From contig CAYGGC010000001.1 in the NCBI GenBank assembly GCA_964349465.1, positions 124,375 through 188,374 on the forward strand: a DNA stretch of 64,000 nucleotides, given 5' to 3'. A program made the translations under genes and the position numbers. Positions 1-64,000 of this stretch are shown here, in pieces; the stretch's first letter is position 1, and the number at the start of each line of letters is the position of its first letter. Below the pieces are notes generated by a model. It saw nothing but the letters and a program-made list of their open reading frames with translations, did not search any database and was not told where the DNA came from. Source of the DNA: an uncultured Gammaproteobacteria bacterium (GTDB lineage Bacteria; Patescibacteriota; Patescibacteriia; SBBC01; CAIJZX01).

Positions 1-2705
1 ATTGTCCAACCTGCCAGGGCGAGGGTTTTCTTATTCAGCAACATGGCGCATCACGTCGTTGTCCAACCTGCCAAGGTGTTGGCCTGACGACCTGGTGGTC
101 GGGAGCCTGGTGGACGTGGCGTCATCCGCTGACCGATTTTTCTATCGCTGAACGCCGGATGGAAAAAAGCATTCGGGTGGTGTTGTCAGCCGCGTGTCTC
201 GCTGTGTTTGGGCTCGGCCTGTGGTTTGGCGGGCGTGAGCTCGCCCCCGCGTTCGACCGTCAGGAAATTCTTTTTACTCTGCTGTCGCGCAGTTGGCCGA
301 TGACGATGTGGTGGTTTGGCTGGTTGGCGGTATTATTTTTCATTTTTCGTTTGATTCGTGCCAGGACCGCTTTTCCAAGCATACCTCGCGGTGCGCAAAC
401 GACACCAGCGGCAGACCTGAATTGGTCGAGCCCGGTTTCGTGGGGTGACGTGGCTGTTTGTTACACCGATGAGACGATGGCGGTCCTGGAACAGGCCTGG
501 CTGATGGCAAAATCCGCTCATGCCTCGACCCTGACACCTCTCCATGTTCTGGCTGCGGCGGTTACCAGGCCGAGCGTTGGAGCGATGTTTATCCGGTTGA
601 ATATTGCGCCGTCTGAATTGCGTGAGCGTGCTTTACGTACGACTGCTACGGCCACATCGTCTGATCCAGAGCTTGGTGCAGCGGTCCGAACGCTGTTGGT
701 CACGGCCTTTCATTTAGCGGCCCTTGATGGCCGTGAACGCGTGAGTCCACCGTATCTCGTGGCCGCGATGGCCGAGCTGGCGGATCCGGCGCGCGAATTA
801 CTCTACGATCTGAACGTTGATGAGCAAAAGTTTGCGCATGTGATTGAATGGATGAAGATTCAAGAAGACCTGCGTTTGAATTTGCGTCGTTATGCTAGTC
901 GTGCGGCCGCCAAACCGAAAGGGGCAATTGATCGCGCATATACCGCTTCGGCCACGCCCCTCTTGAATCGATTCAGTGTCGACCTGACTCGGTTAGCGCG
1001 TGACGGGCGTTTGCCGTACGTGATTGGTCGTGATGATCAACTCAAACACGCCTTCCGAATTGTTGAGAGTGGTCGCCGGAGCGTCCTCTTTGTTGGCGAA
1101 GCCGGAGTCGGATTAACGACCCTCCTTCACGCCGTCGCCGAACGCATGGTTACCGAAGATGTTCCGGAAACCCTGCAAGATAAACGCCTGGTGTTGCTGT
1201 CGGCTGCCTCCTTAGTAGCCGGCGCTGGGGCGGTCGGTCAGCTCGAAGAGCGAGTGGAGGCGATTTTGACTGAGATGGTGAATGCTGGAAATATTATTTT
1301 GGCAATTGAAGATCTTGACCAACTGGTCGGCGTGACGAGCACCGGGGGGAGCGGTCTTGATGCTGCTCATCTGATCGCCCAAGAGCTCAGTCAGCATAAC
1401 CTCATTGCGTTTGCGACTGTCACGTCGACGGCGTTTCGGCAAGTCATCGAACAAGCTGGAATTGTAAACTCCTTCGAAAAAGTCGATGTCCCAGAAATGT
1501 CGGCCGATGAATCAATCGTTGCGATTGAGTCGCGGATTGGATCCTTGGAGTACAAATACAAAATCATTTTCTCGTATGACGCGATTGCGCAAGCCGTCGC
1601 GCTCTCGAATCGCTATCTCCACGAAAAAACTTTACCAGGCAAAGCAATTGAGCTGATGGAAGAAGCGGCCGTCGCGGTGAAACGAGATCGCGGCGTTAAT
1701 GCACTCGTGTCGGGTGAAGATATTGCGAAGATTGTGACTGAGCAGACGAAGATTACCGTCACGGCTATGACCGGCGACGAGCAACAAAAACTTTTGCATT
1801 TAGAAGATGAGCTTCATCGTCGCGTGGTTGGACAAGATGAGGCGGTTAAGGCTGTCGCGAACGCGTTACGTCGGGCGAGAGCTGAGTTACGTGATACCAA
1901 GCGACCAATTGCCAACCTGTTATTCCTTGGTCCGACCGGGGTGGGAAAAACAGAATTAGCGAAAACCGTTGCCGCAAGTTATTTTGGCTCGGAAGAAGCG
2001 ATGATTCGCCTGGATATGTCGGAATATCAGGACGTCTCGAGCATCAATCGACTCCTCGGCGCACCGGCCGGGTATGCGGGGGCTCAGGCCGGTGGATACC
2101 TGACCGACGCGGTTCGACATAACCCGTTTAGCATTGTCTTGCTTGATGAATTAGAAAAGGCCCATCCGGATATTTTAAATCTGTTCCTGCAGGTGATGGA
2201 CGATGGTCGGTTAACCGACAATCTTGGACGGACTGTCGACTTTACGAATGTCATTCTTATAGCGACCTCGAATGCTGGTACGCAACACATTCAACAGCGC
2301 CTCACTGAGCAAGTCCCACTAACGACGATCAAGCAAGAGCTAGTGAGCGATGTACTACTGAAGTGGTACCGGCCGGAATTCTTAAACCGGTTTGACGCAA
2401 TTGTGCTCTTTACACCATTAAACCTTCAAGAAATTGAAACGATTGTCGGGTTGATGGTGAAGGGGATTGCTGACCGTTTAGCGGCGAAAGGCGTAACTCT
2501 CCAAGCTTCCCCGGCGGCGATTGCTGAATTAGCTCGAACCGGTTTTGATCCGTTGTATGGAGCTCGACCACTTCGCCGTGCGGTCCAAGAACATGTCGAT
2601 AATGCGCTGGCGCAATTTATGTTGCAAGGAAAACTCAATCGACGTGACGTTGCTATTCTTGAGCCGGGTGGCGCTATTCGGGTTGAGACTGCCACAAAGG
2701 TATAA
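1..2705 (+). CDS. ClpC/ClpB-like two-domain AAA+ chaperone ATPase, 5'-partial (ORF-track ATG at 159). N-terminal TM helices. The upstream in-frame stretch encodes DnaJ-type CxxCxGxG zinc-finger repeats.
   Basis: The 848-aa ORF has Clp_N-like repeats and two P-loops (GEAGVGLTT and GPTGVGKTE). The frame of the 159 ATG is stop-free back to base 3 and there reads CPTCQGEGF...CPTCQGVGL, so the CDS probably continues upstream of the window. Hydrophobic segments lie at aa 8-70 of the ORF. Confidence 0.8.
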   Translation, partial: CPTCQGEGFLIQQHGASRRCPTCQGVGLTTWWSGAWWTWRHPLTDFSIAERRMEKSIRVVLSAACLAVFGLGLWFGGRELAPAFDRQEILFTLLSRSWPMTMWWFGWLAVLFFIFRLIRARTAFPSIPRGAQTTPAADLNWSSPVSWGDVAVCYTDETMAVLEQAWLMAKSAHASTLTPLHVLAAAVTRPSVGAMFIRLNIAPSELRERALRTTATATSSDPELGAAVRTLLVTAFHLAALDGRERVSPPYLVAAMAELADPARELLYDLNVDEQKFAHVIEWMKIQEDLRLNLRRYASRAAAKPKGAIDRAYTASATPLLNRFSVDLTRLARDGRLPYVIGRDDQLKHAFRIVESGRRSVLFVGEAGVGLTTLLHAVAERMVTEDVPETLQDKRLVLLSAASLVAGAGAVGQLEERVEAILTEMVNAGNIILAIEDLDQLVGVTSTGGSGLDAAHLIAQELSQHNLIAFATVTSTAFRQVIEQAGIVNSFEKVDVPEMSADESIVAIESRIGSLEYKYKIIFSYDAIAQAVALSNRYLHEKTLPGKAIELMEEAAVAVKRDRGVNALVSGEDIAKIVTEQTKITVTAMTGDEQQKLLHLEDELHRRVVGQDEAVKAVANALRRARAELRDTKRPIANLLFLGPTGVGKTELAKTVAASYFGSEEAMIRLDMSEYQDVSSINRLLGAPAGYAGAQAGGYLTDAVRHNPFSIVLLDELEKAHPDILNLFLQVMDDGRLTDNLGRTVDFTNVILIATSNAGTQHIQQRLTEQVPLTTIKQELVSDVLLKWYRPEFLNRFDAIVLFTPLNLQEIETIVGLMVKGIADRLAAKGVTLQASPAAIAELARTGFDPLYGARPLRRAVQEHVDNALAQFMLQGKLNRRDVAILEPGGAIRVETATKV

Positions 2706-2748
2706 AAAACCGTCCAGGGGTAGCGGACGGGTGAGGGGCGCTCGCAGT

Positions 2749-3303
2749 TTAACGGCGAGAGGCCAGTTCTCGTTGGCGGATGATCATTCGTCCTCGGTTG
2801 AGCGCCTCTTTGGCGCTGAGTCCGGGCTTTCTCATCGGCTGAGTGCTCGGCTTGGAGCGGAGGAACTGAACGATAATGAGATCGTCATCTTCGCCGACGC
2901 GGCAGATCGCCCGCCCGTTCTTGATCACGAAGATCGTCGGGTCGGCAGCGTGCATCGCTGACATCAAGTAGACGAGACCGAGATCGGCCTGACTGGTCAA
3001 CCCAATCTCGAACCGTTCAGGTTCGATCCGGTGAAACCGCGGCCGATCGAGGCGCTCGAGGTACTCCCCGAAGCGGGTCAGGGTTTCCCGCCTGACCATG
3101 AACGCTGGCTTGCGCCATTCCGAGTTGATGGTGTTGACTAGGCGTCGACCGGCGGCCGTCATCTGGTCGGTGTGCCAACTCAAGTTGGTCAGGTTGACGA
3201 TCCGAAGGTCGTGGTGATGGACGTGAACCGGCTGACCGGAACTGGAAAGCAGATCATGACTGCAGGTGATGACCAAAGCAAATCCATGTGGATTCGTCGC
3301 CAT
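2749..3303 (-). CDS. Hypothetical His-rich protein of 185 aa. Start moved to the internal ATG, which has a GGAGGA RBS; the ORF track starts at a TTG at 3405.
   Basis: ATG at 3303-3301 is preceded by CACGGAGGAAGC. Contains the PVHVHHHD and SAMHAADP motifs. No confident family assignment. Confidence 0.4.
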   Translation of the reverse strand: MATNPHGFALVITCSHDLLSSSGQPVHVHHHDLRIVNLTNLSWHTDQMTAAGRRLVNTINSEWRKPAFMVRRETLTRFGEYLERLDRPRFHRIEPERFEIGLTSQADLGLVYLMSAMHAADPTIFVIKNGRAICRVGEDDDLIIVQFLRSKPSTQPMRKPGLSAKEALNRGRMIIRQRELASRR

Positions 3304-3410
3304 GCTTCCTCCGTGAAAGGTACACATCGTGGCTACCAGGGAACAGTGAACAACAACTGGCAACAGATGAAGGAGCACGATAGCATTTGACGCGGAAAAA
3401 GTCAAGATCC

Positions 3411-3439
3411 TTGAAGTTTTGCTCTGAAGTTGGTAGAAT
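3411..3439 (+). promoter_or_regulatory. Sigma70-like promoter of glyS: TTGAAG-17-TAGAAT, with the -10 hexamer ending 6 nt before the ATG (leaderless candidate).
   Basis: TTGAAG at 3411-3416 and TAGAAT at 3434-3439; ATG at 3446. Confidence 0.45.
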
Positions 3440-3445
3440 CAGCCC

Positions 3446-5146
3446 ATGTCAAAAGCTTCAGCTGACATGGAAAAAATCGTCAACTTAGCGAAACGCCGCG
3501 GGTTTGTTTTTCCGTCCAGTGAGATATATGGAGGTTTAGCTGGTTTTTGGGATTGGGGACCGCTTGGTGTTCTTCTAAAAAACAATATAAAACGAGAATG
3601 GTGGCGGACTTTTGTCCAAAAAAGGAGCGATATGGTTGGTATTGATGGCACAATAATTTCCGCACCCAAGGTTTGGATGGCAAGCGGGCATGTTGATACC
3701 TTTGCTGATTTTTTAGTTGATTGCCAAAACTGTAAACACAGATTTCGTGGTGATCATTTGATTGAGCAATATACTGAGCAAAGCATTGTAGATTTTGCAA
3801 TTGCTTATCTTAGCGATTGGATTGAGTCAATTAGCGAAAGATATGGTAATGCAATAGTTAAAAAAAAGATTTCTCTTGAAGACTTAAACATTAGGGTTGC
3901 TGAGTCAAGAAAAAATCTTCTCGAATCAGGTATTGATCCTGACGAGGTATTAGAGGAATCAAAAAAGAAAAAGAAATTGATAATAAAAAGTGCCTCTGAT
4001 CGTCAAGAAGACCTTTCTCTTGATGCGGAATTTGAAGCTTGGAAAAGGGTAAAATCAAACATAGGAGAATTTATTAATCATTACATATATTACTCCCAAA
4101 TTCCCTGTCCTTCATGCAAAAAAACTGGTGAGTTTACAAAAGCGAGAAAATTTAATTTAATGTTAAAAACCAATATTGGTCCCGTTGAAGACTCTAGTAG
4201 CACCGGGTATTTGCGTCCTGAAACCGCGCAAAGCATTTTCATTAACTTTGAAAATGTCCGTGAATCAACGAGGAAAAAGCTGCCATTTGGTATCGCCCAG
4301 ATCGGCAAAGCCTTCCGGAATGAAATCACGCCTGGAAATTTTGTGTTCCGCCAACGGGAATTCGAACAAATGGAAATCGAATATTTCGTACGGCCGGGCG
4401 ATGACGACGCGCATTTTTCCACCTGGGTTGAAATGTGTTATCAATGGTTCCTCTCTTTAGGACTGAAAGCCGAGCATCTGCGCAAGTTTGAACAGCCGGC
4501 CAGCGAGTTGGCGCATTACTCGAAAGCCACAACAGATATTGAATTCACCTTTCCAATTGAAAAGGGTTGGGGCGAATTAATGGGGATCGCGAATCGGACT
4601 GATTACGATTTGAAACAGCACGGGCAGCACGCGAAGGGGAGTCCCGAAGCTTTTGCGACGCCGATTGACGACGAAGGGAAAGAGAAAAAAGTCCCGTTTG
4701 TGATTGAGCCGTCGATGGGCGTTGATCGCGCGGCGCTGGCCTTTCTGCTCGATGCGTATACCATCATCGATGGTGGTCGGTCCACGACGACCGAAAGTAT
4801 TAAAGACGAAGAAGTGGTGCTCAAGTTGCACCCGCGTTTAGCGCCATACACCGTGGCGATTTTACCACTCTCAAAAAAGCCGGAGCTAACCGCGATCGCG
4901 GAACCGTTGCTGGCTGAGCTGCGAAAAACGTGGATGGTTGATTATGATCAAACTGGTTCGATTGGGAAGCGCTACCGACGTCAGGACGAAATTGGTACCC
5001 CGCTGTGCGTGACCGTTGATTTCGATACGATCGAAGGTGTGAAGCGCCCAAAGGGAACCGTCACCGTCCGTGATCGCGATACCATGGAACAACATAACGT
5101 CGCTATTGATGAACTTCCGGCCTACGTGGCGGAGCGTCTCCGCTAG
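3446..5146 (+). CDS. glyQS: Glycine--tRNA ligase, dimeric glyQS type.
   Basis: N-terminal MEKIVNLAKRRGFVFPSSEIYGG...WDWGPLG signature, class II motifs, paired CxxC knuckles, C-terminal anticodon-binding domain. The first ~800 bp are markedly AT-rich. Confidence 0.9.
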   Translation: MSKASADMEKIVNLAKRRGFVFPSSEIYGGLAGFWDWGPLGVLLKNNIKREWWRTFVQKRSDMVGIDGTIISAPKVWMASGHVDTFADFLVDCQNCKHRFRGDHLIEQYTEQSIVDFAIAYLSDWIESISERYGNAIVKKKISLEDLNIRVAESRKNLLESGIDPDEVLEESKKKKKLIIKSASDRQEDLSLDAEFEAWKRVKSNIGEFINHYIYYSQIPCPSCKKTGEFTKARKFNLMLKTNIGPVEDSSSTGYLRPETAQSIFINFENVRESTRKKLPFGIAQIGKAFRNEITPGNFVFRQREFEQMEIEYFVRPGDDDAHFSTWVEMCYQWFLSLGLKAEHLRKFEQPASELAHYSKATTDIEFTFPIEKGWGELMGIANRTDYDLKQHGQHAKGSPEAFATPIDDEGKEKKVPFVIEPSMGVDRAALAFLLDAYTIIDGGRSTTTESIKDEEVVLKLHPRLAPYTVAILPLSKKPELTAIAEPLLAELRKTWMVDYDQTGSIGKRYRRQDEIGTPLCVTVDFDTIEGVKRPKGTVTVRDRDTMEQHNVAIDELPAYVAERLR

Positions 5147-6824
5147 CTTTCTCTTGGCCGTAGGGTTGGCACTGCCGGCCCAGGCTCAAGGCTCGAATTG
5201 GACGATGTCGTTTTTTCGATCCGACATTTCTGTCCATGACGATGCAAGTATTACTGTCACCGAAACTATTCAGGCCGATTTTTCCGTCGCGAAACACGGT
5301 ATCTTCCGCAACATTCCCTGGCGATACACAACTGACGATGGGGGGACGATGCAGGTCCCGGTTCAGGTTACGCGAGTGGCTAGAAACGGGGAGTCTGAAC
5401 CGTACACAACCTCATACAGTGGTGACAATCTGGAAATAAAAATTGGTGACGCGGACACAACGATCACTGGTGAACAAACCTATACAATTGAGTATTCCGC
5501 CCAAGCGGCGGTGAACTTTTTTTCTGATCACGACGAGTTGTATTGGAACGCGACCGGACATGACTGGGAAGTGCCGCTCGGGGCGGTTGAGGTCTCCGTT
5601 CGACTTGATACGCTCGTTGCGAAAGATCAGCTTCAGGTTCGATGTTTGACTGGAGTCGTCGGCTCAACCGCATCGGACTGCGTGGCTACGACGGATGATT
5701 CCGCTGTTAGTGCAACAACCGTCGGACAACCGTTAACGGTGGTATTCGGTTGGCCGCCTGGCTTCGTGACGAAGCCGGAGAACTACGATCAGATCCGATC
5801 GACGGCCGGGACGACGTTAATTGAACGGATTTTCAAAACCCCAATTGTTTTTTGGGGCCTGAACGGAGCGTTCCCGTTGTTGGCGCTGATGGGGATGATG
5901 TGGCACTGGCGTCAACGCGGTCGCGATGTACCGGGCAAAGGGACCGTTATCGCGCAGTATGAGCCACCGTCGGGCCTGACGCCTGGGGAAATGGGTACCT
6001 TATACGACGAGCAGGCGAATCATCGCGACGTGATTGCGACGATGGTTGATCTCGCGGTCCGTGGTCACCTCACGATTACGCAGCTGACCACGAAGAAATT
6101 CCTTGGCACAAGCACTGACTACCAGCTCGACCAACTTCATCCGACGAAGACGACGCCTCTGAAGGATCATGAAAAGCAGATTTTGGAGGGACTGTTCAGT
6201 GGCGGAGAGCGTGTGACCTTATCAAAACTCAAAGGAACTTTTGCGGACGATGTAAAAAAAATACAGGGCTCGTTGTATGACCAGGTTCGTGATCAAGGAT
6301 ATTTTACGGCTAATCCAAATACGATCCGCACGCTCTATATTGTCGCCGGACTTATTGTGGCTGGGGCTGGTTTCTTCCTCGTACCCTTTTTGATCTTCGG
6401 GCCAATAGTGGTCGGCCTGGTAATTGCCGGAATAGGACCGTTCATGCCGAAGCGAACCGCCAAAGGGGCGGAAGCACTCTGGCACGCGAAAGGCTTTAAA
6501 TTGTTTCTCGAGAAGGCGGAAAAATATCGGATCAAGTGGCAAGAAAAAGAAAATATTTTTGAAACCTATTTGCCGTACGCGATGGCGTTCGGGGTGGCGG
6601 ATAAATGGACGAAAGCCTTCGAGGGTTTGCAAAGAGAATCGCCGGGCTGGTTTCATGGTAACGGGAACACGTTTAACACCATCATGTTTTGGTCCGCCTT
6701 GAATAGCTTTAGTACGGCCAGCGCGAAAAGCTTTGCCCCACCGGCGGCGAGTGGTGGGTCAGGCCTAGGCGGGGGCGGTTTTTCTGGCGGTGGCTTTGGC
6801 GGCGGCGGAGGCGGGTCATGGTAG
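5109..6824 (+). CDS. DUF2207-like membrane protein: signal peptide, extracellular domain, two TM helices and a Gly-rich C-terminal tail.
   Basis: Signal-peptide-like MNFRPTWRSVSASFLLAVGLALPAQA from the internal ATG at 5109 (ORF-track start 5070 overlaps glyS). C-terminal GGSGLGGGGFSGGGFGGGGGGSW is typical of DUF2207. Confidence 0.6.
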   Translation: MNFRPTWRSVSASFLLAVGLALPAQAQGSNWTMSFFRSDISVHDDASITVTETIQADFSVAKHGIFRNIPWRYTTDDGGTMQVPVQVTRVARNGESEPYTTSYSGDNLEIKIGDADTTITGEQTYTIEYSAQAAVNFFSDHDELYWNATGHDWEVPLGAVEVSVRLDTLVAKDQLQVRCLTGVVGSTASDCVATTDDSAVSATTVGQPLTVVFGWPPGFVTKPENYDQIRSTAGTTLIERIFKTPIVFWGLNGAFPLLALMGMMWHWRQRGRDVPGKGTVIAQYEPPSGLTPGEMGTLYDEQANHRDVIATMVDLAVRGHLTITQLTTKKFLGTSTDYQLDQLHPTKTTPLKDHEKQILEGLFSGGERVTLSKLKGTFADDVKKIQGSLYDQVRDQGYFTANPNTIRTLYIVAGLIVAGAGFFLVPFLIFGPIVVGLVIAGIGPFMPKRTAKGAEALWHAKGFKLFLEKAEKYRIKWQEKENIFETYLPYAMAFGVADKWTKAFEGLQRESPGWFHGNGNTFNTIMFWSALNSFSTASAKSFAPPAASGGSGLGGGGFSGGGFGGGGGGSW

Positions 6825-8437
6825 TGCGACTGCGGCGCCTCGTGCGGTGGTGGTATAAAACGGATTGGGCGATTGGGCTAACAGTATTTCTCATTGCTGT
6901 TATCCCACGGCTCATCCCTAGTGGGATGTTTATGGATCCTGATTCCGCGACCCTCTGGATTGGGCGGACGAGGGGTTTTCTCGAAGCCCTGCAGGGCGGG
7001 GATCCGAACCTCTTCGCGCCGAGTGTCCATCCCGGGGTGCCGCTGATGTGGCTCACGGCGGCGGGACTTGGTTGGTGGAAACTCGTCAGTGGATTTTTTT
7101 CTGGGCCCGACCAACTCGAAGCGTTTACCTGGATGGTAAAAGTGCCGCTGGCGCTGGTGACGAGTGGTCTAGCCGTTGGAGCGTGGCGCTACCTACGTCG
7201 GTGGGCTGCTCGACCCGTGGCGATACTAACGGCCGCGATCTTTGCGCTTGATCCGCTCTACCTTGTTTTTTCTCGGTATCAACATCTCGATGCTCTCGTC
7301 ACTGGTTTTGTGTTTGTTGGGCTCATCGCGACGTGGTCAGGTATTACTCAGCGACGATTCGGTGACCTGGCCGTCGGTTCCGCGCTCCTCGTGCTTGGAA
7401 TACTCACACGACTGAATGGCGGACTCGCGATTGTCGTCGCGGCAATTGGCCTGGCTTTTTTTTGGCCCCGTGGAGGCAAAAGAAAAGCGTGGTTGGTTTT
7501 TTGTCTATCCGGGAGCGTGACCGCCCTGATCGTTTGGCCGGCCATTCTCTTCGGACCGCAGGGGATTATCGATCTCCTCAACAATCGGATCGGCCTCGCG
7601 CTTGTCCCGCATGAAGTCGCGCCGAATGTCGATGTGATCCCGTGGGTTCGGGGCTTGCTGTATCCCTTGTTTATCCTGACTCGTGAATTTCCACTTCTAC
7701 TGGGCTTGGCCGCGGTTGGGGTAGTGAGACTCTGGCGAGGCCGAACCCCGTTCGACCGGTTTGGACAAGGACTAACTATTTTTTCGTTGGCCTATTACGC
7801 GATGCTTCTGGCCTTACCAAAAGACCTCGATCGGTACGCACTTCCACTTATCGGCCCGCTCGCACTATTTTCTGCACAAGGCATGTTGTGGATGTGGTCA
7901 AAACTGCCGACCAGGGTGTTTCGTTCCTTGTTCATTGGCCTGATGATCTTTCAACTCATACTGTTCTATCGGCTCGGTCCGTATTTCCAAACCTACCAGA
8001 ATTTTTTAACGAACCTTGCGCGCCAGACGCCGCTGGGGACCTCGCAGGCGCTTGATCCGGCCTGGGGCGAGGGAATTTCGGAGGCGGTCGCGTATCTCAA
8101 AAACGGTCAGCCTACGCTGCCGCCGACAGCGGCTTGGTTTGCTGGAGTAGCTTGTTATTACGGGAGCGCCCACAAGTCGACAGAGTATCCGTTTGTTGGT
8201 CGAGATCATTTGGCGTGCCCCCCCGGCTTACGTTGGTTAGCGACTCCGCAGGACGCTACCTACCTCATTCTTTCTCGCGATCAAATTGCGCAACGGATAT
8301 ATCCGAAACTCCTTGATGATATCGATCGGCTTGGTTGGCAACCGGAAAAAGTTATTTCGATCAACGGCGTCCCGCATGTGTATATCTATCGTAACCAAGG
8401 AGGTTTGGCTAAGCGGTACAAACTTACCGACCAATAA
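6818..8437 (+). CDS. GT-C fold glycosyltransferase, ArnT/PMT (family 39/83)-like integral membrane protein, paralog 1.
   Basis: Multi-TM N-terminal half with a periplasmic-loop DxD-like region. About 45% identity to the next gene. The start overlaps the upstream stop (ATGGTAG). Confidence 0.6.
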   Translation: MVVRLRRLVRWWYKTDWAIGLTVFLIAVIPRLIPSGMFMDPDSATLWIGRTRGFLEALQGGDPNLFAPSVHPGVPLMWLTAAGLGWWKLVSGFFSGPDQLEAFTWMVKVPLALVTSGLAVGAWRYLRRWAARPVAILTAAIFALDPLYLVFSRYQHLDALVTGFVFVGLIATWSGITQRRFGDLAVGSALLVLGILTRLNGGLAIVVAAIGLAFFWPRGGKRKAWLVFCLSGSVTALIVWPAILFGPQGIIDLLNNRIGLALVPHEVAPNVDVIPWVRGLLYPLFILTREFPLLLGLAAVGVVRLWRGRTPFDRFGQGLTIFSLAYYAMLLALPKDLDRYALPLIGPLALFSAQGMLWMWSKLPTRVFRSLFIGLMIFQLILFYRLGPYFQTYQNFLTNLARQTPLGTSQALDPAWGEGISEAVAYLKNGQPTLPPTAAWFAGVACYYGSAHKSTEYPFVGRDHLACPPGLRWLATPQDATYLILSRDQIAQRIYPKLLDDIDRLGWQPEKVISINGVPHVYIYRNQGGLAKRYKLTDQ

Positions 8438-8440
8438 GCT

Positions 8441-10105
8441 ATGGTTAACCGGGATTCAAACGTAGTCCGAATATTCTTGCGAGCGTGGTTATGGTGCTAT
8501 CGGTCGAATGTGCTACTTGGTCTAGCTGTTTTTTTATTCGCCCTAGTACCACGGGTCATGACACCGTCGGGTCAATTTCTTGATCCTGACTCGGCCGCAT
8601 ATTGGCTACCAAGAATAAAGGAGTTTCTAAACGGACTCCGCGGACAAGGGATCGAGCACTTAGCCCCGGCGAGCCATCCTGGTGTACCCCTGCTCTGGTT
8701 GACGGCGCCGGTTGAGTGGATTCATCAAACGTACCATCCGTGGCAAAAAATGGCTGATCCACTAGTTTCATACTTGGGAGCTTTAAAGTTCCCGATAGCG
8801 CTTGCTACAAGCGGCCTCGCGACTTTACTTTGGTCACTATTACGGCGAGTGGTCACACGATCATTGGCAATTACCACTGCTTTCGTCTTTGCGACCGATC
8901 CATTGTATTTGGTGTTTTCGCGATACCTGCACCTTGATGCATTGCTTTCAGGATTCCTAATTACCGGTCTAGTTAGTCTTTGGGTTGGACTGCGCTTGTC
9001 ACGTGATCGCTGGATATTTTTAGCAGGCTGCTTGCTAGCCCTGGCAACGTTAACGAGGATTAACGGGATCATTGGGGTTGTCTTCGCGCTTGCAACCATT
9101 GCGATTGTGTCGTTGAAGAATGTACATCTTTTTTGGCGGCGTAGTATCCTTTTTCTATGCGCCTGTTTTGTGACGATTGTGGTTGTATGGCCGCCGGTAG
9201 TGGTAGTACCGTCGCATGTTTTAGCGACGCAGAACCGTAACCTAGCCATGGCCCTGAGTGTTCACGAAGTTCCACCAGGGGTCGACATTATCCCTTGGAT
9301 ACGTGCTTTGCTGTACCCGATTTTTTTACTGACCCGCGAGTTTCCAATTTTCCTGGTCCTTGGACTGTATGGTGTAACGGCTGGCTGGAGACAACGATTG
9401 CGAACCGAATCGTTACTGGTACGGTTGCTATCTATATTTGCTGTAACATATTGGATATTTTTGTTGCTCGGGCCCAAAAAAATTGATCGATATATTCTTC
9501 CCGAGGTCGGGCCGTTAAGTTTTTTTATTGCGTTCGGTTTGCAAACGCTCTGGTCCAAGCTGGGTCAGTGGCCCCGGTCTAACTGGGTTCGTGGAATTGT
9601 ATGCTTTCTTGTGGCAGTCCAGTTGATCTTGTTCTGGAGATTAGCGCCCTATTTTCAAACCTATCAGAATGTATTCGCTGATGTATTGCGCCAAACCCCG
9701 CTACAGGCTTCGCAGGCCCTTGACCCGGCCTGGGGAGAAGGGATGGCGGAAGCGGTTGCTTATCTTAAAAATACCTCAACCGAGCTTCCTTCTACCGCTA
9801 GTTCGTTTGCTGGAGTACTTTGTGCGTTAGGGCAGACACATACGGTCGAGGCATACCCACTTTCGGCAACACCTCGTCTGTCATGTCCACCGGGATTGCG
9901 CTTGCTTGAAACACCGGCGGACGCTACCTACCTCATCCTTTCTCGCGATCAAATTGCGCAACGGATATATCCGAAACTCCTTGATGATATCGATCGGCTT
10001 GGTTGGCAACCGGAAAAAGTTATTTCGATCAACGGCGTTCCGTACATCTCTATCTACCGCAATCGCGGAGGTTTAGACGAGCACTATTCGCTGACAGGTC
10101 GATAG
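8441..10105 (+). CDS. GT-C fold glycosyltransferase, ArnT/PMT-like, paralog 2.
   Basis: Same architecture as 6818-8437. The C-terminal ~40 aa and ~125 bp are nearly identical to paralog 1. Confidence 0.6.
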   Translation: MVNRDSNVVRIFLRAWLWCYRSNVLLGLAVFLFALVPRVMTPSGQFLDPDSAAYWLPRIKEFLNGLRGQGIEHLAPASHPGVPLLWLTAPVEWIHQTYHPWQKMADPLVSYLGALKFPIALATSGLATLLWSLLRRVVTRSLAITTAFVFATDPLYLVFSRYLHLDALLSGFLITGLVSLWVGLRLSRDRWIFLAGCLLALATLTRINGIIGVVFALATIAIVSLKNVHLFWRRSILFLCACFVTIVVVWPPVVVVPSHVLATQNRNLAMALSVHEVPPGVDIIPWIRALLYPIFLLTREFPIFLVLGLYGVTAGWRQRLRTESLLVRLLSIFAVTYWIFLLLGPKKIDRYILPEVGPLSFFIAFGLQTLWSKLGQWPRSNWVRGIVCFLVAVQLILFWRLAPYFQTYQNVFADVLRQTPLQASQALDPAWGEGMAEAVAYLKNTSTELPSTASSFAGVLCALGQTHTVEAYPLSATPRLSCPPGLRLLETPADATYLILSRDQIAQRIYPKLLDDIDRLGWQPEKVISINGVPYISIYRNRGGLDEHYSLTGR

Positions 10106-10131
10106 GTTCTATGGTATGCTGATAACCATCT

Positions 10132-10815
10132 ATGGCTGAACTCCTTGACCCAAACGGAATCGTCCCGGTTCCGCCCAAACCAAAAATCCGTCCGATGACA
10201 CTGGTGATGCTTTTATTGTATCCGATAGTCCTGGGTGTTGGGACCGCGGTAGGGTTTGTCATTGGCGTCGCCCAAGGGAAAAAGGATACGACGACCCAGC
10301 AGAATCAGAATGTGACACCAATCAACACCTCGGTCATTCCGAGCGCGAATACCAACGTGGGGACGAATACCATCAACGCCAATACCAATGTCAGTAATGT
10401 TTTTCTGAACTCCAACAGCGCTTTGAGCGGGGGAGACTACTTGCAGCTTGATGCCGCCACGACCGCCAGCCTCCAACAACAGCAGCAGCGCGACGAAGCA
10501 CAATACGTCACAACCTCAGGAACGGTCACAGATCAGCTTCGTCAAAAAGATCTGATAGCTTTGAAGTACAACCTGAAAGCGTATTTTACTGTCAAAGGGA
10601 GTTACCCCTCAACCGGCGGTGCTCAGATCAAGCTCGATAAAACCGAAACGGATGTTTTTTATTCTGCCATGAAGACGTTTTATGGGGGGAGCTTTAATCA
10701 TCGGATCGACCCCGAGTCGCCGACCTATTACTATGGCTACACATCTGATGGCTCGACGTTTACTTTGACCTGCTACCTCGTTGGACCAAAGCAAGTCTTT
10801 ACGTTGACTCAATAA
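10132..10815 (+). CDS. Hypothetical membrane-anchored protein with an Asn/Thr/Gln-rich low-complexity linker and a C-terminal globular domain.
   Basis: N-terminal TM segment (LVMLLLYPIVLGVGTAVGFVIGV), N/T-rich repeats, C-terminal YYYGYTSDGSTFTLTCY. Confidence 0.5.
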   Translation: MAELLDPNGIVPVPPKPKIRPMTLVMLLLYPIVLGVGTAVGFVIGVAQGKKDTTTQQNQNVTPINTSVIPSANTNVGTNTINANTNVSNVFLNSNSALSGGDYLQLDAATTASLQQQQQRDEAQYVTTSGTVTDQLRQKDLIALKYNLKAYFTVKGSYPSTGGAQIKLDKTETDVFYSAMKTFYGGSFNHRIDPESPTYYYGYTSDGSTFTLTCYLVGPKQVFTLTQ

Positions 10816-10825
10816 TTTTTTACAC

Positions 10826-12091
10826 ATGACTACTCAGACCCTGCCGAATGGCCTGCGCGTTTTAACCGTTCCCTTACACGACACGAAGGCGGTCACTGTT
10901 TTCGTCTTTGCGAAAGTTGGCTCACGACATGAAACTCGCACCATCAATGGTATTTCCCATTTTATTGAGCACATGATGTTTAAAGGGACCAAGAAGCGAC
11001 CACAAACGGCAATCATTGCTCGTGAACTCGATGGGGTCGGCGCGGCCTATAATGCCTTTACGTCAAAAGACTGGACCGGCTATTACGTGAAGCTGACCCA
11101 CGAACGGACTGAATTGGCGCTCGACTTAGTTAGCGATATTTTACGCAACTCAACCTTCCCAAAAGCAGAAATCGAAAAAGAACGTGGCGCGGTCATCGAA
11201 GAGATCAATATGTATGACGACAATCCGATGATGTCGATCGACGATTTGTTTGAACGGCACGTCTTCGGCGATCACCCGGTCGGTTGGAATATCGCCGGCC
11301 CACGTGAGGTTATTAAGACCGTGACCCGCGAAACGATGATTACCTATCGCGATAAGTATTACCACGCCGGGAATATGCTGGTCGTCGTGGCCGGTCATTT
11401 GCCAGCCGATATCAACAAACGAATATTGCGCCATTTTGGTTCGGTCCGACGCCGAGCCTCAACGCCAACCGCGAAACCATATCTCGCGCCGAAAGCCGGG
11501 CCAGTCGTTACGGTTAAAACAAAAACCGTCGAGCAAACGCAAATTGGACTCGGGACCCGGTCCTTTTCTTACACTGACAAGCGGCAACCCGCTTTGCAAC
11601 TCCTGTCGACGATACTTGGTGGTGGTATGAGCTCCCGATTATTCATTAAGGTTCGGGAACGGCGGGGATTGTGCTATTCGATTCATTCCAGCACCAGCCC
11701 GTACGAAGATACCGGCGCGTTTATGATTCAGGCGGGCCTGGATAATCGTCGATTAGCGATCGCCCTGAAGGTGATCGTCGGCGAGCTTCGCCGTTTAAAG
11801 ACAACCCTGATTCCAGCGGCCGAGTTGCAACGCGCAAAAGATCAAATTAGTGGTCGAACGCTGATTGGTTTTGAGGATTCTGATGCGTTAGCGACGTGGT
11901 ATGGCCGGCAAGCCTTGTTTTACCCGAAAGTTTCTTCACCCGAAGAAACGTTAAAAAAGATTCAGGCGGTGACGGCGAAGGATATTCAAGCGGTCGCGAA
12001 ACAGCTCTTTACGCCCGCGAATCTTCGATTAGCGATTATCGGACCGATGAAAAACGCCGATCACTTGGCGGATATTTTGCGCCAGGTCTAG
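10826..12091 (+). CDS. M16 family zinc metallopeptidase (insulinase-like).
   Basis: HxxEH zinc motif in HFIEHMMFKGT and two-domain M16 length. Confidence 0.85.
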   Translation: MTTQTLPNGLRVLTVPLHDTKAVTVFVFAKVGSRHETRTINGISHFIEHMMFKGTKKRPQTAIIARELDGVGAAYNAFTSKDWTGYYVKLTHERTELALDLVSDILRNSTFPKAEIEKERGAVIEEINMYDDNPMMSIDDLFERHVFGDHPVGWNIAGPREVIKTVTRETMITYRDKYYHAGNMLVVVAGHLPADINKRILRHFGSVRRRASTPTAKPYLAPKAGPVVTVKTKTVEQTQIGLGTRSFSYTDKRQPALQLLSTILGGGMSSRLFIKVRERRGLCYSIHSSTSPYEDTGAFMIQAGLDNRRLAIALKVIVGELRRLKTTLIPAAELQRAKDQISGRTLIGFEDSDALATWYGRQALFYPKVSSPEETLKKIQAVTAKDIQAVAKQLFTPANLRLAIIGPMKNADHLADILRQV

Positions 12092-12131
12092 CCTGGTTGC
12101 GGAATTCGGCCATTATCGGTAGACTATCCCC

Positions 12132-13181
12132 ATGGCTCAACCCTCCACGAACGTCAATATTTCCACGACCACCATTTTTAAGGTGGTATTGATTGGTTTA
12201 GCAATTTGGTTCTTGGCGACGATTAGTCAGGTGCTGATTATCGTGTTTGTGGCTTTGGTTCTGGCGGCGGCGATCGATCCGTGGATTACCCGCCTCGAGC
12301 GGATGGGCATGGCTCGTGGTTGGGCGATGACGATTATCTTTGTTAGCGCGATGGCGCTTTTGTCGCTGATTGTTATTTTGTTCGTCCCGCTGGTCGTCGA
12401 TCAGCTCGGCAAATTTACGCAGGCCTTCCCGAAACTCTACGAACGGATATTTAGTCTCTATCAGAATAACCAAGATAGCGTCGCCCTCGACACGATTCAA
12501 AAGGGTCTCCAGAACTTGAACAGCGCCCTGTCCGACGTAACGAAAGGCGTCTTTAGCAGCGTCTTTGGATTCTTTGGCGGATTGGTTTCAGTCATCAGCG
12601 TCTTGGTCTTAACCTTCTACCTGACCCTCGAAGAAAAGGGGATGAAGCGGATTGCGGTTGATCTGGCGCCGGCAAAATATCGCCCCTATCTGATTCAGTT
12701 GTTTAATCGGGTGGAAGACCGCTTGGGTGATTGGCTTCGCGGACAGATTATTCTCGGACTCATTATCGGTATGTTGACGCTGATCGGCTTGCTCGTCTTT
12801 AAAGTCGAATTCGCGGTCGTCCTAGCATTGATTGCCGGTGTGACGGAGTTGATTCCGATCATTGGTCCGTTCATTGGTGCCATTCCGGCCGTGATTGTCG
12901 CGTTCTCTCAAGACCCAGTTCTGGCCCTGATCGTCATGGGGCTCTATATCGTTATTCAACAACTCGAAAATAACCTGATCGTGCCGCGGGTTATGTCGAA
13001 AGCGACCGGCTTGAATCCGGTGATTGTGATTGTGTCTATTCTCGTCGGTGGAAAAGTCGCGGGCATTACAGGTGTAATCCTCGCCGTCCCAACGATGATT
13101 ATCATCACGACGTTCCTCGAAGATTTCCTGGAAGAGAAAAAAGCCGATGATATGCGGCTCGAGCCAACGCCGAAAGGATAA
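12132..13181 (+). CDS. AI-2E family transporter (PerM/YhhT-like, UPF0118).
   Basis: Eight-TM profile and a conserved C-terminal region. Upstream TTGCGG-17-TAGACT with the -10 ending 6 nt before the ATG. Confidence 0.8.
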   Translation: MAQPSTNVNISTTTIFKVVLIGLAIWFLATISQVLIIVFVALVLAAAIDPWITRLERMGMARGWAMTIIFVSAMALLSLIVILFVPLVVDQLGKFTQAFPKLYERIFSLYQNNQDSVALDTIQKGLQNLNSALSDVTKGVFSSVFGFFGGLVSVISVLVLTFYLTLEEKGMKRIAVDLAPAKYRPYLIQLFNRVEDRLGDWLRGQIILGLIIGMLTLIGLLVFKVEFAVVLALIAGVTELIPIIGPFIGAIPAVIVAFSQDPVLALIVMGLYIVIQQLENNLIVPRVMSKATGLNPVIVIVSILVGGKVAGITGVILAVPTMIIITTFLEDFLEEKKADDMRLEPTPKG

Positions 13182-13192
13182 ATCCTCTCGCC

Positions 13193-13861
13193 GTGGGTAA
13201 GCTCTATATTGTCGGAACGCCAATCGGTAATTTGGAAGATCTCACGTTTCGCGCGAAACGAATATTGTCGTCGGTCAGCGTCGTTGCTTGCGAAGATACT
13301 CGCGTGACGCGGAAACTGTTATCGCACTACGAAATTGAGGTGGCGACGATTGCTGTCCACCATCACTCCACCCCAACCGAGCTCGATCGAGTTCTTGATC
13401 GGACAACTGAGGCAGACGTGGCGGTTGTGACCGACGCTGGCATGCCTGGTGTCTCGGACCCGGGCGGAAAACTCGTGGCGCGGGCCCTCGAACGAGGGAT
13501 TGCTGTCGAAACGGTACCTGGTCCAAGCGCACTCACGACGGCGACATCTCTAGCGGGCTGGGCGACGGATCAGTTTTTGTTTCTCGGATTCCTACCGCAC
13601 AAGAAAGGCCGCGAGACGCTCTTCAAGCGAATTGCCGAAACGGAAGAGTCGGTGATACTCTATGAATCGCCACATCGGATTCTTAAGACCCTTGAATCCT
13701 TATTGAGAATGATTCCCAATAGGCCGATCGCGGTTGCGCGTGAGCTGACGAAGATTCACGAGTCGGTGGTGCGTGGTACACCGGACATGGTCCTGAAACA
13801 TTTTACTGATCACCCCGATCAGGTCCGCGGTGAAATTGTTTTGATGATAGCCCCGTTATGA
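13193..13861 (+). CDS. rsmI: 16S rRNA (cytidine1402-2'-O)-methyltransferase RsmI.
   Basis: LYIVGTPIGNLEDLTFRA...ACEDTR N-terminal signature of tetrapyrrole-methylase-like RsmI. Confidence 0.85.
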   Translation: MGKLYIVGTPIGNLEDLTFRAKRILSSVSVVACEDTRVTRKLLSHYEIEVATIAVHHHSTPTELDRVLDRTTEADVAVVTDAGMPGVSDPGGKLVARALERGIAVETVPGPSALTTATSLAGWATDQFLFLGFLPHKKGRETLFKRIAETEESVILYESPHRILKTLESLLRMIPNRPIAVARELTKIHESVVRGTPDMVLKHFTDHPDQVRGEIVLMIAPL

Positions 13862-15303
13862 AAAAAATCTCTCTCACAACAACGCTACCGTATGTAAACT
13901 CAGATCCGCACATCGGTTTTGCGCTAGAAATTATCCAAGCTGATATCATTGCACGTTGGTATGCCCAGCAAGGCTACGACATCTTTTTTAATACGGGCAC
14001 AGACGAACACGGCGTCAAGATTTTTCGTAAAGCGCAAGAAGAAGGGAAAGAGGTTCAAGTCTATGTTAATGAATACGCGGCGAAGTTTGATCAATTAAAA
14101 CAAGCGCTGAACCTTTCCTACAATTCATTTATTCGGACAACTGACCCGAAGCATGTCGCCGCGGCGCAGGAATTTTGGAAACAGTGTCTCGCTCACGGCG
14201 ATATCTATAAAAAGCAGTACTCGGTAAAATATTGCAGTGGTTGTGAGCTCGAAAAAACTGATTCGGAACTCGATCATGGCCGATGTATTCTGCACCCCAA
14301 TCTGGTCATCGAAAATATTTCTGAAGAAAACTATTTCTTCAAATTTACGAAGTATCAAGAACCACTGCTGAAACTCTACACCGAATATCCGGAATTCGTT
14401 GTGCCGGCCCACCGGCTCAAGGAAATCAAAACCTTTGTCGAAGGCGGATTGCAAGACTTCAGTATCTCGCGGTTGAAGGAGAAAATGCCGTGGGGTGTAC
14501 CGGTGCCGGATGATGAAGCGCAGGTCATGTATGTCTGGTTCGACGCCTTAGTAAATTATATTTCCTGTCTTGGCTGGCCCGACAAGAAGTTTTCTGACTG
14601 GTGGCCATCGATCCAGTTTGCCGGGAAGGATAATTTGCGCCAGCAGTCGGCGATGTGGCAGGCGATGTTGATGTCCGCCGAGATCGCGCCTTCGCAGCAA
14701 ATTGTGATTCATGGATTTATTACGAGTGGTGGACAGAAGATGTCGAAGTCGCTCGGGAACGTCATCGATCCGTTCAGCGTCGTCGAGAAGTACGGGACGG
14801 ACGCGTTACGGTATTTCCTGGCGCGACACGTGAAACCGTTTGAAGATAGCGATTTTACCATTGAACGATTGCATGAAGTCTATAGCGCTGATTTAGCGAA
14901 CGGACTCGGGAATCTTGTGTCTCGGGTGACGAATATGTTGGAAAAATATTGTGGCGGTGTATTTACACGGACCCAGATGCTTGGTTCCGAAACGCTTAAC
15001 GCCTATACGAGCTCGCTCAAAAGCTATCGTTTTGATGAAGCACTAGCGACGGTTTGGAGCTTAGTTGATCAGGCGAATAAATTGATTGACGACACGGCGC
15101 CGTGGAAAATGGCAAAAGAGGGAAAAGAAGCCGAGATTCGGCCCTTGCTTAACGAGTTAGCGAATCGTATTCTCGATCTGAACGAACTACTGACGCCGTT
15201 CATGCCAGCGACGGTTGAAAAAATTACGAATGCGTTTGCGCAGCCAGTGAAGAAGGCGGAGCCATTATTTCCGCGACTTGAGGATTCGCAAAAAGGAGAG
15301 TAA
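13858..15303 (+). CDS. metG: Methionine--tRNA ligase, minimal form.
   Basis: PHIG(F) HIGH-like motif and KMSKS. There is no C-terminal tRNA-binding extension. Confidence 0.9.
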   Translation: MKKISLTTTLPYVNSDPHIGFALEIIQADIIARWYAQQGYDIFFNTGTDEHGVKIFRKAQEEGKEVQVYVNEYAAKFDQLKQALNLSYNSFIRTTDPKHVAAAQEFWKQCLAHGDIYKKQYSVKYCSGCELEKTDSELDHGRCILHPNLVIENISEENYFFKFTKYQEPLLKLYTEYPEFVVPAHRLKEIKTFVEGGLQDFSISRLKEKMPWGVPVPDDEAQVMYVWFDALVNYISCLGWPDKKFSDWWPSIQFAGKDNLRQQSAMWQAMLMSAEIAPSQQIVIHGFITSGGQKMSKSLGNVIDPFSVVEKYGTDALRYFLARHVKPFEDSDFTIERLHEVYSADLANGLGNLVSRVTNMLEKYCGGVFTRTQMLGSETLNAYTSSLKSYRFDEALATVWSLVDQANKLIDDTAPWKMAKEGKEAEIRPLLNELANRILDLNELLTPFMPATVEKITNAFAQPVKKAEPLFPRLEDSQKGE

Positions 15304-15312
15304 TCTATTTGT

Positions 15313-15843
15313 ATGAACTGGTTTGATATCATTCTCGCGGTTTCCCTGATCGGTTTTGTGTGGGGCGGTTTTTGGACCGGCCTGATTCAATCGATTGGCG
15401 GTATTATCGGACTCTTCCTCGGACAATTGCTCGCTTCGCGGCTGTATGAACCGTTTGCCGGGGTGATCGAGCCACTCTTTAAGGGGAATACCGTCGCGGC
15501 GAAAATTGCCGCTTTTCTCTTACTCTTTTTGTTGATTACGCGATTGATCGGACTGGTTTTTATGTTGATCGAAAAAATGTTTAACCTGGTCGCGATTTTC
15601 CCGGGGATCAAAACGCTTAATCGACTCGGTGGCGCCCTCTTGGGATTTCTTGAAGGTGCCTTGTTTATCGGTATCGCCCTGCAATTTATTGTTCACTTGC
15701 CGATCAGCTTGCCATTTGCCGAGAACATTGAGAAGTCGGTTCTGGCGGGTATCGCGCTCGCGGTCAGTGGCTGGCTTGTGCCGTTGTTCCCGAAAATTCT
15801 CAAGGACGCGACGAACGCGGTTGATGCGGTGGTACCAAAATGA
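15313..15843 (+). CDS. cvpA: CvpA family membrane protein.
   Basis: MNWFDIILAVSLIGFVWGGFWTGLIQ and a four-TM profile. Confidence 0.7.
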   Translation: MNWFDIILAVSLIGFVWGGFWTGLIQSIGGIIGLFLGQLLASRLYEPFAGVIEPLFKGNTVAAKIAAFLLLFLLITRLIGLVFMLIEKMFNLVAIFPGIKTLNRLGGALLGFLEGALFIGIALQFIVHLPISLPFAENIEKSVLAGIALAVSGWLVPLFPKILKDATNAVDAVVPK

Positions 15844-16634
15844 AACTGATCGACGTCCACGCTCATGTTCAGGCGAGCGAGTTTGATGCCGATCGTGAGG
15901 AAGTTATTCAACGAAGTCTCGACGCTGGGATCGGGATGATTGTGGTTGGCACGACGATAACCGATAGCCTCGCGGCGATTCGTTTGGCTCAAGGCCACGC
16001 AACCGATCCGGTCTACGCTGCCGTCGGCGTGCATCCGACTGATGAAGATATTGAAGGAATCCATCCGGCCCAGCTTCACGCGCTCGTCGGTGACAAGAAA
16101 GTGGTCGCGATTGGGGAGTGTGGGCTCGATTATTATCGTCTCGATCCGGATGATACCGAAACTCGCCAGCTCCAACAAGACGTGTTCGACCAGCATATTT
16201 TGCTCGCGGCTCAGTCGCACCTGCCGTTGGTTATTCATTGTCGCGACCGGGACAATGTTTATGATGCCTACGAGGATGTGCTCGTCTCGCTCGCGCGGCA
16301 GCAGTCCACGAACTTTGTCATGCATTGTTATTCTGGAACCTGGGAGATCGCGGAAAAGTTTCTCGAGCGCGGCGGTTACCTCTCGTTCACCGGGATTGTG
16401 ACGTTTCCGAAAAGCGAGACGATGCAAGAGGTCGCGAAAAAAACTCCGGCTGATAAAATCCTGGTTGAAACTGACGCGCCGTTTCTCGCGCCGGTGCCGC
16501 ACCGGGGCCAACGGAATGAACCGGCTAATGTGGCTGATACGGCCGCAACGATCGCGCAGCTTCGCGGAGTCAGCCTGGATGAATTTTCCGCCCAGGTCGT
16601 GAAGAATGCCCAGCAATTTTTTAAACTGCCCTAG
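15840..16634 (+). CDS. tatD: TatD family metal-dependent DNase/hydrolase.
   Basis: IDVHAHV start, with conserved His/Glu/Asp residues of the TIM-barrel TatD family. Confidence 0.85.
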   Translation: MKLIDVHAHVQASEFDADREEVIQRSLDAGIGMIVVGTTITDSLAAIRLAQGHATDPVYAAVGVHPTDEDIEGIHPAQLHALVGDKKVVAIGECGLDYYRLDPDDTETRQLQQDVFDQHILLAAQSHLPLVIHCRDRDNVYDAYEDVLVSLARQQSTNFVMHCYSGTWEIAEKFLERGGYLSFTGIVTFPKSETMQEVAKKTPADKILVETDAPFLAPVPHRGQRNEPANVADTAATIAQLRGVSLDEFSAQVVKNAQQFFKLP

Positions 16635-16676
16635 AAGCTTTTTTGGCCGAGCCGTGGTATACTACTCTTATCAGGT

Positions 16677-17840
16677 ATGAACTCCTCAACCAATCCAGTT
16701 ATGCGGGCGTTTGTGGCCTTCCAGGAGTGGGTCACGAAGCAATGGCAGAGTGGTAACCGTGGCGGCGCCATCCTTGCCTACGCGGTCGTTGTGTTTGGTG
16801 GTTGGTGGCTTATCGAAAAGTTCTTTGGGTATTTTGTTGCCATCGGCCTCGCGGTGTATTTTCTTCGTCGTTACTTCCGTCGACCAGGGCACGCGCCGCC
16901 GCGCCCCGTCACGGCGTCCTCGCCGGGCCCGAAAGTTACCGTTATGCCTCGACCCCCAGAACCAAGTTCAACCTCAAAAAATTCTTCAACGAATTATCAG
17001 CCCCCGTCTATGAAAATCTCCGTTCGTCTCGTCAGTATCGTTATCGCCCTCGTCATCGTCGGGATCCTCTTTACCCGCTTCCTGGTGGTCATCCCAGCCG
17101 GAACGGTTGGCGTCTACTCACTCTTCGGTAAGGTCAGCCCAAATGAAATGTCGTCAGGGTTGAATCTCGTAAACCCGCTCGGCAAGGTTGAAAAAATGTC
17201 AATCCGGACTGAGCAATATACGATGAGCGTGGCCCGTGAAGAAGGGAATCGTGTTGGTGATGATTCGATCGATGCGCTCACCAAAGAAGGCTTGCAGCTG
17301 AAACTCGACATTACGGTGCTCTATAGCCTTCAATCCGCCAAAGCCTCGGATGTGTATGTTCAGCTCGGACGTGGGTTTGCCGATAAAGTTATTCGCCCGG
17401 AAATTCGCTCGGCGATTCGTGAGGTCGCGGCGCAATATGACGCAAACGCGGTCTATTCCGAAAAGCGAACGGAAATGACAACCAAGATTGACGAAGCGTT
17501 AGCGGCGTCGTTGTTACCACGCGGTATCACCGTCGAAGATGTCCTGCTCCGGAACGTGATTCTGCCGCAAAAACTTTCCGATAGCATTCAGGAAAAACTT
17601 CAAGCCGATCAAGAACAGCAACGCTACGATTTCGTGCTTCAGAAAGAAGAAAAAGAAGCCGAGCGGAAACGAATCGAAGCGGCTGGTCAACGCGATGCGC
17701 AAAAAATTATCGCTGATGGTTTGACCCCAAACTACCTGAACTATCTCTATATCCAAAATCTCAAAGAAAATAAGGGCACGGTCTATGTACCGACCGATCC
17801 GTCAAGCGGCTTACCGCTGTTCAGGGGCGTGAATCAGTAA
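16677..17840 (+). CDS. SPFH/band-7 (prohibitin/HflC-like) membrane protein with an N-terminal Pro/Ser-rich extension.
   Basis: TM segment followed by an SPFH domain (VYSLFGKVSPNEMSSGLNLVNPLGKVEKMS) and a C-terminal coiled-coil. Confidence 0.75.
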   Translation: MNSSTNPVMRAFVAFQEWVTKQWQSGNRGGAILAYAVVVFGGWWLIEKFFGYFVAIGLAVYFLRRYFRRPGHAPPRPVTASSPGPKVTVMPRPPEPSSTSKNSSTNYQPPSMKISVRLVSIVIALVIVGILFTRFLVVIPAGTVGVYSLFGKVSPNEMSSGLNLVNPLGKVEKMSIRTEQYTMSVAREEGNRVGDDSIDALTKEGLQLKLDITVLYSLQSAKASDVYVQLGRGFADKVIRPEIRSAIREVAAQYDANAVYSEKRTEMTTKIDEALAASLLPRGITVEDVLLRNVILPQKLSDSIQEKLQADQEQQRYDFVLQKEEKEAERKRIEAAGQRDAQKIIADGLTPNYLNYLYIQNLKENKGTVYVPTDPSSGLPLFRGVNQ

Positions 17841-17846
17841 AGACTC

Positions 17847-17878
17847 AAAAACCGCCGTCGTCTGACGGCGGTTTTTTA
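17847..17878. terminator. Bidirectional rho-independent terminator.
   Basis: AAAACCGCCGTCgtctGACGGCGGTTTTTT: an A-tract, a 9-bp stem and a T-tract. Confidence 0.7.
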
Positions 17879-17902
17879 TACTAAAAAAGCCCCTGAGACA
17901 TC

Positions 17903-18892
17903 TTATGTTTCAGGAGCGTGACTAATCATTAGGCAGTAGCAGTTCATCAGCGTCTGCCGGAGAAGATCATCGTAGGCGACGCGCCTGATCCAGAGAGCTT
18001 CCTCGTAGTTATTCGTGGTTGCCGGTTCGATCGGTAAAGCTAATATCTGGTCATCGATCAATTGACCGACAGGTTTCCGATTGACGACGAAGTCCAGGTA
18101 GCGTCGATCGTGGGCGTCAGCTTCGCCAATCAAGCGGTAAGTGCTTTCATAGATCGCCAGGGCGAAATTGAGCCATTCAAGTCGTCGTTGTTTTGGCGAC
18201 ATCTCCTTGAAGCGGTCATCGCTCTGGTGGATGAACCTGACCATGTGCCTGACCTTACGCCAGACGCCATTCGGGTCGAGCATTTCTCGCGTTTCGAGAT
18301 GCGGCGCGAGCCCGTACCAGATGATGTTAGCGAACGTAGCGTACCGCCAACGGGGCGTGCGGGGGAGGTTGCGATCGAGTGTCAGCTTAATATCTGAACT
18401 GATCCGCGCGACGTTCAGGTCAACGAGAATTCGCTGGGCCCGCAAGTAGGGGACGAACCGGTCCTGGACAGCGTCATGCAAAATGAACTGCTGACGGGCG
18501 GGTCGTTCTTTTTTCTTCCGCTTGCCGTTCTTCTCCTCGTACTCAATTGGATCGAACTCGTCGTCGATCCGCGTCCTGAGGTGCTTGCGAATTGTCGTGA
18601 GTTGCGCCCGCCAGGCGGATTGGGCGGCCTCGTCATCTTGTGGCGTGATCGGGAATGGCCAGGTTGTACGACATCGCTCTTCCTCCAAGAGCGCAAGGTA
18701 GAGCGTGTTTGCAAACTGATACGGCATGCCGCGACCAAACCCATGTTGATTGGCCGCGCGTCCCCACAGTCGAATTCTGGCTTGCTCAGACATCAGCCCA
18801 ATTCGCAGGGTGGTTTGATGGGACAACTCGAAGCGGGTGGTATGCCGTTGGTTCACATCCAGTGTGGGAATATCTGTCATCTCGATACTCAC
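17903..18892 (-). CDS. Hypothetical 329-aa protein, no family recognised. It is an isolated opposite-strand gene between terminators.
   Basis: GTG start at 18892 with AAGGAGG 5 nt upstream. Basic/KR-rich segment (KNGKRKKKERPARQQ). Flanked by terminators. Confidence 0.6.
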   Translation of the reverse strand: MSIEMTDIPTLDVNQRHTTRFELSHQTTLRIGLMSEQARIRLWGRAANQHGFGRGMPYQFANTLYLALLEEERCRTTWPFPITPQDDEAAQSAWRAQLTTIRKHLRTRIDDEFDPIEYEEKNGKRKKKERPARQQFILHDAVQDRFVPYLRAQRILVDLNVARISSDIKLTLDRNLPRTPRWRYATFANIIWYGLAPHLETREMLDPNGVWRKVRHMVRFIHQSDDRFKEMSPKQRRLEWLNFALAIYESTYRLIGEADAHDRRYLDFVVNRKPVGQLIDDQILALPIEPATTNNYEEALWIRRVAYDDLLRQTLMNCYCLMISHAPET

Positions 18893-19156
18893 GTGACCTC
18901 CTTAGTCGCGTTTGCTGAAGACAGCGTACAGCGCGGGGACAATGATGATGAGACAGGCCTGCAACAACGGTGATCAGGATAGAGATCGCCGTCAAAAAAC
19001 ATAACCGGATGAGGAGCATCGCCGCGATCAGTGTGGCCTGGGCGATGGTGACATCGTCGGCAGAACGGACAGTGGCACTCATACACCCTCCAGTCGTGGC
19101 GTGATGATAGGGTTTGTGTAAGGAACGACAGTCGATACTACCGTAGTTTTCGACGC

Positions 19157-19185
19157 TTGTCAAAGCGTCTTGGGCACGGTACACT
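19157..19185 (+). promoter_or_regulatory. rmuC promoter TTGTCA-17-TACACT. The -10 ends 6 nt before the ATG and the -35 overlaps an inverted repeat.
   Basis: GACGCTTgtcaAAGCGTC palindrome over the -35; ATG at 19192. Confidence 0.4.
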
Positions 19186-19191
19186 CTGCCC

Positions 19192-20253
19192 ATGGACATT
19201 GCTGTCATTGCCCTGATCGTCGTTTTACTGGCCGTTGTAGGCGTGATTTTTTCGCGTCTCTCCAGTACGACGAAAATCCTTCAGGAACTGAAAGATCAGA
19301 AGGGGAATGACCAGGCCTCGATCCTCCTGAATCAAAATATTCAAGGCCTCCAGCAACGCCTCGACTCGCAAAACCAGAATCTCCAGTCGACCCTCCAGAA
19401 GCAATTTGGAGACAGCGCGAAAATTATTCAGGATGTGACCGAGCGCCTAACGAAGCTTGATGAGACGAACCGCCAAGTCGTCGGTTTTGCCGATCAGCTC
19501 AAACGCCTCCAAGATACGCTCAACAACCCGAAACAGCGCGGCGTCCTCGGTGAATATTACCTTGAGACGGTATTAAAAAATGTTCTGCCACCGAAGAACT
19601 ATAAACTCCAGTACAAATTTAAGGACGGAGAAATTGTCGATGCGGCGATTTTCATCCAAGATAAAATTATTCCGGTCGACGCGAAATTTTCCCTCGAAAA
19701 TTATAACCGCTTAGCGGAACTGACAACCGAATCGGATCGTGAACGGGTCGAAAAAGTCTTTAAGCAGGATTTAAAGAATCGCATCGACGAAACCTCGAAG
19801 TATATTCGGCCGGGTGAGAATACGATGGACTTTGCGTTCATGTTCATTCCGGCGGAAGGGATTTATTACGATTTGCTCGTCAATAAAGTTGGCGCGGCTG
19901 GCGTTTCGTCCCGTGACCTGATCGATTACGCCTTTAAGGAAAAGCACGTCATCATTGTTTCGCCGACGTCGTTCTTCGCGTATTTGCAAACAGTGCTGCA
20001 AGGCTTACGCGCAATGCAAATCGAAGAAGGGGCGAAAGAGATTCGGAAGAACGTTGAGGTTCTGGCCAAGCATCTACAATCTTATCAAGGTTATATGGAT
20101 AAGCTTGGCAACTCTCTGAATACGTCGATGAATCACTATGGCGCCGCCCAAAAAGCCTTTGAGCGGATTGATAAAGATGTCTTAAAGATTGCCGAGGCAG
20201 AAGTATCCGAATCAAAGCTGATTGAAAACAACATGGAAAATGAGCGATCCTAA
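19192..20253 (+). CDS. rmuC: DNA recombination protein RmuC.
   Basis: N-terminal TM segment, a long coiled-coil and a conserved C-terminal RmuC domain. Confidence 0.85.
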   Translation: MDIAVIALIVVLLAVVGVIFSRLSSTTKILQELKDQKGNDQASILLNQNIQGLQQRLDSQNQNLQSTLQKQFGDSAKIIQDVTERLTKLDETNRQVVGFADQLKRLQDTLNNPKQRGVLGEYYLETVLKNVLPPKNYKLQYKFKDGEIVDAAIFIQDKIIPVDAKFSLENYNRLAELTTESDRERVEKVFKQDLKNRIDETSKYIRPGENTMDFAFMFIPAEGIYYDLLVNKVGAAGVSSRDLIDYAFKEKHVIIVSPTSFFAYLQTVLQGLRAMQIEEGAKEIRKNVEVLAKHLQSYQGYMDKLGNSLNTSMNHYGAAQKAFERIDKDVLKIAEAEVSESKLIENNMENERS

Positions 20254-20419
20254 GAAAAACGAGAGCCATGAAGAGGAGTTATTAACTGGTATTTCGTCTG
20301 CAGAATTTGAGATACAAATTAAAAAACTTGGAGAAGAGGCAAAGAAGAACCCAATATTAAAATCGCTAGGTACGGCATCAACGGAAATTCTTGAAGAAGT
20401 CCGGGAAAAGGATGAGTAA
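20240..20419 (+). CDS. Small acidic protein of 59 aa (65 aa from the 20222 ATG). It overlaps the rmuC end and the PIN-gene start. Candidate antitoxin-like partner.
   Basis: An intact ORF in 36% GC DNA with a 29-nt overlap onto the downstream PIN gene. No recognisable DNA-binding motif. Confidence 0.3.
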   Translation: MSDPKKNESHEEELLTGISSAEFEIQIKKLGEEAKKNPILKSLGTASTEILEEVREKDE

Positions 20420-20972
20420 CCTGCCATCATTAATCCTTTTAGATACGATGGCTGCGGCAGGAATTTTTTCTGATAGGCAAGAAAAACAAAAAAAGTGGGT
20501 GTCTACCATTCTACATTTGATCGCTTTTCTACCAGAAGCAGACATTACCATCCCCACACCTGTTTTTTTGGAGTTAGCGCAGTGGCATGTCAACTGGTAC
20601 AAATACGTTCAGAATATCAACCAGCCGAGTATCTCTAGCAGTCCGTTACTTAAGTACGTAAGCTATAGTATTCCTAAAAAAGTATTTTATCCGGCTGCCG
20701 CCTATAAACTTTTTTGTTCAAATAAGCAAAATAAGCCAGATGAATTTCGTAAAGAAAAGAATAAGATATCATTTATTGATTCTCTTTTAGCTTCATATTG
20801 TCTAACGTATAATTACGCTCTAGTAACGGAGAATCATAATGATTTTCCGGACAAATATTTTAGTATCGTTAAAGTTGCGACCTCTCCTGAATCAACCGGC
20901 ACAGAAAGGCGTCTACTCTTTTTGTTAAAACCTAATACCGAGGCATGGAGAAACGATTTATCAAGGATATAA
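20391..20972 (+). CDS. PIN-domain protein (VapC-like) with a ~60-aa insertion, in an AT-rich island.
   Basis: LILLDTMAA (Asp1), VFLELAQ (Glu), IDSLLASYCL (Asp3) and LVTENHNDF (Asp4). About 36% GC versus ~55% in the flanks. Confidence 0.65.
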   Translation: MKKSGKRMSNLPSLILLDTMAAAGIFSDRQEKQKKWVSTILHLIAFLPEADITIPTPVFLELAQWHVNWYKYVQNINQPSISSSPLLKYVSYSIPKKVFYPAAAYKLFCSNKQNKPDEFRKEKNKISFIDSLLASYCLTYNYALVTENHNDFPDKYFSIVKVATSPESTGTERRLLFLLKPNTEAWRNDLSRI

Positions 20973-20983
20973 CTTCGGAAAAC

Positions 20984-21014
20984 AAAAGCCGGTGTTGCGC
21001 AACACCGGCTTTGT
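20984..21014 (+). terminator. Rho-independent terminator after the PIN gene.
   Basis: GCCGGTGTTGCGCAACACCGGC followed by TTTGTG. Confidence 0.6.
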
Positions 21015-21374
21015 GAGAGGGCGCTTCGTTTGCCCGACCCTTGGAGCGACTCAACCCTGATCTTCAACAGCTCTGTATTTACTCGTCGTTCCTCCGGCGC
21101 GTGTGACTAAAAGTCTTTTCTCGTTTCGGCCCATCGTTTCCCCATGTAGTCCTGACGGAGTTGAAGTTGGCTTTTTTGCCAGCTCTCTTCGTGGTTTGGC
21201 GCCAAACCGTTCTACTTCGGTACTGCGATTGGCGACAGTGTAGCATAGGGTTTTATTGTTGAATAGTTTACATAAGTGTCAGGTGGAAACTGGTCGCGCA
21301 TTCGCTAACCTTAGCCAAAAAGTTTTACAACCCTTGCGTAAGTCGCCGGAAAGTAGTAGACTCGTGGCGCCTTT

Positions 21375-21698
21375 TTGGCTATGACTAGCGAAAATCCATT
21401 ACAAAATAGCGGTGACGGTGGCCCTTCGGCAGGCTCAGGGCGCCCTCTGTGGACGGCCCTCAACCTTGCCTGGGAGCTCGGGTATACTATTGTTATCCCG
21501 TTAGTCCTCTTCGCCCTCGCAGGCCGGTTCGCCGATAAACAGTTCGGCACGTCGCCCTGGCTGCTCCTGGCTGGGATGGCCCTCGCGATTACGGTAACGA
21601 CGATTGCGCTGGTCCGTAAGTTCTCGAAATTGATTAACGATATGAATAAAGAGATTCCGGCTCAAGGCCGGAATGACAAGAACCCTGATGGCCGCTGA
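21375..21698 (+). CDS. atpZ: AtpZ/AtpI-like small membrane protein, first gene of the ATP synthase operon.
   Basis: Two TM helices with FADKQFGTSPWLLLAGMALAI matching the AtpZ (ATPase_gene1) consensus. Confidence 0.6.
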   Translation: MAMTSENPLQNSGDGGPSAGSGRPLWTALNLAWELGYTIVIPLVLFALAGRFADKQFGTSPWLLLAGMALAITVTTIALVRKFSKLINDMNKEIPAQGRNDKNPDGR

Positions 21699-21716
21699 TC
21701 CCGTTAGAGTTGACCC

Positions 21717-21977
21717 ATGTATTACGTCTACGTTCTACGAAGTATCAGCAGCGGTCGTCTCTACACAGGCTATACTGAAAATCTACGGAAACGCTTGAGT
21801 GAACATGTTGAAAAGAAATCTAAGTACACCAAACATCGAGGTCCATACGAACTTATTTATTACGAAGCGAGTAAACACCGATACGACGCAATGGCACGAG
21901 AGATTTATTTGAAAAGTGGAATGGGTAAACGATATCTTCGCAATCGAATGAAAAGGTTTTTCTCAAGCGTTTCCTAA
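21717..21977 (+). CDS. GIY-YIG nuclease superfamily protein (UPF0213/YhbQ-like) inserted between atpZ and atpB.
   Basis: YVYVLRSISSGRLYTGYTENLRKRLSEH, a GIY-YIG core. The gene is AT-rich relative to its surroundings. Confidence 0.8.
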   Translation: MYYVYVLRSISSGRLYTGYTENLRKRLSEHVEKKSKYTKHRGPYELIYYEASKHRYDAMAREIYLKSGMGKRYLRNRMKRFFSSVS

Positions 21978-21987
21978 CTCTAACGGG

Positions 21988-22737
21988 ATGGCCGCTGAAA
22001 TCAACATCTCGCTCGCTGCTGAACCGATTGCCCACCTCGGTAGTTTTCCGATTACCAACAGCATGCTCGGGTCGTTGTTGGCTGGGGGAGTCTTAACGCT
22101 GATTGCCTGTGCCGCGGCGAAGCGCCCGAAGATGGTCCCGACGAAATTACAGAATGGCGCTGAGATGATTATCGAGTTCTTGTTGAATCTGATGGATAGC
22201 GTCACCCACGACCGGGCGAAGACGAAAAAATTCTTTCCGGTGATCGCGACGATTTTCCTGTTTATTATGTCGATGAACTGGATGGGCCTCCTGCCGATTT
22301 TCGGCACGATCGGCCTGAATGAGGTTCACGATGGTCATAAAGTCTTTATTCCGTTTCTGCGAGCCGGAACGGCTGATTTGAATATGACGATTGCGATTGC
22401 GATGATTTCCGTCATCTCAGCTCAGGTGTTCGGGGTGATGTATATCGGTATCAAGAAGCATCTGCGCAAATATTTCAATCCGAATCCGACCTTTACCTTC
22501 GTCGGGATTATTGAATTCATTTCCGAATTCACGAAAATCATTTCCTTCTCGTTCCGGTTGTTCGGGAATGTCTTCGCTGGGGAAGTGCTCCTGCTCGTGA
22601 TTGCCACCCTCTTACCACTCGTCGGACCGTTGCCGTTCTACTTCCTCGAATTGTTTGTGGGGTTCATTCAGGCGTTTGTGTTCGCCCTCCTCTCCTTGGT
22701 CTTCTTCACGATTGCGTCGACCGCGGAGGAGCACTAA
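21988..22737 (+). CDS. atpB: F0F1 ATP synthase subunit a.
   Basis: A-subunit TM topology with the conserved Arg in RLFGNVFAGE. Confidence 0.9.
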   Translation: MAAEINISLAAEPIAHLGSFPITNSMLGSLLAGGVLTLIACAAAKRPKMVPTKLQNGAEMIIEFLLNLMDSVTHDRAKTKKFFPVIATIFLFIMSMNWMGLLPIFGTIGLNEVHDGHKVFIPFLRAGTADLNMTIAIAMISVISAQVFGVMYIGIKKHLRKYFNPNPTFTFVGIIEFISEFTKIISFSFRLFGNVFAGEVLLLVIATLLPLVGPLPFYFLELFVGFIQAFVFALLSLVFFTIASTAEEH

Positions 22738-22753
22738 ACTTAATTACTCGTAA

Positions 22754-23008
<255 letters not shown>

Positions 23009-23025
23009 TCTGACCACACAGCGGC

Positions 23026-23526
23026 ATGGCCGAACTATTTGAAAAACTCGGGATCGACTGGAAGCTGTTAATCGCCAATACCGCGACGTTCTTTATCGTC
23101 CTGTGGGTTTTACGCAAATTCGCGTTTAAACCCTTGATGGCGGTGATGGACAAGCGTCAGAAAGCGATTGGCGATGGTTTGGATGCCGCAAAGCAATCAC
23201 AGACCGAACTGAAAGCGATCCAAGATGAAAAGCAGCGCGTCATGGAGCAGGCCAAAACCGAAGCGCTCCAAATGCTCCAAGCGACGCAAGCCGACGCGGC
23301 GAAACTCCGACAACAGCTGATCGATCAGGCCCAAGCTGATGCAACAGCTCTTGCAACGAAGACCCGCGCTGAACTCGATCGACAAAAAGTCCAGATGCTC
23401 GCCGAAGCGAAAAGCGAGTTAGCTGACCTCGTGGTCAGCGCGACCGAGAAGGTCATTGGTGATCAGTTTGACGCGAAACTCAGTAAAAAACTGGCCAGCC
23501 AGGCGATTGCGGAGGTACAGAAATAG
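23026..23526 (+). CDS. atpF: F0F1 ATP synthase subunit b.
   Basis: N-terminal TM segment plus a long Ala/Gln/Lys-rich helix. Confidence 0.8.
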   Translation: MAELFEKLGIDWKLLIANTATFFIVLWVLRKFAFKPLMAVMDKRQKAIGDGLDAAKQSQTELKAIQDEKQRVMEQAKTEALQMLQATQADAAKLRQQLIDQAQADATALATKTRAELDRQKVQMLAEAKSELADLVVSATEKVIGDQFDAKLSKKLASQAIAEVQK

Positions 23527-23527
23527 C

Positions 23528-24010
23528 ATGGCCCAGCGCGACTTTACCAGCTACATCGCCGATCTCCTGGAGCATGAGGATATCCAGGAGCTGCGCCGAA
23601 CGAACGCCCATTGGCGGCGGGATCGTTTTGCGCATAACCTCGCGGTTGGTCAGCTCGCATTTCGTTTAACCCGACTCGTCAACGGTAACCTGACGGTCGC
23701 CGCGCGCAGTGGTTTTCTCCATGACTGGTATCACGGTCATGTACCCGGCCGGAAACAATTTGTCCAGCCTGATCAGCATCATTTTCGGATTGCGCATGAA
23801 GCTGCAACAAAGTATGGCGAGCATCCACTTGTGCTGCACGCGATTCGAACCCATTTCTGGCCGTACGGTCGGGTGGTGCCGAAGACACGTGAAGCGTGGA
23901 TGGTCTGGATGGCTGATAATCTGATCTGGGTTGCTGATTTAATTCACAGCGTGAAGATGACCTGGCGCGATGGACTTCATCAAGCGATCTATGGGGAGGT
24001 CCGCGCATGA
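23528..24010 (+). CDS. HD-domain phosphohydrolase-like protein embedded in the atp operon. Its stop overlaps the atpH start (ATGA).
   Basis: H..H, LHDWYHGH and a downstream H/D pattern. ATG 1 nt after the atpF stop. Confidence 0.6.
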   Translation: MAQRDFTSYIADLLEHEDIQELRRTNAHWRRDRFAHNLAVGQLAFRLTRLVNGNLTVAARSGFLHDWYHGHVPGRKQFVQPDQHHFRIAHEAATKYGEHPLVLHAIRTHFWPYGRVVPKTREAWMVWMADNLIWVADLIHSVKMTWRDGLHQAIYGEVRA

Positions 24011-24396
24011 AACGCTTATCGAGTCGTGATTACGCGATTGCCGTTGTTGAAGCTTGGCAAGAAGCAAAAGCGAAAGACCGCATCGAAGTTGCGCGGAAAT
24101 TTCTCGAGTTACTACGTCGTCAGCGGGCAATGAAACTTCTGCCACGGATTCTGGACTGGATTACTCGGCTTGATGATCAAGCCGCAGGGCGAACCCGCGT
24201 GGTCGTGACCGGCGCGACGAAGCTTGATGCTGCATCATTAACCACAATGCTCACAAAAAAACTTGGAGCGGTCGCAGTTTCGACCGTGACGGATGAACGC
24301 GTAATTGGCGGCCTCGCCATTCGCGTCGGAGACACCGTCGTCGACGGAACTGTGGCCACTCGATTACAACGATTGCGCACCCATTTGCAACAATAA
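24007..24396 (+). CDS. atpH: F0F1 ATP synthase subunit delta (OSCP), truncated to 129 aa.
   Basis: C-terminal [25 protein letters not shown] is the delta signature. The N-terminal domain is shortened. Confidence 0.7.
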
Positions 24397-24400
24397 TACT

Positions 24401-25897
24401 ATGCCTGAAACTCTCGTAGACGTTTTAAAGAAAGAACTCACCACCTTCACCGATCAGGTTACGACCGCGACGGTCGGAACCGTTCTCGATGTTGGCGATG
24501 GTATCGCCCGCATCAGCGGTCTCGGCTCGGTCCAATCGCAGGAAATGATTACCTTCGCGAACGGAACCTTTGGCGTCGTCTTAAACCTAGAAGAAGATAC
24601 GGTTGGCGCAATGATTCTTGGTGGTACTGAAGGGATCAAGCAGGGTGAAACCGTTACGGCCACCGGCAAGATTCTGCAGGTGCCGGTCGGTGACGCGATT
24701 ATCGGTCGCGTGATTAACCCGCTCGGTGAAGCGGTCGATGGTAAAGGCTCGCTCAGCTCGAAACAGACCTATCCGGTCGAACGAATCGCGCCGGGCGTTA
24801 TTACGCGTCAATCAGTCAACCAGCCGCTCCAAACGGGGATTAAAGCGATCGACGCGATGATTCCGATCGGCCGCGGTCAGCGCGAGTTGATTATCGGTGA
24901 TCGTCAGACTGGAAAAACCGCCATCGCGATCGACACAATCATCAATCAAAAAGGCCAAGACGTGCTGTGCATTTATGTTGCAATTGGTCAGAAGGAATCG
25001 AAGATTGCTCGCATCGTTGGAAAGCTCGAAGAAGCTGGGGCGATGGCCTATACCACGATTGTGGTGGCCGGCGCGTCTGATCCAGCCGCCTTGTCCTATC
25101 TCGCGCCGTACGCTGGTTGCGCGATGGGTGAATACTTCATGGACAACGGCAAAGACGTTCTGATCATCTACGATGATCTTTCGAAACACGCCTGGGCCTA
25201 TCGCCAAATTTCACTCTTGCTCCGCCGTCCGCCGGGTCGCGAAGCGTATCCGGGTGATATTTTCTATGCCCACTCGCGCTTACTCGAACGCGCCGCGAAA
25301 CTGAATAAAGATTTTGGTGGTGGCTCGTTAACGGCACTTCCAATTATTGAAACGCAAGCCGGAGATAGCTCGGCCTATATTCCGACCAACGTCATCTCGA
25401 TTACTGACGGGCAGATTTATCTTGAATCGGATCTGTTTTACCAAGGCGTTCGCCCAGCCGTGAACGCCGGGTTATCCGTCTCACGCGTCGGTTCGGCGGC
25501 GCAAACGAAAGCGATGAAAAAAGTTGCTGGAAAAATCCGTCTCGCTCTCGCACAATATCGCGAGCTCGCGGCTTTCGCTCAATTCGGTTCGGATCTTGAT
25601 GATGCGACTCGCCAGCAAATTGAACGCGGTAAGCGCATTACCGAAGTGTTAAAACAAGGTCAATATTCACCACTCGATGTGCCGGGCCAAGTCTCGATTC
25701 TCTACGCTGTGAATAATGGTTTCCTTGATGCGATTGATCCAGAAGCCATTGGTACGTACGAAGCTGATCTTCACAATTACTTGAAGACCAAAGGCCGCGC
25801 CTGGGTTGAATCGATGAACGCGAAACCGGAACTGACTGAAGAGCACGAAGCCCAGCTGAAAGAACTCCTGACGGACTTTAACCAAACCCGCGCCTAA
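24401..25897 (+). CDS. atpA: F0F1 ATP synthase subunit alpha.
   Basis: GDRQTGKT P-loop. Start moved to the internal ATG at 24401, just after the atpH stop; the ORF-track start at 24305 overlaps atpH. Confidence 0.95.
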
Positions 25898-25899
25898 GT

Positions 25900-28228
<2,329 letters not shown>

Positions 28229-28229
<1 letters not shown>

Positions 28230-28681
28230 TGTCTCAGCTCAAACTCACCATTTCCACCCCGGAACGCAAAGTGCTTGAAGAAAGCATTGAGAGTATTTCT
28301 TTGCCAACGGTTGATGGTCAGATTACGATTCTGCCACACCATCTTGCGCTGACCACCGTTTTGAAAGCGGGGGAGTTGCTGGTTCGGATGAATGGCGAAG
28401 AAAAGCCGTTCGCGATTGGCGGAGGATTTGCGGAAATTCATGATGAGGGCGTGACGATTCTCGCCGATACCGCCGAAGGCGCGGCCGAAATCGACGAAGC
28501 GAAGGCTGAAGAAGCTCGCGCTCGGGCAAAAGAGCTGATGGAAGCGAAGCGTGATGACGCCGAGGAATATGCGTTCTTGGCTGCAAAACTTGAACGTGAT
28601 TTGACGCGCCTCCACGTTGTCCGAAAATACAAGCATCGCGGCCATCACGGGATTACCCAAGAACCCGTCTTCAAAGAATAG
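28229..28681 (+). CDS. atpC: F0F1 ATP synthase subunit epsilon with a C-terminal extension.
   Basis: N-terminal beta-sandwich (LTISTPERKVLEESIESISLPTVDGQITILPHH). 150 aa. Confidence 0.8.
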
Positions 28682-28685
28682 GTCA

Positions 28686-28768
28686 ACCCTCACACCAAAC
28701 AACGGGGTTGCTTGGTGTGAGGGTCAAGGGTCAGCAAAAAGAGCCGGTCTTGACGAATCCGGCTTTTT
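28686..28768 (+). terminator. Tandem hairpin terminators after the atp operon. The second hairpin contains the -35 of the next promoter.
   Basis: CCCTCACACCAA...TTGGTGTGAGGG (12-bp stem), then AAAAAGAGCCGG...CCGGCTTTTT. Confidence 0.6.
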
Positions 28769-28834
28769 GGGCTAGGGTCAAATTTCAGTTAGCTGCACTT
28801 TCTCATGATCGAAAACCCCCAATGACTGGAGGTC

Positions 28835-29434
28835 GTGATGATTCACGGAGTCACTGAAACTGACTATCAGCGGGTCATGGAGCTGCGGAACGCGCCGCCG
28901 AACAGTGACGGACGTCGTCCGCTTGATGAGCTGAAACCGGCTGGTTTCAATGAAGATGGCATGATCATTACCGTCAGCTGTGGTGACGGCGATCGGATCG
29001 AGGACATCCTCGGTCACAAGCGCGTCACGCACTGCTGCAAGGTCCACGCCATCTGCCAGAACGGCGGCGCTATGCTGATGTCGGAGGCGTGCCCGGCAAA
29101 CTCGGAAGAGTGGCCGTGGGGTCGTTTGCTTCGTCGCTCGGTGCTCGACGCCTGTGAACTCAAGGGGACGAACCTCGTCGCGCTCGGGTCACACTACCCG
29201 TGCGGTCTGGCGAAGAAGCTCGGCATCTCGCTCGACGATGTCATTCGCCTCACGGTTGACGCCAAGCGGACGCTCAAGGCGATGCAGCCGAGCTTGGAAG
29301 TCTACTGCTTCTTCCACGTCGCGTACTACGACGGTCGGGCCCGGACCTATACCATCGATCACAAGTACACTCCCTTCTCAGAGGGAGGAATCCTTCCGCC
29401 CGCACGCGTTGCAGGAACTGGAGGAGGCTGGTAG
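28835..29434 (+). CDS. Hypothetical Cys/His-rich protein, paralog of the next gene. Possible beta-carbonic-anhydrase-like zinc fold.
   Basis: Own promoter TTGACG-17-TAGGGT and a GGAGG RBS. SCGDGDR...GSHYPCG has the same Cys...HxxCG spacing as the next gene. Confidence 0.35.
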   Translation: MMIHGVTETDYQRVMELRNAPPNSDGRRPLDELKPAGFNEDGMIITVSCGDGDRIEDILGHKRVTHCCKVHAICQNGGAMLMSEACPANSEEWPWGRLLRRSVLDACELKGTNLVALGSHYPCGLAKKLGISLDDVIRLTVDAKRTLKAMQPSLEVYCFFHVAYYDGRARTYTIDHKYTPFSEGGILPPARVAGTGGGW

Positions 29435-29467
29435 AATCACACCAGCCTTTTTTCTTATTCTCGATTC

Positions 29468-29888
29468 TATGTCCCACACCGCCAAAGCCCTCCTCCTGCA
29501 TTGCATTGATTATCGCTTCGTTCACGAAACGGTTCACTTTATGAAGTCGCAGGGTTTGATTGACCAATACGATGATGTTGGCGCGGCCGGAGCGGCGAAA
29601 AATCTGGTTGATCCGTATGACGCGAGTGACGTGGAATTCATTTTCCGACAAATTGAAATCGCGAAAAAACTCCATGATATTCAGGAAGTGGTGATTGTGA
29701 ACCACCGCGATTGTGGCGCCTACGGAAAAGGGGTTTTCGCTACTGAAGCTGAGGAGACCGAGCGCCATACCCACGACTTGGCCAAAGCAAAAATGATGAT
29801 TGAGCATCGGGTTGACGGTGTAAAGGTTCGAACCTATTTGGCGTGGTTACAAGAACCGCACGGCGTCGACTTCGATCCGATTGGGTAA
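29468..29888 (+). CDS. Beta-class carbonic-anhydrase-like protein of 140 aa. The ORF-track 5' extension from 29154 is judged spurious.
   Basis: HCIDYRF (CxDxR) and VVIVNHRDCGAYG (HxxCG) motifs. The upstream 105 codons are Arg/Ser-rich alternate-frame junk overlapping the previous gene. Confidence 0.4.
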
Positions 29889-29899
29889 TCAAAAAAACC

Positions 29900-29928
29900 T
29901 TGACACTACCCTCGGAACAGGGTAGGAC
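29900..29928 (+). promoter_or_regulatory. Promoter TTGACA-17-TAGGAC with an upstream A-tract, for the FabH-like gene.
   Basis: AAAAAAACCTTGACA...TAGGAC, with a GGAGGTG RBS 5 nt before the ATG at 29983. Confidence 0.45.
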
Positions 29929-29982
29929 TTGGGGTAGAGAAATTACCGTTCCTTCCAACCCATACAACTCTGGAGGTGGCCT

Positions 29983-31056
29983 ATGTTGACTGACGTGCGT
30001 TCGCTGACCGACGGTCAGCCCGGCGCCATTCTCGGCGTTGGACATACGGAGCTAGGCGAGCAGTATCGTTTCGACAACCGACGCTTCATTCTGAATCCTG
30101 AGAAGGTTCCGGGGGCGCTGTCACCGCTTGGTCGCAGACAACTTTTCATCGACCTGTCACTTGGTGCAACGCAATCCGAAGAGGAGCTCGTTGCTCTGGC
30201 TGATCAGAAGTTTATCGCGACGACGGGTATTCGGTCGCGGTATATTTTTGACGGCCCGGTGGCCGAGCTCGCGGCTATGGCTGGTCGCCAGGCGCTACGC
30301 GCTGCGCAGGTTGAAGCGTCCGAGATTGACGCGGTCATCGTCGGATCAAATACAGGTTCGGGCTATCCAAGCACAGCCGATCGAGTCAAAGTCGCGCTCG
30401 GGATTCCGTCGACGGCGCTGAGCTTCGATGTTCAGGAGGCCTGCCCGGTTGGCGCGATCGCGGTCGAGCTAGCCTGGAAACTGATTCGTGGACGTTTCCA
30501 TCGACGCGTGCTCGTCATCGGCGCGGAGAAGGCCACGACCTTGGCTTCGCCGGACGATTACAAGGGCGCTAATCTCTTCGGGGATGCGGCCTTCGCCTTT
30601 GTCCTCGGCGCGAGTACGGCGGACGACTTCATCTTCTTCGAATCGGGTTCAGATCCGTACGACGACAAGGCGGAGTACATTACCCGAACGAAGGATGGTT
30701 TTTCTCAGAACGGTCGGGCGGTGCACAAGTATGTCGGAACCGTCATCCCTGACTTGCTCGGACGAACCTTCGAACGGTTACGGCTTGACCCGGCGACGGT
30801 TCATCACTTCTTCCCGCATCAGCCGTCGGCCAAGACCCTCGACTTCCTTGTCGACAACCTCAAAGGGCGCTGGCCGACCTTTAACCCGGTGATCCACCGG
30901 AACGTCGAAGAGATGGGCAACACTTCTGGGGCCTGCACCGGCTGGATGATCTCACGGGCCAAGGCGCAGGGGCAGCTCAAGCCGGGCGAGTTCTGCCTCG
31001 TTGCGACCTTCGGGTCGGGGATGAGTTGGGGCCTGTATGGGTTCATTGTTCGGTAA
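29983..31056 (+). CDS. 3-oxoacyl-ACP synthase III (FabH)-like / KAS III family condensing enzyme.
   Basis: Cys-His-Asn triad contexts: VQEACPVGA, HHFFPHQPSAKTL and NVEEMGNTSGA. Atypical N-terminal insertion. Confidence 0.75.
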   Translation: MLTDVRSLTDGQPGAILGVGHTELGEQYRFDNRRFILNPEKVPGALSPLGRRQLFIDLSLGATQSEEELVALADQKFIATTGIRSRYIFDGPVAELAAMAGRQALRAAQVEASEIDAVIVGSNTGSGYPSTADRVKVALGIPSTALSFDVQEACPVGAIAVELAWKLIRGRFHRRVLVIGAEKATTLASPDDYKGANLFGDAAFAFVLGASTADDFIFFESGSDPYDDKAEYITRTKDGFSQNGRAVHKYVGTVIPDLLGRTFERLRLDPATVHHFFPHQPSAKTLDFLVDNLKGRWPTFNPVIHRNVEEMGNTSGACTGWMISRAKAQGQLKPGEFCLVATFGSGMSWGLYGFIVR

Positions 31057-31057
31057 C

Positions 31058-31086
31058 ACACCTGTCCGCAAGGAGAGGTGTTTTTC
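31058..31086 (+). terminator. Rho-independent terminator.
   Basis: ACACCTgtccgcaaggagAGGTGT followed by TTTTTC. Confidence 0.6.
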
Positions 31087-31109
31087 TTATTGAGAATGAT
31101 TCTCAATAA
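31087..31109. promoter_or_regulatory. Perfect 23-bp palindrome TTATTGAGAATgATTCTCAATAA upstream of the helicase-nuclease gene. Candidate operator.
   Basis: 11-bp arms around a central G. A 22-nt near-identical copy lies inside rsmI at 13700-13721. Confidence 0.4.
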
Positions 31110-31127
31110 CACCAGAAGAGTGGTTTC

Positions 31128-34100
31128 ATGGTAAAATCTCTGCCTATGCCCGGCGAAATTCCATCCCAGGTCAACCCCGAACAGCAAGCTGCTATTCACC
31201 ATGGCCAAGGCCCATTGTTAATTGTGGCGGGAGCAGGGACCGGAAAAACGACCGTCGTGACCGAGCGGATTGCCCATCTGATCATGGACCAGCAGGTCCC
31301 GTCGGATAATATCCTCGCCCTGACGTTTACCGACAAGGCCGCTGGAGAAATGCAGGATCGGGTTGAACGGATTTTACCGTTCGGGTATGTCGATTTATGG
31401 GTGATGACGTTCCATGGATTTGCCCAGCGACTTCTCAAAGATCACGCGCTCGACATCGGCCTGTCGAATGATTTTAAGCTTTTATCACAAACAGATCAGT
31501 GGCTACTCATTCGCGAACACCTCGATGAGTTCGACCTCGACCACTATCGGCCGCTCGGCAATCCGACCAAGTTTATTACGGCCCTGGTCAAGCATTTCTC
31601 TCGTCTGAAGGACGAAGATATTACGCCGGAGGAATACGTGAAATATGCAAAAGGGTTGGCGAAGGGCAAGGCCAAGAAATCCGATGAAGAGAAAGCCGAA
31701 GCTGAACGGACGATGGAACTTGCGAAGGCGTATTCGACGTATAACCAACTTTTACTCGACACCAATGCGCTTGATTTCGGTGATCTCATTGTCTATACCC
31801 TCCGCCTGCTTCGCGAACGCCCGGCGATTCTCAAGCACTACCAAAAACAATTTCAATATGTCCTCGTTGACGAATTCCAAGACACGAACTGGGCGCAATT
31901 TGAATTGATTAAGCGCTTGTCGGCGCCACGGAATAATTTGACCGTCGTCGGCGACGATGACCAGTCGATCTATAAATTCCGCGGCGCCTCGGTTTCGAAT
32001 ATTCTCGAATTCAAAAAAGATTTTCCTGACGCGGACGTCATTGTGCTAACGAAGAACTATCGAACCCGCCAATCCATTCTTGATCTTTCTTATGATTTTA
32101 TCCAGCACAATAATCCGGACCGTCTCGAAGCAAAAAAGGAAGCACTGGGTGGATTGCAGATTGTGAAGAAGCTTATGTCCCAGCGCGAGGGGAAAGGTGA
32201 GATCGGCTTAATCCACGTTGAGACGCAAGAGTCGGAAGCGCGAAGCGTTGCTGAAAAAATTGATGAGCTGAAAAAATCTAATCCGGAGTTGTCCTGGGAC
32301 GCGTTCTGCGTCCTCGTTCGGGCAAACGACCATGCCGAAATTTTCATTAACGAGTTTGAGCGGCGTGGTTGGCCGTATGTTTTTTTAGCCGCGCGCGGAT
32401 TATTCACCAAGCCGCTAGTGATTGATCTCCTGGCCTATTTGCGTTTGCTGGATAATTATCACGAAAGCGCCGCGCTCTATCGTGTTCTCGCGATGCCGAT
32501 CTGGGACATTGATCATGCGGATATTGTTGAAATCGCGTATCAGGCGAAGAAAAAAACCCAGTCGCTCTACGAAGCGATCAACGACGCTCCAGCCGGAATT
32601 TCTGAAGCGAGTCGGAAAGGGATTACCAAACTCCTGGGCCACATCGCGGCTCACTCACAATTGGCACTGGCCCAGCCGGTCGGCGAGGTGCTCTTACACT
32701 TTCTCAATGATTCTGGGTATTTGCAAGACATGACCCGGGAAGAAACCCTCCAGTCACAACAGCAATCAGCCATTCTCCGCCAACTGTTTAAGGTGATTGA
32801 AGCCTTCCAGCACGGGAATCCCGCGGTTGGTTCGAGTCACGCGACGGTAAAAAGTTTTTTGAAATATATTGAACATGTCACGGAGTCCGGTGATGCCGGA
32901 GCGCTTGAGCGAGATATGGAAGCTGGACCGGAGACGATGAAGATCATGACGGTCCACGCCGCCAAGGGCTTGGAGTTTCCGTACGTCTTTATAGGTAACG
33001 TCGTGGAACAGCGTTTTCCAGGCCAAGACCGCAAGGATCCGATTCCGGTCCCAGACGCCCTCATTCGAGAAATTTTGCCGCAAGGCGACGCCCATCTGCA
33101 GGAAGAGCGGCGACTGATGTATGTCGCGATTACTCGCGCCCGCGACGGTGTATTCTTTACCTTAGCCGAAGATTACGGCGGGACGCGGCGCAAGAAGCCC
33201 TCACCGTTTATCTATGAACTGCAACTGCTCGCGCCGCCGGTCAAAGCTGAAAAGAAACCGCCCCTGCCAGAGCGTTTGTTTACTCCCACGCCGACGCAGG
33301 TGAAGGAGTCGGCCGCCTATCAGCTCCGTGAAAAACACTATAGTTTCACGAAACTGTCGACCTATAATGATTGCCCGTGGAAATACCGCTATGCCTTCGT
33401 CCTGCAAGTACCGAAGCGGGGAAGTCATGTCCTCTCCTATGGCTCATCCATCCATAAAACGTTACAAAACTTTTTTTCACTCTGGAAACAGCGCCAGCAT
33501 GATGGTATGACCGAAAAAAATCCAGTCAATCTCGAAGAACTACTGACGATGTACCGCCAATCCTTCATCGAAGAATGGTACCAATCAAAAAAAATCCGGA
33601 ATGAGTATTACGCGAAAGGGGAGGCGGCGTTGAAAACATGGTATACGAAAACAGTTCAGGCTCCGCCCGACGTCCTGCGGCTTGAACAAGTCTTTAATTT
33701 GAAAGTCGACGAGTTTGTCGTGAATGGCGCGATCGATCGCATTGATCAAATTGGCGTTGATGAAAAAACGAAAAAACCACAAGTGAAAATTGTCGATTAC
33801 AAAACCGGGAAGGTCAAAGAGAAATTTGAAAAGGATGATAAATATCAGCTTTTGATTTATACATTAGCAGTGAAGGATCCAAATATTCTTGACGGCGAAG
33901 TCACGGAGTTGGAATATTATTTCGTCGATGAAAATGCATCGCGGACAATGGTGCCAACCGAAAAAGACGCGACTGCGGCGCTTGATTGGGTCCGGGCCAC
34001 GGTGAAAGGGATTCAATCCGGTGATTTCCGGGCGACGCCGAACGAGATGATTTGCAAATTCTGCGACTATAAGGAAATTTGCGAGTTTCGAGCAATATAA
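31128..34100 (+). CDS. UvrD/PcrA-family superfamily-1 helicase fused to a C-terminal Cas4/AddB-like PD-(D/E)xK nuclease with a Cys cluster.
   Basis: AGAGTGKTT Walker A and UvrD motifs. C-terminal VDYKTGK, QLLIYTL and CKFCDYKEIC, plus an upstream CPW Cys (4Cys Fe-S nuclease pattern). Confidence 0.85.
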   Translation: MVKSLPMPGEIPSQVNPEQQAAIHHGQGPLLIVAGAGTGKTTVVTERIAHLIMDQQVPSDNILALTFTDKAAGEMQDRVERILPFGYVDLWVMTFHGFAQRLLKDHALDIGLSNDFKLLSQTDQWLLIREHLDEFDLDHYRPLGNPTKFITALVKHFSRLKDEDITPEEYVKYAKGLAKGKAKKSDEEKAEAERTMELAKAYSTYNQLLLDTNALDFGDLIVYTLRLLRERPAILKHYQKQFQYVLVDEFQDTNWAQFELIKRLSAPRNNLTVVGDDDQSIYKFRGASVSNILEFKKDFPDADVIVLTKNYRTRQSILDLSYDFIQHNNPDRLEAKKEALGGLQIVKKLMSQREGKGEIGLIHVETQESEARSVAEKIDELKKSNPELSWDAFCVLVRANDHAEIFINEFERRGWPYVFLAARGLFTKPLVIDLLAYLRLLDNYHESAALYRVLAMPIWDIDHADIVEIAYQAKKKTQSLYEAINDAPAGISEASRKGITKLLGHIAAHSQLALAQPVGEVLLHFLNDSGYLQDMTREETLQSQQQSAILRQLFKVIEAFQHGNPAVGSSHATVKSFLKYIEHVTESGDAGALERDMEAGPETMKIMTVHAAKGLEFPYVFIGNVVEQRFPGQDRKDPIPVPDALIREILPQGDAHLQEERRLMYVAITRARDGVFFTLAEDYGGTRRKKPSPFIYELQLLAPPVKAEKKPPLPERLFTPTPTQVKESAAYQLREKHYSFTKLSTYNDCPWKYRYAFVLQVPKRGSHVLSYGSSIHKTLQNFFSLWKQRQHDGMTEKNPVNLEELLTMYRQSFIEEWYQSKKIRNEYYAKGEAALKTWYTKTVQAPPDVLRLEQVFNLKVDEFVVNGAIDRIDQIGVDEKTKKPQVKIVDYKTGKVKEKFEKDDKYQLLIYTLAVKDPNILDGEVTELEYYFVDENASRTMVPTEKDATAALDWVRATVKGIQSGDFRATPNEMICKFCDYKEICEFRAI

Positions 34101-34176
34101 AAAATCCTTGGTGAAATAGCGGACAGGATTCTGCGAGTCTGTAATGTCCGTGTCGTTCCCGTGATACCGCCCCAGA

Positions 34177-34213
34177 TTTTTTTTCAAAAAAAACCTACAG
34201 CAGTATGTAGGTT
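34177..34213 (-). terminator. Rho-independent terminator of the minus-strand RNA locus.
   Basis: On the minus strand AACCTACATACTGCTGTAGGTT followed by TTTTTTTTG. Confidence 0.65.
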
Positions 34214-34217
34214 GAAA

Positions 34218-34307
34218 CGGGCGCGGCTGGATCGTCCAACACCTCTCCGACTACCCCCTTGGGAGCGCTCTGGTGATGACCCATGGCTATTATTGAGCTA
34301 CACGCCC
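34218..34307 (-). ncRNA. Degenerate tRNA-like element of ~90 nt. It has a 7-bp acceptor-like closing helix and a tRNA 5' half, but no canonical anticodon or T arm.
   Basis: 5' GGGCGTGTAGCTCAA pairs with 3' CGCGCCC. The T-arm is reduced to GGACGATCC. Possibly a pseudo-tRNA or an att-site remnant. Confidence 0.3.
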
Positions 34308-34316
34308 GAAAAATTG

Positions 34317-34390
34317 AGTTGGCGGCAGGATGTGAACCTACGACCAGAAGATTTCAAGTCTTGTGCTCTACCGGGTTGAGCTACGCCAGC
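34317..34390 (-). tRNA. tRNA-like gene of 74 nt, cloverleaf, anticodon loop CUUGAAA (anticodon UGA by position) with a short variable arm. Atypical. Identity uncertain.
   Basis: Acceptor GCUGGCG/CGCCAAC (one C·A mismatch), D-arm GCUC-AACCCGGUA-GAGC, T-arm GUAGG-UUCACAU-CCUGC. It begins 16 nt after a TTGACA-16-TAGAGT promoter. Confidence 0.45.
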
Positions 34391-34405
34391 GAAAAGAACT
34401 TTGCT

Positions 34406-34433
34406 ACTCTAGCAAATTCAAAATTCTTGTCAA
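34406..34433 (-). promoter_or_regulatory. Promoter TTTTTTCTTGACA-16-TAGAGT driving the tRNA-like pair.
   Basis: The reverse complement of 34428-34433 is TTGACA, preceded by a T-tract (UP-like). -10 TAGAGT at rc 34406-34411. Confidence 0.5.
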
Positions 34434-34465
34434 GAAAAAACCACTTCATGAGAAGCGGTCGTTTA

Positions 34466-34597
34466 GCGGAGGGGAACGGGTAGGGTTTGAACCTACTCTT
34501 TCGAAATGTACTCGAACGCTTTGTGTTGGTTCTCTCCTTCCAACCCAGGGGCTGAGCCTCCCCAGGCTCAGCCCGTAGCGATAAGCTACCGCCCCCC
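34466..34597 (-). ncRNA. Structured tRNA-like RNA of ~130 nt of unknown class. A 5' G-run pairs with the 3' end next to a canonical T-arm, and the interior has four hairpins.
   Basis: 5' GGGGGGCGG pairs with 3' CCGUUCCCC. GUAGG-UUCAAAC-CCUAC T-arm. 10-bp perfect hairpin GGGCUGAGCC/GGCUCAGCCC. Hairpin loop AAGGAGAGAA. Confidence 0.4.
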
Positions 34598-34609
34598 AAC
34601 CTGATCGAT

Positions 34610-34644
34610 AACTTAATAATGGTCCAACCGAAAGCCAATGTCAA
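34610..34644 (-). promoter_or_regulatory. Second copy of the TTTTTTCTTGACA promoter motif, driving the 130-nt RNA.
   Basis: The identical 13-mer TTTTTTCTTGACA is on the minus strand at 34639-34651. The -10 is an approximate TATTAA. Confidence 0.4.
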
Positions 34645-34662
34645 GAAAAAACTCCCGGGCCG

Positions 34663-35211
34663 TTACTCGGCGGGAGCGTGTTTGAGGTCGAAGCCCAGCG
34701 TGACCTCTTTCGCGTAGCCCGGTAGGTCCTCGAGGACCATGACGTCGGCCTGTGACTTCATGATCGGCAAGCCGCGGCCGCGGAGCTTATGAACGTCCTG
34801 CTGGTCTGGACGAGGGATCTTCCGGCTGGCCGGGAAGAGCGGCGTGCCGACTTCAACAACGTTGAAGACCCTGATCGTGCATCGTCGGTTGGAACCGATC
34901 CCAACCACGATGCAGCTCACTTGCACGTCCGATCCCGGTCGACAGTGTTGACCGGCATTGGTCAACGCTTCGCACGCGCAGTCGCTGACCCAGTGGACGA
35001 AGTTCCACGGCAGACGGTTGACGTCGAGCAGGTAGGCCTCGAGCAAGGGCATGATCAGCCCGGGAGTCGCTGCAGAACCGGCACAGCGCCAAGCTTCGCC
35101 GCTACTTTCGACCGTTCCACCAGACGCGATCGGCCACCGGGTGACCTGGCCTTTGATGATACGCTGCAGTACTGGGGTTCCATCAGGAATGTGCACGTGG
35201 GGCGTCGCCAT
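34663..35211 (-). CDS. RsbW/SpoIIAB-like GHKL ATPase (anti-sigma-factor-type serine kinase).
   Basis: VSDCACEALTNAGQHC (N-box-like) and GRGLPIMKSQADVMVL (G-box-like). ATG at 35211 with an AAAGGAGG RBS 8 nt upstream; the track's GTG at 35220 is too close to that RBS. Confidence 0.5.
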   Translation of the reverse strand: MATPHVHIPDGTPVLQRIIKGQVTRWPIASGGTVESSGEAWRCAGSAATPGLIMPLLEAYLLDVNRLPWNFVHWVSDCACEALTNAGQHCRPGSDVQVSCIVVGIGSNRRCTIRVFNVVEVGTPLFPASRKIPRPDQQDVHKLRGRGLPIMKSQADVMVLEDLPGYAKEVTLGFDLKHAPAE

Positions 35212-35322
35212 GAGATCCACCTCCTTTGGGCGATTGGGAAAGGACTGCTTCCTCTTCCTCTGGTCTACTCCCGCCCTCGACGGTTGTCAAGCGGATAAAA
35301 AATCAGTATAATCTCGAAGCCT

Positions 35323-35715
35323 ATGTCTTTAGTTCGTTTCCTCATCGTTCTGGCGATTGGCTCACTCCTGTCTTGGGCCGCCTGGGTTATGGTCCTCTTG
35401 AGTCTGGACCCGGTGAGCGGCGGATTAGTTGTGCTGGTGCTGTTCTACGTGAGTGGATCTTTGGCGCTGATCGGAACGTTGACGCTCGGTGGATTTTTTC
35501 TTCGGTATTGGTTGGAACGAGATAAAATTCCGTTTGAGCAAATTTCAACTGCCCTTCGTCAAGCCACCATTCTCACTATCGCGACCGTGATTGGCTTGTT
35601 GTTGCAGGCTGGTCGTTTACTCAATATCTGGTCGCTCATTGCCCTAGTTATCATCACCTTCATTACGGAATTTTTCTTTCTCGCCGGCCAAAGCCGACGC
35701 TCGCACGTCTCATGA
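35323..35715 (+). CDS. Hypothetical four-TM membrane protein.
   Basis: Hydrophobicity profile only. Confidence 0.5.
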   Translation: MSLVRFLIVLAIGSLLSWAAWVMVLLSLDPVSGGLVVLVLFYVSGSLALIGTLTLGGFFLRYWLERDKIPFEQISTALRQATILTIATVIGLLLQAGRLLNIWSLIALVIITFITEFFFLAGQSRRSHVS

Positions 35716-36701
35716 ATCTTCAAGAACTCACGACTGCTACCGCGACCGCTCTGTCCGACATTCGGCAGGCGGTTTCTGCGACCCAACTCGAAGCTGTGCG
35801 GGTGCGTTGGCTTGGGCGAAAAGGGCGTTTAACCGCCCTCCTCCAAGCAGTTGCAACGTTACCTGAGAGTCAGCGCCCAGCGGCCGGGCGAGCGGCAAAT
35901 GAAGCTAAGCAGAAACTTGACCAGGCGTTCCGCGAACAAGAAAAAGTTGTTGGCGTAAACGTCGTGGCGCAGTCGTTTGACCCGGCGTTACCCGGTGAGC
36001 ACCTTGAGCGCGGCCATCTTCATCCGTTAACGAGCTTCGCGCGCCAAGTGACAGAAGTGTGGCGGTCGTTTGGGTATGATGTCCACGAAGGTCCTGAACT
36101 CGAAGAAGTGAAAAATAACTTTGACGGATTGAATGTTCCACCTGACCACCCGGCGCGAGACGTACAGGATACCTTTTTCATTAAGGGCCACGACCATCTT
36201 GTTTTACGGACACATGCTTCAGCCGTGCAACTGCGCGCTCTGAAGCACGCCCAGCCGCCCCTCAAAGTCGTTGAGATTGGTAAAGTCTATCGACATGAAG
36301 CAACGGACGCGACGCATGAATCGATGTTTATGCAGTGTGACGGCGTGCTGATCGATCGGCACGTCACCATGGCGCATCTTGTCACCACATTAAACACCTT
36401 CATTGATCGTCTATTCCCAGGCGCGAAAACGCGCATTCGGCCGAGCTTTTTTCCGTTCGTTGAACCCGGGATTGAGCTCGATATGTGGTGGGAACAACCG
36501 GGTAAAAGCGGTCGCTGGCTTGAACTCCTTGGCGCTGGACTCGTCCATCCGAACGTGATTACCGCGATGGGTTTAAAACCGAGTGAATGGCAGGGCTTTG
36601 CGTTTGGGATGGGACTTGATCGGTTAGCGATGCTCCAGTACGGCATTCCCGATGTACGACTTTTTTATAGCGGTGAATTAGATTTTCTCCAACAGTTTTA
36701 A
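35712..36701 (+). CDS. pheS: Phenylalanine--tRNA ligase alpha subunit.
   Basis: Class II motifs, conserved catalytic core, ~330 aa. Confidence 0.9.
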   Translation: MNLQELTTATATALSDIRQAVSATQLEAVRVRWLGRKGRLTALLQAVATLPESQRPAAGRAANEAKQKLDQAFREQEKVVGVNVVAQSFDPALPGEHLERGHLHPLTSFARQVTEVWRSFGYDVHEGPELEEVKNNFDGLNVPPDHPARDVQDTFFIKGHDHLVLRTHASAVQLRALKHAQPPLKVVEIGKVYRHEATDATHESMFMQCDGVLIDRHVTMAHLVTTLNTFIDRLFPGAKTRIRPSFFPFVEPGIELDMWWEQPGKSGRWLELLGAGLVHPNVITAMGLKPSEWQGFAFGMGLDRLAMLQYGIPDVRLFYSGELDFLQQF

Positions 36702-36704
36702 TGT

Positions 36705-38960
36705 ATGCGCGTTCCACTCGTTTGGTTACAACATTTCCTCCCATCACTGCCGCCGACTGAAAAACTTGTCGAGGTATTAATGATGCACGGGCTCGAAGTC
36801 GAGTCAGTCATTGACCAATCAAACGATTTTGCCAACGTGGTAGTGGGTGAGATTATTGGAATTCGGCCACACCCGGATGCTGATAAGTTACGGATCGCTG
36901 AGGTCATTATCGCGCCAGGTGCGAAGCCTCAGGATATTGTGTGCGGCGCGCCGAATATTGCCGTGGGCCAGAAAGCGCCAGTCGCTCTCTTAGGGGCTCA
37001 GCTCCCGAACGGTCTAACAATCGCTCGGCGGGCAATTCGGGGCGTTGAATCGAATGGCATGCTCTGCGCGGCCGATGAACTCGGTTTGGGGAATGACCAT
37101 AGTGGCATTTTGGTTCTTGATCCGGCGACGAAGCCGGGTACTCCGTTTGCCAAGGCCGTTGGGCTGGACGACGTTGTCCTTGATCTCGCGTTACCAGCGA
37201 ACCGCGCCGACCTTATGTCGATGCGTGGGTTAGCGCGCGAAATCGCCGCGATTCTCGGGATCGCTTTCAAAGAGCCAGCCATCAAACTGCAGGAAAGTGG
37301 CGGGCGAACGTCCGCATCGGTGCGCGCAAATGTCGCATCATTCAAACTAGCCTCGGTCTACGCTCTGCGGATGATTCGCGGTGTGTCGGTCCAACCATCG
37401 CCGTCGTGGTTACAAGGGTATCTGCGGCAGGCGGGCCTGCGACCAATCAACTCAATCGTCGACGTGACGAACGCGGTGATGCTGGAATATGGTCAGCCGC
37501 TCCACGCCTTCGACGCAGCGAAAGTACAAGGGAAAATCACCGTTCGAAGTGCTAAAGCCGGTGAGTCGCTCATCACCCTCGATGGTCAAACTCGCCACCT
37601 CGATCCGAGCATGACGATCATCGCTGATACGTCCGGTCCGATCGCGTTGGCGGGCGTGATGGGTGGGCAGGCGACGGAAGTAACTGCGTCCACCACCGAT
37701 GTTATTCTTGAAGCGGCAATTTTTGATCCGGTCTCGGTTCGGAAAACATCACGCACGCTTGGATTGATCTCCGAAGCTTCAAAGCGTTTTGAAAAAGGCC
37801 TGTGGTTATCCTTGCCGGTTGAAGCGATCATGGCCGCTGCCGCGTTGATGCAGAGTTTGAGCGGCGGGAAGGTTGAACATGGCGCGGTGGTGATCGGGAG
37901 TTCAAAAATGAAGCCGACCGTTATTGCGTTCAAGCCCGAGGACGCGTCTGAACGCTTAGGTCTACCCGTCTCGGTAAAAAAAATCAAGAGCATTCTGACG
38001 CACCTTGGGTTCGAGGTGACCGGAGCGAAAGTGTGGCATGTCACAGTCCCGGACTGGCGCCTCGATGTTCGACAGCCAGAAGACCTCGTGGACGAGATCG
38101 GACGGATTGTTGGGTACAGTGATCTGCCGAAATTTTTCCCCCAAGTCAACGCGATTCCACAAGCCCTTCCGCGCTTGGTGGCCTTCAAGGAACGTGTTCG
38201 CGATCTTCTCGTTGATCTCGGGTTAACCGAAGTGATGACCCATTCGTATTATGGTCAGGCTGAACAGCAAGTCGTTGGTGGGGAACATATTGCAATCGCG
38301 AACCCACTCGATACGTCTCAGGCCTACTTACGCCGCAGTCTCACCCCAGCCATAAAAAAAATCTTAGAGCAAGCTGTCGATGCTGGACACGCTCTCCGGG
38401 TGTTTGAAATGAGTCGAGTGTTCGCCTCAGTGGAAAATATTGAACGTGGACAGGATTGGAAGCTAGCTATTGGCGTCGCCCAAAAGGTTCAGCCCGGGAC
38501 ACCGCCCGCGTGGAAAACGTTAGGGATTCTGCGCCAGCTCAGCGATGGTCTGCCGATTGATCAACCTGTTCTGGAGACAGCCGAAAGTGAGATTCGGAAG
38601 GGGTATGTCATGTCCTGGATTCAGATCGATATTCAGTCGATGGCCCAAAAGCAACAACCGAAAAAATATATTGAACATTCAAAATTTCCAACAGTTGATC
38701 GAGATATTTCAATGTTTGTTCCGGCCGGTTTTGGCTTTGAACGTGTCCAGCAGGCGATGGCCGAGCTCCCCGCCGGGGATCGCGAGTTACTGCGCAGGGA
38801 CTTGTTGAGCGGTGAGTGGTTTGCTAAGGACGAGCACACCTCTTTAAAAGTTCACATCGTGTTTCAGGCGATGGATCGGACGCTGACCAAGCCGGAAATC
38901 GATGCCGTCATGAGCCGTTTGACTTCGGCCCTGACCAGTTTTGGAGCGACTATCCGTTAG
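36705..38960 (+). CDS. pheT: Phenylalanine--tRNA ligase beta subunit (compact, 751 aa).
   Basis: MRVPLVWLQHFLPSL N-terminus and the B3/B4, B5 and C-terminal anticodon-binding arrangement. Confidence 0.9.
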   Translation: MRVPLVWLQHFLPSLPPTEKLVEVLMMHGLEVESVIDQSNDFANVVVGEIIGIRPHPDADKLRIAEVIIAPGAKPQDIVCGAPNIAVGQKAPVALLGAQLPNGLTIARRAIRGVESNGMLCAADELGLGNDHSGILVLDPATKPGTPFAKAVGLDDVVLDLALPANRADLMSMRGLAREIAAILGIAFKEPAIKLQESGGRTSASVRANVASFKLASVYALRMIRGVSVQPSPSWLQGYLRQAGLRPINSIVDVTNAVMLEYGQPLHAFDAAKVQGKITVRSAKAGESLITLDGQTRHLDPSMTIIADTSGPIALAGVMGGQATEVTASTTDVILEAAIFDPVSVRKTSRTLGLISEASKRFEKGLWLSLPVEAIMAAAALMQSLSGGKVEHGAVVIGSSKMKPTVIAFKPEDASERLGLPVSVKKIKSILTHLGFEVTGAKVWHVTVPDWRLDVRQPEDLVDEIGRIVGYSDLPKFFPQVNAIPQALPRLVAFKERVRDLLVDLGLTEVMTHSYYGQAEQQVVGGEHIAIANPLDTSQAYLRRSLTPAIKKILEQAVDAGHALRVFEMSRVFASVENIERGQDWKLAIGVAQKVQPGTPPAWKTLGILRQLSDGLPIDQPVLETAESEIRKGYVMSWIQIDIQSMAQKQQPKKYIEHSKFPTVDRDISMFVPAGFGFERVQQAMAELPAGDRELLRRDLLSGEWFAKDEHTSLKVHIVFQAMDRTLTKPEIDAVMSRLTSALTSFGATIR

Positions 38961-38969
38961 CCGATTGTC

Positions 38970-40235
38970 ATGAACCCAGAAGCCGGATTTGCGCCAGCCG
39001 AAGGGATGACCGAAACTCCACCGCGGGAGGTAGCGGAATTGTTATTGATCACGAATCAAGACATTCGTGACCTCGTGTCGGAAGACTTGCAACGTCTTCA
39101 TGATGAACTTGTTCCACAGCTCGGCAAACCAGAGAAACCTTCGACCGGTTTTGCGGGCTATGTTGAACATCTTCCGCCGCCGTTGCAGCAGCGCGTTCGG
39201 AAGAATCCGGCGGTCGCGACGGAGCATTTACGAACATATCTTGAAACTGGTCTCCAGACACTTCGGACCCGCGAAAAACATAAGGCCGAGCAGGCGGTTG
39301 TGGGCGAGGTTCGGCGTGAAATGACGGGCGCGGAAAAACGGTTTGCGCAGCAGGCGGAACTGGTGGTGGAGCGGAACTTTTCGGCGTGGAACGCGAGTCG
39401 TCTCGTCGTTGATCGTGAAGGACGGCCGGGGCACTTGTACCCTGAAGATCAAGCCCATGTTGATATGATTGATGCGAAGCGAGATATCGCGCGGGCGAAA
39501 GGGGAAGAGTTTTTTGAATTAACGGATCGGTTTGAAGTAGGCTTTGCCCAGGGCCTCAACCACTTTGAGGTTTTTGGCGATCAGGTTGAAGTGGTGGTCC
39601 ACCCATCATCGAAATATGATGATTATGCTCGCGGGGTCGATATGATCGCCCAGATTCAACTGTCTGATGAAGCAAAAACAGAAATCATCCTTGGGATTGA
39701 TTTTACGATTAGTTCGACGAAGGAACAGTTAGCCGAAAAATTACTCCGAAACAAATCCCAGCCGCTCCGACGGACAAAATACGCGACCGCGGCTGTACCG
39801 AATAACCTTAAGTATCTTCCGGTAGTATTAGCGGTCGATCGACGTCGAGCTGAGCGAATTTCGAAACACGAGGCGATGGTCCAAGTTACCGCCGAGGTTC
39901 GTGGTGGTGAAGCTATGATGGCAGAATCGACGGCCGACCTCGAGCGGTACCATGACGAAGCGGTGTTCAAATACGCGGTTCTAGAAGAAGTTATAGCACA
40001 GCTCCATGTTCAGCGCGAAGTTTTAGAAGATCGTGGCGTAAATGATTCCTCAGTAATGGACTATCAAACAGCGATCGATTATTTCGAAGGAGTATTAGCA
40101 GACAGAAAAAATCTCCAGTCCATGGCTGGAGTGGAGAAGAAGCGTGATGAAGGGGTGTTTCTGGTGGCCGATGAAGCCTTTATTCGGTCCGCTTCGGCCC
40201 GACGGGTCGGCGGCGCGGCGTCACCTGCTCTCTGA
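38970..40235 (+). CDS. Hypothetical 421-aa soluble protein, co-transcribed after pheT.
   Basis: Long ORF with normal codon composition. No family recognised. Confidence 0.55.
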   Translation: MNPEAGFAPAEGMTETPPREVAELLLITNQDIRDLVSEDLQRLHDELVPQLGKPEKPSTGFAGYVEHLPPPLQQRVRKNPAVATEHLRTYLETGLQTLRTREKHKAEQAVVGEVRREMTGAEKRFAQQAELVVERNFSAWNASRLVVDREGRPGHLYPEDQAHVDMIDAKRDIARAKGEEFFELTDRFEVGFAQGLNHFEVFGDQVEVVVHPSSKYDDYARGVDMIAQIQLSDEAKTEIILGIDFTISSTKEQLAEKLLRNKSQPLRRTKYATAAVPNNLKYLPVVLAVDRRRAERISKHEAMVQVTAEVRGGEAMMAESTADLERYHDEAVFKYAVLEEVIAQLHVQREVLEDRGVNDSSVMDYQTAIDYFEGVLADRKNLQSMAGVEKKRDEGVFLVADEAFIRSASARRVGGAASPAL

Positions 40236-40505
40236 CGGCTGAAACTCGGGCCAGTTCCTGATCGGGTACTTGATCAGCGACCGGCTCCTCGTTGGCAGTC
40301 CTTGGCGGAGTAGTCCCATCCGTGGGAGCGTGCTGCTGCTGCGGTCGTTTGTTGGGCACGACGCTCCCTCCTTGTATCTGAAAGTACGAAACGGCTCGGA
40401 AATGAGCTGCCGAAACCTAGCAAAAATACAGGTTTTTGTCAAGATTCCGATGCTTGTCGATACTCGGCCTTTTATGCTATCCTTAGCGTATTCTTGATGA
40501 TTTGA

Positions 40506-42596
<2,091 letters not shown>

Positions 42597-42597
42597 G

Positions 42598-42801
42598 GTG
42601 GACCAAGACCTCTCACAACGCCTCGCGACTCTCGAAGCCAAAGTCGATAAAGTTTGGCATTCGGTTGAGCAAACCCGGAAAATGTATTTGTGGTCGCTGA
42701 TCATCGGTGCGGCGCTTTTTATTCTGCCGTTGATTGGGATTGGGTTAGTCATTCCGCAGTACCTCCAATCGCTTAACCTTGATGCGTTCCTCGGCTCATA
42801 A
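42598..42801 (+). CDS. Small one-TM protein of 67 aa. GTG start abutting the gyrB stop.
   Basis: N-terminal coiled-coil plus a C-terminal TM segment. Low certainty. Confidence 0.35.
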   Translation: MDQDLSQRLATLEAKVDKVWHSVEQTRKMYLWSLIIGAALFILPLIGIGLVIPQYLQSLNLDAFLGS

Positions 42802-42841
42802 CAGAGCCTCCAGCGTCTTTTGATATCGGAGTATATAGGTC

Positions 42842-43198
42842 ATGAACTCCCGCAACATCCTTGGTCACGTCATTATTGCGCTCTTCAGCTTCCTAGCCGC
42901 GTTTTTTGGCGTCTTTAATGTGCTGTTCTCCGATATCTTTGGCTTAGGTCAGCAGTACATCGCGATTTTCATGGTTTTAGTGATGTACGGTGTGCTGTCA
43001 GGCTTAGCACATCTCGTTTGGCCAGTGCACGGATGGGTGTGGGTTCGCTGGTTGGTGATTCCCGCGCTGCTGCTTGGTGGGTTCTATCTCTTTCAGGAAT
43101 TCAGCTCGTTGAGCTGGTATGGCGTCGCGGTGCTTATTGCCGTGGTCATTGGCGCAACGCTCGGGCGAGAAATCATCAGTCGAAAACGCGGTGCCTAA
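42842..43198 (+). CDS. Hypothetical four-TM membrane protein.
   Basis: Hydrophobicity profile. Confidence 0.5.
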   Translation: MNSRNILGHVIIALFSFLAAFFGVFNVLFSDIFGLGQQYIAIFMVLVMYGVLSGLAHLVWPVHGWVWVRWLVIPALLLGGFYLFQEFSSLSWYGVAVLIAVVIGATLGREIISRKRGA

Positions 43199-43535
43199 GA
43201 GGAGCGCGTTCGGCGCCTCTCACCTGCGCGCCTATTGTCTCGACCGTCTTGGCGCTTCAGAAGATTATCCGTTTGGTCCTGACGTCGCGGTCTATCGGGT
43301 GAAGAAAAAAATATTTGCCCTCGCGTCACTCGACGAGGAGCCGTTTCAGTTTAACTTGAAATGTGATCCAGAGTATGCGCAAGCTCTCCGAAAAAACTAT
43401 CCACAAATTACGCCGGGGTATCATATGAACAAGCGGCACTGGAATACCATTATTCCTGATTCTGATATGCCGCTTGACCTGATTCACGAAATGATTGATC
43501 ATTCATACCAGCTCGTTGCCCCGCGGTCCCGCTGA
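43191..43535 (+). CDS. MmcQ/YjbR family protein.
   Basis: EDYPFGPDVAVYRVKKKIFALASLDEEPFQFNLKCDPE. Probable GTG start overlapping the upstream stop; the track's longer frame from 43119 overlaps the previous gene. Confidence 0.6.
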   Translation: MPKRSAFGASHLRAYCLDRLGASEDYPFGPDVAVYRVKKKIFALASLDEEPFQFNLKCDPEYAQALRKNYPQITPGYHMNKRHWNTIIPDSDMPLDLIHEMIDHSYQLVAPRSR

Positions 43536-43564
43536 AGGCCAGGTCTGACCCCACGGAGGAAGTC

Positions 43565-43714
43565 ATGGAATGGTGGCAGATGCCGTTCGCGTGTCTCATT
43601 GTCATTCTGGCCTGGTTGCCCGCCGCAATCATCTTGTGGACCTGGCCGGTCGAAGTCGATCCGCCGCCGGGTGGTCGTGAATACAAACCAGTACCCTTGC
43701 CTCTGGCCGCATAG
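43565..43714 (+). CDS. Unannotated small membrane peptide of 49 aa.
   Basis: ATG with a GGAGGA RBS 6 nt upstream. MEWWQMPFACLIVILAWLPAAIILWTW TM segment, then a Pro-rich tail. Below the ORF-track size cut-off. Confidence 0.35.
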   Translation: MEWWQMPFACLIVILAWLPAAIILWTWPVEVDPPPGGREYKPVPLPLAA

Positions 43715-43747
43715 TGCCTGGGCTTTTTTTGCCCGAAAATAACGATC

Positions 43748-43776
43748 TTGACGGTTGAGCGTAACTGTTGTAGAGT
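43748..43776 (+). promoter_or_regulatory. Promoter TTGACG-17-TAGAGT of the secE-nusG-rplK-rplA cluster.
   Basis: Spacing and hexamers match. Followed by a GGCCTCGCAAGGCC hairpin in the leader. Confidence 0.5.
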
Positions 43777-43821
43777 GTATCCATCGGGCCTCGCAAGGCC
43801 TGTTTAGAGTCGACAATCATC

Positions 43822-44010
43822 ATGGCAATCCGCATTTTCAGCTATTTCCGCGAATCTCGCGAAGAACTTAAGAAAGTTGTTTGGCCGACCCGTAAGGAGA
43901 CGCAGAACAACACGATGCTGGTTATCGGGATCAGCTTGTTTGTGGCAGTTTTTCTGGGCCTTCTCGACCTCGGACTCAATTATCTCTTGAATACATTTAT
44001 CATCCGCTAA
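43822..44010 (+). CDS. secE: Preprotein translocase subunit SecE.
   Basis: 62-aa single-TM protein in the conserved position upstream of nusG. Confidence 0.85.
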   Translation: MAIRIFSYFRESREELKKVVWPTRKETQNNTMLVIGISLFVAVFLGLLDLGLNYLLNTFIIR

Positions 44011-44014
44011 CGGT

Positions 44015-44560
44015 ATGGCGAAGCAAACATTACAACAAGGCCGACGCTGGTACGTGCTCCACACCTATTCTGGGTACGAAGAAAACGTGTCGCGCAACTT
44101 AAAACAGCGTATCGAGTCGATGGACATGGAAGACAAGATCTACAATGTCCTGATTCCAACCGAAAATCGCATTAAGATTAAGAACGGGAAGCGTAAAATC
44201 GTCACCGAAAAGATTTTTCCTGGCTATGTCTTGGTGGAAATGGTCGTGACGGATGACTCCTGGTACGTTGTACGAAATACGCCGAACGTGACCGGATTCG
44301 TTGGGTCCGGCACAACCCCGACACCAATCTCTGAAACGGAAGTCAAAGAACTCCTGCAACGCATGGGCGTCGCCGAACCGAAGTACAAGATCGACGTCGA
44401 AACTGGATCGGCTGTGCGGATTACCGACGGTCCATTCAAAGAGTTTGAAGGGAAAGTTTCCGAAGTTGACGAAGGCCGTGGCAAGGTCAAAGTCTTGGTC
44501 TCGATGTTCGGACGCGAAACCCCGGTCGAACTCGATTTCCTTCAAATCAAGAAAGTCTAA
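44015..44560 (+). CDS. nusG: Transcription termination/antitermination factor NusG.
   Basis: NGN plus KOW domains (RWYVLHTYSGYE...). Confidence 0.9.
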   Translation: MAKQTLQQGRRWYVLHTYSGYEENVSRNLKQRIESMDMEDKIYNVLIPTENRIKIKNGKRKIVTEKIFPGYVLVEMVVTDDSWYVVRNTPNVTGFVGSGTTPTPISETEVKELLQRMGVAEPKYKIDVETGSAVRITDGPFKEFEGKVSEVDEGRGKVKVLVSMFGRETPVELDFLQIKKV

Positions 44561-44623
44561 CGTTTTCGTTCAGCCGGGCGCGCTTCTCGCTCGATCGAAC
44601 ACCCACTCATCTCTCACATCTCT

Positions 44624-45049
44624 ATGGCTAAGAAAGTTAAGGTTCTCCTCAAACTCCAACTACCGGGCGGTAAAGCGACGCCAGGTCAGCAAATTGGTAC
44701 GGCCCTTGGGCCCCACGGCGTCAACATGGCCGAATTCGTTAAAAAGTTTAACGACGCGTCGGCTGATCGCAACGGCGAATTGACCCCGGTGGAAATTACG
44801 ATCTTCGAAGATCGGACCTATACCTTTATTCTCAAAACCGCTCCGGCAGCGACGCTCTTAATGAAGGCGGCGAATATCGAAAAAGGTAGTGGCGACCCGC
44901 TCCGCAATAAAGTCGGTAAGGTCACGAAGGCCCAGATTAAAGAAATTGCCGAAAAGAAAATGCCCGACCTGAACGCAAAAGACGTTGAGGGCGCGATGCG
45001 GATCATTGAAGGGACCGCTCGCAATATGGGGATTGTCGTCGAAGGTTAA
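44624..45049 (+). CDS. rplK: 50S ribosomal protein L11.
   Basis: Conserved L11 sequence ([25 protein letters not shown]). Confidence 0.95.
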
Positions 45050-45067
45050 TTCTCTAAGACCACGCGT

Positions 45068-46033
45068 ATGGAAAGTTTAGCCTGGCTCGCGGTGCTTGTA
45101 CCGCTCCTCGGTGTGGCGATGGTGGTGGTGTTTATCGTGGCGATTGTCCAAGAGGGAAAGGCGGAACGGCGCGGTGGCTTTAAGCAAGCCTTCTTTACGA
45201 TGGTGACACTGGTCATGCTCGGAATTTCAGTCGGTGCGACGATTGGATTGCTCAATACTACCATGCGGAATGTGATTTTCCGTGGTGAAGGGAATACAAA
45301 TCGTTTCAACGCTCCGCCGTATTTATACTTACCGAGCGCCCCAAGCGTTGCGACTCCTGAGGGGGTCAAGTCCTCCGTGGCTCCAACGATTGCTCCGTAT
45401 ACATGTGCTTCTGAGTGCCAATTTTCTGCAGATGATAAAGCCGCGGTGAAAAGCTGGAAAGCCGAATATAAGCGGTGGCAAACAAATAGCACTGTAAGCT
45501 ATGCATATCGTCGCGATTTAGCGGTTATCTTGCCGTTCTTGATCGTCGCACTGCCGCTGTTCTTCGTTTTTTTCCGATTGATGCAAAAAGGCGCGGTTAT
45601 CGAATTGACAGAAACGAAAAAACTCAGCCCGATCCGATCACTGTATTTCTACTTTATTGCCTTCTCTGGATTATTGGTCGCGGTGATTGGCGCCGGCGGT
45701 CTCGTCAATCTTGGACTGAATCAAGCCTTACGAGTCAATGAAGCAGATATTCAAACAGTCCCTGCATTATCGCTTGACACCGTAACGGTAAAAAATATTA
45801 TTACCTGCGCGACAGCCTGTGACTTCACGACTGATGACGTAGCGATGGCTGAACGATGGGTGACGGACGCTGAAAAGTTCTCAACCGAGCAAACACTTTC
45901 AAAGGGAAAAATTGGTAGCGACCTATCAAATTTCTTGCCCTTACTCTTAATCGGTTTCCCATTATTCTGGTTCCACTTCAACCGTATTCGCAAAGAAACT
46001 CAAGACCATCAATCAACACCGGCCACTTCATAA
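45068..46033 (+). CDS. Hypothetical membrane protein with an internal tandem duplication, inserted between rplK and rplA.
   Basis: Two repeats, each TM...C-x-x/A-C-x-F-[ST]-x-DD-x-A...W...KF...TM (YTCASECQFSADDKAAV versus ITCATACDFTTDDVAMA). Confidence 0.55.
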   Translation: MESLAWLAVLVPLLGVAMVVVFIVAIVQEGKAERRGGFKQAFFTMVTLVMLGISVGATIGLLNTTMRNVIFRGEGNTNRFNAPPYLYLPSAPSVATPEGVKSSVAPTIAPYTCASECQFSADDKAAVKSWKAEYKRWQTNSTVSYAYRRDLAVILPFLIVALPLFFVFFRLMQKGAVIELTETKKLSPIRSLYFYFIAFSGLLVAVIGAGGLVNLGLNQALRVNEADIQTVPALSLDTVTVKNIITCATACDFTTDDVAMAERWVTDAEKFSTEQTLSKGKIGSDLSNFLPLLLIGFPLFWFHFNRIRKETQDHQSTPATS

Positions 46034-46091
46034 TTTCATTTGTGGGACCTCGTCGGCCGGACGGGGATTTGAACCACGAAAGGACAGTTGT

Positions 46092-46769
46092 ATGCACAGT
46101 AAACGATACCAGGCAGCGAAAACCTTAGTCGAAGTCGGGAAGACCTACACGTTGACCGAGGCCGTTGCCTTGGCGAAACAAACTGCCTCGACGAAGTTTG
46201 ATGGCAGTATTGAAATCCATCTTCGTCTCGGGATTGACCCGACGAAGGGTGATCAAGCCGTCCGCGGCACGGTTGAACTTCCGCACGGGTCCGGGAAGAA
46301 GGTTCGTGTGGCCGTGATTGCGAAAGGTCCGGCGGCAAAAGCCGCAAAGGATGCGGGCGCTGATATCGTGGGTGACGATGATTTGATTGCTGAGATTAAG
46401 AAGAACGAAAGCATTGCGGCTGATGTCGTGATTGCTACGCCAGATATGATGAAACTGCTCGCGCCGGTGGCCAAAATCCTAGGGACCAAAGGCCTGATGC
46501 CGAACCCGAAGAACGAGACGGTGACCGCCGACCCAGGCAAAGCCGTGGCGGCCTGGCAGAAAGGGAAAGTCCCGTTCCGCTCGGATAACACGGCCAACGT
46601 TCACGCGATTATCGGCAAGCCAAGTTTTTCACCAGAGCAACTTGAGGCTAATATTACCGCTTTCATGGAGGCGGTAAAAAAAGTGAAGCCAACAACCATG
46701 AAAGGTACCTATATAAAGTCGATCACCATGGCCGCCTCGATGGGGCCAGGAATCAAAGTCACGGTCTAA
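46092..46769 (+). CDS. rplA: 50S ribosomal protein L1.
   Basis: Conserved L1 sequence. Confidence 0.95.
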   Translation: MHSKRYQAAKTLVEVGKTYTLTEAVALAKQTASTKFDGSIEIHLRLGIDPTKGDQAVRGTVELPHGSGKKVRVAVIAKGPAAKAAKDAGADIVGDDDLIAEIKKNESIAADVVIATPDMMKLLAPVAKILGTKGLMPNPKNETVTADPGKAVAAWQKGKVPFRSDNTANVHAIIGKPSFSPEQLEANITAFMEAVKKVKPTTMKGTYIKSITMAASMGPGIKVTV

Positions 46770-46791
46770 CCTGCTGACATCTGATGATACA

Positions 46792-46821
46792 ACGCCCCGC
46801 CTTTGGCGGGGCGTTGTTGTT
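46792..46821 (+). terminator. Rho-independent terminator after rplA.
   Basis: ACGCCCCGCCtttgGCGGGGCGT followed by TGTTGTT. Confidence 0.65.
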
Positions 46822-46890
46822 AGTGTTGACGAACTAGGATTGAAAGCGTAAGATCAGCCCGATTTGCCCTTTCCTAAAGGAGGTACCCAG

Positions 46891-47574
46891 GTGCAGAACC
46901 ACCATCGTCGACGCGGTAAGATCCGCGGTTTTGCCGGCAATATGGGCTCTGGCAAGACCAGCCGGTTGATCGGCGTGGCCTACGAGCCGAGCAAGCAGGC
47001 GAGCGGAGTCATCTTTCTTCAGCCGCCCGAAGCGAATCGAGCGGACACCAAGACCCGAGTCGAGTCACGCATCCACGCCCGGTACGAAGGAGCGATTCCG
47101 GTCACGACGCCGGCCGACATTGCTCGGGAAGTGCGGGCCACGCGGGCGCGCAACATCTTCCTCGAAGAGATTCAGTTCTTCGGGAAGGATGAAGCGATGA
47201 TCAACGAGTTTCAGAAGCTGATGCTCGAGTTGCGTGACGAGGGCTACAACATCTACTGGTCGGGTTTGCCGCTCGATTTCCGCGGCGACCCGTTCGAGGT
47301 GGTCGCCTTCATGATGGCCTTGTCGGGGGTCCTCGAGATGCTCCAGGTCGAGTGCGCGCATTGCCAAGCGGTACCGGCGCCCTTGCCCCAGCGGCTCGAG
47401 TTCAACCAGCCGGTGCCGCACGGTCACCCGCGGTTTCTGGCTGACACCTCTGAACACAACAACGCCGGGATCACCTACGAACCGCGCTGCGAAGGCTGCC
47501 ACATCGTTCTCGATGACTGGAACACTCATTCACGAGCGATTCACGACGCCCTCCAGGCGCAGAAGCCGGCCTAA
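46891..47574 (+). CDS. tdk: Thymidine kinase.
   Basis: GNMGSGKTS P-loop and C-terminal Zn ribbon CAHC...CEGC. GTG start with AAAGGAGG 7 nt upstream (the track's TTG at 46864 is unlikely). Promoter TTGACG-17-TAAGAT. Confidence 0.8.
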   Translation: MQNHHRRRGKIRGFAGNMGSGKTSRLIGVAYEPSKQASGVIFLQPPEANRADTKTRVESRIHARYEGAIPVTTPADIAREVRATRARNIFLEEIQFFGKDEAMINEFQKLMLELRDEGYNIYWSGLPLDFRGDPFEVVAFMMALSGVLEMLQVECAHCQAVPAPLPQRLEFNQPVPHGHPRFLADTSEHNNAGITYEPRCEGCHIVLDDWNTHSRAIHDALQAQKPA

Positions 47575-47610
47575 CAACTCTCATAGCAATGGGAGTTTTT
47601 TCTTGCCTTG

Positions 47611-47651
47611 CCCAGCCCCACTTTTTTGTTAAGGAAAAAAGTGGGGCTGGG
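47611..47651. terminator. 17-bp perfect hairpin with an A/T loop (bidirectional terminator or attenuator) between tdk and tmk.
   Basis: CCCAGCCCCACTTTTTTgttaaggAAAAAAGTGGGGCTGGG. Confidence 0.5.
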
Positions 47652-47751
47652 CTTGCCGATGGTTTTGGGGTGTGATAGAGTCATCCGGCCAAGAAACTGG
47701 AGGGCTTGGTGACAAGCCCTTTGACAATCACGTCAAACCCACGGAGGAACT

Positions 47752-48378
47752 ATGCCCGAAGGGAATTTCATCGTCTTTTCCGGCGGCGAGGGGAGCGGAA
47801 AAACAACCGCGCTCGATCGACTGAAGGAAGAGTATCCACATCTCATTACGACTCGCGAACCTGGAGGGACAGAGTTCGGGCAGCGCCTGCGCCACATGCT
47901 CGTCAATGAGCCGGAGCGCGATGCGGCCACTGAGCTACTTCTCTTCTTCACCGATCGGGCTCATCACGTCCAGACGGTCATCCGACCGGCGCTGGCGGCT
48001 CATGAGACGATCATCTCCGACCGCTACTGGATGGACTCGTTTGCCTACCAGTGGTGGGGGCGGATGGGTATTCGCGACCAGAATACCTACCCGAATTTCG
48101 GCAACCTGTTCTGGCCGTTCCATTTCCCGACGCCACGGGCCTGGCTCTGGTTCGATGTCCAGCCGGAAATCGGGCTGGCGCGGAAGGCGGTGGCCACGGA
48201 TCGTAATCGCCTTGATGATTTGCCGGTGGATTTTCACCAGCAGGTCAGGGCGGGATTCGAGTATCTGTTCGAACACTGTCTGAATGAAGAAACCAGTCAC
48301 CGGATCGACGCCAACCAGTCTCCGGATAACGTCTACGCGAGCGTCAAAGCGGCGCTCAAACCGTACCTGCGTGCCTAG
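47752..48378 (+). CDS. tmk: Thymidylate (dTMP) kinase.
   Basis: FSGGEGSGKTT P-loop and REPGGT. Own promoter TTGCCG-17-TAGAGT. The 5'-UTR carries TTTGACaatcacGTCAAA. Confidence 0.85.
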   Translation: MPEGNFIVFSGGEGSGKTTALDRLKEEYPHLITTREPGGTEFGQRLRHMLVNEPERDAATELLLFFTDRAHHVQTVIRPALAAHETIISDRYWMDSFAYQWWGRMGIRDQNTYPNFGNLFWPFHFPTPRAWLWFDVQPEIGLARKAVATDRNRLDDLPVDFHQQVRAGFEYLFEHCLNEETSHRIDANQSPDNVYASVKAALKPYLRA

Positions 48379-48386
48379 GAGGGAAG

Positions 48387-49298
48387 ATGATCACGACGAA
48401 GGGGACGGAACTCCCGATCCTGGATCTGGATGGTTTTCCGGCCATTCACGTCCCGGTCCTTCAGACTGCGGCTGGAACGCCGTATCTGCGCGAACCGGGC
48501 GTGGCTTTGCTCGCCAAGCCGGATGTCAGCCTGGCTGGGATGCAGGGTTTCCTCGAGGGCTACGATCCGAACTTCAAGTTCGAGGAGTATCTCAACGATC
48601 CTGACATCTTGCCCCCCGCGGAGACGCTGCTCAAGGCGGCTGGCCAGACCTGCTACGCGAGCTGGGGTCCGGGACGTTCCTGGAACAAGGATGCGGCCAA
48701 GTATCTCGATCACATCAAGTCGTCGGGACACGGCTCGGTTCTCGAGCACGCCAACTTCTCGTTCCTGCTCTACGGCATTTCCCGCAGCAATTCCCACGAA
48801 GGGGTTCGCCATCGGGCCGGCACGGCCTTCTCGCAGCTGAGCCAGCGCTACGTCTCGGGCCGGGTTCTGCGGTTCGTCGAGCGGCCGTCTTACGTCGCGA
48901 GCGAGAAGCTCCACGCGCGCTTCGAGCGCCGGATCGACTTCCTGGCCAAGGAGTACGCGGAGATCAGTGAAGAGCTCTACGCCATGCAGGCGGCGGGTGA
49001 GAATGCGATCCTGTCGGCCGATCAGAAGACCGATCTGCGCAAGAAGGTCCAGCAGGAAGCGCGTTCGGTTCTCCCGAACGAGACGGAGACCGTCATGGTC
49101 CTGACCGGCAACGTGCGGTCGTGGCGACACATGATCGAGATGCGCGCCAACGGGGGCGCTGAAGTGGAGATTCGGGGCACCTTCTACCGGCTCTTCCACT
49201 GCCTGAAGCTGGTCGCGCCGTTGCTCTTCAACGACTACGAGATCGTCCAGCAGCCGGACGGCACCTGCGTCGTGGCGACGCCGTATCGCAAGGTGTAG
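48387..49298 (+). CDS. thyX: FAD-dependent thymidylate synthase ThyX.
   Basis: ThyX motif EGVRHRAGTAFSQLSQRY (RHRxxxxxS). Confidence 0.85.
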   Translation: MITTKGTELPILDLDGFPAIHVPVLQTAAGTPYLREPGVALLAKPDVSLAGMQGFLEGYDPNFKFEEYLNDPDILPPAETLLKAAGQTCYASWGPGRSWNKDAAKYLDHIKSSGHGSVLEHANFSFLLYGISRSNSHEGVRHRAGTAFSQLSQRYVSGRVLRFVERPSYVASEKLHARFERRIDFLAKEYAEISEELYAMQAAGENAILSADQKTDLRKKVQQEARSVLPNETETVMVLTGNVRSWRHMIEMRANGGAEVEIRGTFYRLFHCLKLVAPLLFNDYEIVQQPDGTCVVATPYRKV

Positions 49299-49300
49299 CC

Positions 49301-49528
49301 ATGTTCCTGACCTGCAAGGAAGCTCGCCGGATCGTCCGACGGTTTCGCAAGGGCGATCGTCCACGTCCCGTAGTGCACCTCATTTTCCGGGCCTCGGCTC
49401 ATGTCGATAACTGTGGGTGTGAATTCTGCTCGGCCGTTGTGGTCGAGATGGAGCGTGCACCCCAGCCGACGCCCGACGTTCTGTCCTTTCCGGCGCACCG
49501 CGCACCAACCGTTTCCACGGCCCGTTGA
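49301..49528 (+). CDS. Small Cys/His-containing hypothetical protein of 75 aa.
   Basis: HVDNCGCEFC cluster. Same high-GC composition as the island. Followed by a terminator. Confidence 0.3.
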   Translation: MFLTCKEARRIVRRFRKGDRPRPVVHLIFRASAHVDNCGCEFCSAVVVEMERAPQPTPDVLSFPAHRAPTVSTAR

Positions 49529-49550
49529 AGTCTGACGGGCCTTTTTTCTT
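49519..49550 (+). terminator. Rho-independent terminator.
   Basis: GGCCCGTtgaagtctgACGGGCC followed by TTTTTTC. Confidence 0.6.
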
Positions 49551-49579
49551 TGCTAAAACTCTGGTAAACTACGCCTACT

Positions 49580-51061
49580 ATGGAACTTGAAGCAGTCATC
49601 GGTCTGGAAGTCCACGTCCAGCTGAAAACGAAGTCAAAAATGTTCTGTCGCTGCGATAATCGCGACGACCAGCCGCCGAATTCCGCGATCTGTCCGGTTT
49701 GTTCAGGTCAGCCGGGGGCGTTGCCGGTGCCGAATGCGCAAGCGATCGACTGGGCGGTAAAAACCTCCTTAGCCCTCGGCTGTGCGATCAATCAGGAATC
49801 GAAATTTGATCGCAAAAACTATTTCTATCCGGACCTCCCAAAGGGATATCAGATTAGCCAGTACGACAAACCATTTGGCCATGACGGAACTCTGACCTTC
49901 CCAGTTGCTGGTGTCCCAACCACCATTCGTATCAATCGTCTCCATCTGGAAGAAGACGCCGGGAAGTTGATGCATTCCGGAAGCGCCACACTGGTTGATC
50001 TGAATCGTTCCGGAACTCCGCTGTGTGAAATTGTGAGCGAGCCAGATTTTCGCACCCCAGCTCAAGCGAAGGCCTACCTGGAAGAGATGCAGCTGATCAT
50101 GCGCTACCTTGGTGTGTCCGATGCGGATATGGAAAAGGGGCATTTGCGTTGCGATGCGAATATTTCCTTGCGCCCGGTTGGCGAAGAGAAGCTCTATCCG
50201 AAAACGGAAATTAAAAACCTGAATTCGTTTCGTTCGGTTGAGCGGGCCTTGCAGTATGAAATTGACCGCCAGACGAAACTTTGGAACGCGGGAACTCCGG
50301 TTATGCAGCAGTCGACGCGTGGCTGGGATGATGGTGGACAAAAAACGACCGACCAGCGCGCAAAAGAAGATGCGGCTGACTATCGTTACTTCCCGGAGCC
50401 AGACCTTCCACCGGTTATGATTTCCGATGATCATCTGGCTCGACTTCTCGCGGAAGTTCCAGAATTGCCAGCCGCGCGGCGTGAACGGTTTATGGACATG
50501 TATCGTCTGACCACAACGCAAGCGGATGGATTGGTAGCGGAAAAAACCCTAGCGAACTACTTCGAAGAAGTTGTTTCGGAATTCCGTGATTATGCGGAAA
50601 CTGAAATTGGGGCCGACAAAGCGAGTGCCCTGTGGGAAGCCGAAAAGGGGAAAGAGACCGCAGTTATCGCGAACTGGCTCCTGAACCGCATTTCAGGCGA
50701 ACGGCGGGCCGCTGAAGGCCTTCCTGTGCCAGCGGTTGACCTTGGTCGACTCCTGTGGATGGTTCATCAGAATGTGATTAATATTCCCTCAGCCGTCCAG
50801 GTGTACGATCACATGATTGCTACGAAAAAAGGACCGCATCAACTTGTGAAAGATCTCGGCCTCGAGCAAGTCAGCGATACCGGCGAACTCGAAAAAATCC
50901 TCCAGGAGATTATCGCTGCCAATGAAAATGTCGTCGCCGAAGTGAAAAGTGGTAAGGCCCCAGCCGCCCAGTTCCTCGTTGGGCAAGCAATGAAAGCGAC
51001 GAAAGGTAAAGCGAACCCACAGATGATTCAGGAGCTATTAAAGAAGCTCTTAGGGACGTAG
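49580..51061 (+). CDS. gatB: Asp-tRNA(Asn)/Glu-tRNA(Gln) amidotransferase subunit B.
   Basis: Conserved N-terminus (IGLEVHVQLKTKSKMFCRC). No gatA or gatC in the window. Confidence 0.9.
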   Translation: MELEAVIGLEVHVQLKTKSKMFCRCDNRDDQPPNSAICPVCSGQPGALPVPNAQAIDWAVKTSLALGCAINQESKFDRKNYFYPDLPKGYQISQYDKPFGHDGTLTFPVAGVPTTIRINRLHLEEDAGKLMHSGSATLVDLNRSGTPLCEIVSEPDFRTPAQAKAYLEEMQLIMRYLGVSDADMEKGHLRCDANISLRPVGEEKLYPKTEIKNLNSFRSVERALQYEIDRQTKLWNAGTPVMQQSTRGWDDGGQKTTDQRAKEDAADYRYFPEPDLPPVMISDDHLARLLAEVPELPAARRERFMDMYRLTTTQADGLVAEKTLANYFEEVVSEFRDYAETEIGADKASALWEAEKGKETAVIANWLLNRISGERRAAEGLPVPAVDLGRLLWMVHQNVINIPSAVQVYDHMIATKKGPHQLVKDLGLEQVSDTGELEKILQEIIAANENVVAEVKSGKAPAAQFLVGQAMKATKGKANPQMIQELLKKLLGT

Positions 51062-51925
51062 AAATTTTTTCACGAGCGGTATCGCTTGCGTCGGCGTCAC
51101 CCACACAATATCCTGGTCACGTTTCCACCAGGTCATTTGGCGTTTGGCGAAGTGACGTATGGCCGAGTTCAACTGCGCGACCATTTCCGGTTTCGTTATG
51201 TTCTTTTGCAGATACGCAGCGAGATAGCGGTACTCAAGCCCAAAAGCATCAAGGCGTTTCCATGACAAACCTTGTCGATGAAGTTGTCGAACCTCGTTGA
51301 TCATGCCAGCTTGCAGGCGCCGATCAACACGCCGAGCAATATTTGTATGCAGTTTCGGTTTGGAAATTTTTGTCCCGAGTTGTAAAATGTCGAAGGGCGG
51401 AAGGACAGGGAATGTCCGAGTTTTTTTGTCATTGGCAACTTCAATCGCCCGTATGAGGCGGCGGCGGTTGGCTGGGTCAATTGTTTTTGCGCGCTCCGGG
51501 TTTTTCTTCTTGAGCATGGCGATCAAGAGCGGCGTGGATTTTTTCTCCAACCGCCGCCGCAGAGCCGGATTCGGCGGGACGGGGGAGTAGGCGCCCGGTT
51601 TCGTTAGCGCGTCGATGTAAAAGGGTGACCCACCGACCAGGAAGATTGGCGTGCGAGCGGGAATATGTTGTAAGACACGGGCCACATCACGAACGTACCG
51701 ATCGACCGAGTATTGTCCGCGCGGCGCGGCGACATCAAGAAGAAAGTGGGGGACGCCGTCCATTTCTCGCTTGGTCACCTTTCCGGTTCCGAGGTTCAAA
51801 CCGCTGTAGACCTGACGTGAATCGGCGGAAATAATCACCCCGTGAAACTTTTTCGCGAGGCGAACCCCGAGCGCGGATTTTCCGCTAGCGGTTGGGCCGA
51901 GGATAATGATGAGTTGACGATCCAT
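51050..51925 (-). CDS. miaA: tRNA dimethylallyltransferase.
   Basis: ILGPTASGKS P-loop and the MiaA core. Confidence 0.9.
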   Translation of the reverse strand: MDRQLIIILGPTASGKSALGVRLAKKFHGVIISADSRQVYSGLNLGTGKVTKREMDGVPHFLLDVAAPRGQYSVDRYVRDVARVLQHIPARTPIFLVGGSPFYIDALTKPGAYSPVPPNPALRRRLEKKSTPLLIAMLKKKNPERAKTIDPANRRRLIRAIEVANDKKTRTFPVLPPFDILQLGTKISKPKLHTNIARRVDRRLQAGMINEVRQLHRQGLSWKRLDAFGLEYRYLAAYLQKNITKPEMVAQLNSAIRHFAKRQMTWWKRDQDIVWVTPTQAIPLVKKFLRP

Positions 51926-51975
51926 GGGTGCAGTATATCATGCGAAAAGGCTGCTCGTGATCAGTGCTATAACCC

Positions 51976-52803
51976 TTATTGTAAGTAGTTCAGCAGTTCA
52001 GTGAGCTTGTTGATGCGTCGGACTGATCGAGGTAATCGTTGCGGGGCCCAGCCTTGACCGCCAATCACGAGCAGTGTCTTAGTTGGGCAGGCGGCGATAA
52101 ATTTTTGTAGATAGTCGCGGTTCACTCGTTGCGCATAGGTGTTCGTGATGCTCACCATAGCCGGTTGCAGGTCCTTTGTCGCTCGAAGGAGCTCCTCGAC
52201 TGGGGTATTTGCGCCGAGGATTTCTCGCTGGTACCCGCATTGCTTAAAGATCAACGCAGCCATTTGTAGCGGGAGTTCATGGAAGTCGCCGCGGACGCAG
52301 GCCATGATGACTTTCGGTGGACGCGACTGGTTTGGTTCGGGGATGAGATTTTCAAGCCGAAGCAGGTCTTGGCGGATGCGAAAACTCATGCGGTGCTCTT
52401 CAACAATTGTCAGACTTCCTTGGGACCAGAGGTCGCCAATCATCCGTAAGGTTGGAGCGATAATATCCTCCAGAATCGTAACCAAAGGAGTTCCGGTTAC
52501 GTACTTATGTTCAATCAAATCTGTCGCTTCGATATCACGATGATCCCGAAGGAGCAGAAAATATGAACCCGGACCTTCAATCGGGACTACTTCGCGTTTC
52601 AATCGCTTCAGGACATAGGACCGAGGAGCGAGATGCGGAAACCGTTGTATAAATACATCAAGCTGTTTTCGGCTCGTCCGACGATGCCCCCCAGGCGTGA
52701 CCGATGAGGGGATAATACTTTTATCAATCCAACGCTTGATGGTCGAGACATTAACGTCAAAAAGGCGGGCTAGTTGGGGCGGACTAAAATGCACGTTTTG
52801 CAT
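51976..52803 (-). CDS. MerR-family HTH regulator with a C-terminal cobalamin-binding domain (CarH/LitR-like).
   Basis: N-terminal HTH (PPQLARLFDVNVSTIKRWI). C-terminal Rossmann-like B12 domain (VIMACVRGDFHEL...VSITN...VIGGQG). The DxHxxG motif is degenerate (the G is a P). Confidence 0.55.
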   Translation of the reverse strand: MQNVHFSPPQLARLFDVNVSTIKRWIDKSIIPSSVTPGGHRRTSRKQLDVFIQRFPHLAPRSYVLKRLKREVVPIEGPGSYFLLLRDHRDIEATDLIEHKYVTGTPLVTILEDIIAPTLRMIGDLWSQGSLTIVEEHRMSFRIRQDLLRLENLIPEPNQSRPPKVIMACVRGDFHELPLQMAALIFKQCGYQREILGANTPVEELLRATKDLQPAMVSITNTYAQRVNRDYLQKFIAACPTKTLLVIGGQGWAPQRLPRSVRRINKLTELLNYLQ

Positions 52804-52868
52804 GTTTCAATAGTACCGGGTATTATCTTTTTACGCAAGTCGACTTATTCACTCAATGACAACCAGAT

Positions 52869-53423
52869 ATGAAAAGTTCTGCATGGGTGGTCATCATCGT
52901 TATCCTCGCGGCGGGAATTGGAGCTTGGGCTCTTGTTTCATCCGGGTCGAACAAGGAGACGAAAGAAATTGAAACCACAAAAACATCTTCAGAAACAACT
53001 AACCCAACTACTCCTATGGAAAAAAATATTGTTGAAACCGCGATTGCGGCTGGTTCCTTCAAAACACTTGTGACCGCCGTCCAGGCCGCCGGACTCGTTG
53101 AAACCTTAAGTGGTCCAGGACCCTTTACGGTCTTTGCCCCAACCGATGAAGCGTTCGCAAAGCTCCCAGCCGGGACGCTCGAAGCCTTGCTCGCTGACAA
53201 AGCCAAGCTCGCCTCGATTCTGACCTATCACGTCGTGTCTGGAAAAGTGATGGCCGCCGATGTGGTTAAACTGACCTCAGCCAAAACAGTTCAAGGTCAA
53301 TCGGTCACGATTAGCACGACGGATGGTGTGACGGTTGATAACGCGAACGTTATTCAAACGGACATCGAAACCTCGAACGGCGTGATCCACGTGATCGACG
53401 CGGTCATCTTACCAAAGGAATAA
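52869..53423 (+). CDS. Fasciclin (FAS1) domain protein, secreted or membrane-anchored.
   Basis: N-terminal TM/signal segment. FAS1 motifs [10 protein letters not shown] and [13 protein letters not shown]. Confidence 0.8.
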
Positions 53424-53491
53424 ACACTTTTTTCTCTAGCGCCCCGCGTTCGCGAGGCGCTAGAGAATACTCTTGAAAGGAGGTGAGAACA

Positions 53492-53710
53492 ATGAAAAAC
53501 AATTTTATGGATATGTTGATGATGACCTTACTCGTCGTCGGTGGTCTAAACTGGGGCTTGGTCGGGGTCGCAAAATTTGATCTCGTCGCCGCGATCGTTG
53601 GGAAAACATTTGGCGAAGTGAACGTGGTGAGCCAGATCGTGTATACTCTCGTCGGTATCGCCGCGATCTACACCGCGGTTCGGATGATGACTCGTCCACG
53701 ACAAGCGTAA
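53492..53710 (+). CDS. DUF378 family membrane protein.
   Basis: GGLNWGLVGVAKFDLVAAIVG signature. GGAGGTG RBS. The track's longer ORF starts at 53483. Confidence 0.7.
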   Translation: MKNNFMDMLMMTLLVVGGLNWGLVGVAKFDLVAAIVGKTFGEVNVVSQIVYTLVGIAAIYTAVRMMTRPRQA

Positions 53711-53733
53711 TGTCTTCTCACGAATACACAGCT

Positions 53734-53764
53734 CCACCCGCCAGTACACTGGCGGGTGGTTTGT
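53734..53764. terminator. Bidirectional terminator shared by the DUF378 gene and thrS.
   Basis: CCACCCGCCAGTacacTGGCGGGTGG followed by TTTG. Confidence 0.6.
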
Positions 53765-53786
53765 AGTGTTTGGTTATGAGCTTGTT

Positions 53787-55535
53787 CTAAAGTGTGAGCG
53801 AGCGCTTGGTAACCAGTCCCTGGGTTTTCGTGACCCAGGCTTTCAGCGTTACGGTCTGAACTACTTTTTTCCCGCGAACACGGATCGCTATTTTTTTCAG
53901 CGCCTTTTCCTTATCGCCAAGGACAATCATATAAGGAACTTTTTGCTTTTCGGCTTTGCGGATTTTATAGCCGACGGTTTCGTCAGCATCATCGAGGTGG
54001 GCCCGGAGACCAGCTTCCTTGAGAAGCTTGAGGAGTTTTTTCCCCGAGGCGTTATGTTTCTTGGCGACGGTTGCGATTTGGACTTGCACCGGGGCGAGCC
54101 ACAGTGGGAATGCTCCGCCAAAGTGCTCGATCAAGACCGCGAGGTAGCGCTCAATCGAGCCCATGATCGCGGCGTGGAGCATGACAACTCGTTCATGATC
54201 ACCTTGTTCGTTGACGCAGGTCAGGTTGAAACGATCCGGCATGTTGAAGTCGAGTTGGATCGTCGCGACCTGCCACTCACGGCCGAGCGAGTCCTTGGCC
54301 ATAAAATCAATTTTTGGACCATAGAAGGCGGCTTCACCAATTGCTTCGGTCACCGACAGCTTGGCTTTTTTTGCAAAGGCCCGGAGGGTTTGCTCGGCTT
54401 CTTTCCAGCGGACGGGCTCACCGAGATATTTTTCTGGGTGGGCTGGATCGTGCAGTGACAGCCGAGGCGTGAGGCTGAAACCGGCGGCTTTATAGAACGT
54501 CGCGATAATTTTCCAGATCTTCATCATTTCATCGACCACTTGGGAATCGCGGCAGAACACGTGGGCGTCATCTTGGGTAATCGATCGAACGCGGGAGAGT
54601 CCAGCCAGCTCGCCAGTTTGTTCATCGCGATAGACTTTCGTGGTCGACGAATACCGTTGGGGTAATTCGCGGTAGGAATGCTGTTTGCGCGCGTAGATTT
54701 GCGTGTGGTGCGGGCAGTTCATCGGCTTCATCGCGAACTCATGCCCTTCACGAGTGGTAATCCGGAACAATTCATCTTTAAATTTGGCCCAGTGGCCACT
54801 CGTTTCATACAGGTCTTTTTTCGTGATGTGCGGAATATCAACGCGGTCATAACCGGCCGCCTGCCGTAATTCCCAGACAAAGCCATCTAGGAGGTCACGA
54901 ATGAGTGTGCCTTTTGGTGTCCAGAGGGGTAGACCGCTACCAACCAGTTCCGAAAAAGTGAAGAGGTCCAGTTCGGGGCCGAGGATTTTATGATCGCGTT
55001 TTTTTGCTTCCGCTTGCTGGATTTGGTAGGCGTCGAGTTCCGCTTTGGTATTGAAGGCGAGGCCATAAATGCGTTGTAGCATCGGCTTCGTGCTATCACC
55101 GCGCCAGTAGGCCCCAGCTGCATGACTCAGCTGAAAAGCGTCAGGATTCATCTCGCCGGTGTTCGCGACGTGCCCGCCTCGGCAGAGGTCGATAAATTTT
55201 CCGACGCGGTACCAGGTTACCGTCTCACCCTTTTTTTTGAGTTCTTCGAAGAGCTCTTGCTTGAAGGGTTGGTCAGCGAGGTATTCATGAACGCCGGGCG
55301 TGTTTACGTCGATCTGCTCCATCGGTAGGCGCTGCTTGATCAGGTGCTTCATCCGTTTTTCCAGCGGTTTCAAATCTTCTTGCGTCACTGGCCGACCGAT
55401 ATCAAGATCATAGTAGAAGCCGGTATCAATTGACGGGCCGATCGCAAATTTCGCTTGCGGGAAGGTGTCTTGGATCGCATGGGCGAGTAGGTGAGCGAGG
55501 GTGTGGCGGACGTGGTCGAGGGCGGGTGTTGACAT
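53787..55535 (-). CDS. thrS: Threonine--tRNA ligase lacking the N-terminal TGS domain.
   Basis: Begins at the editing-domain HxxxH (VRHTLAHLLAHAI). Class II core and anticodon-binding domain. Confidence 0.9.
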   Translation of the reverse strand: MSTPALDHVRHTLAHLLAHAIQDTFPQAKFAIGPSIDTGFYYDLDIGRPVTQEDLKPLEKRMKHLIKQRLPMEQIDVNTPGVHEYLADQPFKQELFEELKKKGETVTWYRVGKFIDLCRGGHVANTGEMNPDAFQLSHAAGAYWRGDSTKPMLQRIYGLAFNTKAELDAYQIQQAEAKKRDHKILGPELDLFTFSELVGSGLPLWTPKGTLIRDLLDGFVWELRQAAGYDRVDIPHITKKDLYETSGHWAKFKDELFRITTREGHEFAMKPMNCPHHTQIYARKQHSYRELPQRYSSTTKVYRDEQTGELAGLSRVRSITQDDAHVFCRDSQVVDEMMKIWKIIATFYKAAGFSLTPRLSLHDPAHPEKYLGEPVRWKEAEQTLRAFAKKAKLSVTEAIGEAAFYGPKIDFMAKDSLGREWQVATIQLDFNMPDRFNLTCVNEQGDHERVVMLHAAIMGSIERYLAVLIEHFGGAFPLWLAPVQVQIATVAKKHNASGKKLLKLLKEAGLRAHLDDADETVGYKIRKAEKQKVPYMIVLGDKEKALKKIAIRVRGKKVVQTVTLKAWVTKTQGLVTKRSLTL

Positions 55536-55603
55536 ATGATGTAGGAGAGGTCTAGGGTAAAGTATATTTGGTGTTCCGGCTGCTCATTCCAAAGGGGGTT
55601 CAG

Positions 55604-55957
55604 ATGGAGCTTTGGATGGTTGTAGTTTTGGGCTATCTCGTCCTCTTAGGACTGGCTTTTCTTGAGGACTCGCGGGCGTTGTCGCGGCGAGACCGGTTGC
55701 GCTTGGAAGCGTCGAGGGCGGCCCGGAGACCGTCGCCGAATTGGCGACCGGTAGCCGGAGAGCGCATAACGCTTTTCCGAACGAATCGATCGCCTGATCT
55801 CGTGGCTGAGATTCTCCGGGCGACAGCTCGGAACTATGCCGAAGTTGCGAGCGAGTATAACCTATTGGTCCAGGTTCAGGAGCTCGAGGTTCCTCAGCGG
55901 CGTGGCCCGGTGGAGGGCCGCCTGACCTTCGAGGTTGTTTCTGTGCCGACTACCTAG
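55604..55957 (+). CDS. Hypothetical one-TM protein.
   Basis: Start moved to the ATG at 55604, which begins the TM segment (ELWMVVVLGYLVLLGLAF); the ORF track starts at 55568. Followed by terminator CCGACTACCTAGTGGTCGGCTTTTTT. Confidence 0.4.
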   Translation: MELWMVVVLGYLVLLGLAFLEDSRALSRRDRLRLEASRAARRPSPNWRPVAGERITLFRTNRSPDLVAEILRATARNYAEVASEYNLLVQVQELEVPQRRGPVEGRLTFEVVSVPTT

Positions 55958-56172
55958 TGGTCGGCTTTTTTATGCAAATGAACCAACCATCAAGAAATGA
56001 TGCTTGGGGCCCGGCGTAAGCGCCGGACGGTTCCACCCAGGTTCTCGCAGCGAGCGAGACTTTCGAATTGTCTATAGTTTAGGCCGTTTGGGCTCCTAGA
56101 GAGGGATTTGACTTGGTAAGTCAAACAATCACTATGAGGATAGTCTAGCGCAACCGCCCGAAGCCGTCAAAA

Positions 56173-57276
56173 CTAGGGGACGAGGAGATCGAGATGAATT
56201 TTACTTGGGTCGTCCACCGCCGCTGATCGCCACCACGGACTAATGTCGACCGTCGCTGTGGCCACATGTTCGTTAGCTAACAGTTTTTTGATGATGGCTT
56301 CACGACTGAGGCCGGCAAATTGACTGGCGGCGAGTTGTGATGCATCCGCCCGGATTTGGCTCAGCCCCTCAACCGTGACCACGACTGTCGCGCTCGTGGA
56401 GGTAGGTTGTGATTCGATGGCGAGTACAGGTGTTTCGATTGAGGCAATTTCTTGGCCATCGGTTAAGGTGCTGGCGAGTCGCTGACGAATGAGCTTGTCG
56501 AGCTCTTGTTGGTCATAGGTAATCGTGATCCCTTTCATAGTGACGGTGACTGCGTAGGTACTGGCCGCTTCTTCAGCTGCCGGAACAGTGGCGACTGATA
56601 CTGGGACGAGAGACTTAAAGACACCCGCCGACCCGGTCCCGAATTTTTCGCGGACTGCTTCTTCGCCAGCGTTGCTCGCGGCGGTGAGATTTTCTAAGGA
56701 GAGTGACCCCGATTGGCCAACCAGTCCACCGGAAAATGAGGCCGTGCTTTCACCAAAAATCAGAGCCTGGTTTGCTGGTCGGAGAGCCACAATCGTGAAT
56801 CGACCTGGTGGAACATTGCCATCCTCACCGAGCGGATCAGCGACGGCGGTCGCGGTGACTTGGCCTTTCGCCGGAACATCAAGTCGAGTCGTGGTCCGAA
56901 CAATGACGCCGTTGGCGTGTTCTAGTCGAGTCCCGGCCGCGAGCGGTTGGGGCGCGCTCGACGTGTTTTTGATAATGACCGTTCCGGAGGCGTGAGCTGG
57001 TACCTCGGCGCCGCTGACGCTGGGCGCGGCTGTGACCGTCGCGGACACATCCTCCGTGGTCACCGTTCCAATCAGTCCAAGGTCACCCTCGGCCTCTGGG
57101 CCAACCGTTACCGAAAACGTCGTAGTGAGCGAGGAGAGGGCGGGCGTGACCCGAATGACGGTGTTGCCACTGCTAGCGTAGACGACGCCGGCGATGACGA
57201 TTATTGCTAAACTACAAAATACGATGAGGACCGGGCGATAGAAGGCTTGGATGTGTGATTGGCGAAGGGTGGGCAT
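56173..57276 (-). CDS. Hypothetical N-terminally anchored extracytoplasmic protein, Thr/Ser/Ala/Val-rich, downstream of dnaE.
   Basis: TM segment at aa 15-35. Repetitive beta-rich composition. 4 nt from the dnaE stop. Confidence 0.5.
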   Translation of the reverse strand: MPTLRQSHIQAFYRPVLIVFCSLAIIVIAGVVYASSGNTVIRVTPALSSLTTTFSVTVGPEAEGDLGLIGTVTTEDVSATVTAAPSVSGAEVPAHASGTVIIKNTSSAPQPLAAGTRLEHANGVIVRTTTRLDVPAKGQVTATAVADPLGEDGNVPPGRFTIVALRPANQALIFGESTASFSGGLVGQSGSLSLENLTAASNAGEEAVREKFGTGSAGVFKSLVPVSVATVPAAEEAASTYAVTVTMKGITITYDQQELDKLIRQRLASTLTDGQEIASIETPVLAIESQPTSTSATVVVTVEGLSQIRADASQLAASQFAGLSREAIIKKLLANEHVATATVDISPWWRSAAVDDPSKIHLDLLVP

Positions 57277-57279
57277 AGG

Positions 57280-60200
57280 TTACTCCAGTATACACTGTCC
57301 GAGGAGTTGTTCGAGAGCTAGGCGTAGTTCCGGCGTCAGGGTGATCCGGTGTTGGGTTGGGACGAGCTTTTCCGCCGCTCCTTTCCTGACTACTAATTCG
57401 ACCGCTTGCTCCCCAGGTGAGGCGATCAACAGCGCTTTCAGTTCATCAAAGGTAGACGGTGTTATCGTGTCCATCTGAACGACAATCTGGACCGGACCGT
57501 TGGCTTCATCCGGGCCGAGGGTTGATAGGTCAATCACTTTAACGCGATCGGCTAGAATTTTCCATTCACCATCCTTGTGTGATGTTTGACCCTCAACCAG
57601 TACCACCGAATTTTCGTTCCAAAGGTGCGCACTTTCGGTAAAGAGTCGAGGGAAGACAACAATCTCAATCCCACCACTTAAGTCTTCGATGCGAACGAAA
57701 GCCATCGCCGCATTTGTTTTGGTTGTAATCCGTTTCATCTTCGTGATTAATCCGCCGACGCGAACTTTTTGTTTTGAACGCTCGCCTAAACCACTAATCG
57801 GTTGAGCGATCGACGCAAGGTGGCGTCGATAGGGCGTCAGCGGGTGATCGGTGATATAGAGGCCAAGGAGCTCCCGTTCCCAGGTCCCGCGTTGACCGGA
57901 CGAGGCGGCTTCAGCCGCGCGGAGGCGAAGTTTCGGGGCATGGGTCGTTGGGAGTTGGGCAAATAAATTCGTTTGTCCGTTACTGGCCTCTTCGTCAGCT
58001 CCCTTCGCGAATCGTAGTAATTCATTCGTGTTCGCCAACAATTGTTGCCGCTCACCGAAGGCGTCGAGCGCGCCGACTTTTGCTAAGCTTTCGAGTGATT
58101 TTTTATTGAGGTCCTTGTGTTGCACGCGACTGAGAAAATCTTCGAGATTGACGAATGGTCCGTTAGTTTTTCGCTCAGCGATGGTGGCGTGCACTAAATT
58201 TTCCCCGACGTTTTTGATCGCGCTGAGACCGAATCGGATTCTTGTCCCTTGACCAGTTTCATCATTGACGACTGTAAAACTCGCGAAGCTTTCATTGATA
58301 TCAGGCGGAAGTACGGTCAGATTCATTTTTCGGGCTTCTTCGATTTCCAGGGCGATGCGGTCCGCATTGTGCTGATCGGATGTGAGGAGCGCGGCCATAA
58401 ATTCGGCCGGGTAATTCGCCTTGAAGAAGGCGGTTTGATAGGCGATGACCGCGTAACAGGCGGCGTGTGATCGGTTGAACCCGTAGCGTGCGAATGGTTC
58501 GATGAAGTCGAAGATTTTTTCAGCGACGGATTTTGTGGTGCCACCCTTGACCGCGCCGGCGACGAAACGATCGCGCTGTTCTTTCAGGAGTTTGGCAATT
58601 TTTTTTCCGACCGCTTTTCGTAGAACGTCGGCTTCGCCCAACGTAAACCCGGCAATGTCGCGGGCCATTTGCATGACTTGCTCTTGATAGACCGCGACGC
58701 CGTAGGTTTTATTTAAAATTGGCTCGAGACGAGGATCGAGATATTCGGGTTTATATTTCCCGCGTTTGCCGGCGATGAATTGCGGAATGAGTTCCATCGG
58801 GCCTGGACGGTAGAGGGCGACCATGGCGATAATGTCTTCCAGGCTGGTTGGTTTCAGTTCCCGTAAATAGCGGCGCATGCCGCCTGATTCAAGCTGGAAG
58901 ACGCCGACCGTATCGCCGCGCTGGAGGAGTTTAAAGGCTGGCTTGTTATCGAACGGAATATGGTCAAGATCAATCGTTTCGCCTCTGGTCTGGCGGATAA
59001 TAGTGATACAATTTTCCAAAATGGTCAGGTTTGATAAACCAAGAAAGTCCATTTTCAATAAGCCCAGGTCTTCAACCGGATGGAGTGAGTACTGGGAAAT
59101 GATTGAGTCGTCATCCGGTCCGGCGTATTGGAGCGGGACGTGTTGTTCAAGCGGTTCTTTCGTGATGACAACGCCGCAGGCATGGCGAGAGGAGTGACGC
59201 GCGACGCCTTCGAGTTTACGGGCGCTATCGAGTAATCGTTTTGCCTCCGGGTCGTTTTCGTAAATATCTTTTAACTCCGGGACCGTCGCAATCGCTTGAT
59301 CGAGGGTCGTAAACATCGGAATGAGTTTTGCGACTTTGTCGCAATACGCATACGAAACCCCTAACACGCGACCAACGTCGCGGATAGCCGCCCGGGCCGC
59401 CATCGTTCCAAAGGTAATGATTTGCGCGACATGATCTTTGCCGTATTTCGATTCAACATATCGGAGCACTTCGTCTCGACGCGTATCCGCGAAGTCGATA
59501 TCGATATCGGGCATGGCGATCCGTTCGGGATTCAAAAAACGTTCAAACAGTAGATCGTATTTGATCGGATCGACGTTCGTGATATTGAGGAGATACGAGA
59601 CAATCGAGCCAGCGGCTGAACCACGTCCCGGACCGACGACAATCTGTTGCGCTTTTGCCCAGTTCACGAAGTCTTGAACGATTAAAAAATACGCCGCAAA
59701 GCCAGTTTTTTCGATAACCGCCAATTCGTATTCGAGACGTTCACGGATGACCGGGGTTTCTTGGCCGTAGCGCCCGGGAATACCTTCTTCTGCTAAGTGA
59801 CGTAAAAACTGCTCGGTGGTTTGTCCAGCTGGAACATCGTAGTGGGGGAGTTGAACCTGGCCGAGCTGAATCGTGACGTTGCACCGTTCGGCGATCGACA
59901 TCGTTTGCTCAATCGCACCAGCGTCGTCGGGGAAGAGTTGTCGCATCTGCTCCTCGGTTTTGAGCGACAAATCTTCGGAGCGCATTGACATCCGCTCGGT
60001 ATCATCGAGCTGCTTTTTCATGTGAATACACAGCAGAATGTCTTGTGCTTCAGCATCGTCGGGTTGCAGATAATGACTATCGGCGGTGACAACAAGCGGC
60101 GCACCGGTGGTCGTCGAAAGTTTGCGTAAGGCGGTGTTGACGGTCTGCTGGTCCGGCAAGCTCGGGTGATCTTGCATTTCCAAAAAGAAATTGTTGACGC

Positions 60201-60702
60201 CGAAAATCTCTTGATATTTTTTTATCACCTCGGCGCCCTTCTTTTCTCCGTCGGCGACGATGGCGGTAGCTACCTCACCCTTCAGACAGGCGCTCAAGGC
60301 AATTAAACCCTCGGCGTGTTGCCGGAGGAGTTCGTGATCGACGCGGGGGCGGTAATAATACCCATCAAGATGGGCTTTCGTGACTAACTTGATCAGGTTT
60401 TTATAGCCAATGTCGTTCTCGGCGAGCAAAATCAAGTGATAGTTTTTTTCATCGATTTTTGCTCGTTTTTCCGTGTGCCCATACGGCGCGACATAGGTTT
60501 CGACCCCAATGATCGGTTTAATTCCGGCAGCCGTGCATTTTTGGTAAAACTCAATAATTCCATAGAGTGAACCATGGTCGGTTAAGGCCAGCGACGTCGC
60601 GCCTTGGTCTTTCGCCGTCTGCACTAACTCATCGATCTTGGGGAGACCGTCGAGGAGGGAATAGTGACTATGGGTATGAAGATTGACGAAGCGGTTAGGC
60701 AT
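57280..60702 (-). CDS. dnaE: DNA polymerase III alpha subunit.
   Basis: PHP domain (NLHTHSHYSLLDG), polymerase core, OB fold. 1140 aa. Confidence 0.95.
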   Translation of the reverse strand: MPNRFVNLHTHSHYSLLDGLPKIDELVQTAKDQGATSLALTDHGSLYGIIEFYQKCTAAGIKPIIGVETYVAPYGHTEKRAKIDEKNYHLILLAENDIGYKNLIKLVTKAHLDGYYYRPRVDHELLRQHAEGLIALSACLKGEVATAIVADGEKKGAEVIKKYQEIFGVNNFFLEMQDHPSLPDQQTVNTALRKLSTTTGAPLVVTADSHYLQPDDAEAQDILLCIHMKKQLDDTERMSMRSEDLSLKTEEQMRQLFPDDAGAIEQTMSIAERCNVTIQLGQVQLPHYDVPAGQTTEQFLRHLAEEGIPGRYGQETPVIRERLEYELAVIEKTGFAAYFLIVQDFVNWAKAQQIVVGPGRGSAAGSIVSYLLNITNVDPIKYDLLFERFLNPERIAMPDIDIDFADTRRDEVLRYVESKYGKDHVAQIITFGTMAARAAIRDVGRVLGVSYAYCDKVAKLIPMFTTLDQAIATVPELKDIYENDPEAKRLLDSARKLEGVARHSSRHACGVVITKEPLEQHVPLQYAGPDDDSIISQYSLHPVEDLGLLKMDFLGLSNLTILENCITIIRQTRGETIDLDHIPFDNKPAFKLLQRGDTVGVFQLESGGMRRYLRELKPTSLEDIIAMVALYRPGPMELIPQFIAGKRGKYKPEYLDPRLEPILNKTYGVAVYQEQVMQMARDIAGFTLGEADVLRKAVGKKIAKLLKEQRDRFVAGAVKGGTTKSVAEKIFDFIEPFARYGFNRSHAACYAVIAYQTAFFKANYPAEFMAALLTSDQHNADRIALEIEEARKMNLTVLPPDINESFASFTVVNDETGQGTRIRFGLSAIKNVGENLVHATIAERKTNGPFVNLEDFLSRVQHKDLNKKSLESLAKVGALDAFGERQQLLANTNELLRFAKGADEEASNGQTNLFAQLPTTHAPKLRLRAAEAASSGQRGTWERELLGLYITDHPLTPYRRHLASIAQPISGLGERSKQKVRVGGLITKMKRITTKTNAAMAFVRIEDLSGGIEIVVFPRLFTESAHLWNENSVVLVEGQTSHKDGEWKILADRVKVIDLSTLGPDEANGPVQIVVQMDTITPSTFDELKALLIASPGEQAVELVVRKGAAEKLVPTQHRITLTPELRLALEQLLGQCILE

Positions 60703-60762
60703 ACGAGAGGATCCACCGTCGCACCAGATGCGACGGCAGCAGCGTCATCGTTCCACCGGGAT

Positions 60763-61071
60763 TTAAAAATCGTCCGTGGAATCGGATGCTCGCGCGCTGG
60801 GGCGGCGCTTGGCGCGCCGGCTAACAAAAAACCCAATTAACTCTTTCAAGCCGCCGGCCAAGGCGGTGAGTTGGAGATGGGTCGAGGAAATTTTATCTTG
60901 GATAGTTCGGAGGATCTCATCAATCATTCCAAGGCGATGCCGGAAGTCTTCAACGAGGCCGTTGAACGAACGGAAGAGCTTCAGGAATGACATAAACGTC
61001 CAGACCATCGTAACGGTGAACGCGGCGGCGGCCACGGCCAAGCTATAGAAGAGGACATCGCGGGAAATCAT
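60763..61071 (-). CDS. DUF948-like small membrane/coiled-coil protein.
   Basis: N-terminal TM plus an amphipathic helix. Confidence 0.45.
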   Translation of the reverse strand: MISRDVLFYSLAVAAAAFTVTMVWTFMSFLKLFRSFNGLVEDFRHRLGMIDEILRTIQDKISSTHLQLTALAGGLKELIGFFVSRRAKRRPSARASDSTDDF

Positions 61072-61146
61072 GTTTGGAGTATATCACACTCTCTTTTGCT
61101 CGTCATGGCGGTTGCCACCTCGGCCTGATTTTGGTAGGCTCACCAC

Positions 61147-61983
61147 GTGGCAAAACCTCGCGGCGACCTACAATTAGCGATTGGCTATTGGATTGTCAGT
61201 CATAAAGATCAGCTCCGGACCTGGTGGGCGGTGTCGTTATTGGCCGTGATTGGCGGGAGCTTACTCTGGGCGATTGCCTTTTTTTCCGTTTTCTTTATTC
61301 AACAAGCGAGTTTAGAAAAAGCCATTGCCGCCAGCGGCGCCAAGCTTTCATCGTACCGACAGTCGGCCGCGCTCGCGCCGACGGATATTCAGATCTCAGC
61401 CGTGACCGTCTTGCGACGTGATGCGACCCATGTTGACGTGGTAGTGATCGCTTCGAATCCAAATACCGCGTGGGGCATCAAATCGGCCGAGGTTGAATGG
61501 CGAGTTGCGGGTCTGACGCTACCAAGTCAAACTGTTTTCCTCAACCCTTCGAGCACGCGCCCGATCATGGCCTTAAATGTGGAAGTGGATGATGCAAGCA
61601 CCGTCCAAGCGACGGCTGAAATACGCGCTGTTGTGTGGGCTCGAGCCTCGGCCGCGCCGCTTCCGGATCCGCAATTTATCACCTCAGAGTTGGCACTTTC
61701 TTCTCGGACTGTGCTAGGCGCGGATGGTAATAGTTTCTTTACCGTGAATGTCCGCGGCGACATTCGTAACCAATCAGTCTACAATTTTTTCCGCGTGGTG
61801 GTTCCGTTGGTGGTGAAGTCGGGTGAAGCCATCGTCGCGGTTGATCAAATCACCCAAACAAATTGGCCGACCTTGTCCTCGAAGTCGTTGAACACGACCT
61901 GGGCATATCCGGTCAGTGGCGCGACATCGGTTGAAGCCTGGCCGCAAGTAAGCCGCTTTGACGCGGCTAATCTGTATCGCTAA
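61147..61983 (+). CDS. Hypothetical N-terminally anchored protein.
   Basis: TM segment at aa 25-50, then a beta-rich domain. Confidence 0.5.
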   Translation: MAKPRGDLQLAIGYWIVSHKDQLRTWWAVSLLAVIGGSLLWAIAFFSVFFIQQASLEKAIAASGAKLSSYRQSAALAPTDIQISAVTVLRRDATHVDVVVIASNPNTAWGIKSAEVEWRVAGLTLPSQTVFLNPSSTRPIMALNVEVDDASTVQATAEIRAVVWARASAAPLPDPQFITSELALSSRTVLGADGNSFFTVNVRGDIRNQSVYNFFRVVVPLVVKSGEAIVAVDQITQTNWPTLSSKSLNTTWAYPVSGATSVEAWPQVSRFDAANLYR

Positions 61984-61985
61984 GC

Positions 61986-63095
61986 ATGGCGCGACTCGGG
62001 ACCAGACAACTGATCCGCGGTGTTGATATCGGATTACTAACGATTACGATCCTGCTGGTTTTATTTGGTTTGGCGGCGCTGTACAGCTTTTCCTTAACCG
62101 GGGCGGGGGACCGTTCACTGCTGTACCGCCAAGCCTTCATCGCCGCGCTGGGGTTTGCCGGAGTTTTTGTCTTCATGCGACTCGACTACCGCGGCCTCGT
62201 GGCGATGCACTGGGTGCTCTATGCGGTGAGTCTCGCGCTCCTGGGAGCGGTGCTGGTTTTTGGCCAAACCGTTCGTGGGACAACTGGTTGGTTTAGCTTT
62301 GGATTTTTTCAGGTCCAGCCGGTTGAGCTCGTTAAAGTCTTAATGGCGTTAGTCTTGGCAAAATTTTTAACCGATCGGGCTGATCGGATTGGGGAGTGGC
62401 GGACAATTATATTGAGTGGCGTGCTGATGGCCGGTCCGGTTGGGCTGGTGATGCTCCAGCCTGACCTCGGGTCAGCCATTGTCCTGATTGGGATGTGGTT
62501 TGGGGTGATGGTGGCGTTGCCGATTCCCCGAAGAAAAATTGGGTTGCTGATGGCGGCGATGGCGATGGCAGCCGTGATCGCCTGGAGTTTTTTTCTCCAG
62601 CCATACCAACACGATCGCATTCTGGATTTTTTATCACCATCGCGCGATCCGCTGGGAACTGGTTATAATGTCCGCCAAGCGGTTACGGCGATCGGGTCTG
62701 GTGGTTGGTTTGGTCGGGGACTCGGCCTTGGCCCTCAGTCCCAGCTGAACTTCCTGCCAGAACGGCAAACTGACTTTATTTTTGCCACCGTTGGCGAAGA
62801 GCTGGGCTTTGTCGGGGCGGCCAGCTTATTAATCCTGTTCGGACTCTTTTTTTGGCGGATTGGGCGGCTCGCCAGCCACGGGCGTGACATGATTGGCCTC
62901 ATTATTGCGGTCGCGTTGACCTCGATGTTTTTCTTACACGTCCTGATCAATATCGGAATGAATCTAGGTATTTTTCCGGTCACTGGGCTCCCTTTGCCCT
63001 TCTTGAGCTATGGTGGTAGCTCGCTGGCGGCCTGCCTCTTGGCCGTTGGCTTATTGGAAAGTATCATCATCCGACAACGGACCACCCCGCTCTAG
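61986..63095 (+). CDS. SEDS family peptidoglycan glycosyltransferase (FtsW/RodA).
   Basis: Ten-TM profile with conserved loops (GWFSFGFFQVQPVELVK and PDLGSAIVL). Confidence 0.85.
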   Translation: MARLGTRQLIRGVDIGLLTITILLVLFGLAALYSFSLTGAGDRSLLYRQAFIAALGFAGVFVFMRLDYRGLVAMHWVLYAVSLALLGAVLVFGQTVRGTTGWFSFGFFQVQPVELVKVLMALVLAKFLTDRADRIGEWRTIILSGVLMAGPVGLVMLQPDLGSAIVLIGMWFGVMVALPIPRRKIGLLMAAMAMAAVIAWSFFLQPYQHDRILDFLSPSRDPLGTGYNVRQAVTAIGSGGWFGRGLGLGPQSQLNFLPERQTDFIFATVGEELGFVGAASLLILFGLFFWRIGRLASHGRDMIGLIIAVALTSMFFLHVLINIGMNLGIFPVTGLPLPFLSYGGSSLAACLLAVGLLESIIIRQRTTPL

Positions 63096-63152
63096 AGTTC
63101 GGAGTTGACGGCCTTGACGAAGTTTGGTAGAGTGCAGGGCGTCTAGCGCTCT

Positions 63153-63509
63153 ATGTTTGCTACCCCACAACACCAGCCTGGCTCGGGAAAGGACTTACAG
63201 ATCCTGAGTACCTGTCCGTTGTGTCACGCCCAATATAACCCGATCAAAACGCAGATTGTCGCTGAACGGGATGACGCCCATCTCCTGTACTTGGAGTGCC
63301 GCCAATGCGGCAGCGCGGTGGTCGCCGTGGTGACCAACAGCGCCCAGGGCCTGACCTCGGTTGGCACGGTCACTGATCTGACCAGTCGGGAAGTGACCAT
63401 GTTGCCAGCGAAAGGGGCGGTTACTCACGATGACGTGATTGCCTTCTATGCCTGGTTAGCTCGGGATACCGGCGTACCACAGACGCTAACGAATTTCATT
63501 TCTCGTTGA
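63153..63509 (+). CDS. Hypothetical zinc-ribbon protein.
   Basis: CPLCHAQY...CRQCGSA paired CxxC. Confidence 0.45.
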   Translation: MFATPQHQPGSGKDLQILSTCPLCHAQYNPIKTQIVAERDDAHLLYLECRQCGSAVVAVVTNSAQGLTSVGTVTDLTSREVTMLPAKGAVTHDDVIAFYAWLARDTGVPQTLTNFISR

Positions 63510-63524
63510 ACAAGGACGAATTGT

Positions 63525-64000
63525 ATGGACATCATTGTATTGAAGGCTGACCGCCGAACGGTCGAAGGAAAAGCGACGAAGAAGCTGCGTCAAGCGAATA
63601 CCATTCCGGCCGTCATCTATGGCCACGACGTCAAGAGTCAAATGTTGGCGGTTGATGCGATTGCGTTTCAAAAAGCCTATCGCGTGGCCGGTTCTTCCAG
63701 TTTGGTTGATTTGGTGATTGACGAGGCAGCCCCAACGAAAGTCCTGATTCACGCCGTTCAACAGCACCCGACGAAAACGACGCCAATCCATATTGATTTC
63801 TACCAAGTGACGATGACCGAGAAGTTGCAAACCGACATCGAATTGCACTTCATCGGCGACTCCGCGGCGGTGAAAGAATCTGGTGGGATCCTGATCCGGA
63901 CCATCGATAAGATCAAGGTTGAGTGTTTACCTGGCGACTTAGTCCCATCGATTGATGTCGACCTGTCAGCCCTGAAAACCTTTGAAGATCGCATTCATGT
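63525..64000 (+). CDS. rplY: 50S ribosomal protein L25/general stress protein Ctc, 3'-partial at the window end.
   Basis: MDIIVLKADRRTVEGKATKKLRQANTIPAVIYG. The ORF is open to the window end. Confidence 0.8.
   Translation, partial: MDIIVLKADRRTVEGKATKKLRQANTIPAVIYGHDVKSQMLAVDAIAFQKAYRVAGSSSLVDLVIDEAAPTKVLIHAVQQHPTKTTPIHIDFYQVTMTEKLQTDIELHFIGDSAAVKESGGILIRTIDKIKVECLPGDLVPSIDVDLSALKTFEDRIH

Follow-up and report, generated by a model that had tools for sequence, protein, structure and literature searches.

A near-identical tract shared by two diverged tandem GT-C glycosyltransferase genes in an uncultured Patescibacteria genome as a probable product of recombination

The locus described here lies in a 64,000-nt stretch of contig CAYGGC010000001.1 from an uncultured Patescibacteria genome, hereafter called the window, and all coordinates below are positions within it. 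Two glycosyltransferase genes, g1 and g2, are arranged in tandem with a spacer of 3 nt (GCT) and share a tract, designated T. Loci of other genomes with which they were compared carry L-numbers; the closest relative, L169, is represented by one 3.2-kb Logan contig (sample SRR14092363). The relevant features are the following:

5070-6824, forward strand: DUF2207 membrane protein (Pfam DUF2207 and DUF2207_C), the conserved left flank of the glycosyltransferase slot
6818-8437, forward strand: g1, a complete ORF of 539 aa, predicted GT-C fold glycosyltransferase, with its body in the clade of L169, L002, L006 and L170
8251-8374, forward strand: tract copy 1 (T), within g1 (aa 478-519), native g1-type sequence
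8375-8437, forward strand: g1 tail, the last 20 codons and stop, not related by vertical descent to the tails of L169 and L002
8375-10042 (equivalently 8251-9918), forward strand: 1,668-bp block absent from L169, comprising the g1 tail, GCT, the g2 body and tract copy 2
8441-10105, forward strand: g2, a complete ORF of 554 aa, predicted GT-C fold glycosyltransferase, with its body in the clade of L001
9919-10042, forward strand: tract copy 2 (T), within g2 (aa 493-534), g1-type sequence in a g2-type gene
10043-10131, forward strand: g2 tail and 26-nt spacer, an L169-like (putatively ancestral-locus) 3' flank with a promoter-like site for the downstream gene p227
10132-10815, forward strand: p227, 227 aa, the conserved right flank of the glycosyltransferase slot

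The DUF2207 gene on the left is syntenic in L001-L008, L169, L170 and L171, and p227 on the right, which gave no Pfam or NCBIfam match, is syntenic in all relatives and identical to its L169 counterpart at 79/82 aa. Ahead of p227 is a promoter-like site (CTGACA-18-TATGCT with an upstream TG, at 10091-10120), with the -10-like motif kept in all lineages and the -35 element sitting in whichever tail precedes p227. Next to the glycosyltransferase pair lie the genes for DUF2207, p227, an M16 peptidase and AI-2E; neither an integrase nor an invertase is among them (the rest of the window was scanned in part). An AddA-type helicase-nuclease and RmuC are encoded within the 64-kb window, where recA was not seen.

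With the PMT_2 profile, g2 scored 29.7 bits and g1 24 bits, just below the cutoff of 26.1; neither had an NCBIfam match above cutoff, and a sequence search of PDB returned only Pmt1 (E = 0.0086). An AlphaFold2 model of g2 (pLDDT 79, pTM 0.83) was compared with PDB structures by Foldseek, yielding STT3, AglB, ArnT, AftA, ALG9, PglB and Pmt4 among the top 23 matches (probability 1.0, TM 0.40-0.50), with ArnT or PMT not being singled out over STT3 or AglB. About 10 hydrophobic segments were found in the GT-C protein, and g1 and g2 are, judging from the g2 model, GT-C fold glycosyltransferases in which a multi-helix membrane domain is followed by a soluble domain. A conserved acidic residue is expected in the first extracytoplasmic loop of GT-C enzymes; a candidate for it, Asp50 of the DPDS motif, was invariant in 8/8 aligned members. 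In the model, the part encoded by tract copy 2 folds as a beta-alpha-alpha-beta unit within the soluble C-terminal domain (E497-501, H502-506, H511-519 and E524-530), and it overlaps the 41-aa stretch that is most conserved in the family as determined from single-copy orthologues.

Pairwise alignment of g1 and g2 bore out the near-identical tract that an earlier note had reported within this diverged pair: 8251-8374 and 9919-10042, each 124 nt and 1,668 nt apart, differ by 2 mismatches (8269 T/C and 8371 C/T, both synonymous third positions) vs. a DNA identity of 52.6% outside the tract, with the longest exact run being 101 nt (8270-8370 = 9938-10038). The peptide quoted in that note is correct, but its coordinates for the tract (8252-8377 and 9920-10045) overshoot by 3 nt and thereby include 4 mismatches; nor does the tract form the last ~125 bp of the genes, as it had been described, ending instead 63 nt before the stop codon in each and leaving 63-nt tails that are only 59% identical. 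The two proteins are 52% identical across the full alignment and 46% identical when the tract is set aside. Where g1 and g2 encode the same amino acid, the codons were themselves identical in 39/41 cases inside the tract vs. 89/232 outside, and the identical fraction among degenerate codons outside the tract was 0.35 vs. 0.31 expected from codon usage alone, which argues that synonymous sites there are saturated. Among 5,000 codon shuffles, the maximum length reached by a run with 2 or fewer mismatches was 44 nt as compared to the 124 nt observed; uniform divergence along the pair, named earlier as the finding that would speak against a tract, was thus not seen, the tract having sharp edges and lying beyond the permutation maximum. 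These data indicate that the identity of the tract stems from recombination and not from protein-level selection or chance. Only these two copies occur within the window, and an exact search of GTDB genome contigs with a 63-nt piece of the tract gave no match. Older, decayed conversion elsewhere in the two genes was also considered and rejected, the next exact runs being 18 nt (adjoining the tract), 13 and 11 nt and hence within the permutation range.

The flanks of the glycosyltransferase slot are conserved among relatives (M16 82-92% and AI-2E 83-91% aa) vs. 43-64% identity within the slot, where at least 3 glycosyltransferase types are found that do not follow the flanking-gene tree; against L003, for example, M16 is 92% identical vs. 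only about 43% for the glycosyltransferase. The slot holds a single glycosyltransferase in all relatives save L171, which harbors a second tandem pair without a near-identical tract, so that tandem pairs with 2-3-nt spacers do occur in the family and the slot exhibits two independent tandem states. The gene upstream in L001 was examined as a candidate second glycosyltransferase and proved to encode DUF2207. The nearest relative of g2 is 59% identical, with no closer g2-type gene among 5.8 billion clusters and no donor sequence found. Family-profile scans of GTDB and JGI yielded distant relatives only (at most 36% identical), which are of no use for dating the event.

Comparison with orthologues in relatives, as proposed in the earlier note, revealed that the tract clusters by genome and the bodies by orthologue, each with 100% bootstraps. 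In the neighbor-joining tree of the bodies, g1 of the window paired with L169 (100%) inside a g1 clade that also contains L002, L006 and L170 (100%), and g2 of the window paired with L001 (100%) outside that clade; in the tract tree, g1 and g2 paired with each other (100%), with L169 as their sister at 82%. The tract is 81.7% identical to L169, the rest of g1 82.0%. The body and tract trees are, on this evidence, incongruent, with g1-type sequence now residing within g2, and the transfer is non-reciprocal insofar as each of the two copies is of g1 type, indicating that sequence information moved from g1-type DNA into g2. Tandem duplication followed by divergence, implicit in the earlier view of the pair as diverged tandem duplicates, was rejected as the g2 body groups with L001 and falls outside the g1 clade; rather, g1 and g2 appear to be two old lineages, each of which occupies the same slot singly in other genomes. 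As for other hints on the direction of transfer, those from composition were in conflict (tract GC3 of 0.48, g2-like, vs. a codon-usage log-likelihood ratio of +4.9, g1-like), and distant orthologues matched the tract at 73% (L002) and 67% (L001); both kinds of hint are superseded by the close orthologue L169.

In L169, the order of elements is DUF2207, a g1-like body, T, a g2-like tail, the 26-nt spacer and p227, with no second glycosyltransferase. Scored at the positions that distinguish g1 from g2, L169 agrees with g1 vs. g2 at a ratio of 530:67 over the body, 60:8 over the 60 codons immediately preceding T and 7:14 over the tail, and this switch in affinity across T (60:8 vs. 7:14) has a Fisher p of 2e-6 (p = 8e-9 was also obtained). 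The tail signal of 7:14 is less clean than that of the body. The g2-matching sites in the L169 tail are spread along its whole length and not restricted to the -35 element. Between the g1 and L169 tails, 40/63 nt are identical where 82% is expected (P = 4e-4); between the g2 and L169 tails, 46/63 nt and 16/20 aa are identical where about 58% nt is expected (P = 0.01), and the L169 spacer is homologous to that between g2 and p227. The g1 tail is 53% identical to that of L002, 55% to L001 and 67% to L003, values from which its clade is not assignable, the distant relatives carrying too little signal. The tails of L169 and L002 are 72% identical vs. 61% for their bodies, which argues that the L169 arrangement is ancestral. 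With L169 being g1-like upstream and g2-like downstream of T, the two copies of T are direct repeats that bound a gain or loss of 1,668 bp, lying exactly at the edges of the block that L169 lacks, and the tract, as judged from one relative and a tail of only 63 nt, is a breakpoint relative to L169, more than a simple conversion patch. The recent non-reciprocal recombination put forward in the earlier note is upheld by the tract tree and by the near-equal divergence of tract and g1 body from L169, but not its depiction as an isolated patch, given the L169 breakpoint.

In our reading, the two copies are direct repeats that probably originated from non-allelic homologous recombination between anciently diverged GT-C genes, in a hypervariable Patescibacteria locus. 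The ancestor would have carried one gene as in L169, made up of g1 body, T and tail and followed by the spacer and p227. Recombination within T, where conservation in the family is highest, would then have brought in a g2-type body preceded by a foreign tail, and gap repair or gene conversion would have placed the resident g1-type T on either side, the outcome being a g1 composed of body 1, T and the foreign tail and a g2 composed of body 2, T and the ancestral tail. We surmise that the donor was probably already a tandem pair, because tandem pairs with 2-3-nt spacers exist (L171). Since the copies differ at 2/124 sites and the window has diverged from L169 by 18%, homogenization would last have occurred long after that split. 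The repeat itself would be a substrate for RecA-type loop-out, by which the g2 body would be deleted and a fusion gene of the L169 type produced. With T segments initially only ~65-70% identical, a crossover between them would yield hybrids and not two g1-type copies, so that an extra homogenizing step or junctions located at the edges must be assumed. The polarity, gain in the window vs. loss in the L169 lineage, rests on the 63-nt tail and the one 3.2-kb Logan contig, with gain seeming the most likely.

We regard as unlikely the converse, whereby the ancestor of the window and L169 had a tandem with homogenized T, L169 being the loop-out product and the tract in the window being kept by repeated conversion. 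The structure of L169 is exactly as predicted for deletion between repeats, a direct repeat of 101-124 nt is, as established, ample for RecA-dependent deletion, and the body identities (58% aa for g2-L001 and 62% for g1-L002) roughly track those of M16 (82% and 85%), as under vertical descent. Nevertheless, this loss would have to contend with the following: 1) g1 of the window and L169 are nested among the single-copy L002, L006 and L170, and an old tandem needs several parallel losses; 2) the tail identity of L169 and L002 exceeds that of their bodies, as expected if the tail is native to the g1 clade; 3) the T copies differ by 1.6% vs. the 18% between the window and L169, and continuous re-homogenization must be assumed; 4) a g2-type gene closer than 59% is absent among the 5.8 billion clusters.

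Quite improbable, in our estimate, is a simple patch conversion in which a complete g2 gene lies between g1 and the spacer and 124 nt of g1 later overwrote the corresponding part of g2, with both tails being native, the likeness between the L169 and g2 tails reflecting noise or constraint from the p227 promoter. Such a patch would fit the sharp edges on both sides and the g1-type sequence in both copies; the tail comprises only 63 nt, some convergence is expected with the -35 element lying in it, and short conversion tracts are common in bacteria, as exemplified by those between the PE/PPE paralogues of M. tuberculosis (PMC12046097). However, native tails 3' of the tract in both g1 and g2 were not what we found, as far as the 63-nt tail and one relative go: the L169 tail falls short of the identity expected with g1 (40/63) and exceeds that expected with g2 (46/63), and the switch at informative sites (Fisher p = 2e-6) comes with g2-matching sites along the whole tail.

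We consider it very improbable that an assembly or polishing artefact, with a repeat collapsed or skipped in a mixed population, produced the tract identity, the tandem or the single-copy structure of L169. All the sequences are metagenome assemblies, judged from contigs alone, and L169 is one 3.2-kb Logan contig, of a kind that we take to be built with short k-mers; a short-k assembly could skip a loop bounded by repeats. Against this, a separate ENA contig, k141_515615 (MEGAHIT, k=141, 7,148 bp), matches window 5441-10469 at 100% identity, the two tract copies with their 2 mismatches included; with a k of 141, longer than the 124-nt tract, its assembly joined each copy to unique flanks through k-mers taken from reads. 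In addition, the junction of g1 stop, GCT and g2 start has no k-mers common to the rest of the locus, 98% identity cannot be made by an assembler from ~65%-identical sequences, and T of L169 shares at most 17 exact nt with T of the window, pointing to a separate genome. Assembly collapse is thus unlikely on the strength of these contigs, and the hazard for assembly raised in the earlier note, real in principle, is small here.

Constraint at the DNA level, also raised earlier, whereby selection holds a nucleotide-level element (RNA structure, regulatory site or overlapping small gene) identical in both genes, appears effectively refuted and its probability close to nil: both copies do lie the same distance (63 nt) from the gene end and mechanical small ORFs overlap the tract, but listing these yielded nothing of note, orthologues are only 51-81% identical in nt there with synonymous change being free, RNA fold z-scores are near 0 (0.03, 0.59 and 0.23), no Rfam family match and, by promoter/terminator scan, no promoter or terminator was found in the tract, and such identity is missing from the tandem pair that occupies this slot in L171.

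Interlocus conversion in bacteria is also known from tuf genes and rRNA operons. Our locus resembles such ectopic conversion or non-allelic recombination in having an exact tract in diverged paralogues, non-reciprocal transfer, a mosaic gene and incongruent phylogeny. Unlike the usual cases, g1 and g2 are synonymously saturated at ~53% nt identity, far below the level usually thought necessary, and their tract coincides with the edge of an indel of 1,668 bp with respect to L169, suggesting a crossover joint and not only a patch. The DH-DC model (duplicative horizontal transfer with subsequent gene conversion), which was put forward for genes of plant mitochondria (Hao and Palmer 2011, PMC3337133), likewise has a foreign second copy added to a resident gene, with exchange of short segments and formation of mosaic genes; g1 and g2 differ in being adjacent, bacterial and limited to one tract, and the horizontal origin of g2 is putative. 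The 1,668-bp block between 124-nt direct repeats, with L169 showing the structure of the excised state, is akin to direct-repeat loop-out or Campbell-type integration, except that our locus is known from contigs alone, with no circular intermediate, recombinase or population heterogeneity observed. In O-antigen and capsule-type loci, divergent alleles are swapped between conserved flanks; conserved flanks likewise surround the variable glycosyltransferase slot, but the variable unit here is a single GT-C gene and not a multigene cluster. Site-specific cassette systems (integron, shufflon) differ in that no recombinase was found among the genes adjacent to the pair and no structure signal in the tract. 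On the whole, this is a clean but ordinary instance of a known process that leaves the understanding of recombination unchanged.

As a natural case of recombination between partners with only ~53% identity, the locus shows that even saturated paralogues can swap a short segment, or hold one in common, at the point of strongest protein conservation. Phylogenies and selection tests built on these genes would be misled by the mosaic, and the repeat would render the locus prone to deletion. Cell-surface variation is poorly understood in the episymbiotic, uncultured Patescibacteria, and a hypervariable slot for a single GT-C gene between conserved genes, here in a lineage that is Kerfeldbacteria-like by GyrB names, makes such glycosyltransferase loci candidate determinants of interaction with host or phage. 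As a speculation to which we assign only a slight chance, we postulate that the conserved C-terminal segment serves as a recombination handle by which GT-C bodies are gained, lost and exchanged as 1.7-kb cassettes through homologous recombination; the window may then represent the state with two cassettes and L169 that with one, possibly with a 1,668-bp circular intermediate. Cassette shuffling of this sort, if true, could diversify surface glycans for host attachment or phage evasion. Clustered GT-C paralogues were common in the GTDB and JGI scans, and one Saccharibacteria MAG (L073) carried exact tracts of 114, 49 and 33 nt between such paralogues (permutation maximum 44). Short exact tracts between GT-C paralogues thus recur independently in L073, in line with the recombination proposed here for g1 and g2, and hint that cassette shuffling may be widespread in the group.

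The two glycosyltransferase (GT) genes, g1 and g2, are complete ORFs arranged in tandem with a 3-nt gap, each harboring one copy of a near-identical tract (T):

6818-8437, + strand: g1, complete ORF of 539 aa
8441-10105, + strand: g2, complete ORF of 554 aa
8251-8374, + strand: tract copy in g1, 124 nt, 2 mismatches to the g2 copy
9919-10042, + strand: tract copy in g2, 124 nt, 2 mismatches to the g1 copy

Codon-aware alignment yielded protein identities of 52% overall and 46% without the tract, and a DNA identity of 52.6% excluding the tract; because the identical-codon fraction outside the tract (0.35) is close to that expected from codon usage alone (0.31), g1 and g2 are saturated at synonymous sites. 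Inside the tract, 39 of 41 codons for the same amino acid are identical, both mismatches (8269, T/C; 8371, C/T) are synonymous and the exact run extends to 101 nt, with the longest run of at most 2 mismatches in 5,000 codon shuffles being 44 nt. The tract borders are abrupt (mismatches at 5 of 11 bases on the left flank and 5 of 11 on the right). The segment described in the earlier note is thus real, but its coordinates overshot by 3 nt and it does not form the gene ends, as each gene continues for 63 nt with tails just 59% identical.

The closest relative, locus L169, carries a single GT gene, a close orthologue of g1 (86% aa, 82% nt), followed directly by the gene for a 227-aa protein (p227; 79/82 aa identical to that of the window). 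The last 63 nt of this GT resemble the g2 tail (46/63 nt, 16/20 aa) more than the g1 tail (40/63 nt, 12/20 aa), and its 26-nt spacer resembles the window g2-p227 spacer. At informative sites, where g1 and g2 differ, L169 matched g1 vs. g2 at 530:67 in the body, 60:8 in the last 60 codons before the tract and 7:14 in the tail after it (Fisher's exact test: tail vs. last 60 codons, p = 2e-6; tail vs. whole body, p = 8e-9). Given this switch of affinity at the tract, L169 comprises the g1 body, T, a g2-like tail, the spacer and p227, and the window contains one extra block with edges exactly at the two T copies:

8375-10042, + strand: 1,668-bp block comprising g1 tail, GCT, g2 body and T

The recombination between paralogs proposed previously is borne out in that a g1-type tract is found in both genes, but not only as a patch; with its copies bounding this block, the tract is best read as a recombination joint. 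In trees with the tract excluded, g1 grouped with L169, L002, L006 and L170, and g2 with L001 (100% bootstrap each); the tract tree joined g1 and g2 (100%) with L169 as sister (82%). Since g1 is equally close to L169 in the tract (81.7%) and in the remainder of the gene (82.0%), the tract is native g1-type and now also resides within g2. Composition-based hints on the direction of transfer were mutually contradictory and are superseded by this orthologue comparison. Conservation across the single-copy orthologues of the family peaks in a 41-aa stretch that overlaps T, which is thus where genes of such divergence would most likely recombine.

From these 63 nt and one short contig, we favor a gain of the block in the window lineage, as evidenced by: 1) L169 and L002 are more alike in the tail (72% identity) than in the body (61%), which would fit a tail native to the g1 clade; 2) the window g1 tail is just 53% identical to the L002 tail; 3) both window g1 and L169 branch within a set of single-copy genes. 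The mirror reading, with L169 as a loop-out deletion from an ancestral tandem pair, is less probable. Under gain or loss alike, the window T copies, differing by 1.6% vs. 18% window/L169 divergence in T, were homogenized long after that split. The window encodes an AddA-type helicase-nuclease (UvrD and PD-(D/E)XK domains; 31128-34100) and RmuC (19192-20253), hence part of the homologous-recombination toolkit; recA was not seen within the 64 kb.

An assembly artefact, the hazard raised earlier, is unlikely, since the ENA MEGAHIT contig k141_515615 (7,148 bp) matches window 5441-10469 at 100% identity across both copies and both mismatches, and its k of 141, exceeding the 124-nt tract, implies that read k-mers bridge each copy to unique flanks. 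A constraint at the DNA level, the other option of the earlier note, or at the RNA level was rejected, as the tract is 51-81% identical between orthologues of other genomes with synonymous sites freely changing, RNA folds of both strands gave z-scores of 0.03 to 0.59, an Rfam search returned a distant tRNA as sole match, no promoter- or terminator-like sites were found inside the tract, and the two GTs that occupy this slot in tandem in L171 (42% aa identity) have no homogenized tract (longest exact run, 15 nt).

With respect to protein identity, g2 scored above the Pfam PMT_2 threshold (29.7 vs. 26.1 bits) and g1 slightly below it (24 bits), with no convincing match for these genes in NCBIfam or PDB sequence searches. 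The best PDB matches (Foldseek; probability 1.0, TM 0.40-0.50) of a g2 AlphaFold2 model built from an 8-member family alignment (pLDDT 79, pTM 0.83) were all GT-C enzymes (STT3, AglB, ArnT, AftA, ALG9, PglB and Pmt4), supporting a predicted GT-C fold for g2 but leaving the narrower label "ArnT/PMT-like" unestablished. The tract encodes residues 493-534 of g2, modeled as a beta-alpha-alpha-beta unit in the C-terminal soluble domain. The family is small (9 matches with g2 and 12 with g1 as query among 5.8 billion clusters). By GyrB, the host is closest to Candidatus Kerfeldbacteria and other Patescibacteria among named relatives (72-80% identity), indicating an uncultured CPR bacterium.

Relatives share the gene order GlyRS, DUF2207, GT, p227, M16 peptidase, AI-2E and TP-methylase, except L007, where GT directly follows GlyRS without the DUF2207 gene; the GT slot holds one copy in every relative but L171, which has two. 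M16 and AI-2E are 82-92% and 83-91% identical between the window and L001-L003, but the GT proteins just 43-64%; GT types are not distributed in line with the flanking genes, the most divergent GT belonging to L003, the nearest by M16 (92%). At least three gene types thus occupy this slot (6818-10105, compared with L001-L008 and L169-L171), making it a hypervariable locus, and their disagreement with the flanks suggests allele replacement at a putative surface-glycan locus. The L171 pair (4091-7353; 2-nt spacer) is a second, independent tandem, with both members outside the g1 and g2 clades.

Among distant loci, 28 have at least two non-overlapping GT-like matches, a few of them resembling split matches to one gene. 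L073 (Saccharibacteria MAG CAZYLA010000024.1) has four GT-C genes in a row (4244-10779), of which two non-adjacent paralogues (4244-5989 and 7565-9283; 61% protein, 67% DNA identity) have stretches of exact identity of 114 nt (5592-5705 = 8865-8978), 49 nt (5004-5052 = 8325-8373) and 33 nt (longest in permutations, 44). Recombination between clustered GT-C genes has thus left short tracts in more than one independent case. In L150, a 2,376-bp tandem duplication (7282-12033; 99.9% identity) directly 3' of a GT-C gene is either recent or an assembly artefact. The closest known processes include ectopic gene conversion or non-allelic homologous recombination between bacterial paralogues (e.g. PMC12046097), duplicative transfer with conversion then yielding mosaic genes (PMC3337133), as well as deletion between direct repeats and Campbell-type integration. 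No new machinery is needed for this locus, which is unusual in two respects only: the strong divergence of the gene pair, and the position of the repeat at an indel of cassette size.

The closely packed, same-strand genes from GlyRS to TP-methylase look like one transcription unit, save for a promoter-like site:

10091-10131, + strand: region before p227 with the promoter-like site, -35 CTGACA inside the GT tail

Each lineage has a conserved extended -10-like motif (TGnTATGCT, TGCTATACT or GGTATAAT) 5-30 nt ahead of the p227 start codon. With the -35 inside the GT tail, the final codons of the GT preceding p227 may double as its promoter. The GTG start of the predicted DUF2207 ORF was probably called too early, as it causes a 77-nt overlap with the GlyRS end (5070-5146); at its other end, the ORF shares 7 nt with the g1 start (6818-6824). 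The window glycyl-tRNA synthetase (3446-5146) has 566 aa vs. 436-453 aa in most relatives and 501 aa in L171, with tblastn coverage of ~60%; its extra part (about 3600-4200) is a Lys/Glu-rich insert of low GC (32-40% vs. ~51% elsewhere).

Follow-up and report, generated by a model that had tools for sequence, protein, structure and literature searches.

A divergent VapC-like PIN-domain gene and a small partner gene form an AT-rich cassette separating rmuC from the atp operon in a Patescibacteria genome

Introduction

A 64,000-nt stretch of DNA (the window) from a Kerfeldbacteria-like Patescibacteria genome carries two short open reading frames (ORFs) in an AT-rich block behind rmuC. The locus raises the question of what these ORFs encode and how they came to lie there. 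The original prediction, made from the letters of the DNA, read them as a PIN-domain protein and a small upstream ORF, i.e., as a toxin-antitoxin pair or small defence cassette of foreign origin. Among toxin-antitoxin systems, PIN/VapC modules are the most common type; therefore, another one would be unsurprising in itself. We propose that the cassette is a toxin-antitoxin module resembling VapBC, with a minimal antitoxin of atypical kind, horizontally acquired into the interval from rmuC to the atp operon (the rmuC-atp slot), and we assign this reading a probability of roughly 0.6. The features of the locus are listed in Table 1.

Table 1. Positions of the features discussed, in window coordinates.
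Feature	Position	Strand	Description
rmuC	19192..20253	+	353 aa; Pfam RmuC E = 1.9e-52; conserved host gene, left border of insertion
AT-rich block, probably foreign	20203..20984		37.3% GC; holds the two-gene cassette
Small partner gene	20240..20419	+	59 aa, pI 4.76; start ATG 20240; putative antitoxin or inhibitor
Divergent VapC-like PIN-domain protein gene	20412..20972	+	186 aa, pI 9.1; putative endoribonuclease toxin
Perfect 28-nt palindrome (AAAGCCGGTGTTGC/GCAACACCGGCTTT)	20985..21012		12 nt downstream of the PIN stop codon; marks where the AT-rich block ends on the right
Rest of variable segment	21013..21299		GC 50.9%; no convincing gene, no homology to relatives

An AT-rich block replaces the 3' end of rmuC

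The window has a GC content of 52.5% (standard deviation of 3.9% over 733-bp windows), and the two-gene span (20240-20972) has a GC content of 37.4%, which places it among the 0.5% of 733-bp windows with the lowest GC in the 64 kb. Only one other region in the window is equally low, and it lies within a glycyl-tRNA synthetase gene. The small ORF and the PIN-like ORF showed GC contents of 38.3% and 36.9%, respectively; GC3 was 0.35 in both, compared with 0.57-0.70 in the neighbouring genes. A drop from about 55% to about 36% GC had been predicted. The low-GC block was indeed found, whereas the 55% baseline was too high for both rmuC (47.3%) and the window.

The drop had also been placed exactly at the rmuC stop codon. 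In fact, its onset lies 51 nt earlier, at position 20203, and the DNA homology to the closest relative (L002) ends there as well; this homology runs to 20202, inside rmuC, and returns at 21300, ahead of the atp operon. Within 20203-20984, neither L002 nor L003 nor L012 showed DNA homology. The last 16 codons and the stop of rmuC (20203-20253, 37% GC) derive from the AT-rich block and not from the ancestral gene, and the C-terminal tail of RmuC reads VSESKLIENNMENERS here vs TTIEPMVLEKPTTE-type tails in relatives. The insertion borders were searched for target-site duplications and terminal inverted repeats, which revealed nothing convincing; Rfam gave no match over 20100-21450, and no nearby tRNA was found.

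For comparison of the rmuC 3' flank in relatives, 580 related stretches were identified in genome contigs, and the best 80 (55-77% identity), whose titles were mostly those of Patescibacteria-group MAGs, were taken as loci. The cassette was absent from all of these best 80 of 580 loci of other genomes, and the sole carrier among 81 rmuC loci was L001, an independent assembly of the same locus. The cassette is thus not uniformly present, and this absence, together with the homology break at 20202-21300 and the GC3 contrast, upholds the predicted horizontal acquisition. Sequence comparison therefore supports the block at 20203-20984 as a horizontally acquired two-gene module. The locus is a clean, base-resolved case of a foreign cassette set into a conserved gene at its 3' end, in a reduced genome, with the RmuC C-terminus rewritten.

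Across these genomes, the content of the rmuC-atp slot varies. In the same slot, L003 carries a pair of 84 aa and 104 aa, which was considered as RelE/ParE-like and rejected for want of Pfam support.

We considered a functional tie of the cassette to RmuC in the manner of Shield, in which an RmuC-domain nuclease is accompanied by downstream accessory or regulatory genes. The small ORF starts within the last rmuC codons, overlapping the 3' end by 14 nt, and no promoter was predicted between them. In Shield, small accessory genes likewise stand downstream of shdA, an RmuC-family gene (PMC10270631). However, RmuC here is of the conserved, syntenic housekeeping type, and no homologous cassette with a readable upstream flank adjoins rmuC, in addition to the 80 rmuC loci without a cassette. 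PADLOC gave no Shield match, its best match being a weak RmuC-domain DRT model, and a ShdA-type RmuC forming a unit with dedicated accessories was thus not found. Moreover, Shield is reported only from Pseudomonas, and an accessory of it that has been characterised, ShdB, is peptidase-like, in contrast to the predicted PIN nuclease of the cassette (PMC10270631). A tie to RmuC is largely refuted by the distribution of the cassette, and we regard it as very improbable. The suggestion that RmuC-adjacent cargo marks a known hotspot likewise found no backing, with homologous cassettes elsewhere never standing beside rmuC.

The second gene of the cassette codes for a highly divergent PIN-like protein

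The downstream ORF had been read as 193 aa from a TTG at 20391. The ATG at 20412, which was chosen by the gene callers and fits the N-termini of the homologues, is the better start and yields 186 aa. A word-indexed single-sequence protein search returned only the PIN-like protein itself, and an exhaustive phmmer search was required to reach the family, i.e., full-length homologues at 26-43% identity with conserved motifs. Three long repetitive phmmer matches (P0026, P0033, and P0036) aligned only in several short repeated stretches and were excluded; P0026 and P0036 are repeat proteins. The annotated homologues are named at most 'hypothetical' or 'predicted nucleic acid-binding protein', and the family is named so far only from Patescibacteria. 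We found no paper joining Patescibacteria, toxin-antitoxin, and VapC, and a literature search on the candidate phyla radiation, toxin-antitoxin, and PIN domain found only tangential papers. The cassette family is most likely rare and uncatalogued.

All four predicted PIN acidic positions were confirmed as family-conserved, namely D11 (LLDT), E54 (FLEL), D123 (IDSLLA), and D144 (NHNDF). Across 51 family sequences, E54, D123, T139, and N141 were invariant and D144 was kept in at least 90%; Y129 and R166 were also invariant in the family. HMM alignments placed the family motifs LLDT and vDaiiAaY...TeNqkDF over the VapC motifs LFDTN and DAII...TRNtkDF. D11, E54, D123, and D144 are the predicted catalytic residues, and they would supply the acidic active site of the VapC-like group (PMC5499597), which comprises an Asp after S1, a Glu on the helical insert H2', and another two Asp/Glu residues.

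In the HMM search that had been suggested, a PIN match was obtained; it was weak (PF01850, 18.5 bits, E = 0.0033, residues 113-147 covered) and did not reach the curated cut-off of 23.6 bits. NCBIfam VapC models scored 12-14 bits on the window protein against cut-offs of 80-140. Among the family members, weak matches to Pfam PIN were observed in 15 of 31 (best member E = 2.2e-5), and two NCBIfam VapC models matched 15 and 9 of 51 members, respectively, all far under the cut-offs. PIN/VapC models were the only ones for which weak matches recurred across the family. Weak matches to DUF5615 (5/31) and DUF4411 (2/31) were not significant (E of at least 0.015); both belong to the PIN-like clan.

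AlphaFold yielded no usable fold from the single sequence (pLDDT 36). AlphaFold2 on the 51-sequence alignment gave a pLDDT of 92.0 and a pTM of 0.88, with five beta-strands and flanking helices, and the predicted structure thus has the Rossmann-like alpha/beta/alpha sandwich, with a five-stranded parallel sheet at its centre, that characterises the group (PMC5499597). In the PDB, Foldseek matches were weak (best E = 0.043), with PIN proteins over-represented among them, and a search against viral structures gave nothing meaningful. The single insertion of about 60 aa that had been proposed did not appear in the model; instead, the model distributes the extra length among two loops (69-88 and 103-120) and a beta-hairpin and helix at the C-terminus (150-183). 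The canonical core leaves out approximately 50 residues, among them the C-terminal extension, which bears an invariant Arg. PADLOC and PHROGs gave no significant match for the PIN-like protein or its small partner, and viral contigs contained no relative. Motifs and model together indicate that the 186-aa protein is a strongly diverged VapC-like PIN-domain protein. It could also be a non-toxic accessory nuclease of RNA processing or RNA decay (Fcf1, Nob1, or YacL type) with a small regulatory or chaperone subunit, which we consider improbable.

A small partner gene is paired with the PIN-like gene at all family loci examined

The upstream ORF had been described as an acidic ORF of 59 or 65 aa overlapping the PIN-like gene by 29 nt. 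It is acidic and 59 aa long, as described, and the overlap, counted from the ATG of the PIN-like gene, is 8 nt (ATGAGTAA) and not 29. The 59-aa gene was also called on the independent assembly. The encoded protein consists of a K/E-rich N-terminal tail followed by a G-x-S-x-x-E-F segment.

A homologous same-strand ORF of 48-66 aa lies directly upstream of the PIN gene at all 17 distinct family loci examined, with its stop located -10 to +14 nt from the PIN start; the two genes overlap by 4-14 nt at 12 of the 17. Therefore, the type II toxin-antitoxin-like organisation that had been proposed holds across the family, and the gene order is that of VapBC, i.e., a small upstream gene, co-oriented and overlapping or abutting. 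The overlap indicates that the two genes are translationally coupled. The neighbours are different at every locus (smpB, a glycosyltransferase gene, IF2/S15, FeS-assembly/rpiB, L18-S5-L15, and 23S-5S rRNA genes), and at each locus examined the cassette had a higher AT content than its host. These varied neighbours and the foreign composition, together with the absence from the best 80 of 580 rmuC loci, represent the patchy distribution of a mobile module.

A profile built from seven partners of the closer homologues, which excluded the window's own sequence, ranked the window ORF first of 1245 six-frame ORFs (E = 5.6e-6). With a profile from distant-clade partners only, the window ORF ranked second and was not significant (E = 1.1). 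The database profile search returned only 14 proteins, none of which is annotated. Most of them lie on contigs whose size matches that of a PIN-family locus or member; P0065-P0067 have no such counterpart.

None of the 17 partners matched a DNA-binding or antitoxin family (RHH, AbrB, Phd, HTH) in Pfam. Against PDB sequences, the partner profile found designed helical proteins and coiled coils only and no antitoxin; the G-x-S-x-x-E-F segment matched designed helical proteins only. The partner protein is short and helical and carries a charged tail at its N-terminus. As judged from these sequence searches, it represents a new small-protein family that has no recognisable DNA-binding domain and is strictly co-conserved with the nuclease, although its Lys-rich tail may have a cryptic DNA-binding role. 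The partner pI ranges from 4.25 to 10.07 and is basic in 6 of the 15 partners with a computed pI, indicating that acidity is not conserved. In the usual toxin-antitoxin picture, an acidic antitoxin is combined with a basic toxin, and the variable charge is a mismatch with this picture.

Annotation of the homologues goes no further than 'hypothetical' or 'predicted nucleic acid-binding protein', as would be expected if the ORFs were chance frames in an AT-rich intergenic remnant. This explanation is refuted by conservation, and its probability is negligible: full-length homologues keep the motifs at the identities given above, the alignment yields a confident fold, conservation extends to the partner ORF, and independent gene calls agree.

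The cassette resembles VapBC modules with an atypical partner

We propose the following mechanism. An AT-rich two-gene module would have landed in the variable rmuC-atp slot. Its downstream gene would encode a VapC-like metal-dependent endoribonuclease with D11, E54, D123, and D144 as catalytic residues, and the 59-aa partner would bind the nuclease and block its active-site groove. If the partner were lost or degraded, the freed nuclease would cut cellular RNA, e.g., tRNA or rRNA, and translation would be arrested. For the pair, we infer that the PIN-like protein is an active and toxic nuclease, that the partner neutralises it, and that its target is an RNA. Autoregulation, if any, must work differently from that of VapB because the partner has no recognisable DNA-binding domain.

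The closest known systems are the type II VapBC modules (PF01850), such as M. tuberculosis VapC26 (5x3t), K. pneumoniae VapC (7by2), C. crescentus VapC1 (5k8j), and FitB (2bsq). The published family features include an antitoxin gene that lies upstream and overlaps, and a VapC-like group whose catalytic Glu is on the helical insert H2' (PMC5499597). Compared with VapC (~130 aa), the window protein is longer, with 186 aa, two long loops, and the C-terminal beta-hairpin and helix with the invariant Arg. It scores under the Pfam cut-off, and all members score far under the NCBIfam cut-offs. Unlike the antitoxins of VapBC, the partner has 48-66 aa, a variable charge, and no RHH, AbrB, Phd, or HTH domain. 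The sub-threshold models, the ~50 extra residues, the partner without a DNA-binding domain, and the null PADLOC and PHROGs results count against a VapBC-type reading.

VapC-like PIN clusters without canonical antitoxins have been described, e.g., PIN.4 (with DUF4325 as its coupled family) and PIN_12 to PIN_19 (Matelska et al. 2017, PMC5499597). Similar to these clusters, the present family is small, divergent, defined by remote homology, placed in the VapC-like structural group, and accompanied by non-standard neighbour genes (PMC5499597). However, the methods used here matched it to none of them, and its partner family has no Pfam match. The few weak, non-significant member matches also recall the Mut7-C/DUF5615 + DUF433 and DUF4411 PIN-like pairs; in contrast to Mut7-C/DUF5615, the structural neighbours here are VapC toxins and not Mut7-C, and the partner is not DUF433.

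PIN/VapC-type modules are also used in defence. The cassette might act as an anti-phage system of the abortive-infection type, with the PIN nuclease as effector and the small protein as a sensor or inhibitor that infection sets free, rather than a classical labile antitoxin serving addiction or stress responses. The sporadic mobile distribution, the AT-rich composition, and the insertion in a variable slot would suit such a role, as would a partner without a DNA-binding domain, which is hence not a typical autoregulating antitoxin. However, no PADLOC model matches either protein, the homologue neighbourhoods are housekeeping genes and not defence islands, and the viral contig and viral structure sets contained no relatives that would suggest an arms race. 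We regard a defence function as unlikely, though still credible. The defence and toxin-antitoxin readings overlap mechanistically, and computation cannot separate the two.

Returning to the VapBC-like module, a bolder version, which we hold only tentatively, is a conflict or toxin-antitoxin module named only from Patescibacteria, in which a VapC-like nuclease with an additional Arg-bearing element at its C-terminus is curbed by a partner of ~40 structured residues without a DNA-binding domain. If so, operon control and nuclease release would be unlike VapBC autoregulation; release might depend on stoichiometry or translational coupling alone, or on a host- or phage-derived trigger. The hosts are presumably episymbiotic bacteria with genomes of ~1 Mb, and the module might then have a role in symbiont-host or phage conflict beyond plasmid-style addiction. 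The putative minimal inhibitor-nuclease pair deserves structural attention. As the family was recognisable only through exhaustive HMM search and alignment-based structure prediction, it also points to an annotation gap in candidate-phyla-radiation genomes.

A strong hairpin follows the PIN-like gene

A clean terminator had been predicted at 20984-21014. The hairpin was confirmed as the palindrome at 20985-21012, which occurs once in the window and folds at -26.5 kcal/mol including flanks. It is not a textbook intrinsic terminator of the + strand because only UUUGUG follows it on that strand, and the T-run was detected on the minus strand. The palindrome is likely a transcription-stop hairpin.

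Gene organization of the AT-rich cassette

The AT-rich unit 3' of rmuC (hereafter, the cassette) comprises a small partner gene and a PIN-like gene. A 193-aa PIN ORF overlapping the small ORF by 29 nt had originally been predicted. This ORF is readable from the TTG codon, but ATG 20412 is the better start because the proteins called on a separate assembly from this organism are 59 aa and 186 aa long, and homologues in the family alignment begin 4–9 codons ahead of the LLDT motif. This start leaves an 8-nt overlap with the small ORF (ATGAGTAA). The small ORF itself starts 14 nt within rmuC. In L086, L087 and L088, which carry cassette homologues, the automatically called PIN start is an internal Met just past the catalytic LLDT; the true ATG lies 7–8 codons before LLDT, i.e., 11–12 codons upstream of the called start, in the final codons of the partner ORF. 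Such calls hid the partner overlap and cut off the first acidic residue at several loci.

Features in and around the cassette (window coordinates)
Feature	Position	Strand	GC (%)	GC3	Remarks
566-aa ORF	3446-5146	+			putative glycyl-tRNA synthetase
329-aa ORF	17903-18892	-	55		divergent from rmuC
rmuC	19192-20253	+			Pfam RmuC E = 1.9e-52
rmuC, homologous part			47.3	0.57	
AT-rich block	20203-20984		37.3	0.35	GC3 for both genes
Small partner ORF, 59 aa	20240-20419	+			ATG start; same strand as rmuC, 3' of rmuC
PIN-like ORF	from TTG 20391 (193 aa) or ATG 20412 (186 aa)	+			two possible starts
Perfect 28-nt palindrome	20985-21012				single copy in window
22-nt inverted repeat	21301-21322 / 21371-21392				86% complementary, arms 48 nt apart
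atp leader gene (ATPase_gene1)	21375-21698				
GIY-YIG gene, 86 aa	21717-21977	+	39.8	0.38	Pfam E = 8.5e-16
atpB			50.7	0.70	
Whole window			52.5		

The 186-aa protein as a diverged VapC-like PIN protein

An HMM search of the 186-aa protein gave weak PIN and VapC matches. The Pfam PIN match (18.5 bits, E = 0.0033; residues 113-147 only) missed the cut-off of 23.6 bits, and the NCBIfam VapC models scored 12–14 bits. PADLOC and PHROGs returned nothing significant for the protein, and a word-indexed search of 5.8 billion proteins recovered only itself. When 1.84 billion representatives were searched exhaustively with phmmer, 37 hits were obtained; removal of three repetitive artefacts and three fragments left 31 members including the query (160–201 aa; 26–43% identity to the query). 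E54, D123, Y129, T139, N141 and R166 are invariant in the family alignment, D144 is kept in at least 90% of the sequences, and the LLDT Asp is present in all sequences with a complete N-terminus. Among the weak matches of family members, PIN/VapC models alone recurred. A profile search of PDB sequences with the family retrieved VapC toxins only, with the LLDT and vDaiiAaY...TeNqkDF motifs aligned onto the matching VapC catalytic motifs. The four acidic PIN positions had been predicted correctly. The AlphaFold2 model, built with a 51-sequence alignment (pLDDT 92.0; pTM 0.88), showed five strands, the expected helices, and a C-terminal beta-hairpin and helix, with less confident loops at 69-88 and 103-120; a supposed single insertion of ~60 aa proved to be several additions. 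Judged from the alignments and the predicted structure, the 186-aa protein is a genuine, though highly divergent, VapC-like PIN protein whose D-E-D-D site is intact.

A conserved small partner upstream of the PIN gene

Exact-protein look-ups and a metagenome scan provided 17 distinct family loci (the window and 16 others). A same-strand ORF of 48–66 aa lies immediately upstream of the PIN gene in all 17, with its stop −10 to +14 nt from the most probable PIN start, and the two genes overlap by 4–14 nt in 12 loci, which bears out the proposed toxin-antitoxin-like organization. The partners share a charged tail followed by G-x-(S/T)-x-x-E-(F/L) and a second conserved stretch. Using a profile of seven closer-clade partners that excluded the window sequence, the small ORF of the window ranked first among 1245 six-frame ORFs (E = 5.6e-6); its match to a profile dominated by distant-clade partners was not significant. 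Searched against the database, the partner profile retrieved only 14 proteins, all unannotated, most of them on contigs matching PIN-family loci or members in size. Partner acidity is not conserved (pI 4.25–10.07), and the PIN protein is basic (pI 8.8–9.2 in the five loci for which it was computed).

In operon layout the cassette conforms to PIN toxin-antitoxin systems, and in structure to the VapC-like group, as both are defined in PMC5499597, with one exception. VapB-type antitoxins have a defining N-terminal DNA-binding domain, whereas the partners matched no antitoxin or DNA-binding family in Pfam; among PDB sequences, they matched designed helical proteins only. The PIN protein would be an endoribonuclease, with RNA as its presumed target, and the upstream, translationally coupled small protein would most likely bind and inhibit it, thereby neutralizing its putative toxicity. 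A defence or abortive-infection module is a rival reading that overlaps mechanistically with the toxin-antitoxin one.

Insertion between rmuC and the atp operon

The host belongs to the candidate phyla radiation (Patescibacteria), and its top rmuC matches were Candidatus Kerfeldbacteria MAGs (77% and 70% protein identity). DNA homology with the closest related locus (L002) extended up to 20202 and resumed from 21300, a short distance 5' of the atp operon; therefore, the variable segment is 20203-21299. The final 16 rmuC codons (VSESKLIENNMENERS) are part of the inserted block, and relatives have a TTIEPMVLEKPTTE-type tail instead. No flanking direct or inverted repeats were found at the insertion borders. 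The 22-nt inverted repeat, which starts where L002 homology returns and extends into the atp leader gene start, may form a stem-loop in the atp operon leader.

The content of the rmuC-to-atp slot varies between genomes: L012 has nothing there; L003 has DUF3467 and two small ORFs of unknown kind; L002 has a NUDIX protein along with two unknown proteins; and L009, L032, L044 and L064 have membrane or other proteins. In L003, a related Kerfeldbacteria MAG, the two small ORFs (7426-7994) encode 84 aa with an acidic C-terminus and 104 aa; position 7680 is both the end of the first and the start of the second, a one-base overlap. They lie behind the DUF3467 protein in an order like that of another two-gene module; neither matched Pfam.

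Among 81 loci, i.e., the independent assembly of the window's own locus and 80 rmuC loci of other genomes (the best 80 of 580 related stretches), relatives of either cassette protein occurred in the former only. A functional tie to RmuC, of the Shield type as described in PMC10270631, is essentially excluded because the cassette never adjoins rmuC elsewhere, either in homologous loci with readable upstream flanks or in related rmuC loci.

Ranked by GC, the cassette falls within the bottom 0.5% of 733-bp windows across the 64-kb sequence. The originally assumed baseline of ~55% was too high for rmuC, and the drop, placed exactly at the rmuC stop, begins 51 nt earlier. The only other stretch as AT-rich lies within the 566-aa ORF (GC minimum at ~3200-4650), a putative glycyl-tRNA synthetase when read by eye; its Lys/Glu-rich segment (…EESKKKKKLIIKSASDRQEDLS…) may be a lineage-specific insertion. 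The palindrome with its flanks has a folding energy of −26.5 kcal/mol; on the plus strand, nothing more than UUUGUG follows it, and a consensus scan assigned the T-run to the minus strand. The region around the cassette has no Rfam match and no tRNA.

Distribution of the family and neighbouring genes

Where present, the source names of family members indicate Patescibacteria (Shapirobacteria, "Patescibacteria group"). Cassette neighbours differ at every locus (smpB; a glycosyltransferase; IF2/S15; FeS-assembly/rpiB; L18-S5-L15 ribosomal genes). At one locus, L103 (418-4570; from a 960-kb contig, GCA_040960315.1), the cassette homologue lies directly 3' of bacterial 23S and 5S rRNA genes; its partner ORF was missed by the gene caller but is seen when all six frames are translated, and the sister assembly L104 has it as a called gene. 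At every locus examined, cassette GC was 2 to 15 points below that of the surrounding DNA. No relatives were found among viral contigs and viral structures.

A non-toxic accessory RNA-processing enzyme is disfavoured because the cassette is rare, patchy and foreign in composition. That composition, the homology break at 20202/21300 and the absence from related rmuC loci uphold horizontal acquisition, and a horizontally acquired VapBC-like two-gene module is the best-supported reading of the cassette. The original prediction was thus confirmed as an observation, with numerical corrections, and supported as an interpretation apart from the remark that RmuC-adjacent cargo is a known hotspot, its sole interpretive claim without support. 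The PIN proteins form an uncatalogued VapC-like family, so far named from Patescibacteria only, with a new minimal partner family.

The GIY-YIG gene lies between the atp leader gene and atpB, which directly abut in L002 and L003, and its GC3 is well below that of atpB; it has the appearance of another foreign insertion, independent of the PIN cassette and <1 kb from it. The 329-aa ORF, which had no Pfam or PADLOC match and no tblastn match in the 81 loci, may be a further lineage-specific gene, flanking rmuC on its opposite side.

Follow-up and report, generated by a model that had tools for sequence, protein, structure and literature searches.

Beta-class carbonic anhydrases (beta-CAs) are obligate dimers, and some proteins of the fold function as pairs whose two domains or subunits differ: CsoSCA, in which a catalytic domain is combined with a degenerate one, the LCIB/LCIC complex and the tandem carbonic anhydrase of Porphyridium (PDB 1ddz). 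Among the systems closest to the genes described here are the small 'Cab' type enzymes, namely Cab of M. thermoautotrophicum (1g5c), the fungal CafC and CafD (6jqc and 6lac) and Rv1284 of M. tuberculosis (1ylk). Pfam also holds a family of 'putative carbonic anhydrases', PF20393 (Pro_CA_2), for which our literature search found neither a paper nor a characterised member. The third gene considered here has its counterpart in the KAS III enzyme FabH, for instance those of S. aureus (1zow) and E. coli (1hn9). CPR bacteria are described as having no de novo fatty-acid synthesis, yet fatty-acid-based lipids are present in them (PMC7906910). Searches of the literature for FabH in Patescibacteria returned nothing relevant.

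Our study concerns a 64-kb window, by which we mean the whole stretch of DNA analysed, from a small symbiotic CPR bacterium of the Kerfeldbacteria type. Behind the ATP synthase genes it carries two genes for proteins of the beta-CA fold (g1 and g2) and one for a FabH-like enzyme (g3). On balance, we consider it probable that this block has two independent parts, a g1-g2 cassette and a separately transcribed g3, which lie side by side by coincidence.

Results and discussion

Layout of the locus and promoter-like motifs

The three open reading frames of the initial annotation are all real (Table 1), and two of their starts call for revision. g2 begins at 29469 and not at 29468, the frame of which contains 12 stop codons. 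For g1, the GTG at 28835 remains an alternative to the ATG at 28838, which is the likelier start because the database copy of the protein is 198 aa long, homologues align from that Met and a GGAGG lies 6 nt upstream. As in many relatives, g1 and g2 are located 3' of the ATP synthase genes; atpC marks the upstream position of the cassette and the helicase-nuclease is its conserved downstream boundary. In the window, two hairpins and a promoter-like motif set atpC and g1 apart.

Table 1. Coordinates of genes, promoter-like motifs and hairpins in the window.
Feature	Coordinates	Strand	Remarks
atpC (F1 epsilon)	28229..28681	+	ORF; PF02823 on syntenic homologues; last ATP synthase gene
g1, beta-carbonic-anhydrase-fold zinc-motif protein, 198 aa	28838..29434	+	alternative GTG start 28835
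g2, minimal beta-class carbonic-anhydrase-like protein, Pfam Pro_CA_2, 139 aa	29469..29888	+	
g3, KAS III (FabH)-type thiolase-fold condensing enzyme, 357 aa	29983..31056	+	
UvrD/AddB-type helicase-nuclease	31128..34100	+	Pfam domains on syntenic homologues
P1, promoter-like motif before g1	28750..28778	+	TTGACG, 17 nt, TAGGGT
P2, promoter-like motif before g2	29409..29437	+	TTGCAG, 17 nt, TAGAAT
P3, promoter-like motif before g3	29900..29928	+	TTGACA, 17 nt, TAGGAC
Strong hairpin directly past atpC stop codon	28686..28724	+	MFE -27 kcal/mol, z = -4.35, 0/200 shuffles as stable
Terminator-like hairpin with T-run after atp genes	28738..28768	+	-13.8 kcal/mol, z = -2.4
Terminator-like hairpin with T-run, overlaps g1 stop codon and P2	29420..29453	+	terminator scan; -17.9 kcal/mol, z = -3.7

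Each gene had been credited with its own promoter, and a promoter-like motif does precede each of g1, g2 and g3 and is conserved across diverged loci. The hexamers quoted for P1 (28750-28755 and 28773-28778) and P3 (29900-29905 and 29923-29928) lie where they had been placed, and P2 is added here as the third motif. The TTGAC and TA-G-T positions of P1 are invariant in the window, L001 and L004, the remaining spacer being different, and the TTGAC of P3 is invariant in five loci, four of which keep TAGGAC or TATGAC, again with spacers that otherwise differ. The TAG of the P2 -10 hexamer is the stop codon of g1; TTGC, 19 nt and TAGAAT or TACACT recur in four of five diverged loci, L019 retaining the -10 hexamer only. 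A consensus promoter scan did not call P1 and P3, because their -10 hexamers match at only 3 of 6 positions. The terminator scan assigned the strong hairpin behind atpC to the minus strand. The loop of the following, terminator-like hairpin holds the -35 hexamer of P1, and in L001 a stem of other sequence (CGGGG/CCCCG) is found around the same TTGAC loop.

Two remotely related proteins of the beta-CA fold

The site of g2 reads C12-I-D14-Y-R16 and then H79-R-D-C82-G, with 67 residues from Cys to His, and that of g1 reads C49-G-D51-G-D53-R54 and then H120-Y-P-C123-G, with 71. Both zinc motifs of the initial annotation are thus present, and the spacing of about 67 residues that it gave for the two proteins applies to g2 only. 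The pattern is not due to chance, since C49, H120 and C123 are invariant in the 69 sequences of the g1 family alignment and, in the 43 sequences of the g2 family alignment, H79, C82 and D14 are invariant and C12 and R16 nearly so.

g2 is a clear member of PF20393 (61.6 bits, the cut-off being 30; E = 1.1e-16), and the Pro_CA_2 domain is present in all 46 homologues that we found. The classical Pro_CA family, PF00484, which the initial annotation had proposed as a check, scored g2 below its gathering score (21.4 against 25.7 bits); g1 matched neither PF00484 nor PF20393. Phage records yielded no relative of Pro_CA_2. Homologues on an Azospirillum chromid are about 31-39% identical over the aligned part, and their genomic context is uninformative. 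g2 retains all the core catalytic residues of beta-CAs, that is the Cys/His/Cys zinc ligands and the Asp-Arg dyad, and because this full set is kept it is most likely a minimal carbonic anhydrase, which would interconvert CO2 and bicarbonate via a zinc-bound hydroxide.

The Cys/Asp/His/Cys set is preserved in g1, within the family signature CxDxD...HxPCG. The Asp-x-Arg dyad, present in g2, is absent as such from g1 (C-G-D-G-D-R): the canonical Arg position (CxDxR) is occupied by Asp, and the Arg one residue further on is not conserved in the family, the consensus of the 69-sequence alignment being CxDGDQ. Further near-invariant residues are H71, K110, H161 and Y172. The family comprises about 350 representative clusters and has no Pfam or NCBIfam model; a word-indexed homologue search with g1 returned 3 proteins only, and the wider family was recovered by an exhaustive HMMER search. 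Neither g1 nor the profile of its family found anything among PDB sequences, and it is only profile-profile and structure comparison that tie g1 to the beta-CAs.

In the former, hhalign aligned the g1 and g2 families at 94.9% probability (E = 4.7e-8, 128 columns) with both motifs in register; BLASTP of g1 against g2 gave no similarity (E = 9.8). The description of the two genes as paralogous is therefore right in the sense of remote homology and wrong as to any closer relationship, and the BLASTP result rules out a recent duplication as their origin. In the latter, predicted g1 and g2 monomers were compared with solved structures, as the initial annotation had proposed, and the models have the alpha/beta fold of beta-CAs. 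The best structural matches of both models include COS hydrolase (3vrk) and CS2 hydrolase (3ten), and CsoSCA (8thm), LCIB (5k5w) and the Porphyridium enzyme also match. On these comparisons the g1 family extends the known diversity of the beta-CA fold, with positional orthologues in sister lineages exchanging His for Asp and Asp for His among the metal ligands.

Since Asp replaces the dyad Arg in g1 and its orthologues swap metal ligands, the likelier roles of g1 are those of an accessory to g2, of its partner in a hetero-oligomer or of an enzyme whose metal site has changed; another ordinary carbonic anhydrase is less likely. The adjacency of the two genes, together with the obligate dimerisation of beta-CAs, suggests a g1-g2 complex. 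g1 is nevertheless dispensable, given that about 35 loci have a Pro_CA_2 gene without a detectable partner gene. In another genome, a g1-family gene is paired with a protein that carries a weak CsoSCA_cat match.

Gene order and the ATP synthase

Our synteny sample consisted of 80 species loci, collected with the g2 alignment. Of 69 evaluable species loci, 42 have the Pro_CA_2 gene at most 3 kb downstream of atpD/atpC; at 14 loci it follows atpC directly (gap 9-163 nt), and in several lineages the gap is only 9-36 nt. The helicase is found downstream on the same strand at 34 of 73 evaluable loci, and about 40 of the 72 upstream ORFs tested, each next to Pro_CA_2 and on its strand, belong to the g1 family or are a second gene resembling Pro_CA_2. 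The conserved order is ATP synthase genes, an optional second beta-CA-like gene, Pro_CA_2 and helicase, and not the trio of g1, g2 and g3. We read the g1-g2 cassette as a pair of remotely related zinc proteins of the beta-CA fold, found across the Patescibacteria behind the F1Fo ATP synthase gene cluster, at its 3' end, and before a UvrD/AddB-type helicase.

It is also conceivable, although in our view unlikely, that g1, g2 or both are other enzymes of the fold, resembling COS or CS2 hydrolase, or non-catalytic zinc factors with an accessory or regulatory role in the ATP synthase. The two hydrolases rank among the best structural matches of both models, g1 lacks the dyad Arg and metal ligands are altered in its orthologues, and the shortest gaps place Pro_CA_2 immediately behind atpC in several lineages. 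Against this, g2 keeps the full catalytic set of a carbonic anhydrase, a set that COS and CS2 hydrolases keep as well, so that sequence alone cannot separate the two activities, and a physical link to the ATP synthase is without support.

A bolder proposal, to which we would assign a small chance, is that g2 and a variable beta-CA-fold partner serve the F1Fo ATP synthase of Patescibacteria as a lineage-specific accessory, co-transcribed as the last atp gene in many lineages, which would couple local equilibration of CO2, bicarbonate and protons to proton flow. Such an accessory would act in cells that are mostly without a respiratory chain, and g1-type proteins would be its fast-evolving partner subunits, their metal site having been remodelled. 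The linkage could also be inherited order without functional meaning, because the functionally unrelated helicase is conserved too. Our literature search on carbonic anhydrase with the atp operon gave nothing relevant, and we found no report of a link to the ATP synthase for a beta-CA-like gene, here of 139 aa, that ends its gene cluster across several Patescibacteria lineages. This association offers a hint on the handling of pH and inorganic carbon in organisms with a little-understood energy metabolism.

A divergent FabH-like enzyme

The assignment of g3 to the KAS III/FabH-like enzymes is borne out by Pfam, with ACP_syn_III (PF08545, 51.6 bits) and ACP_syn_III_C (PF08541, 51.9 bits) both above their cut-offs, and by its best PDB matches, which are genuine FabH. 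g3 falls below the NCBIfam cut-offs for FabH itself (PRK09352, 156.9 against 249 bits; TIGR00747, 122.3 against 292.1 bits). The Cys-His-Asn triad is intact as annotated, C154, H279 and N313 aligning with that of S. aureus FabH and being invariant in 45 clade members, and alignments confirm the atypical N-terminal insertion. The clade has roughly 45 members, of which the named ones are all Kerfeldbacteria. Similarity scores fall sharply between it and ordinary FabH, its nearest FabH relatives outside being only about 30% identical, and its profile scores genuine FabH at 178 bits, far above PqsD, BioZ, CorB and OleA. Hydroxymethylglutaryl-CoA synthase and thiolase were rejected as identities of g3, the NCBIfam and Pfam matches to them being much weaker than to FabH and the triad being Cys-His-Asn.

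A scan of 40 further ORFs of the 64-kb window, beside the ATP synthase genes and those around them, which were assigned in a separate step, detected no other fatty-acid-synthesis gene, as had been stated for the window, and no carboxylase or ACP. A search with an AcpP query sequence over the window and roughly 1 Mb of related-locus fragments turned up no AcpP-like ORF. On its profile matches g3 is a divergent descendant of FabH, and an orphan as judged from the window, the local loci and the literature. It has kept the Cys-His-Asn residues that serve to load an acyl thioester and to catalyse decarboxylative Claisen condensation, and would survive, in a lineage reported to be without fatty-acid synthesis, as a separately transcribed gene that occupies a variable slot here and shares no pathway with g1 and g2. 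With its triad intact in organisms said to lack fatty-acid synthesis, g3 is a candidate enzyme for the scavenging or remodelling of lipids in CPR bacteria.

Base composition and the three genes as a unit

The block had been described as one of higher GC, which is true, to a moderate degree, of g1 (0.605, z = 1.75; GC3 0.735) and g3 (0.597, z = 1.56; GC3 0.693) and not of g2, which lies below the window mean (0.500, z = -0.66). Three other genes of the window, namely thyX, tdk and the ORF at 34663-35220, exceed g1 in GC, which together with the value for g2 rules out the whole block as a GC island, and tmk (0.590) about equals g3. As a check for horizontal transfer, base composition gives a weak hint that is inapplicable to g2. 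That the block is a horizontally acquired island would fit the position of g1 and g3 some 1.6-1.8 sd above the window mean and the variable slot of g3; we nonetheless regard it as very unlikely in view of the low GC of g2, of the high GC of the housekeeping genes thyX and tdk and of tmk, and of the confinement of all three families almost wholly to Patescibacteria, with the same flanking synteny. As the closest FabH outside the g3 clade is also distant, any transfer would be old and would have taken place within the radiation.

The initial annotation had seen a meaningful unit in a FabH-like enzyme beside CO2/bicarbonate enzymes, and the gene order does not uphold this. The FabH-like gene adjoins Pro_CA_2 in the window and at L001-5, L012, L019, L022 and L097, that is in only part of the Kerfeldbacteria; it stands alone at L006, L008, L096, L098 and L099, and on contig JACPSJ010000001.1 about 420 kb lie between the two. 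Only in some Kerfeldbacteria does it fill the slot before the helicase, which in other lineages is taken by unrelated genes. That the three genes form one module, in which the CA-like proteins supply or remove bicarbonate or CO2 for KAS III condensation or a malonyl extender, is highly improbable: KAS III chemistry releases CO2 and the trio lies side by side on a single strand in the window and at several Kerfeldbacteria loci, including L097, whose FabH-like protein is only 43% identical to that of the window, but a conserved promoter motif of its own precedes every gene, the FabH-like gene is missing from most Pro_CA_2 loci, and no carboxylase, ACP or other fatty-acid-synthesis gene was found in the window. 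Because g3 is separately transcribed and a neighbour in only some lineages, we do not place the three genes in one pathway, and a CO2-to-FabH route has no support. None of these findings on g1, g2 and g3 overturns current knowledge.

Comparison with known systems

g3 shares with the FabH enzymes of S. aureus and E. coli the thiolase fold domains, the GSG oxyanion loop and a triad set in the conserved contexts xACxxG, HQ and GNTS. It differs from them in its identity of only about 27-33%, in an insertion of some 35-45 residues past the first strand and roughly 10 additional N-terminal residues, and in reading HQPS where FabH has HQAN; unlike the FabH of FAS II, it has no FAS II partner genes that we could find nearby. 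Compared with the small 'Cab' type beta-CAs, which are 164-172 aa long, g2 is shorter and has no N-terminal arm, beginning 11 residues before the first ligand, and the Cys-to-His spacing is 67 residues in g2 and 71 in g1; g1 departs further, with Asp for the dyad Arg and its four additional near-invariant residues. Since the C-terminal region seen in solved beta-CAs is missing from g2 along with the arm, its oligomer and the completion of its active site could differ from theirs. The cassette resembles CsoSCA, LCIB/LCIC and the Porphyridium enzyme in placing two diverged beta-CA-fold units side by side, one of them with a labile metal site. Unlike in those systems, g1 and g2 are separate genes with separate promoter motifs, their products being a putative pair, and both keep their zinc ligands in this window.

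Results

The block at 28750-31056 holds three same-strand open reading frames between atpC and a helicase gene: g1 and g2, encoding zinc-motif proteins of the β-carbonic anhydrase (β-CA) fold, and g3, encoding a KAS III/FabH-type enzyme. Most of what the initial annotation drew here is real, and its fold assignments were correct. The g1 start is more likely ATG 28838, since the database copy has 198 aa, homologues align from that methionine and GGAGG lies 6 nt upstream; g2 had been started one base out of frame, at 29468 instead of 29469. The same GGAGG spacing precedes g3, unlike g2, where 29438-29468 has no recognisable Shine-Dalgarno sequence and contains a short T-rich leader (CCTTTTTTCTTATTCTCGATTCT ahead of the ATG); 5 of 5 aligned loci have a T-rich leader. 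Housekeeping genes occur throughout the window (clpB-like, several tRNA synthetases, the whole atp cluster, gyrB, nusG, L11, L1, tdk, tmk, thyX, gatB, miaA, dnaE and ftsW), and the names on homologues place it in Candidatus Kerfeldbacteria (Patescibacteria/CPR).

Coordinates of the block, its flanks and other features of the window
Feature	Position	Strand	Remarks
193-aa ORF	20391-20972	+	GC 0.373 (z = -3.6), GC3 0.366; lies in the 20001-21000 bin; no Pfam match; between rmuC and start of atp cluster
ORF-poor stretch	20973-21987		downstream of the 193-aa ORF; about 1 kb without an ORF of at least 120 aa
atpC	28229-28681		upstream neighbour of block
Strong hairpin	28686-28724		after atpC
Terminator-like hairpin	28738-28768		loop contains the P1 -35 box
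g1	28835/28838-29434		
P2 (TTGCAG, 17 nt, TAGAAT)	29409-29414, 29432-29437		before g2
Terminator-like hairpin	29420-29453		carries -10 box of P2
g2	29469-29888		
g3	29983-31056		
UvrD/AddB-type helicase	31128-34100		990 aa; downstream neighbour of block
tRNA gene	34317-34390	-	
185-aa ORF	34663-35220		after the tRNA gene; GC 0.620; only a weak HATPase_c_2 match
tdk, tmk, thyX	46864-49298	+	highest GC3 in window (0.72-0.84), above g1-g3 block
329-aa antisense ORF	48375-49364		overlaps thyX
MerR-type HTH fused to B12-binding domains	51976-52803	-	
Fasciclin-domain protein	52869-53423		adjoins the MerR/B12-binding ORF

The description of the block as GC-rich holds for g1 (0.605) and g3 (0.597), which exceed the mean of 51 window genes by 1.6-1.8 sd, and fails for g2 (0.500), which lies below it. 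Among the thymidylate genes, thyX (0.628) and tdk (0.615) exceed g1, and tmk (0.590) roughly equals g3. A coherent GC island was rejected. Elsewhere in the window, the antisense ORF over thyX is probably a shadow ORF arising from high GC3, and the low-GC 193-aa ORF may be an insert that is foreign or evolving fast. The MerR/B12-binding architecture resembles the light-sensing regulator CarH, unexpected in a reduced CPR genome. At the position of the 185-aa ORF, the compared locus L001 encodes a 182-aa protein without a family.

The g2 protein matches Pfam Pro_CA_2 (PF20393; E = 1.1e-16) and falls just short of the threshold for the classical Pro_CA model. An alignment of 43 homologues has D14, H79, D81 and C82 at invariant positions and C12 and R16 at nearly invariant ones, matching the canonical CxDxR...HxxCG signature of β-class carbonic anhydrases. 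g1 has no match in Pfam, NCBIfam or PDB sequences; a word-indexed search gave just three close relatives, and an exhaustive HMMER search 352 cluster representatives at E ≤ 1e-3. Across 69 aligned members there is no variation at C49, D51, G77, H120, P122 and C123, and H71, K110, H161 and Y172 are nearly invariant. Their consensus is CxDGDQ...HAPCGxA, Asp thus standing for the Arg of the Asp-Arg dyad. In g1 positional orthologues of several Kerfeldbacteria, His120 is changed to Asp and Asp51 to His. The gene directly upstream of Pro_CA_2 has Asp for the His ligand (xDxxC) in L012, L014, L015, L017, L019 and L024, and some of these sister orthologues have His for the Asp after the first Cys (CGH).

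Although BLASTP finds no similarity between g1 and g2, their family profiles align over 128 columns (94.9% probability, E = 4.7e-8) with both motifs in register. The β-CA reading is therefore right for both proteins, and 'paralogous' stands in the sense of an ancient divergence, not of a recent duplication.

Both hexamer pairs first proposed as promoters are present where they had been placed; a consensus scanner misses them, since each -10 box agrees with the consensus at only 3 of 6 positions. Spacer alignments of diverged loci show conservation of TTGAC(A/G), 17 nt, TAGGGT or TATGCT before g1 (P1) and of TTGAC(A/G), 17 nt, TAGGAC or TATGAC before g3 (P3), within spacers that are otherwise not conserved. 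The same alignment test gave a third motif, P2, whose -10 hexamer begins with the TAG that ends g1. Two of the three motifs coincide in part with terminator-like hairpins. Motif conservation thus supports the idea that each gene has its own promoter, and argues for separate expression of g3.

Scanning the g2 family against one genome per GTDB species gave 80 loci, nearly all from Patescibacteria (Kerfeld-, Uhr-, Magasanik-, Lipton-, Jackson- and Buchananbacteria, Paceibacter and others), whose six-frame ORFs were compared with HMMs for all three families and with the flanking proteins from the window. Of 69 evaluable loci, 42 have Pro_CA_2 in the same orientation within 3 kb downstream of atpD/atpC; it comes directly after atpC in 14 loci (gap 9-163 nt), and the helicase is downstream in the same orientation in 34 of 73 evaluable loci. 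Immediately upstream of Pro_CA_2 is a g1-family gene in 24 loci at a strict threshold (about 30 when relaxed) and a second Pro_CA_2-like paralogue in about 10 more. These counts therefore define a conserved unit of atp genes, an optional second β-CA-fold gene, Pro_CA_2 and then the helicase.

A different β-CA-fold pairing occupies this position in L094 (5001-6747 of a 988-kb metagenome contig), where a g1-family gene precedes one for a 348-aa protein weakly matching CsoSCA_cat, the catalytic domain of carboxysome carbonic anhydrase, and the same helicase comes next. Many GTDB records with the Patescibacteria-type order are titled 'uncultured Gammaproteobacteria' or 'Saccharibacteria' (L019-L023, L036, L042, L045, L049, L055 and other 'binchicken' records; L081; L054); these titles are probably placeholders or wrong. 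Contig titles also put one Pro_CA_2 relative each under Halobacteria archaeon (a 258-kb contig) and Desulfobulbaceae (a 3-kb contig).

The FabH-like gene falls outside the conserved unit. In the window, L001-5, L012, L019, L022 and L097 it separates Pro_CA_2 from the helicase; in L015 it is 5 kb distant, and in L006, L008, L096, L098 and L099 it is solitary, with unrelated neighbours. On JACPSJ010000001.1 about 420 kb lie between it and Pro_CA_2. In other lineages the pre-helicase slot holds ORFs of quite different lengths with no FabH-like profile match. The proposed association of CO2 enzymes with FabH is not supported.

g3 has both KAS III Pfam domains and misses the NCBIfam FabH cut-offs. 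Its best PDB match is S. aureus FabH 1zow (E = 7e-27) as a single sequence and FabH 8vd9 (178 bits) as a clade profile, genuine FabH far outscoring PqsD, BioZ, CorB and OleA. Its clade comprises about 45 proteins (41-100% identity, E ≤ 1e-54, aligned over most or all of their length), the three named organisms all being Kerfeldbacteria; after a sharp break the homologue list continues with ordinary FabH at about 30% identity over about 80% of the query. C154, H279 and N313 are invariant in the clade, which differs from FabH by about 10 extra N-terminal residues and a 35-45-residue insertion in the N-terminal region. The scanned window ORFs and the local loci yielded no ACP, carboxylase or other FAS gene, a weak test confined to local DNA.

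Discussion

Our analysis identifies, in CPR bacteria, a minimal β-CA-like gene with a conserved place at the end of the atp cluster; our literature search found no paper that treats PF20393 or connects carbonic anhydrase with this cluster. The linkage of Pro_CA_2 to the atp genes may be functional or may reflect inherited gene order, and caution is needed because the unrelated helicase is equally conserved.

CPR bacteria are reported to lack fatty-acid synthesis, yet to have fatty-acid-based lipids (PMC7906910). The g3 proteins form an orphan FabH clade, and we found no publication on FabH in Patescibacteria. The best-supported reading of g3 is a FabH relic that would keep acyl-thioester and decarboxylative condensation chemistry.

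By its motif pattern, g2 is best read as a minimal β-class carbonic anhydrase. The g1 family is an unannotated β-CA-fold family, and the ligand swaps suggest that the metal site of g1 orthologues is being remodelled or lost; g1 itself would best be seen as a fast-evolving β-CA-fold partner or as a variant with a remodelled metal site. β-CAs function as obligate dimers whose active sites lie at the subunit interface, and paired unlike β-CA units are known from CsoSCA and LCIB/LCIC, to which g1 and g2 can be likened as unlike β-CA units encoded side by side.

Follow-up and report, generated by a model that had tools for sequence, protein, structure and literature searches.

Genomic context and domain architecture

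The window (the whole 64-kb stretch of DNA that was analysed) comes from a genome of the Kerfeldbacteria, a lineage of the candidate phyla radiation (CPR). It contains a gene for a large helicase–nuclease, with atpD/atpC of the atp operon, a Pro_CA_2 gene and a FabH-like gene upstream and pheS/pheT downstream. The features in front of the gene, together with its domains and a second site elsewhere in the window, are listed in Table 1.

Table 1. Coordinates of the features at the helicase–nuclease locus and of the second site in rsmI
Feature	Position	Strand	Basis
Near-consensus copy of the palindrome, TTATTGAGAATGATTCCCAATAG, inside rsmI	13700..13722	.	Sequence match and PWM
FabH-like (KAS III-like) gene	29983..31056	+	Profile matches and locus comparison
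Intrinsic terminator of the upstream FabH-like gene (hairpin ACACCT..AGGTGT and T-run)	31058..31086	+	RNA fold
Proposed Fur-family operator, TTATTGAGAAT-G-ATTCTCAATAA	31087..31109	.	Sequence and motif-class context
7-1-7 core, TGAGAAT-G-ATTCTCA	31091..31105	.	Read off the sequence
Extended −10 element, TGGTAAAAT	31129..31137	+	Conserved in orthologous loci as TGGTA[A/G]AAT
Gene for SF1 UvrD/PcrA-type helicase with C-terminal Cas4/AddB-type PD-(D/E)XK nuclease, four Cys	31146..34100	+	Profile matches
Helicase core (UvrD-helicase, aa 16-300; UvrD_C, aa 305-681)	31173..33170	+	Pfam
PDDEXK_1 / Cas4-like nuclease domain	33339..34085	+	Pfam and invariant residues

The initial annotation had described UvrD/PcrA helicase motifs and a C-terminal nuclease of the Cas4/AddB type with four cysteines, and the HMM check bore out both descriptions. 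Pfam matches were found to UvrD-helicase (PF00580, 6.5e-83), UvrD_C (PF13361, 1.3e-49), PDDEXK_1 (PF12705, 1.4e-34, aa 738-986) and Cas_Cas4 (PF01930, 26.7 bits, above the 22.7 cut-off). In the nuclease domain we identified C749, D870, D890-x-K892, Q907xxxY911 and C976-x2-C979-x5-C985. The D, DxK and QxxxY residues as well as C749, C976, C979 and C985 do not vary in any of the 120 homologues compared, and the Walker A Lys and the DE pair of the helicase are kept in 119–120 of them. The protein probably carries an Fe-S cluster, as judged from these cysteines. Searching PDB sequences with only the nuclease domain gave no matches.

Assignment as a CRISPR-associated Cas4 or as a subunit of AddAB or RecBCD was not supported, as all NCBIfam equivalog scores were under the cut-offs, those of the AddA, AddB and RecB models far under: TIGR00372 cas4 (40.6 versus 65), recB (163 versus 696), addA_Gpos (216 versus 708) and addB_Gpos (50 versus 904). 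With AddB and Cas4 the protein shares the RecB-type nuclease and the C-Xn-C-X2-C-X5-C ‘iron staple’ arrangement, along with SF1 helicase motifs; unlike AddB, AddA or RecB, it is a single polypeptide of ∼985 aa whose helicase appears from its motifs to be active. The scored homologues number over 8000, and UvrD plus nuclease is a common arrangement in Patescibacteria. A clade of UvrD-Cas4-like fusions within pfam12705 has already been described (Hudaiberdiev et al. 2017, PMC5704561); in its members, too, an SF1 UvrD-like helicase is followed at the C-terminus by a Cas4-like PD-(D/E)XK domain, and four cysteines are present. By its profile matches the window protein is thus confirmed as a UvrD and PD-(D/E)XK fusion of known type. 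Genes of this clade are reported to lie frequently in defence neighbourhoods (Type III R-M or Dcm/Vsr), whereas the window gene lies among housekeeping genes; such a neighbourhood is not strictly defining for the clade, since stand-alone genes are noted as well (PMC5704561).

Terminator, promoter and start codon

The palindrome had been placed between a terminator and a ribosome binding site. The terminator is real: the hairpin has a fold z of −4.1 and the same layout is present in the related locus L142; a simple terminator pattern scan missed it. The ribosome binding site is probably wrong: no Shine-Dalgarno site precedes the helicase gene.

A scan of positions 30900-31300 for canonical −35/−10 promoters found nothing. 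The extended −10 element TGGTAAAAT is situated 20 nt past the palindrome and 8 nt before the ATG at 31146, and the same type of element stands directly before two other genes of the window. A leaderless or near-leaderless helicase mRNA is predicted from this promoter, with its 5' end at about 31144-31146. The start at 31128, which gave the listed ORF its 990 aa, is probably wrong: this ATG overlaps the TG of the conserved extended −10 element, and in the related locus L020 a stop codon comes next. Orthologues begin at MPG. We therefore place the probable start at ATG 31146 (MPGEIP...), from which the product has 984 aa. In practical terms, the analysis thereby revises both the start codon and the promoter assigned to this gene.

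The palindrome and its copy in rsmI

The sequence check agreed with the initial annotation that TTATTGAGAATGATTCTCAATAA is a perfect palindrome of 23 bp. Its stem is A/U-rich and is followed in the window by CACCAG, without a U-run. The box does not overlap the −10 element; as it ends 18–20 nt before the extended −10, it covers about −58 to −36 of the predicted transcription start.

The claim of a near-identical copy in rsmI, unlikely to be there by chance, also stood. The copy matches at 21 of 22 positions over the 22-mer, with two mismatches over the 23 nt. In 100 dinucleotide-shuffled versions of the window we found no match to the 23-mer at ≤3 mismatches versus four strand-hits in the actual sequence. 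By our estimates, the chance of any 21/22 pair within 64 kb on both strands is ∼0.016, and that of a second match with ≤2 mismatches to the 23-mer is ∼4e-6. A PWM built from Kerfeldbacteria sites scored 36.6 and 31.5 at the two window sites, with the rest of the window and 20 shuffles at ≤14. A density of two sites per 64 kb, with nothing else above noise, is regulon-like.

The rsmI copy falls within an rsmI-like ORF (13193-13861), where it is read as codons S-L-L-R-M-I-P-N-R in a variable linker of RsmI; the overlapping metG start follows ∼136 nt downstream. Among the relatives compared, only the closest one (L148) keeps the copy, including its five synonymous positions, with third-position identity of the gene at only 59%. 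The L145 orthologue of rsmI, 90% identical, is without the site, and no promoter-like element was found beside the copy. Compared with 79 RsmI homologues, the site shows no indel, which rules out a mobile insertion in rsmI. The initial annotation had offered either a shared regulator or a small mobile or repeat element as the source of the copy. With no indel and only the 23-bp core in common, the latter found no support; the sequence of the copy is best read as a site for the shared regulator, and it may be a second, recently evolved near-consensus site.

The box in related Kerfeldbacteria

The motif was found at further loci of related genomes, beyond the two in the window; GCA_040960315.1 (contig JBFOMO010000028.1) is one genome with the box. 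In L142, L020 and L017 the helicase gene again has the box upstream; in L143 the box is found at a Ddl gene promoter, and behind the Ddl gene come a gene for a C39-like peptidase and then the helicase gene. The distance from box to TGGTAAAAT is 18–20 nt in four loci. In L017 the box lies between two convergent terminators, with 262 nt separating it from the helicase start. The copies are unusually alike (≤2 mismatches in most), and similarity between them is confined to the 23-bp core; the two L017 copies additionally share T-run/A-run flanks (TTTTTT/GAAAAAC).

Positions 10 and 14 of the box co-vary symmetrically and by genome: the window, L148 and L017 have A·T; the four sites of L020, L143 (two sites) and L002 all have C·G. 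Such a symmetric switch per genome would be expected were a single dimeric protein to read every site.

The box is absent upstream of the helicase orthologues of L001, L003/L004, L021, L144 and more distant Patescibacteria; in the latter, the best 7-1-7 matches were no better than those in shuffles. An operator conserved across all orthologues is thereby ruled out, and the box, missing from many of them, is therefore recent and labile. Elsewhere, a Fur-type box upstream of a UvrD-like gene was seen in one ambiguous case only (L034, Mucilaginibacter), where it lies between the UvrD-like gene and a CcmE-domain gene.

The genes adjoining the Kerfeldbacteria sites encode the helicase–nuclease, Ddl, a FabH-like protein, a large surface protein and RsmI, with no classic iron gene among them. 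Neither the 64-kb window nor ∼190 kb of DNA from related Kerfeldbacteria yielded a Fur-family gene with a Fur HMM of our own, and a homologue search with a Fur of Peribacteria returned no match labelled as Kerfeldbacteria.

A Fur-type motif in many phyla

The core of the palindrome was compared with the Fur consensus in its 7-1-7 reading, TGATAAT-N-ATTATCA (Baichoo & Helmann 2002, reviewed in PMC11353095). Both are 7-1-7 inverted repeats whose central base is free, and both lie near a promoter, which in the window is a predicted one; 12 of the 14 arm positions are identical to the consensus given in PMC11353095, and only one symmetric position differs. This is arm position 4, where G replaces T (TGAGAAT); one sub-lineage has TGAGACT. 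The E. coli 19-bp form of the Fur box is GATAATGATAATCATTATC.

The 7-1-7 architecture is common to Fur, PerR and Zur boxes, the PerR and Zur boxes of B. subtilis being TTATAATNATTATAA and TCGTAATNATTACGA, and the palindrome shares with the latter two both the architecture and the proposed protein family. In B. subtilis the discriminating ends are TGA...TCA for the Fur type and not TTA...TAA. The window arms have TGA...TCA, unlike PerR and Zur boxes; on these positions the palindrome is of Fur type rather than of PerR or Zur type.

We scanned the degenerate pattern TATTGANAATNATTCNNAATA against ∼185,000 genomes and obtained at least 120 loci in many phyla, none of the matches listed being from Kerfeldbacteria. 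Among the 120 matches listed, 83 (69%) are intergenic, the free NN is TC in 52 (∼6% expected), the central base is random, and 13 have a Fur-family ORF at ≤8 kb from the box. In two loci of CPR Peribacteria (L063 and L087) the fur start is 5 nt from the box. A scan of 20 genes adjoining the motif revealed two FUR genes, one ferritin, five TonB receptor/Plug genes, one FeoB, one NEAT, three iron-type SBPs, one ZnuA-type SBP and one ABM/IsdG-like gene (on a Patescibacteria contig). This iron-regulon context belongs to other phyla and two CPR lineages, not to Kerfeldbacteria itself.

An SOS/LexA operator was considered because the downstream gene encodes a repair-type enzyme. It was rejected: the 20 genes scanned by motif in other phyla are iron genes, with no recA, lexA or uvr among them. 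The palindrome resembles no LexA motif known to us. The link to DNA damage implied in the initial annotation is not upheld, as the motif class precedes iron-homeostasis genes in other phyla and not SOS genes.

A candidate Fur-family operator

The suggestion that the palindrome is a regulator's operator gained support from the comparisons above, and its sequence points more precisely to a Fur-family (7-1-7) box. We consider it reasonably probable that a dimeric Fur-family metalloregulator uses the palindrome as its operator, which is located directly upstream of the extended −10, leaderless promoter predicted for the helicase–nuclease gene. The −35-less promoter at TGGTAAAAT would drive a leaderless mRNA of the UvrD/Cas4-like enzyme. 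A metal-loaded regulator would bind the 7-1-7 core, possibly as two dimers over the 23 bp, and the otherwise constitutive promoter would become responsive to the iron or redox state. Repression, by occlusion of the region upstream of −10, is likelier than activation because orthologous promoters work without any box. We infer the Fur homologue in this genome, its binding at the palindrome and the sign of regulation. The element is of an ordinary kind, at a somewhat unusual position.

Regulation has hardly been studied in CPR/Patescibacteria, whose reduced genomes encode few transcription factors. If the Fur reading is true, it would provide a concrete Kerfeldbacteria cis-element, a Fur box that is close to perfect and keeps a fixed distance from an extended −10 leaderless promoter, and would suggest a coupling of an Fe-S-dependent DNA-end-processing enzyme to the iron or redox state. 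The per-genome switch from A·T to C·G would be a small natural case of co-evolution between an operator and its reader. On this reading, sites should be enriched in the 100 nt that precede gene starts or TGNTANAAT elements. General knowledge of Fur boxes and of UvrD-Cas4 fusions is unchanged.

Several observations count against the Fur reading. The palindrome is situated just upstream of the −35/−10 region of the extended −10 promoter and abuts the −35 region, whereas classic Fur repression involves a box overlapping −35/−10. No Fur gene was found in the DNA scanned, and the neighbour genes in Kerfeldbacteria, unlike those of classic Fur boxes, are not iron-acquisition genes. The box is also missing from several orthologues, lies 262 nt away in L017, and has near-identical copies.

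Alternative explanations

A PerR-type, peroxide-sensing paralogue of Fur could read the same 7-1-7 architecture; once oxidized, it would leave the box, and the helicase–nuclease would be induced after oxidative DNA damage. Physiologically, induction of a DNA-end-processing enzyme during oxidative stress is easier to understand than induction of an Fe-S enzyme when iron is scarce, and among metagenomic homologues of the CPR Fur some are automatically named ‘peroxide stress response regulator’ by JGI. We nevertheless hold this to be unlikely, given the TGA...TCA arms, the iron-uptake and iron-storage genes that the motif class precedes in other phyla, and the lack of catalase, Dps or AhpC-type genes beside the sites. 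That the palindrome works through a hairpin in RNA or DNA (for instance as terminator, processing site or stabiliser) and not as a protein-binding site is very improbable. A 10-bp stem closed by a 3-nt loop could form beside the FabH-like terminator, and the change from A·T to C·G preserves pairing, but several copies, including those in rsmI and at L017_9717, have A·C or T·C mismatches, the Rfam search gave no match, and in other phyla the motif occupies promoter regions of iron genes. The palindrome is probably little transcribed, because it lies past the terminator and ahead of the predicted transcription start. A terminator or riboswitch was rejected on the empty Rfam result, the weak AU-rich stem lacking a U-run and the absence of −35/−10 elements in 30900-31300, and an intrinsic terminator on the grounds that the true one is the separate hairpin upstream. 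We give little credence to the view that the rsmI copy resembles the palindrome by chance and that function is limited to the intergenic palindrome: the variable linker, the lack of a promoter-like element and the absence from L145 would fit it, but the shuffles, the ∼4e-6 estimate and the retention in L148 despite the low third-position identity speak against it.

What lies between the Pro_CA_2 gene and the helicase gene varies from genome to genome (FabH-like, Ddl, C39 peptidase, a 1462-aa surface protein or nothing), and boxes stand at the cargo boundaries; in L017 the two flank-sharing copies bracket the 5-kb surface-protein gene. The palindrome might then be a lineage-specific repeat or recombination site (REP/MITE-like, or a target of an integrase or Xer) bounding variable cassettes, with a Fur likeness that is coincidental or co-opted. 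Like REP and MITE elements it is a short palindrome with several near-identical copies, often right behind gene ends, and concerted evolution would give such copies and a variant common within a genome. Unlike them, it has a very low copy density (two copies only in 64 kb), a coding-region copy without an indel, a fixed spacing to the −10 element in four loci and the sequence of a Fur box. No target-site duplication was seen, most copies are dissimilar outside the 23 bp, and the cross-phylum Fur-regulon context accounts for the sequence without mobility. The geometry of dif and attC sites is unlike 11-1-11. On balance we regard a repeat or recombination site as quite unlikely. There is also a slim chance that the palindrome is both a Fur-type operator and a breakpoint for the swapping of cassettes in the stretch from the Pro_CA_2 gene to the helicase gene. 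Recombination in a streamlined CPR genome would in that case have its hotspot at a metalloregulator site or at a palindrome mimicking one, and the Fe-S helicase–nuclease would be under metal or redox control as well.

Palindromic box and its second copy

The perfect 23-mer palindrome ahead of the helicase gene (11-1-11 layout) and its copy within an rsmI-like ORF (Table) are real and no chance pair. As the initial annotation had it, the copy matches its 22-mer at 21 of 22 bases; dinucleotide-shuffled versions of the window gave no match to the 23-mer at ≤3 mismatches, and a PWM built from sites in related genomes scored the two sites at 36.6 and 31.5, against ≤14 in the rest of the window and the shuffles.

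Table. Positions of features in the window and in compared loci (L-numbers)
Feature	Locus	Position	Strand	Remark
Palindromic box	window	31087-31109		TTATTGAGAATGATTCTCAATAA
Second copy	window	13700-13722		TTATTGAGAATGATTCCCAATAG; codes for S-L-L-R-M-I-P-N-R
rsmI-like ORF	window	13193-13861		
rsmI/metG overlap	window	13858-13861		4 nt (ATGA)
Terminator of FabH-like gene	window	31058-31086		hairpin ACACCT...AGGTGT and T-run (RNA fold)
Extended −10	window	31129-31137	+	TGGTAAAAT, 8 nt before ATG 31146
Further TGGTA[A/G]AAT elements	window	3431-3439, 29429-29437		
GIY-YIG-like small ORF	window	21717-21977		just before atp genes
Baseplate_J match	window	56173-57276	−	adjoins dnaE
Hotspot	window	28700-31130		FabH-like gene (also in L142)
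Hotspot	L021	1000-2330		nothing between Pro_CA_2 and helicase genes
Hotspot	L144	5800-10000		FabH-like, Ddl, 168-aa gene
Hotspot	L143	2000-6470		three small ORFs, Ddl, C39-like peptidase
Hotspot	L017	3300-10000		1462-aa CarboxypepD_reg/TIG/FG-GAP surface protein, zf-HC2 mini-ORF
Hotspot	L020	9100-10000	−	211-aa ORF
Relic promoter	L143	6335-6465		
Relic promoter	L003/L004	~640-770		
bAvd/23S-rRNA-IVP gene	L017	2442-2795		between atpD and atpC
bAvd/23S-rRNA-IVP gene	L144	4781-5128		between atpD and atpC
Fur-type box region	L034	440-700		TTATTGATAATGATTCTAAATA
Box before ABM gene	L060	1245-1267		TTATTGAGAATCATTCTTAATAA, contig JBAYGJ010000074.1

Helicase-nuclease and its promoter

The Pfam HMMs identified the downstream ORF as a UvrD/PcrA-type SF1 helicase (PF00580, 6.5e-83; PF13361, 1.3e-49) with a C-terminal PD-(D/E)XK domain (PF12705, 1.4e-34) that also passed the Cas_Cas4 threshold. 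Invariant in 120 homologues (47–100% identity) were the helicase Walker A Lys and DE, the nuclease residues D870, D890-x-K892 and Q907xxxY911, and cysteines C749, C976, C979 and C985 (C-Xn-C-X2-C-X5-C). Both results uphold the combination of UvrD helicase, Cas4-like nuclease and four Cys read from the sequence initially. None of the curated equivalog cut-offs for PcrA, UvrD, Rep, AddA, AddB, RecB and Cas4 was reached. More than 8000 homologues were scored, the named ones being from Candidatus Kerfeldbacteria and other Patescibacteria, which assigns the window to a CPR bacterium. Because the UvrD-Cas4-like fusion has been described as a monophyletic clade of pfam12705 (PMC5704561), the protein is a member of a known, biochemically uncharacterised kind. 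Defence genes are a frequent reported context of such fusions, whereas the window gene has housekeeping neighbours (atpD/atpC upstream, pheS/pheT downstream).

All helicase orthologues begin MPG..., with a TGGTA[A/G]AAT extended −10 directly upstream of the ATG at a distance of 6–11 nt. The ATG at 31128, which opens the 990-aa ORF of the initial annotation (the same form as in the protein database, P0001), overlaps the TG of this element, and its counterpart in the relative L020 meets a stop after three codons; therefore, translation probably starts at ATG 31146 (984 aa), 18 nt away from that call. The ribosome-binding site noted initially was not recovered, as no Shine-Dalgarno site precedes the gene; a leaderless or near-leaderless mRNA is predicted. 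The terminator placed before the palindrome does fold as one.

Elements of the TGGTAGAAT type precede two other window genes as well. The extended −10 elements at three window positions lie 6–31 nt before starts without Shine-Dalgarno sites, which suggests that leaderless or very-short-leader mRNAs may be common in the source genome.

A Fur box across phyla

The palindrome core, TGAGAAT-G-ATTCTCA, is a 7-1-7 inverted repeat that deviates at one symmetric position from the Fur consensus TGATAAT-N-ATTATCA (7-1-7; reviewed in PMC11353095). A scan of bacteria and archaea, one genome per species, with the degenerate motif TATTGANAATNATTCNNAATA returned at least 120 loci in many phyla. In the 120 matches listed, the free NN was TC, restoring the palindrome, in 52 (∼6% expected), the central base was evenly distributed and 83 sites were intergenic. 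Pfam analysis of 20 genes starting within ∼100 nt of a listed site found two FUR, one ferritin, one FeoB, one NEAT, five TonB-dependent receptors or plug domains, three iron-type and one ZnuA-type periplasmic binding proteins, and one ABM (IsdG-like) gene on a Patescibacteria contig. A Fur HMM, built from five Fur-like neighbours of sites, detected a Fur-family ORF within 8 kb of the site in 13 of the 120 listed loci; in two of these, from CPR Peribacteria, fur begins 5 nt from the box. Judged by the palindrome bias, intergenic placement, iron-gene neighbours and nearby Fur ORFs, the sequence class is a genuine Fur box across phyla, the CPR among them. The ABM gene, 36 nt downstream of a box identical to the L017_4639 site, is the clearest putative iron-type target in a Patescibacteria genome among the matches listed.

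The sole further helicase-adjacent case among the 120 matches listed was in Mucilaginibacter roseus (L034), with a Fur-type box between divergent UvrD-like helicase and CcmE-domain genes.

Conservation in Kerfeldbacteria

The helicase gene is preceded by the box in relatives L142 (89% protein identity; right arm degraded, layout of FabH-like gene, terminator, box and promoter as in the window), L020 (87%) and L017 (86%; 262 nt from the gene, flanked by two convergent terminators). The L143 box lies 18 nt ahead of a TGGTAAAAT promoter driving Ddl, a C39-like peptidase and then the helicase gene. L017 and L143 have additional copies just 3′ of the Pro_CA_2 gene, and L002 has one 136 nt before a FabH-like gene. 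The copies have no more than the 23-bp core in common; the distance from box to extended −10 is 18–20 nt in the window and in L142, L020 and L143. At the symmetry-mate positions 10 and 14, the window, L148 and L017 have A·T, and the four sites in L020, L143 and L002 all have C·G; such a symmetric change, shared by all sites of a genome, would be expected of a dimeric trans-acting reader. No box precedes the orthologues in L001, L003/L004, L021 and L144, or the more distant Patescibacteria orthologues, whose best 7-1-7 matches were no better than shuffles. By this distribution the box is functional-looking, yet young and labile.

The copy in rsmI falls in a variable linker of RsmI. In L148, the closest relative (93% amino acid identity), the site is kept including synonymous positions, while third-position identity of the gene is 59%; in L145 (90%) it is absent. 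There is no promoter-like element beside it. A mobile insertion, as suggested initially, is ruled out since RsmI has no indel at the site versus 79 homologues. The other initial suggestion, a shared regulator, gives the best reading: a second site of recent origin, close to consensus, for the same putative regulator, the two sites being 21/22 identical because both approximate one strong consensus.

The rsmI–metG overlap is also present in L148, and the genes are 84 nt apart in L145; the intragenic box and the loss of the spacer occur in the same lineage.

Proposed regulation and alternatives

The box spans about −58 to −36, relative to the predicted start, of a promoter without a −35 hexamer; orthologous helicase promoters would work without any box. 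One or two metal-loaded Fur-family dimers may bind it and turn a constitutive promoter conditional. Of the repressor operator proposed initially, the Fur-box class sequence near a predicted promoter stands; repression would be more likely than activation. The Fur HMM found no Fur-family gene in the window or ∼190 kb of related DNA scanned, and no classic iron gene adjoins the Kerfeldbacteria sites. A peroxide-sensing paralogue of the Fur family, kept as a rival, would be physiologically more plausible as regulator of a repair enzyme; however, by the B. subtilis discrimination rules, the arms are of Fur type, not PerR or Zur type.

Cargo varying between the Pro_CA_2 and helicase genes, and two flank-sharing copies that bracket the 5-kb surface-protein gene in L017, suggest a repeat or recombination site, but the uninterrupted rsmI, low copy density and fixed promoter spacing speak against it. 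A hairpin or terminator is unlikely: the stem is AU-rich with no U-run after it and contains mismatches in several copies, the element probably is not transcribed, and an Rfam search gave no match. Under the favoured Fur-type operator, a known kind of element stands at a known kind of gene; new are their combination and the lineage, which offer an entry of modest interest into the regulation of CPR bacteria.

Variable neighbourhood

The atpC/Pro_CA_2-to-helicase stretch is a hotspot of gene-content change (Table). In L143 and L003/L004, the real gene is preceded by a relic copy of the helicase promoter with about the first 10 codons (ATGCCCGGTGTCAT...); a terminator-like hairpin and then a second promoter and start come after the relic. 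The arrangement resembles a scar left by recombinational replacement of the 5′ end. Besides the bAvd-family insertions, other relatives have NUDIX and HD genes inside the atp operon. The GIY-YIG-like ORF was identified by eye from its translation alone, and the Baseplate_J (phage baseplate) Pfam match was taken from annotation precomputed for the identical contig L152.
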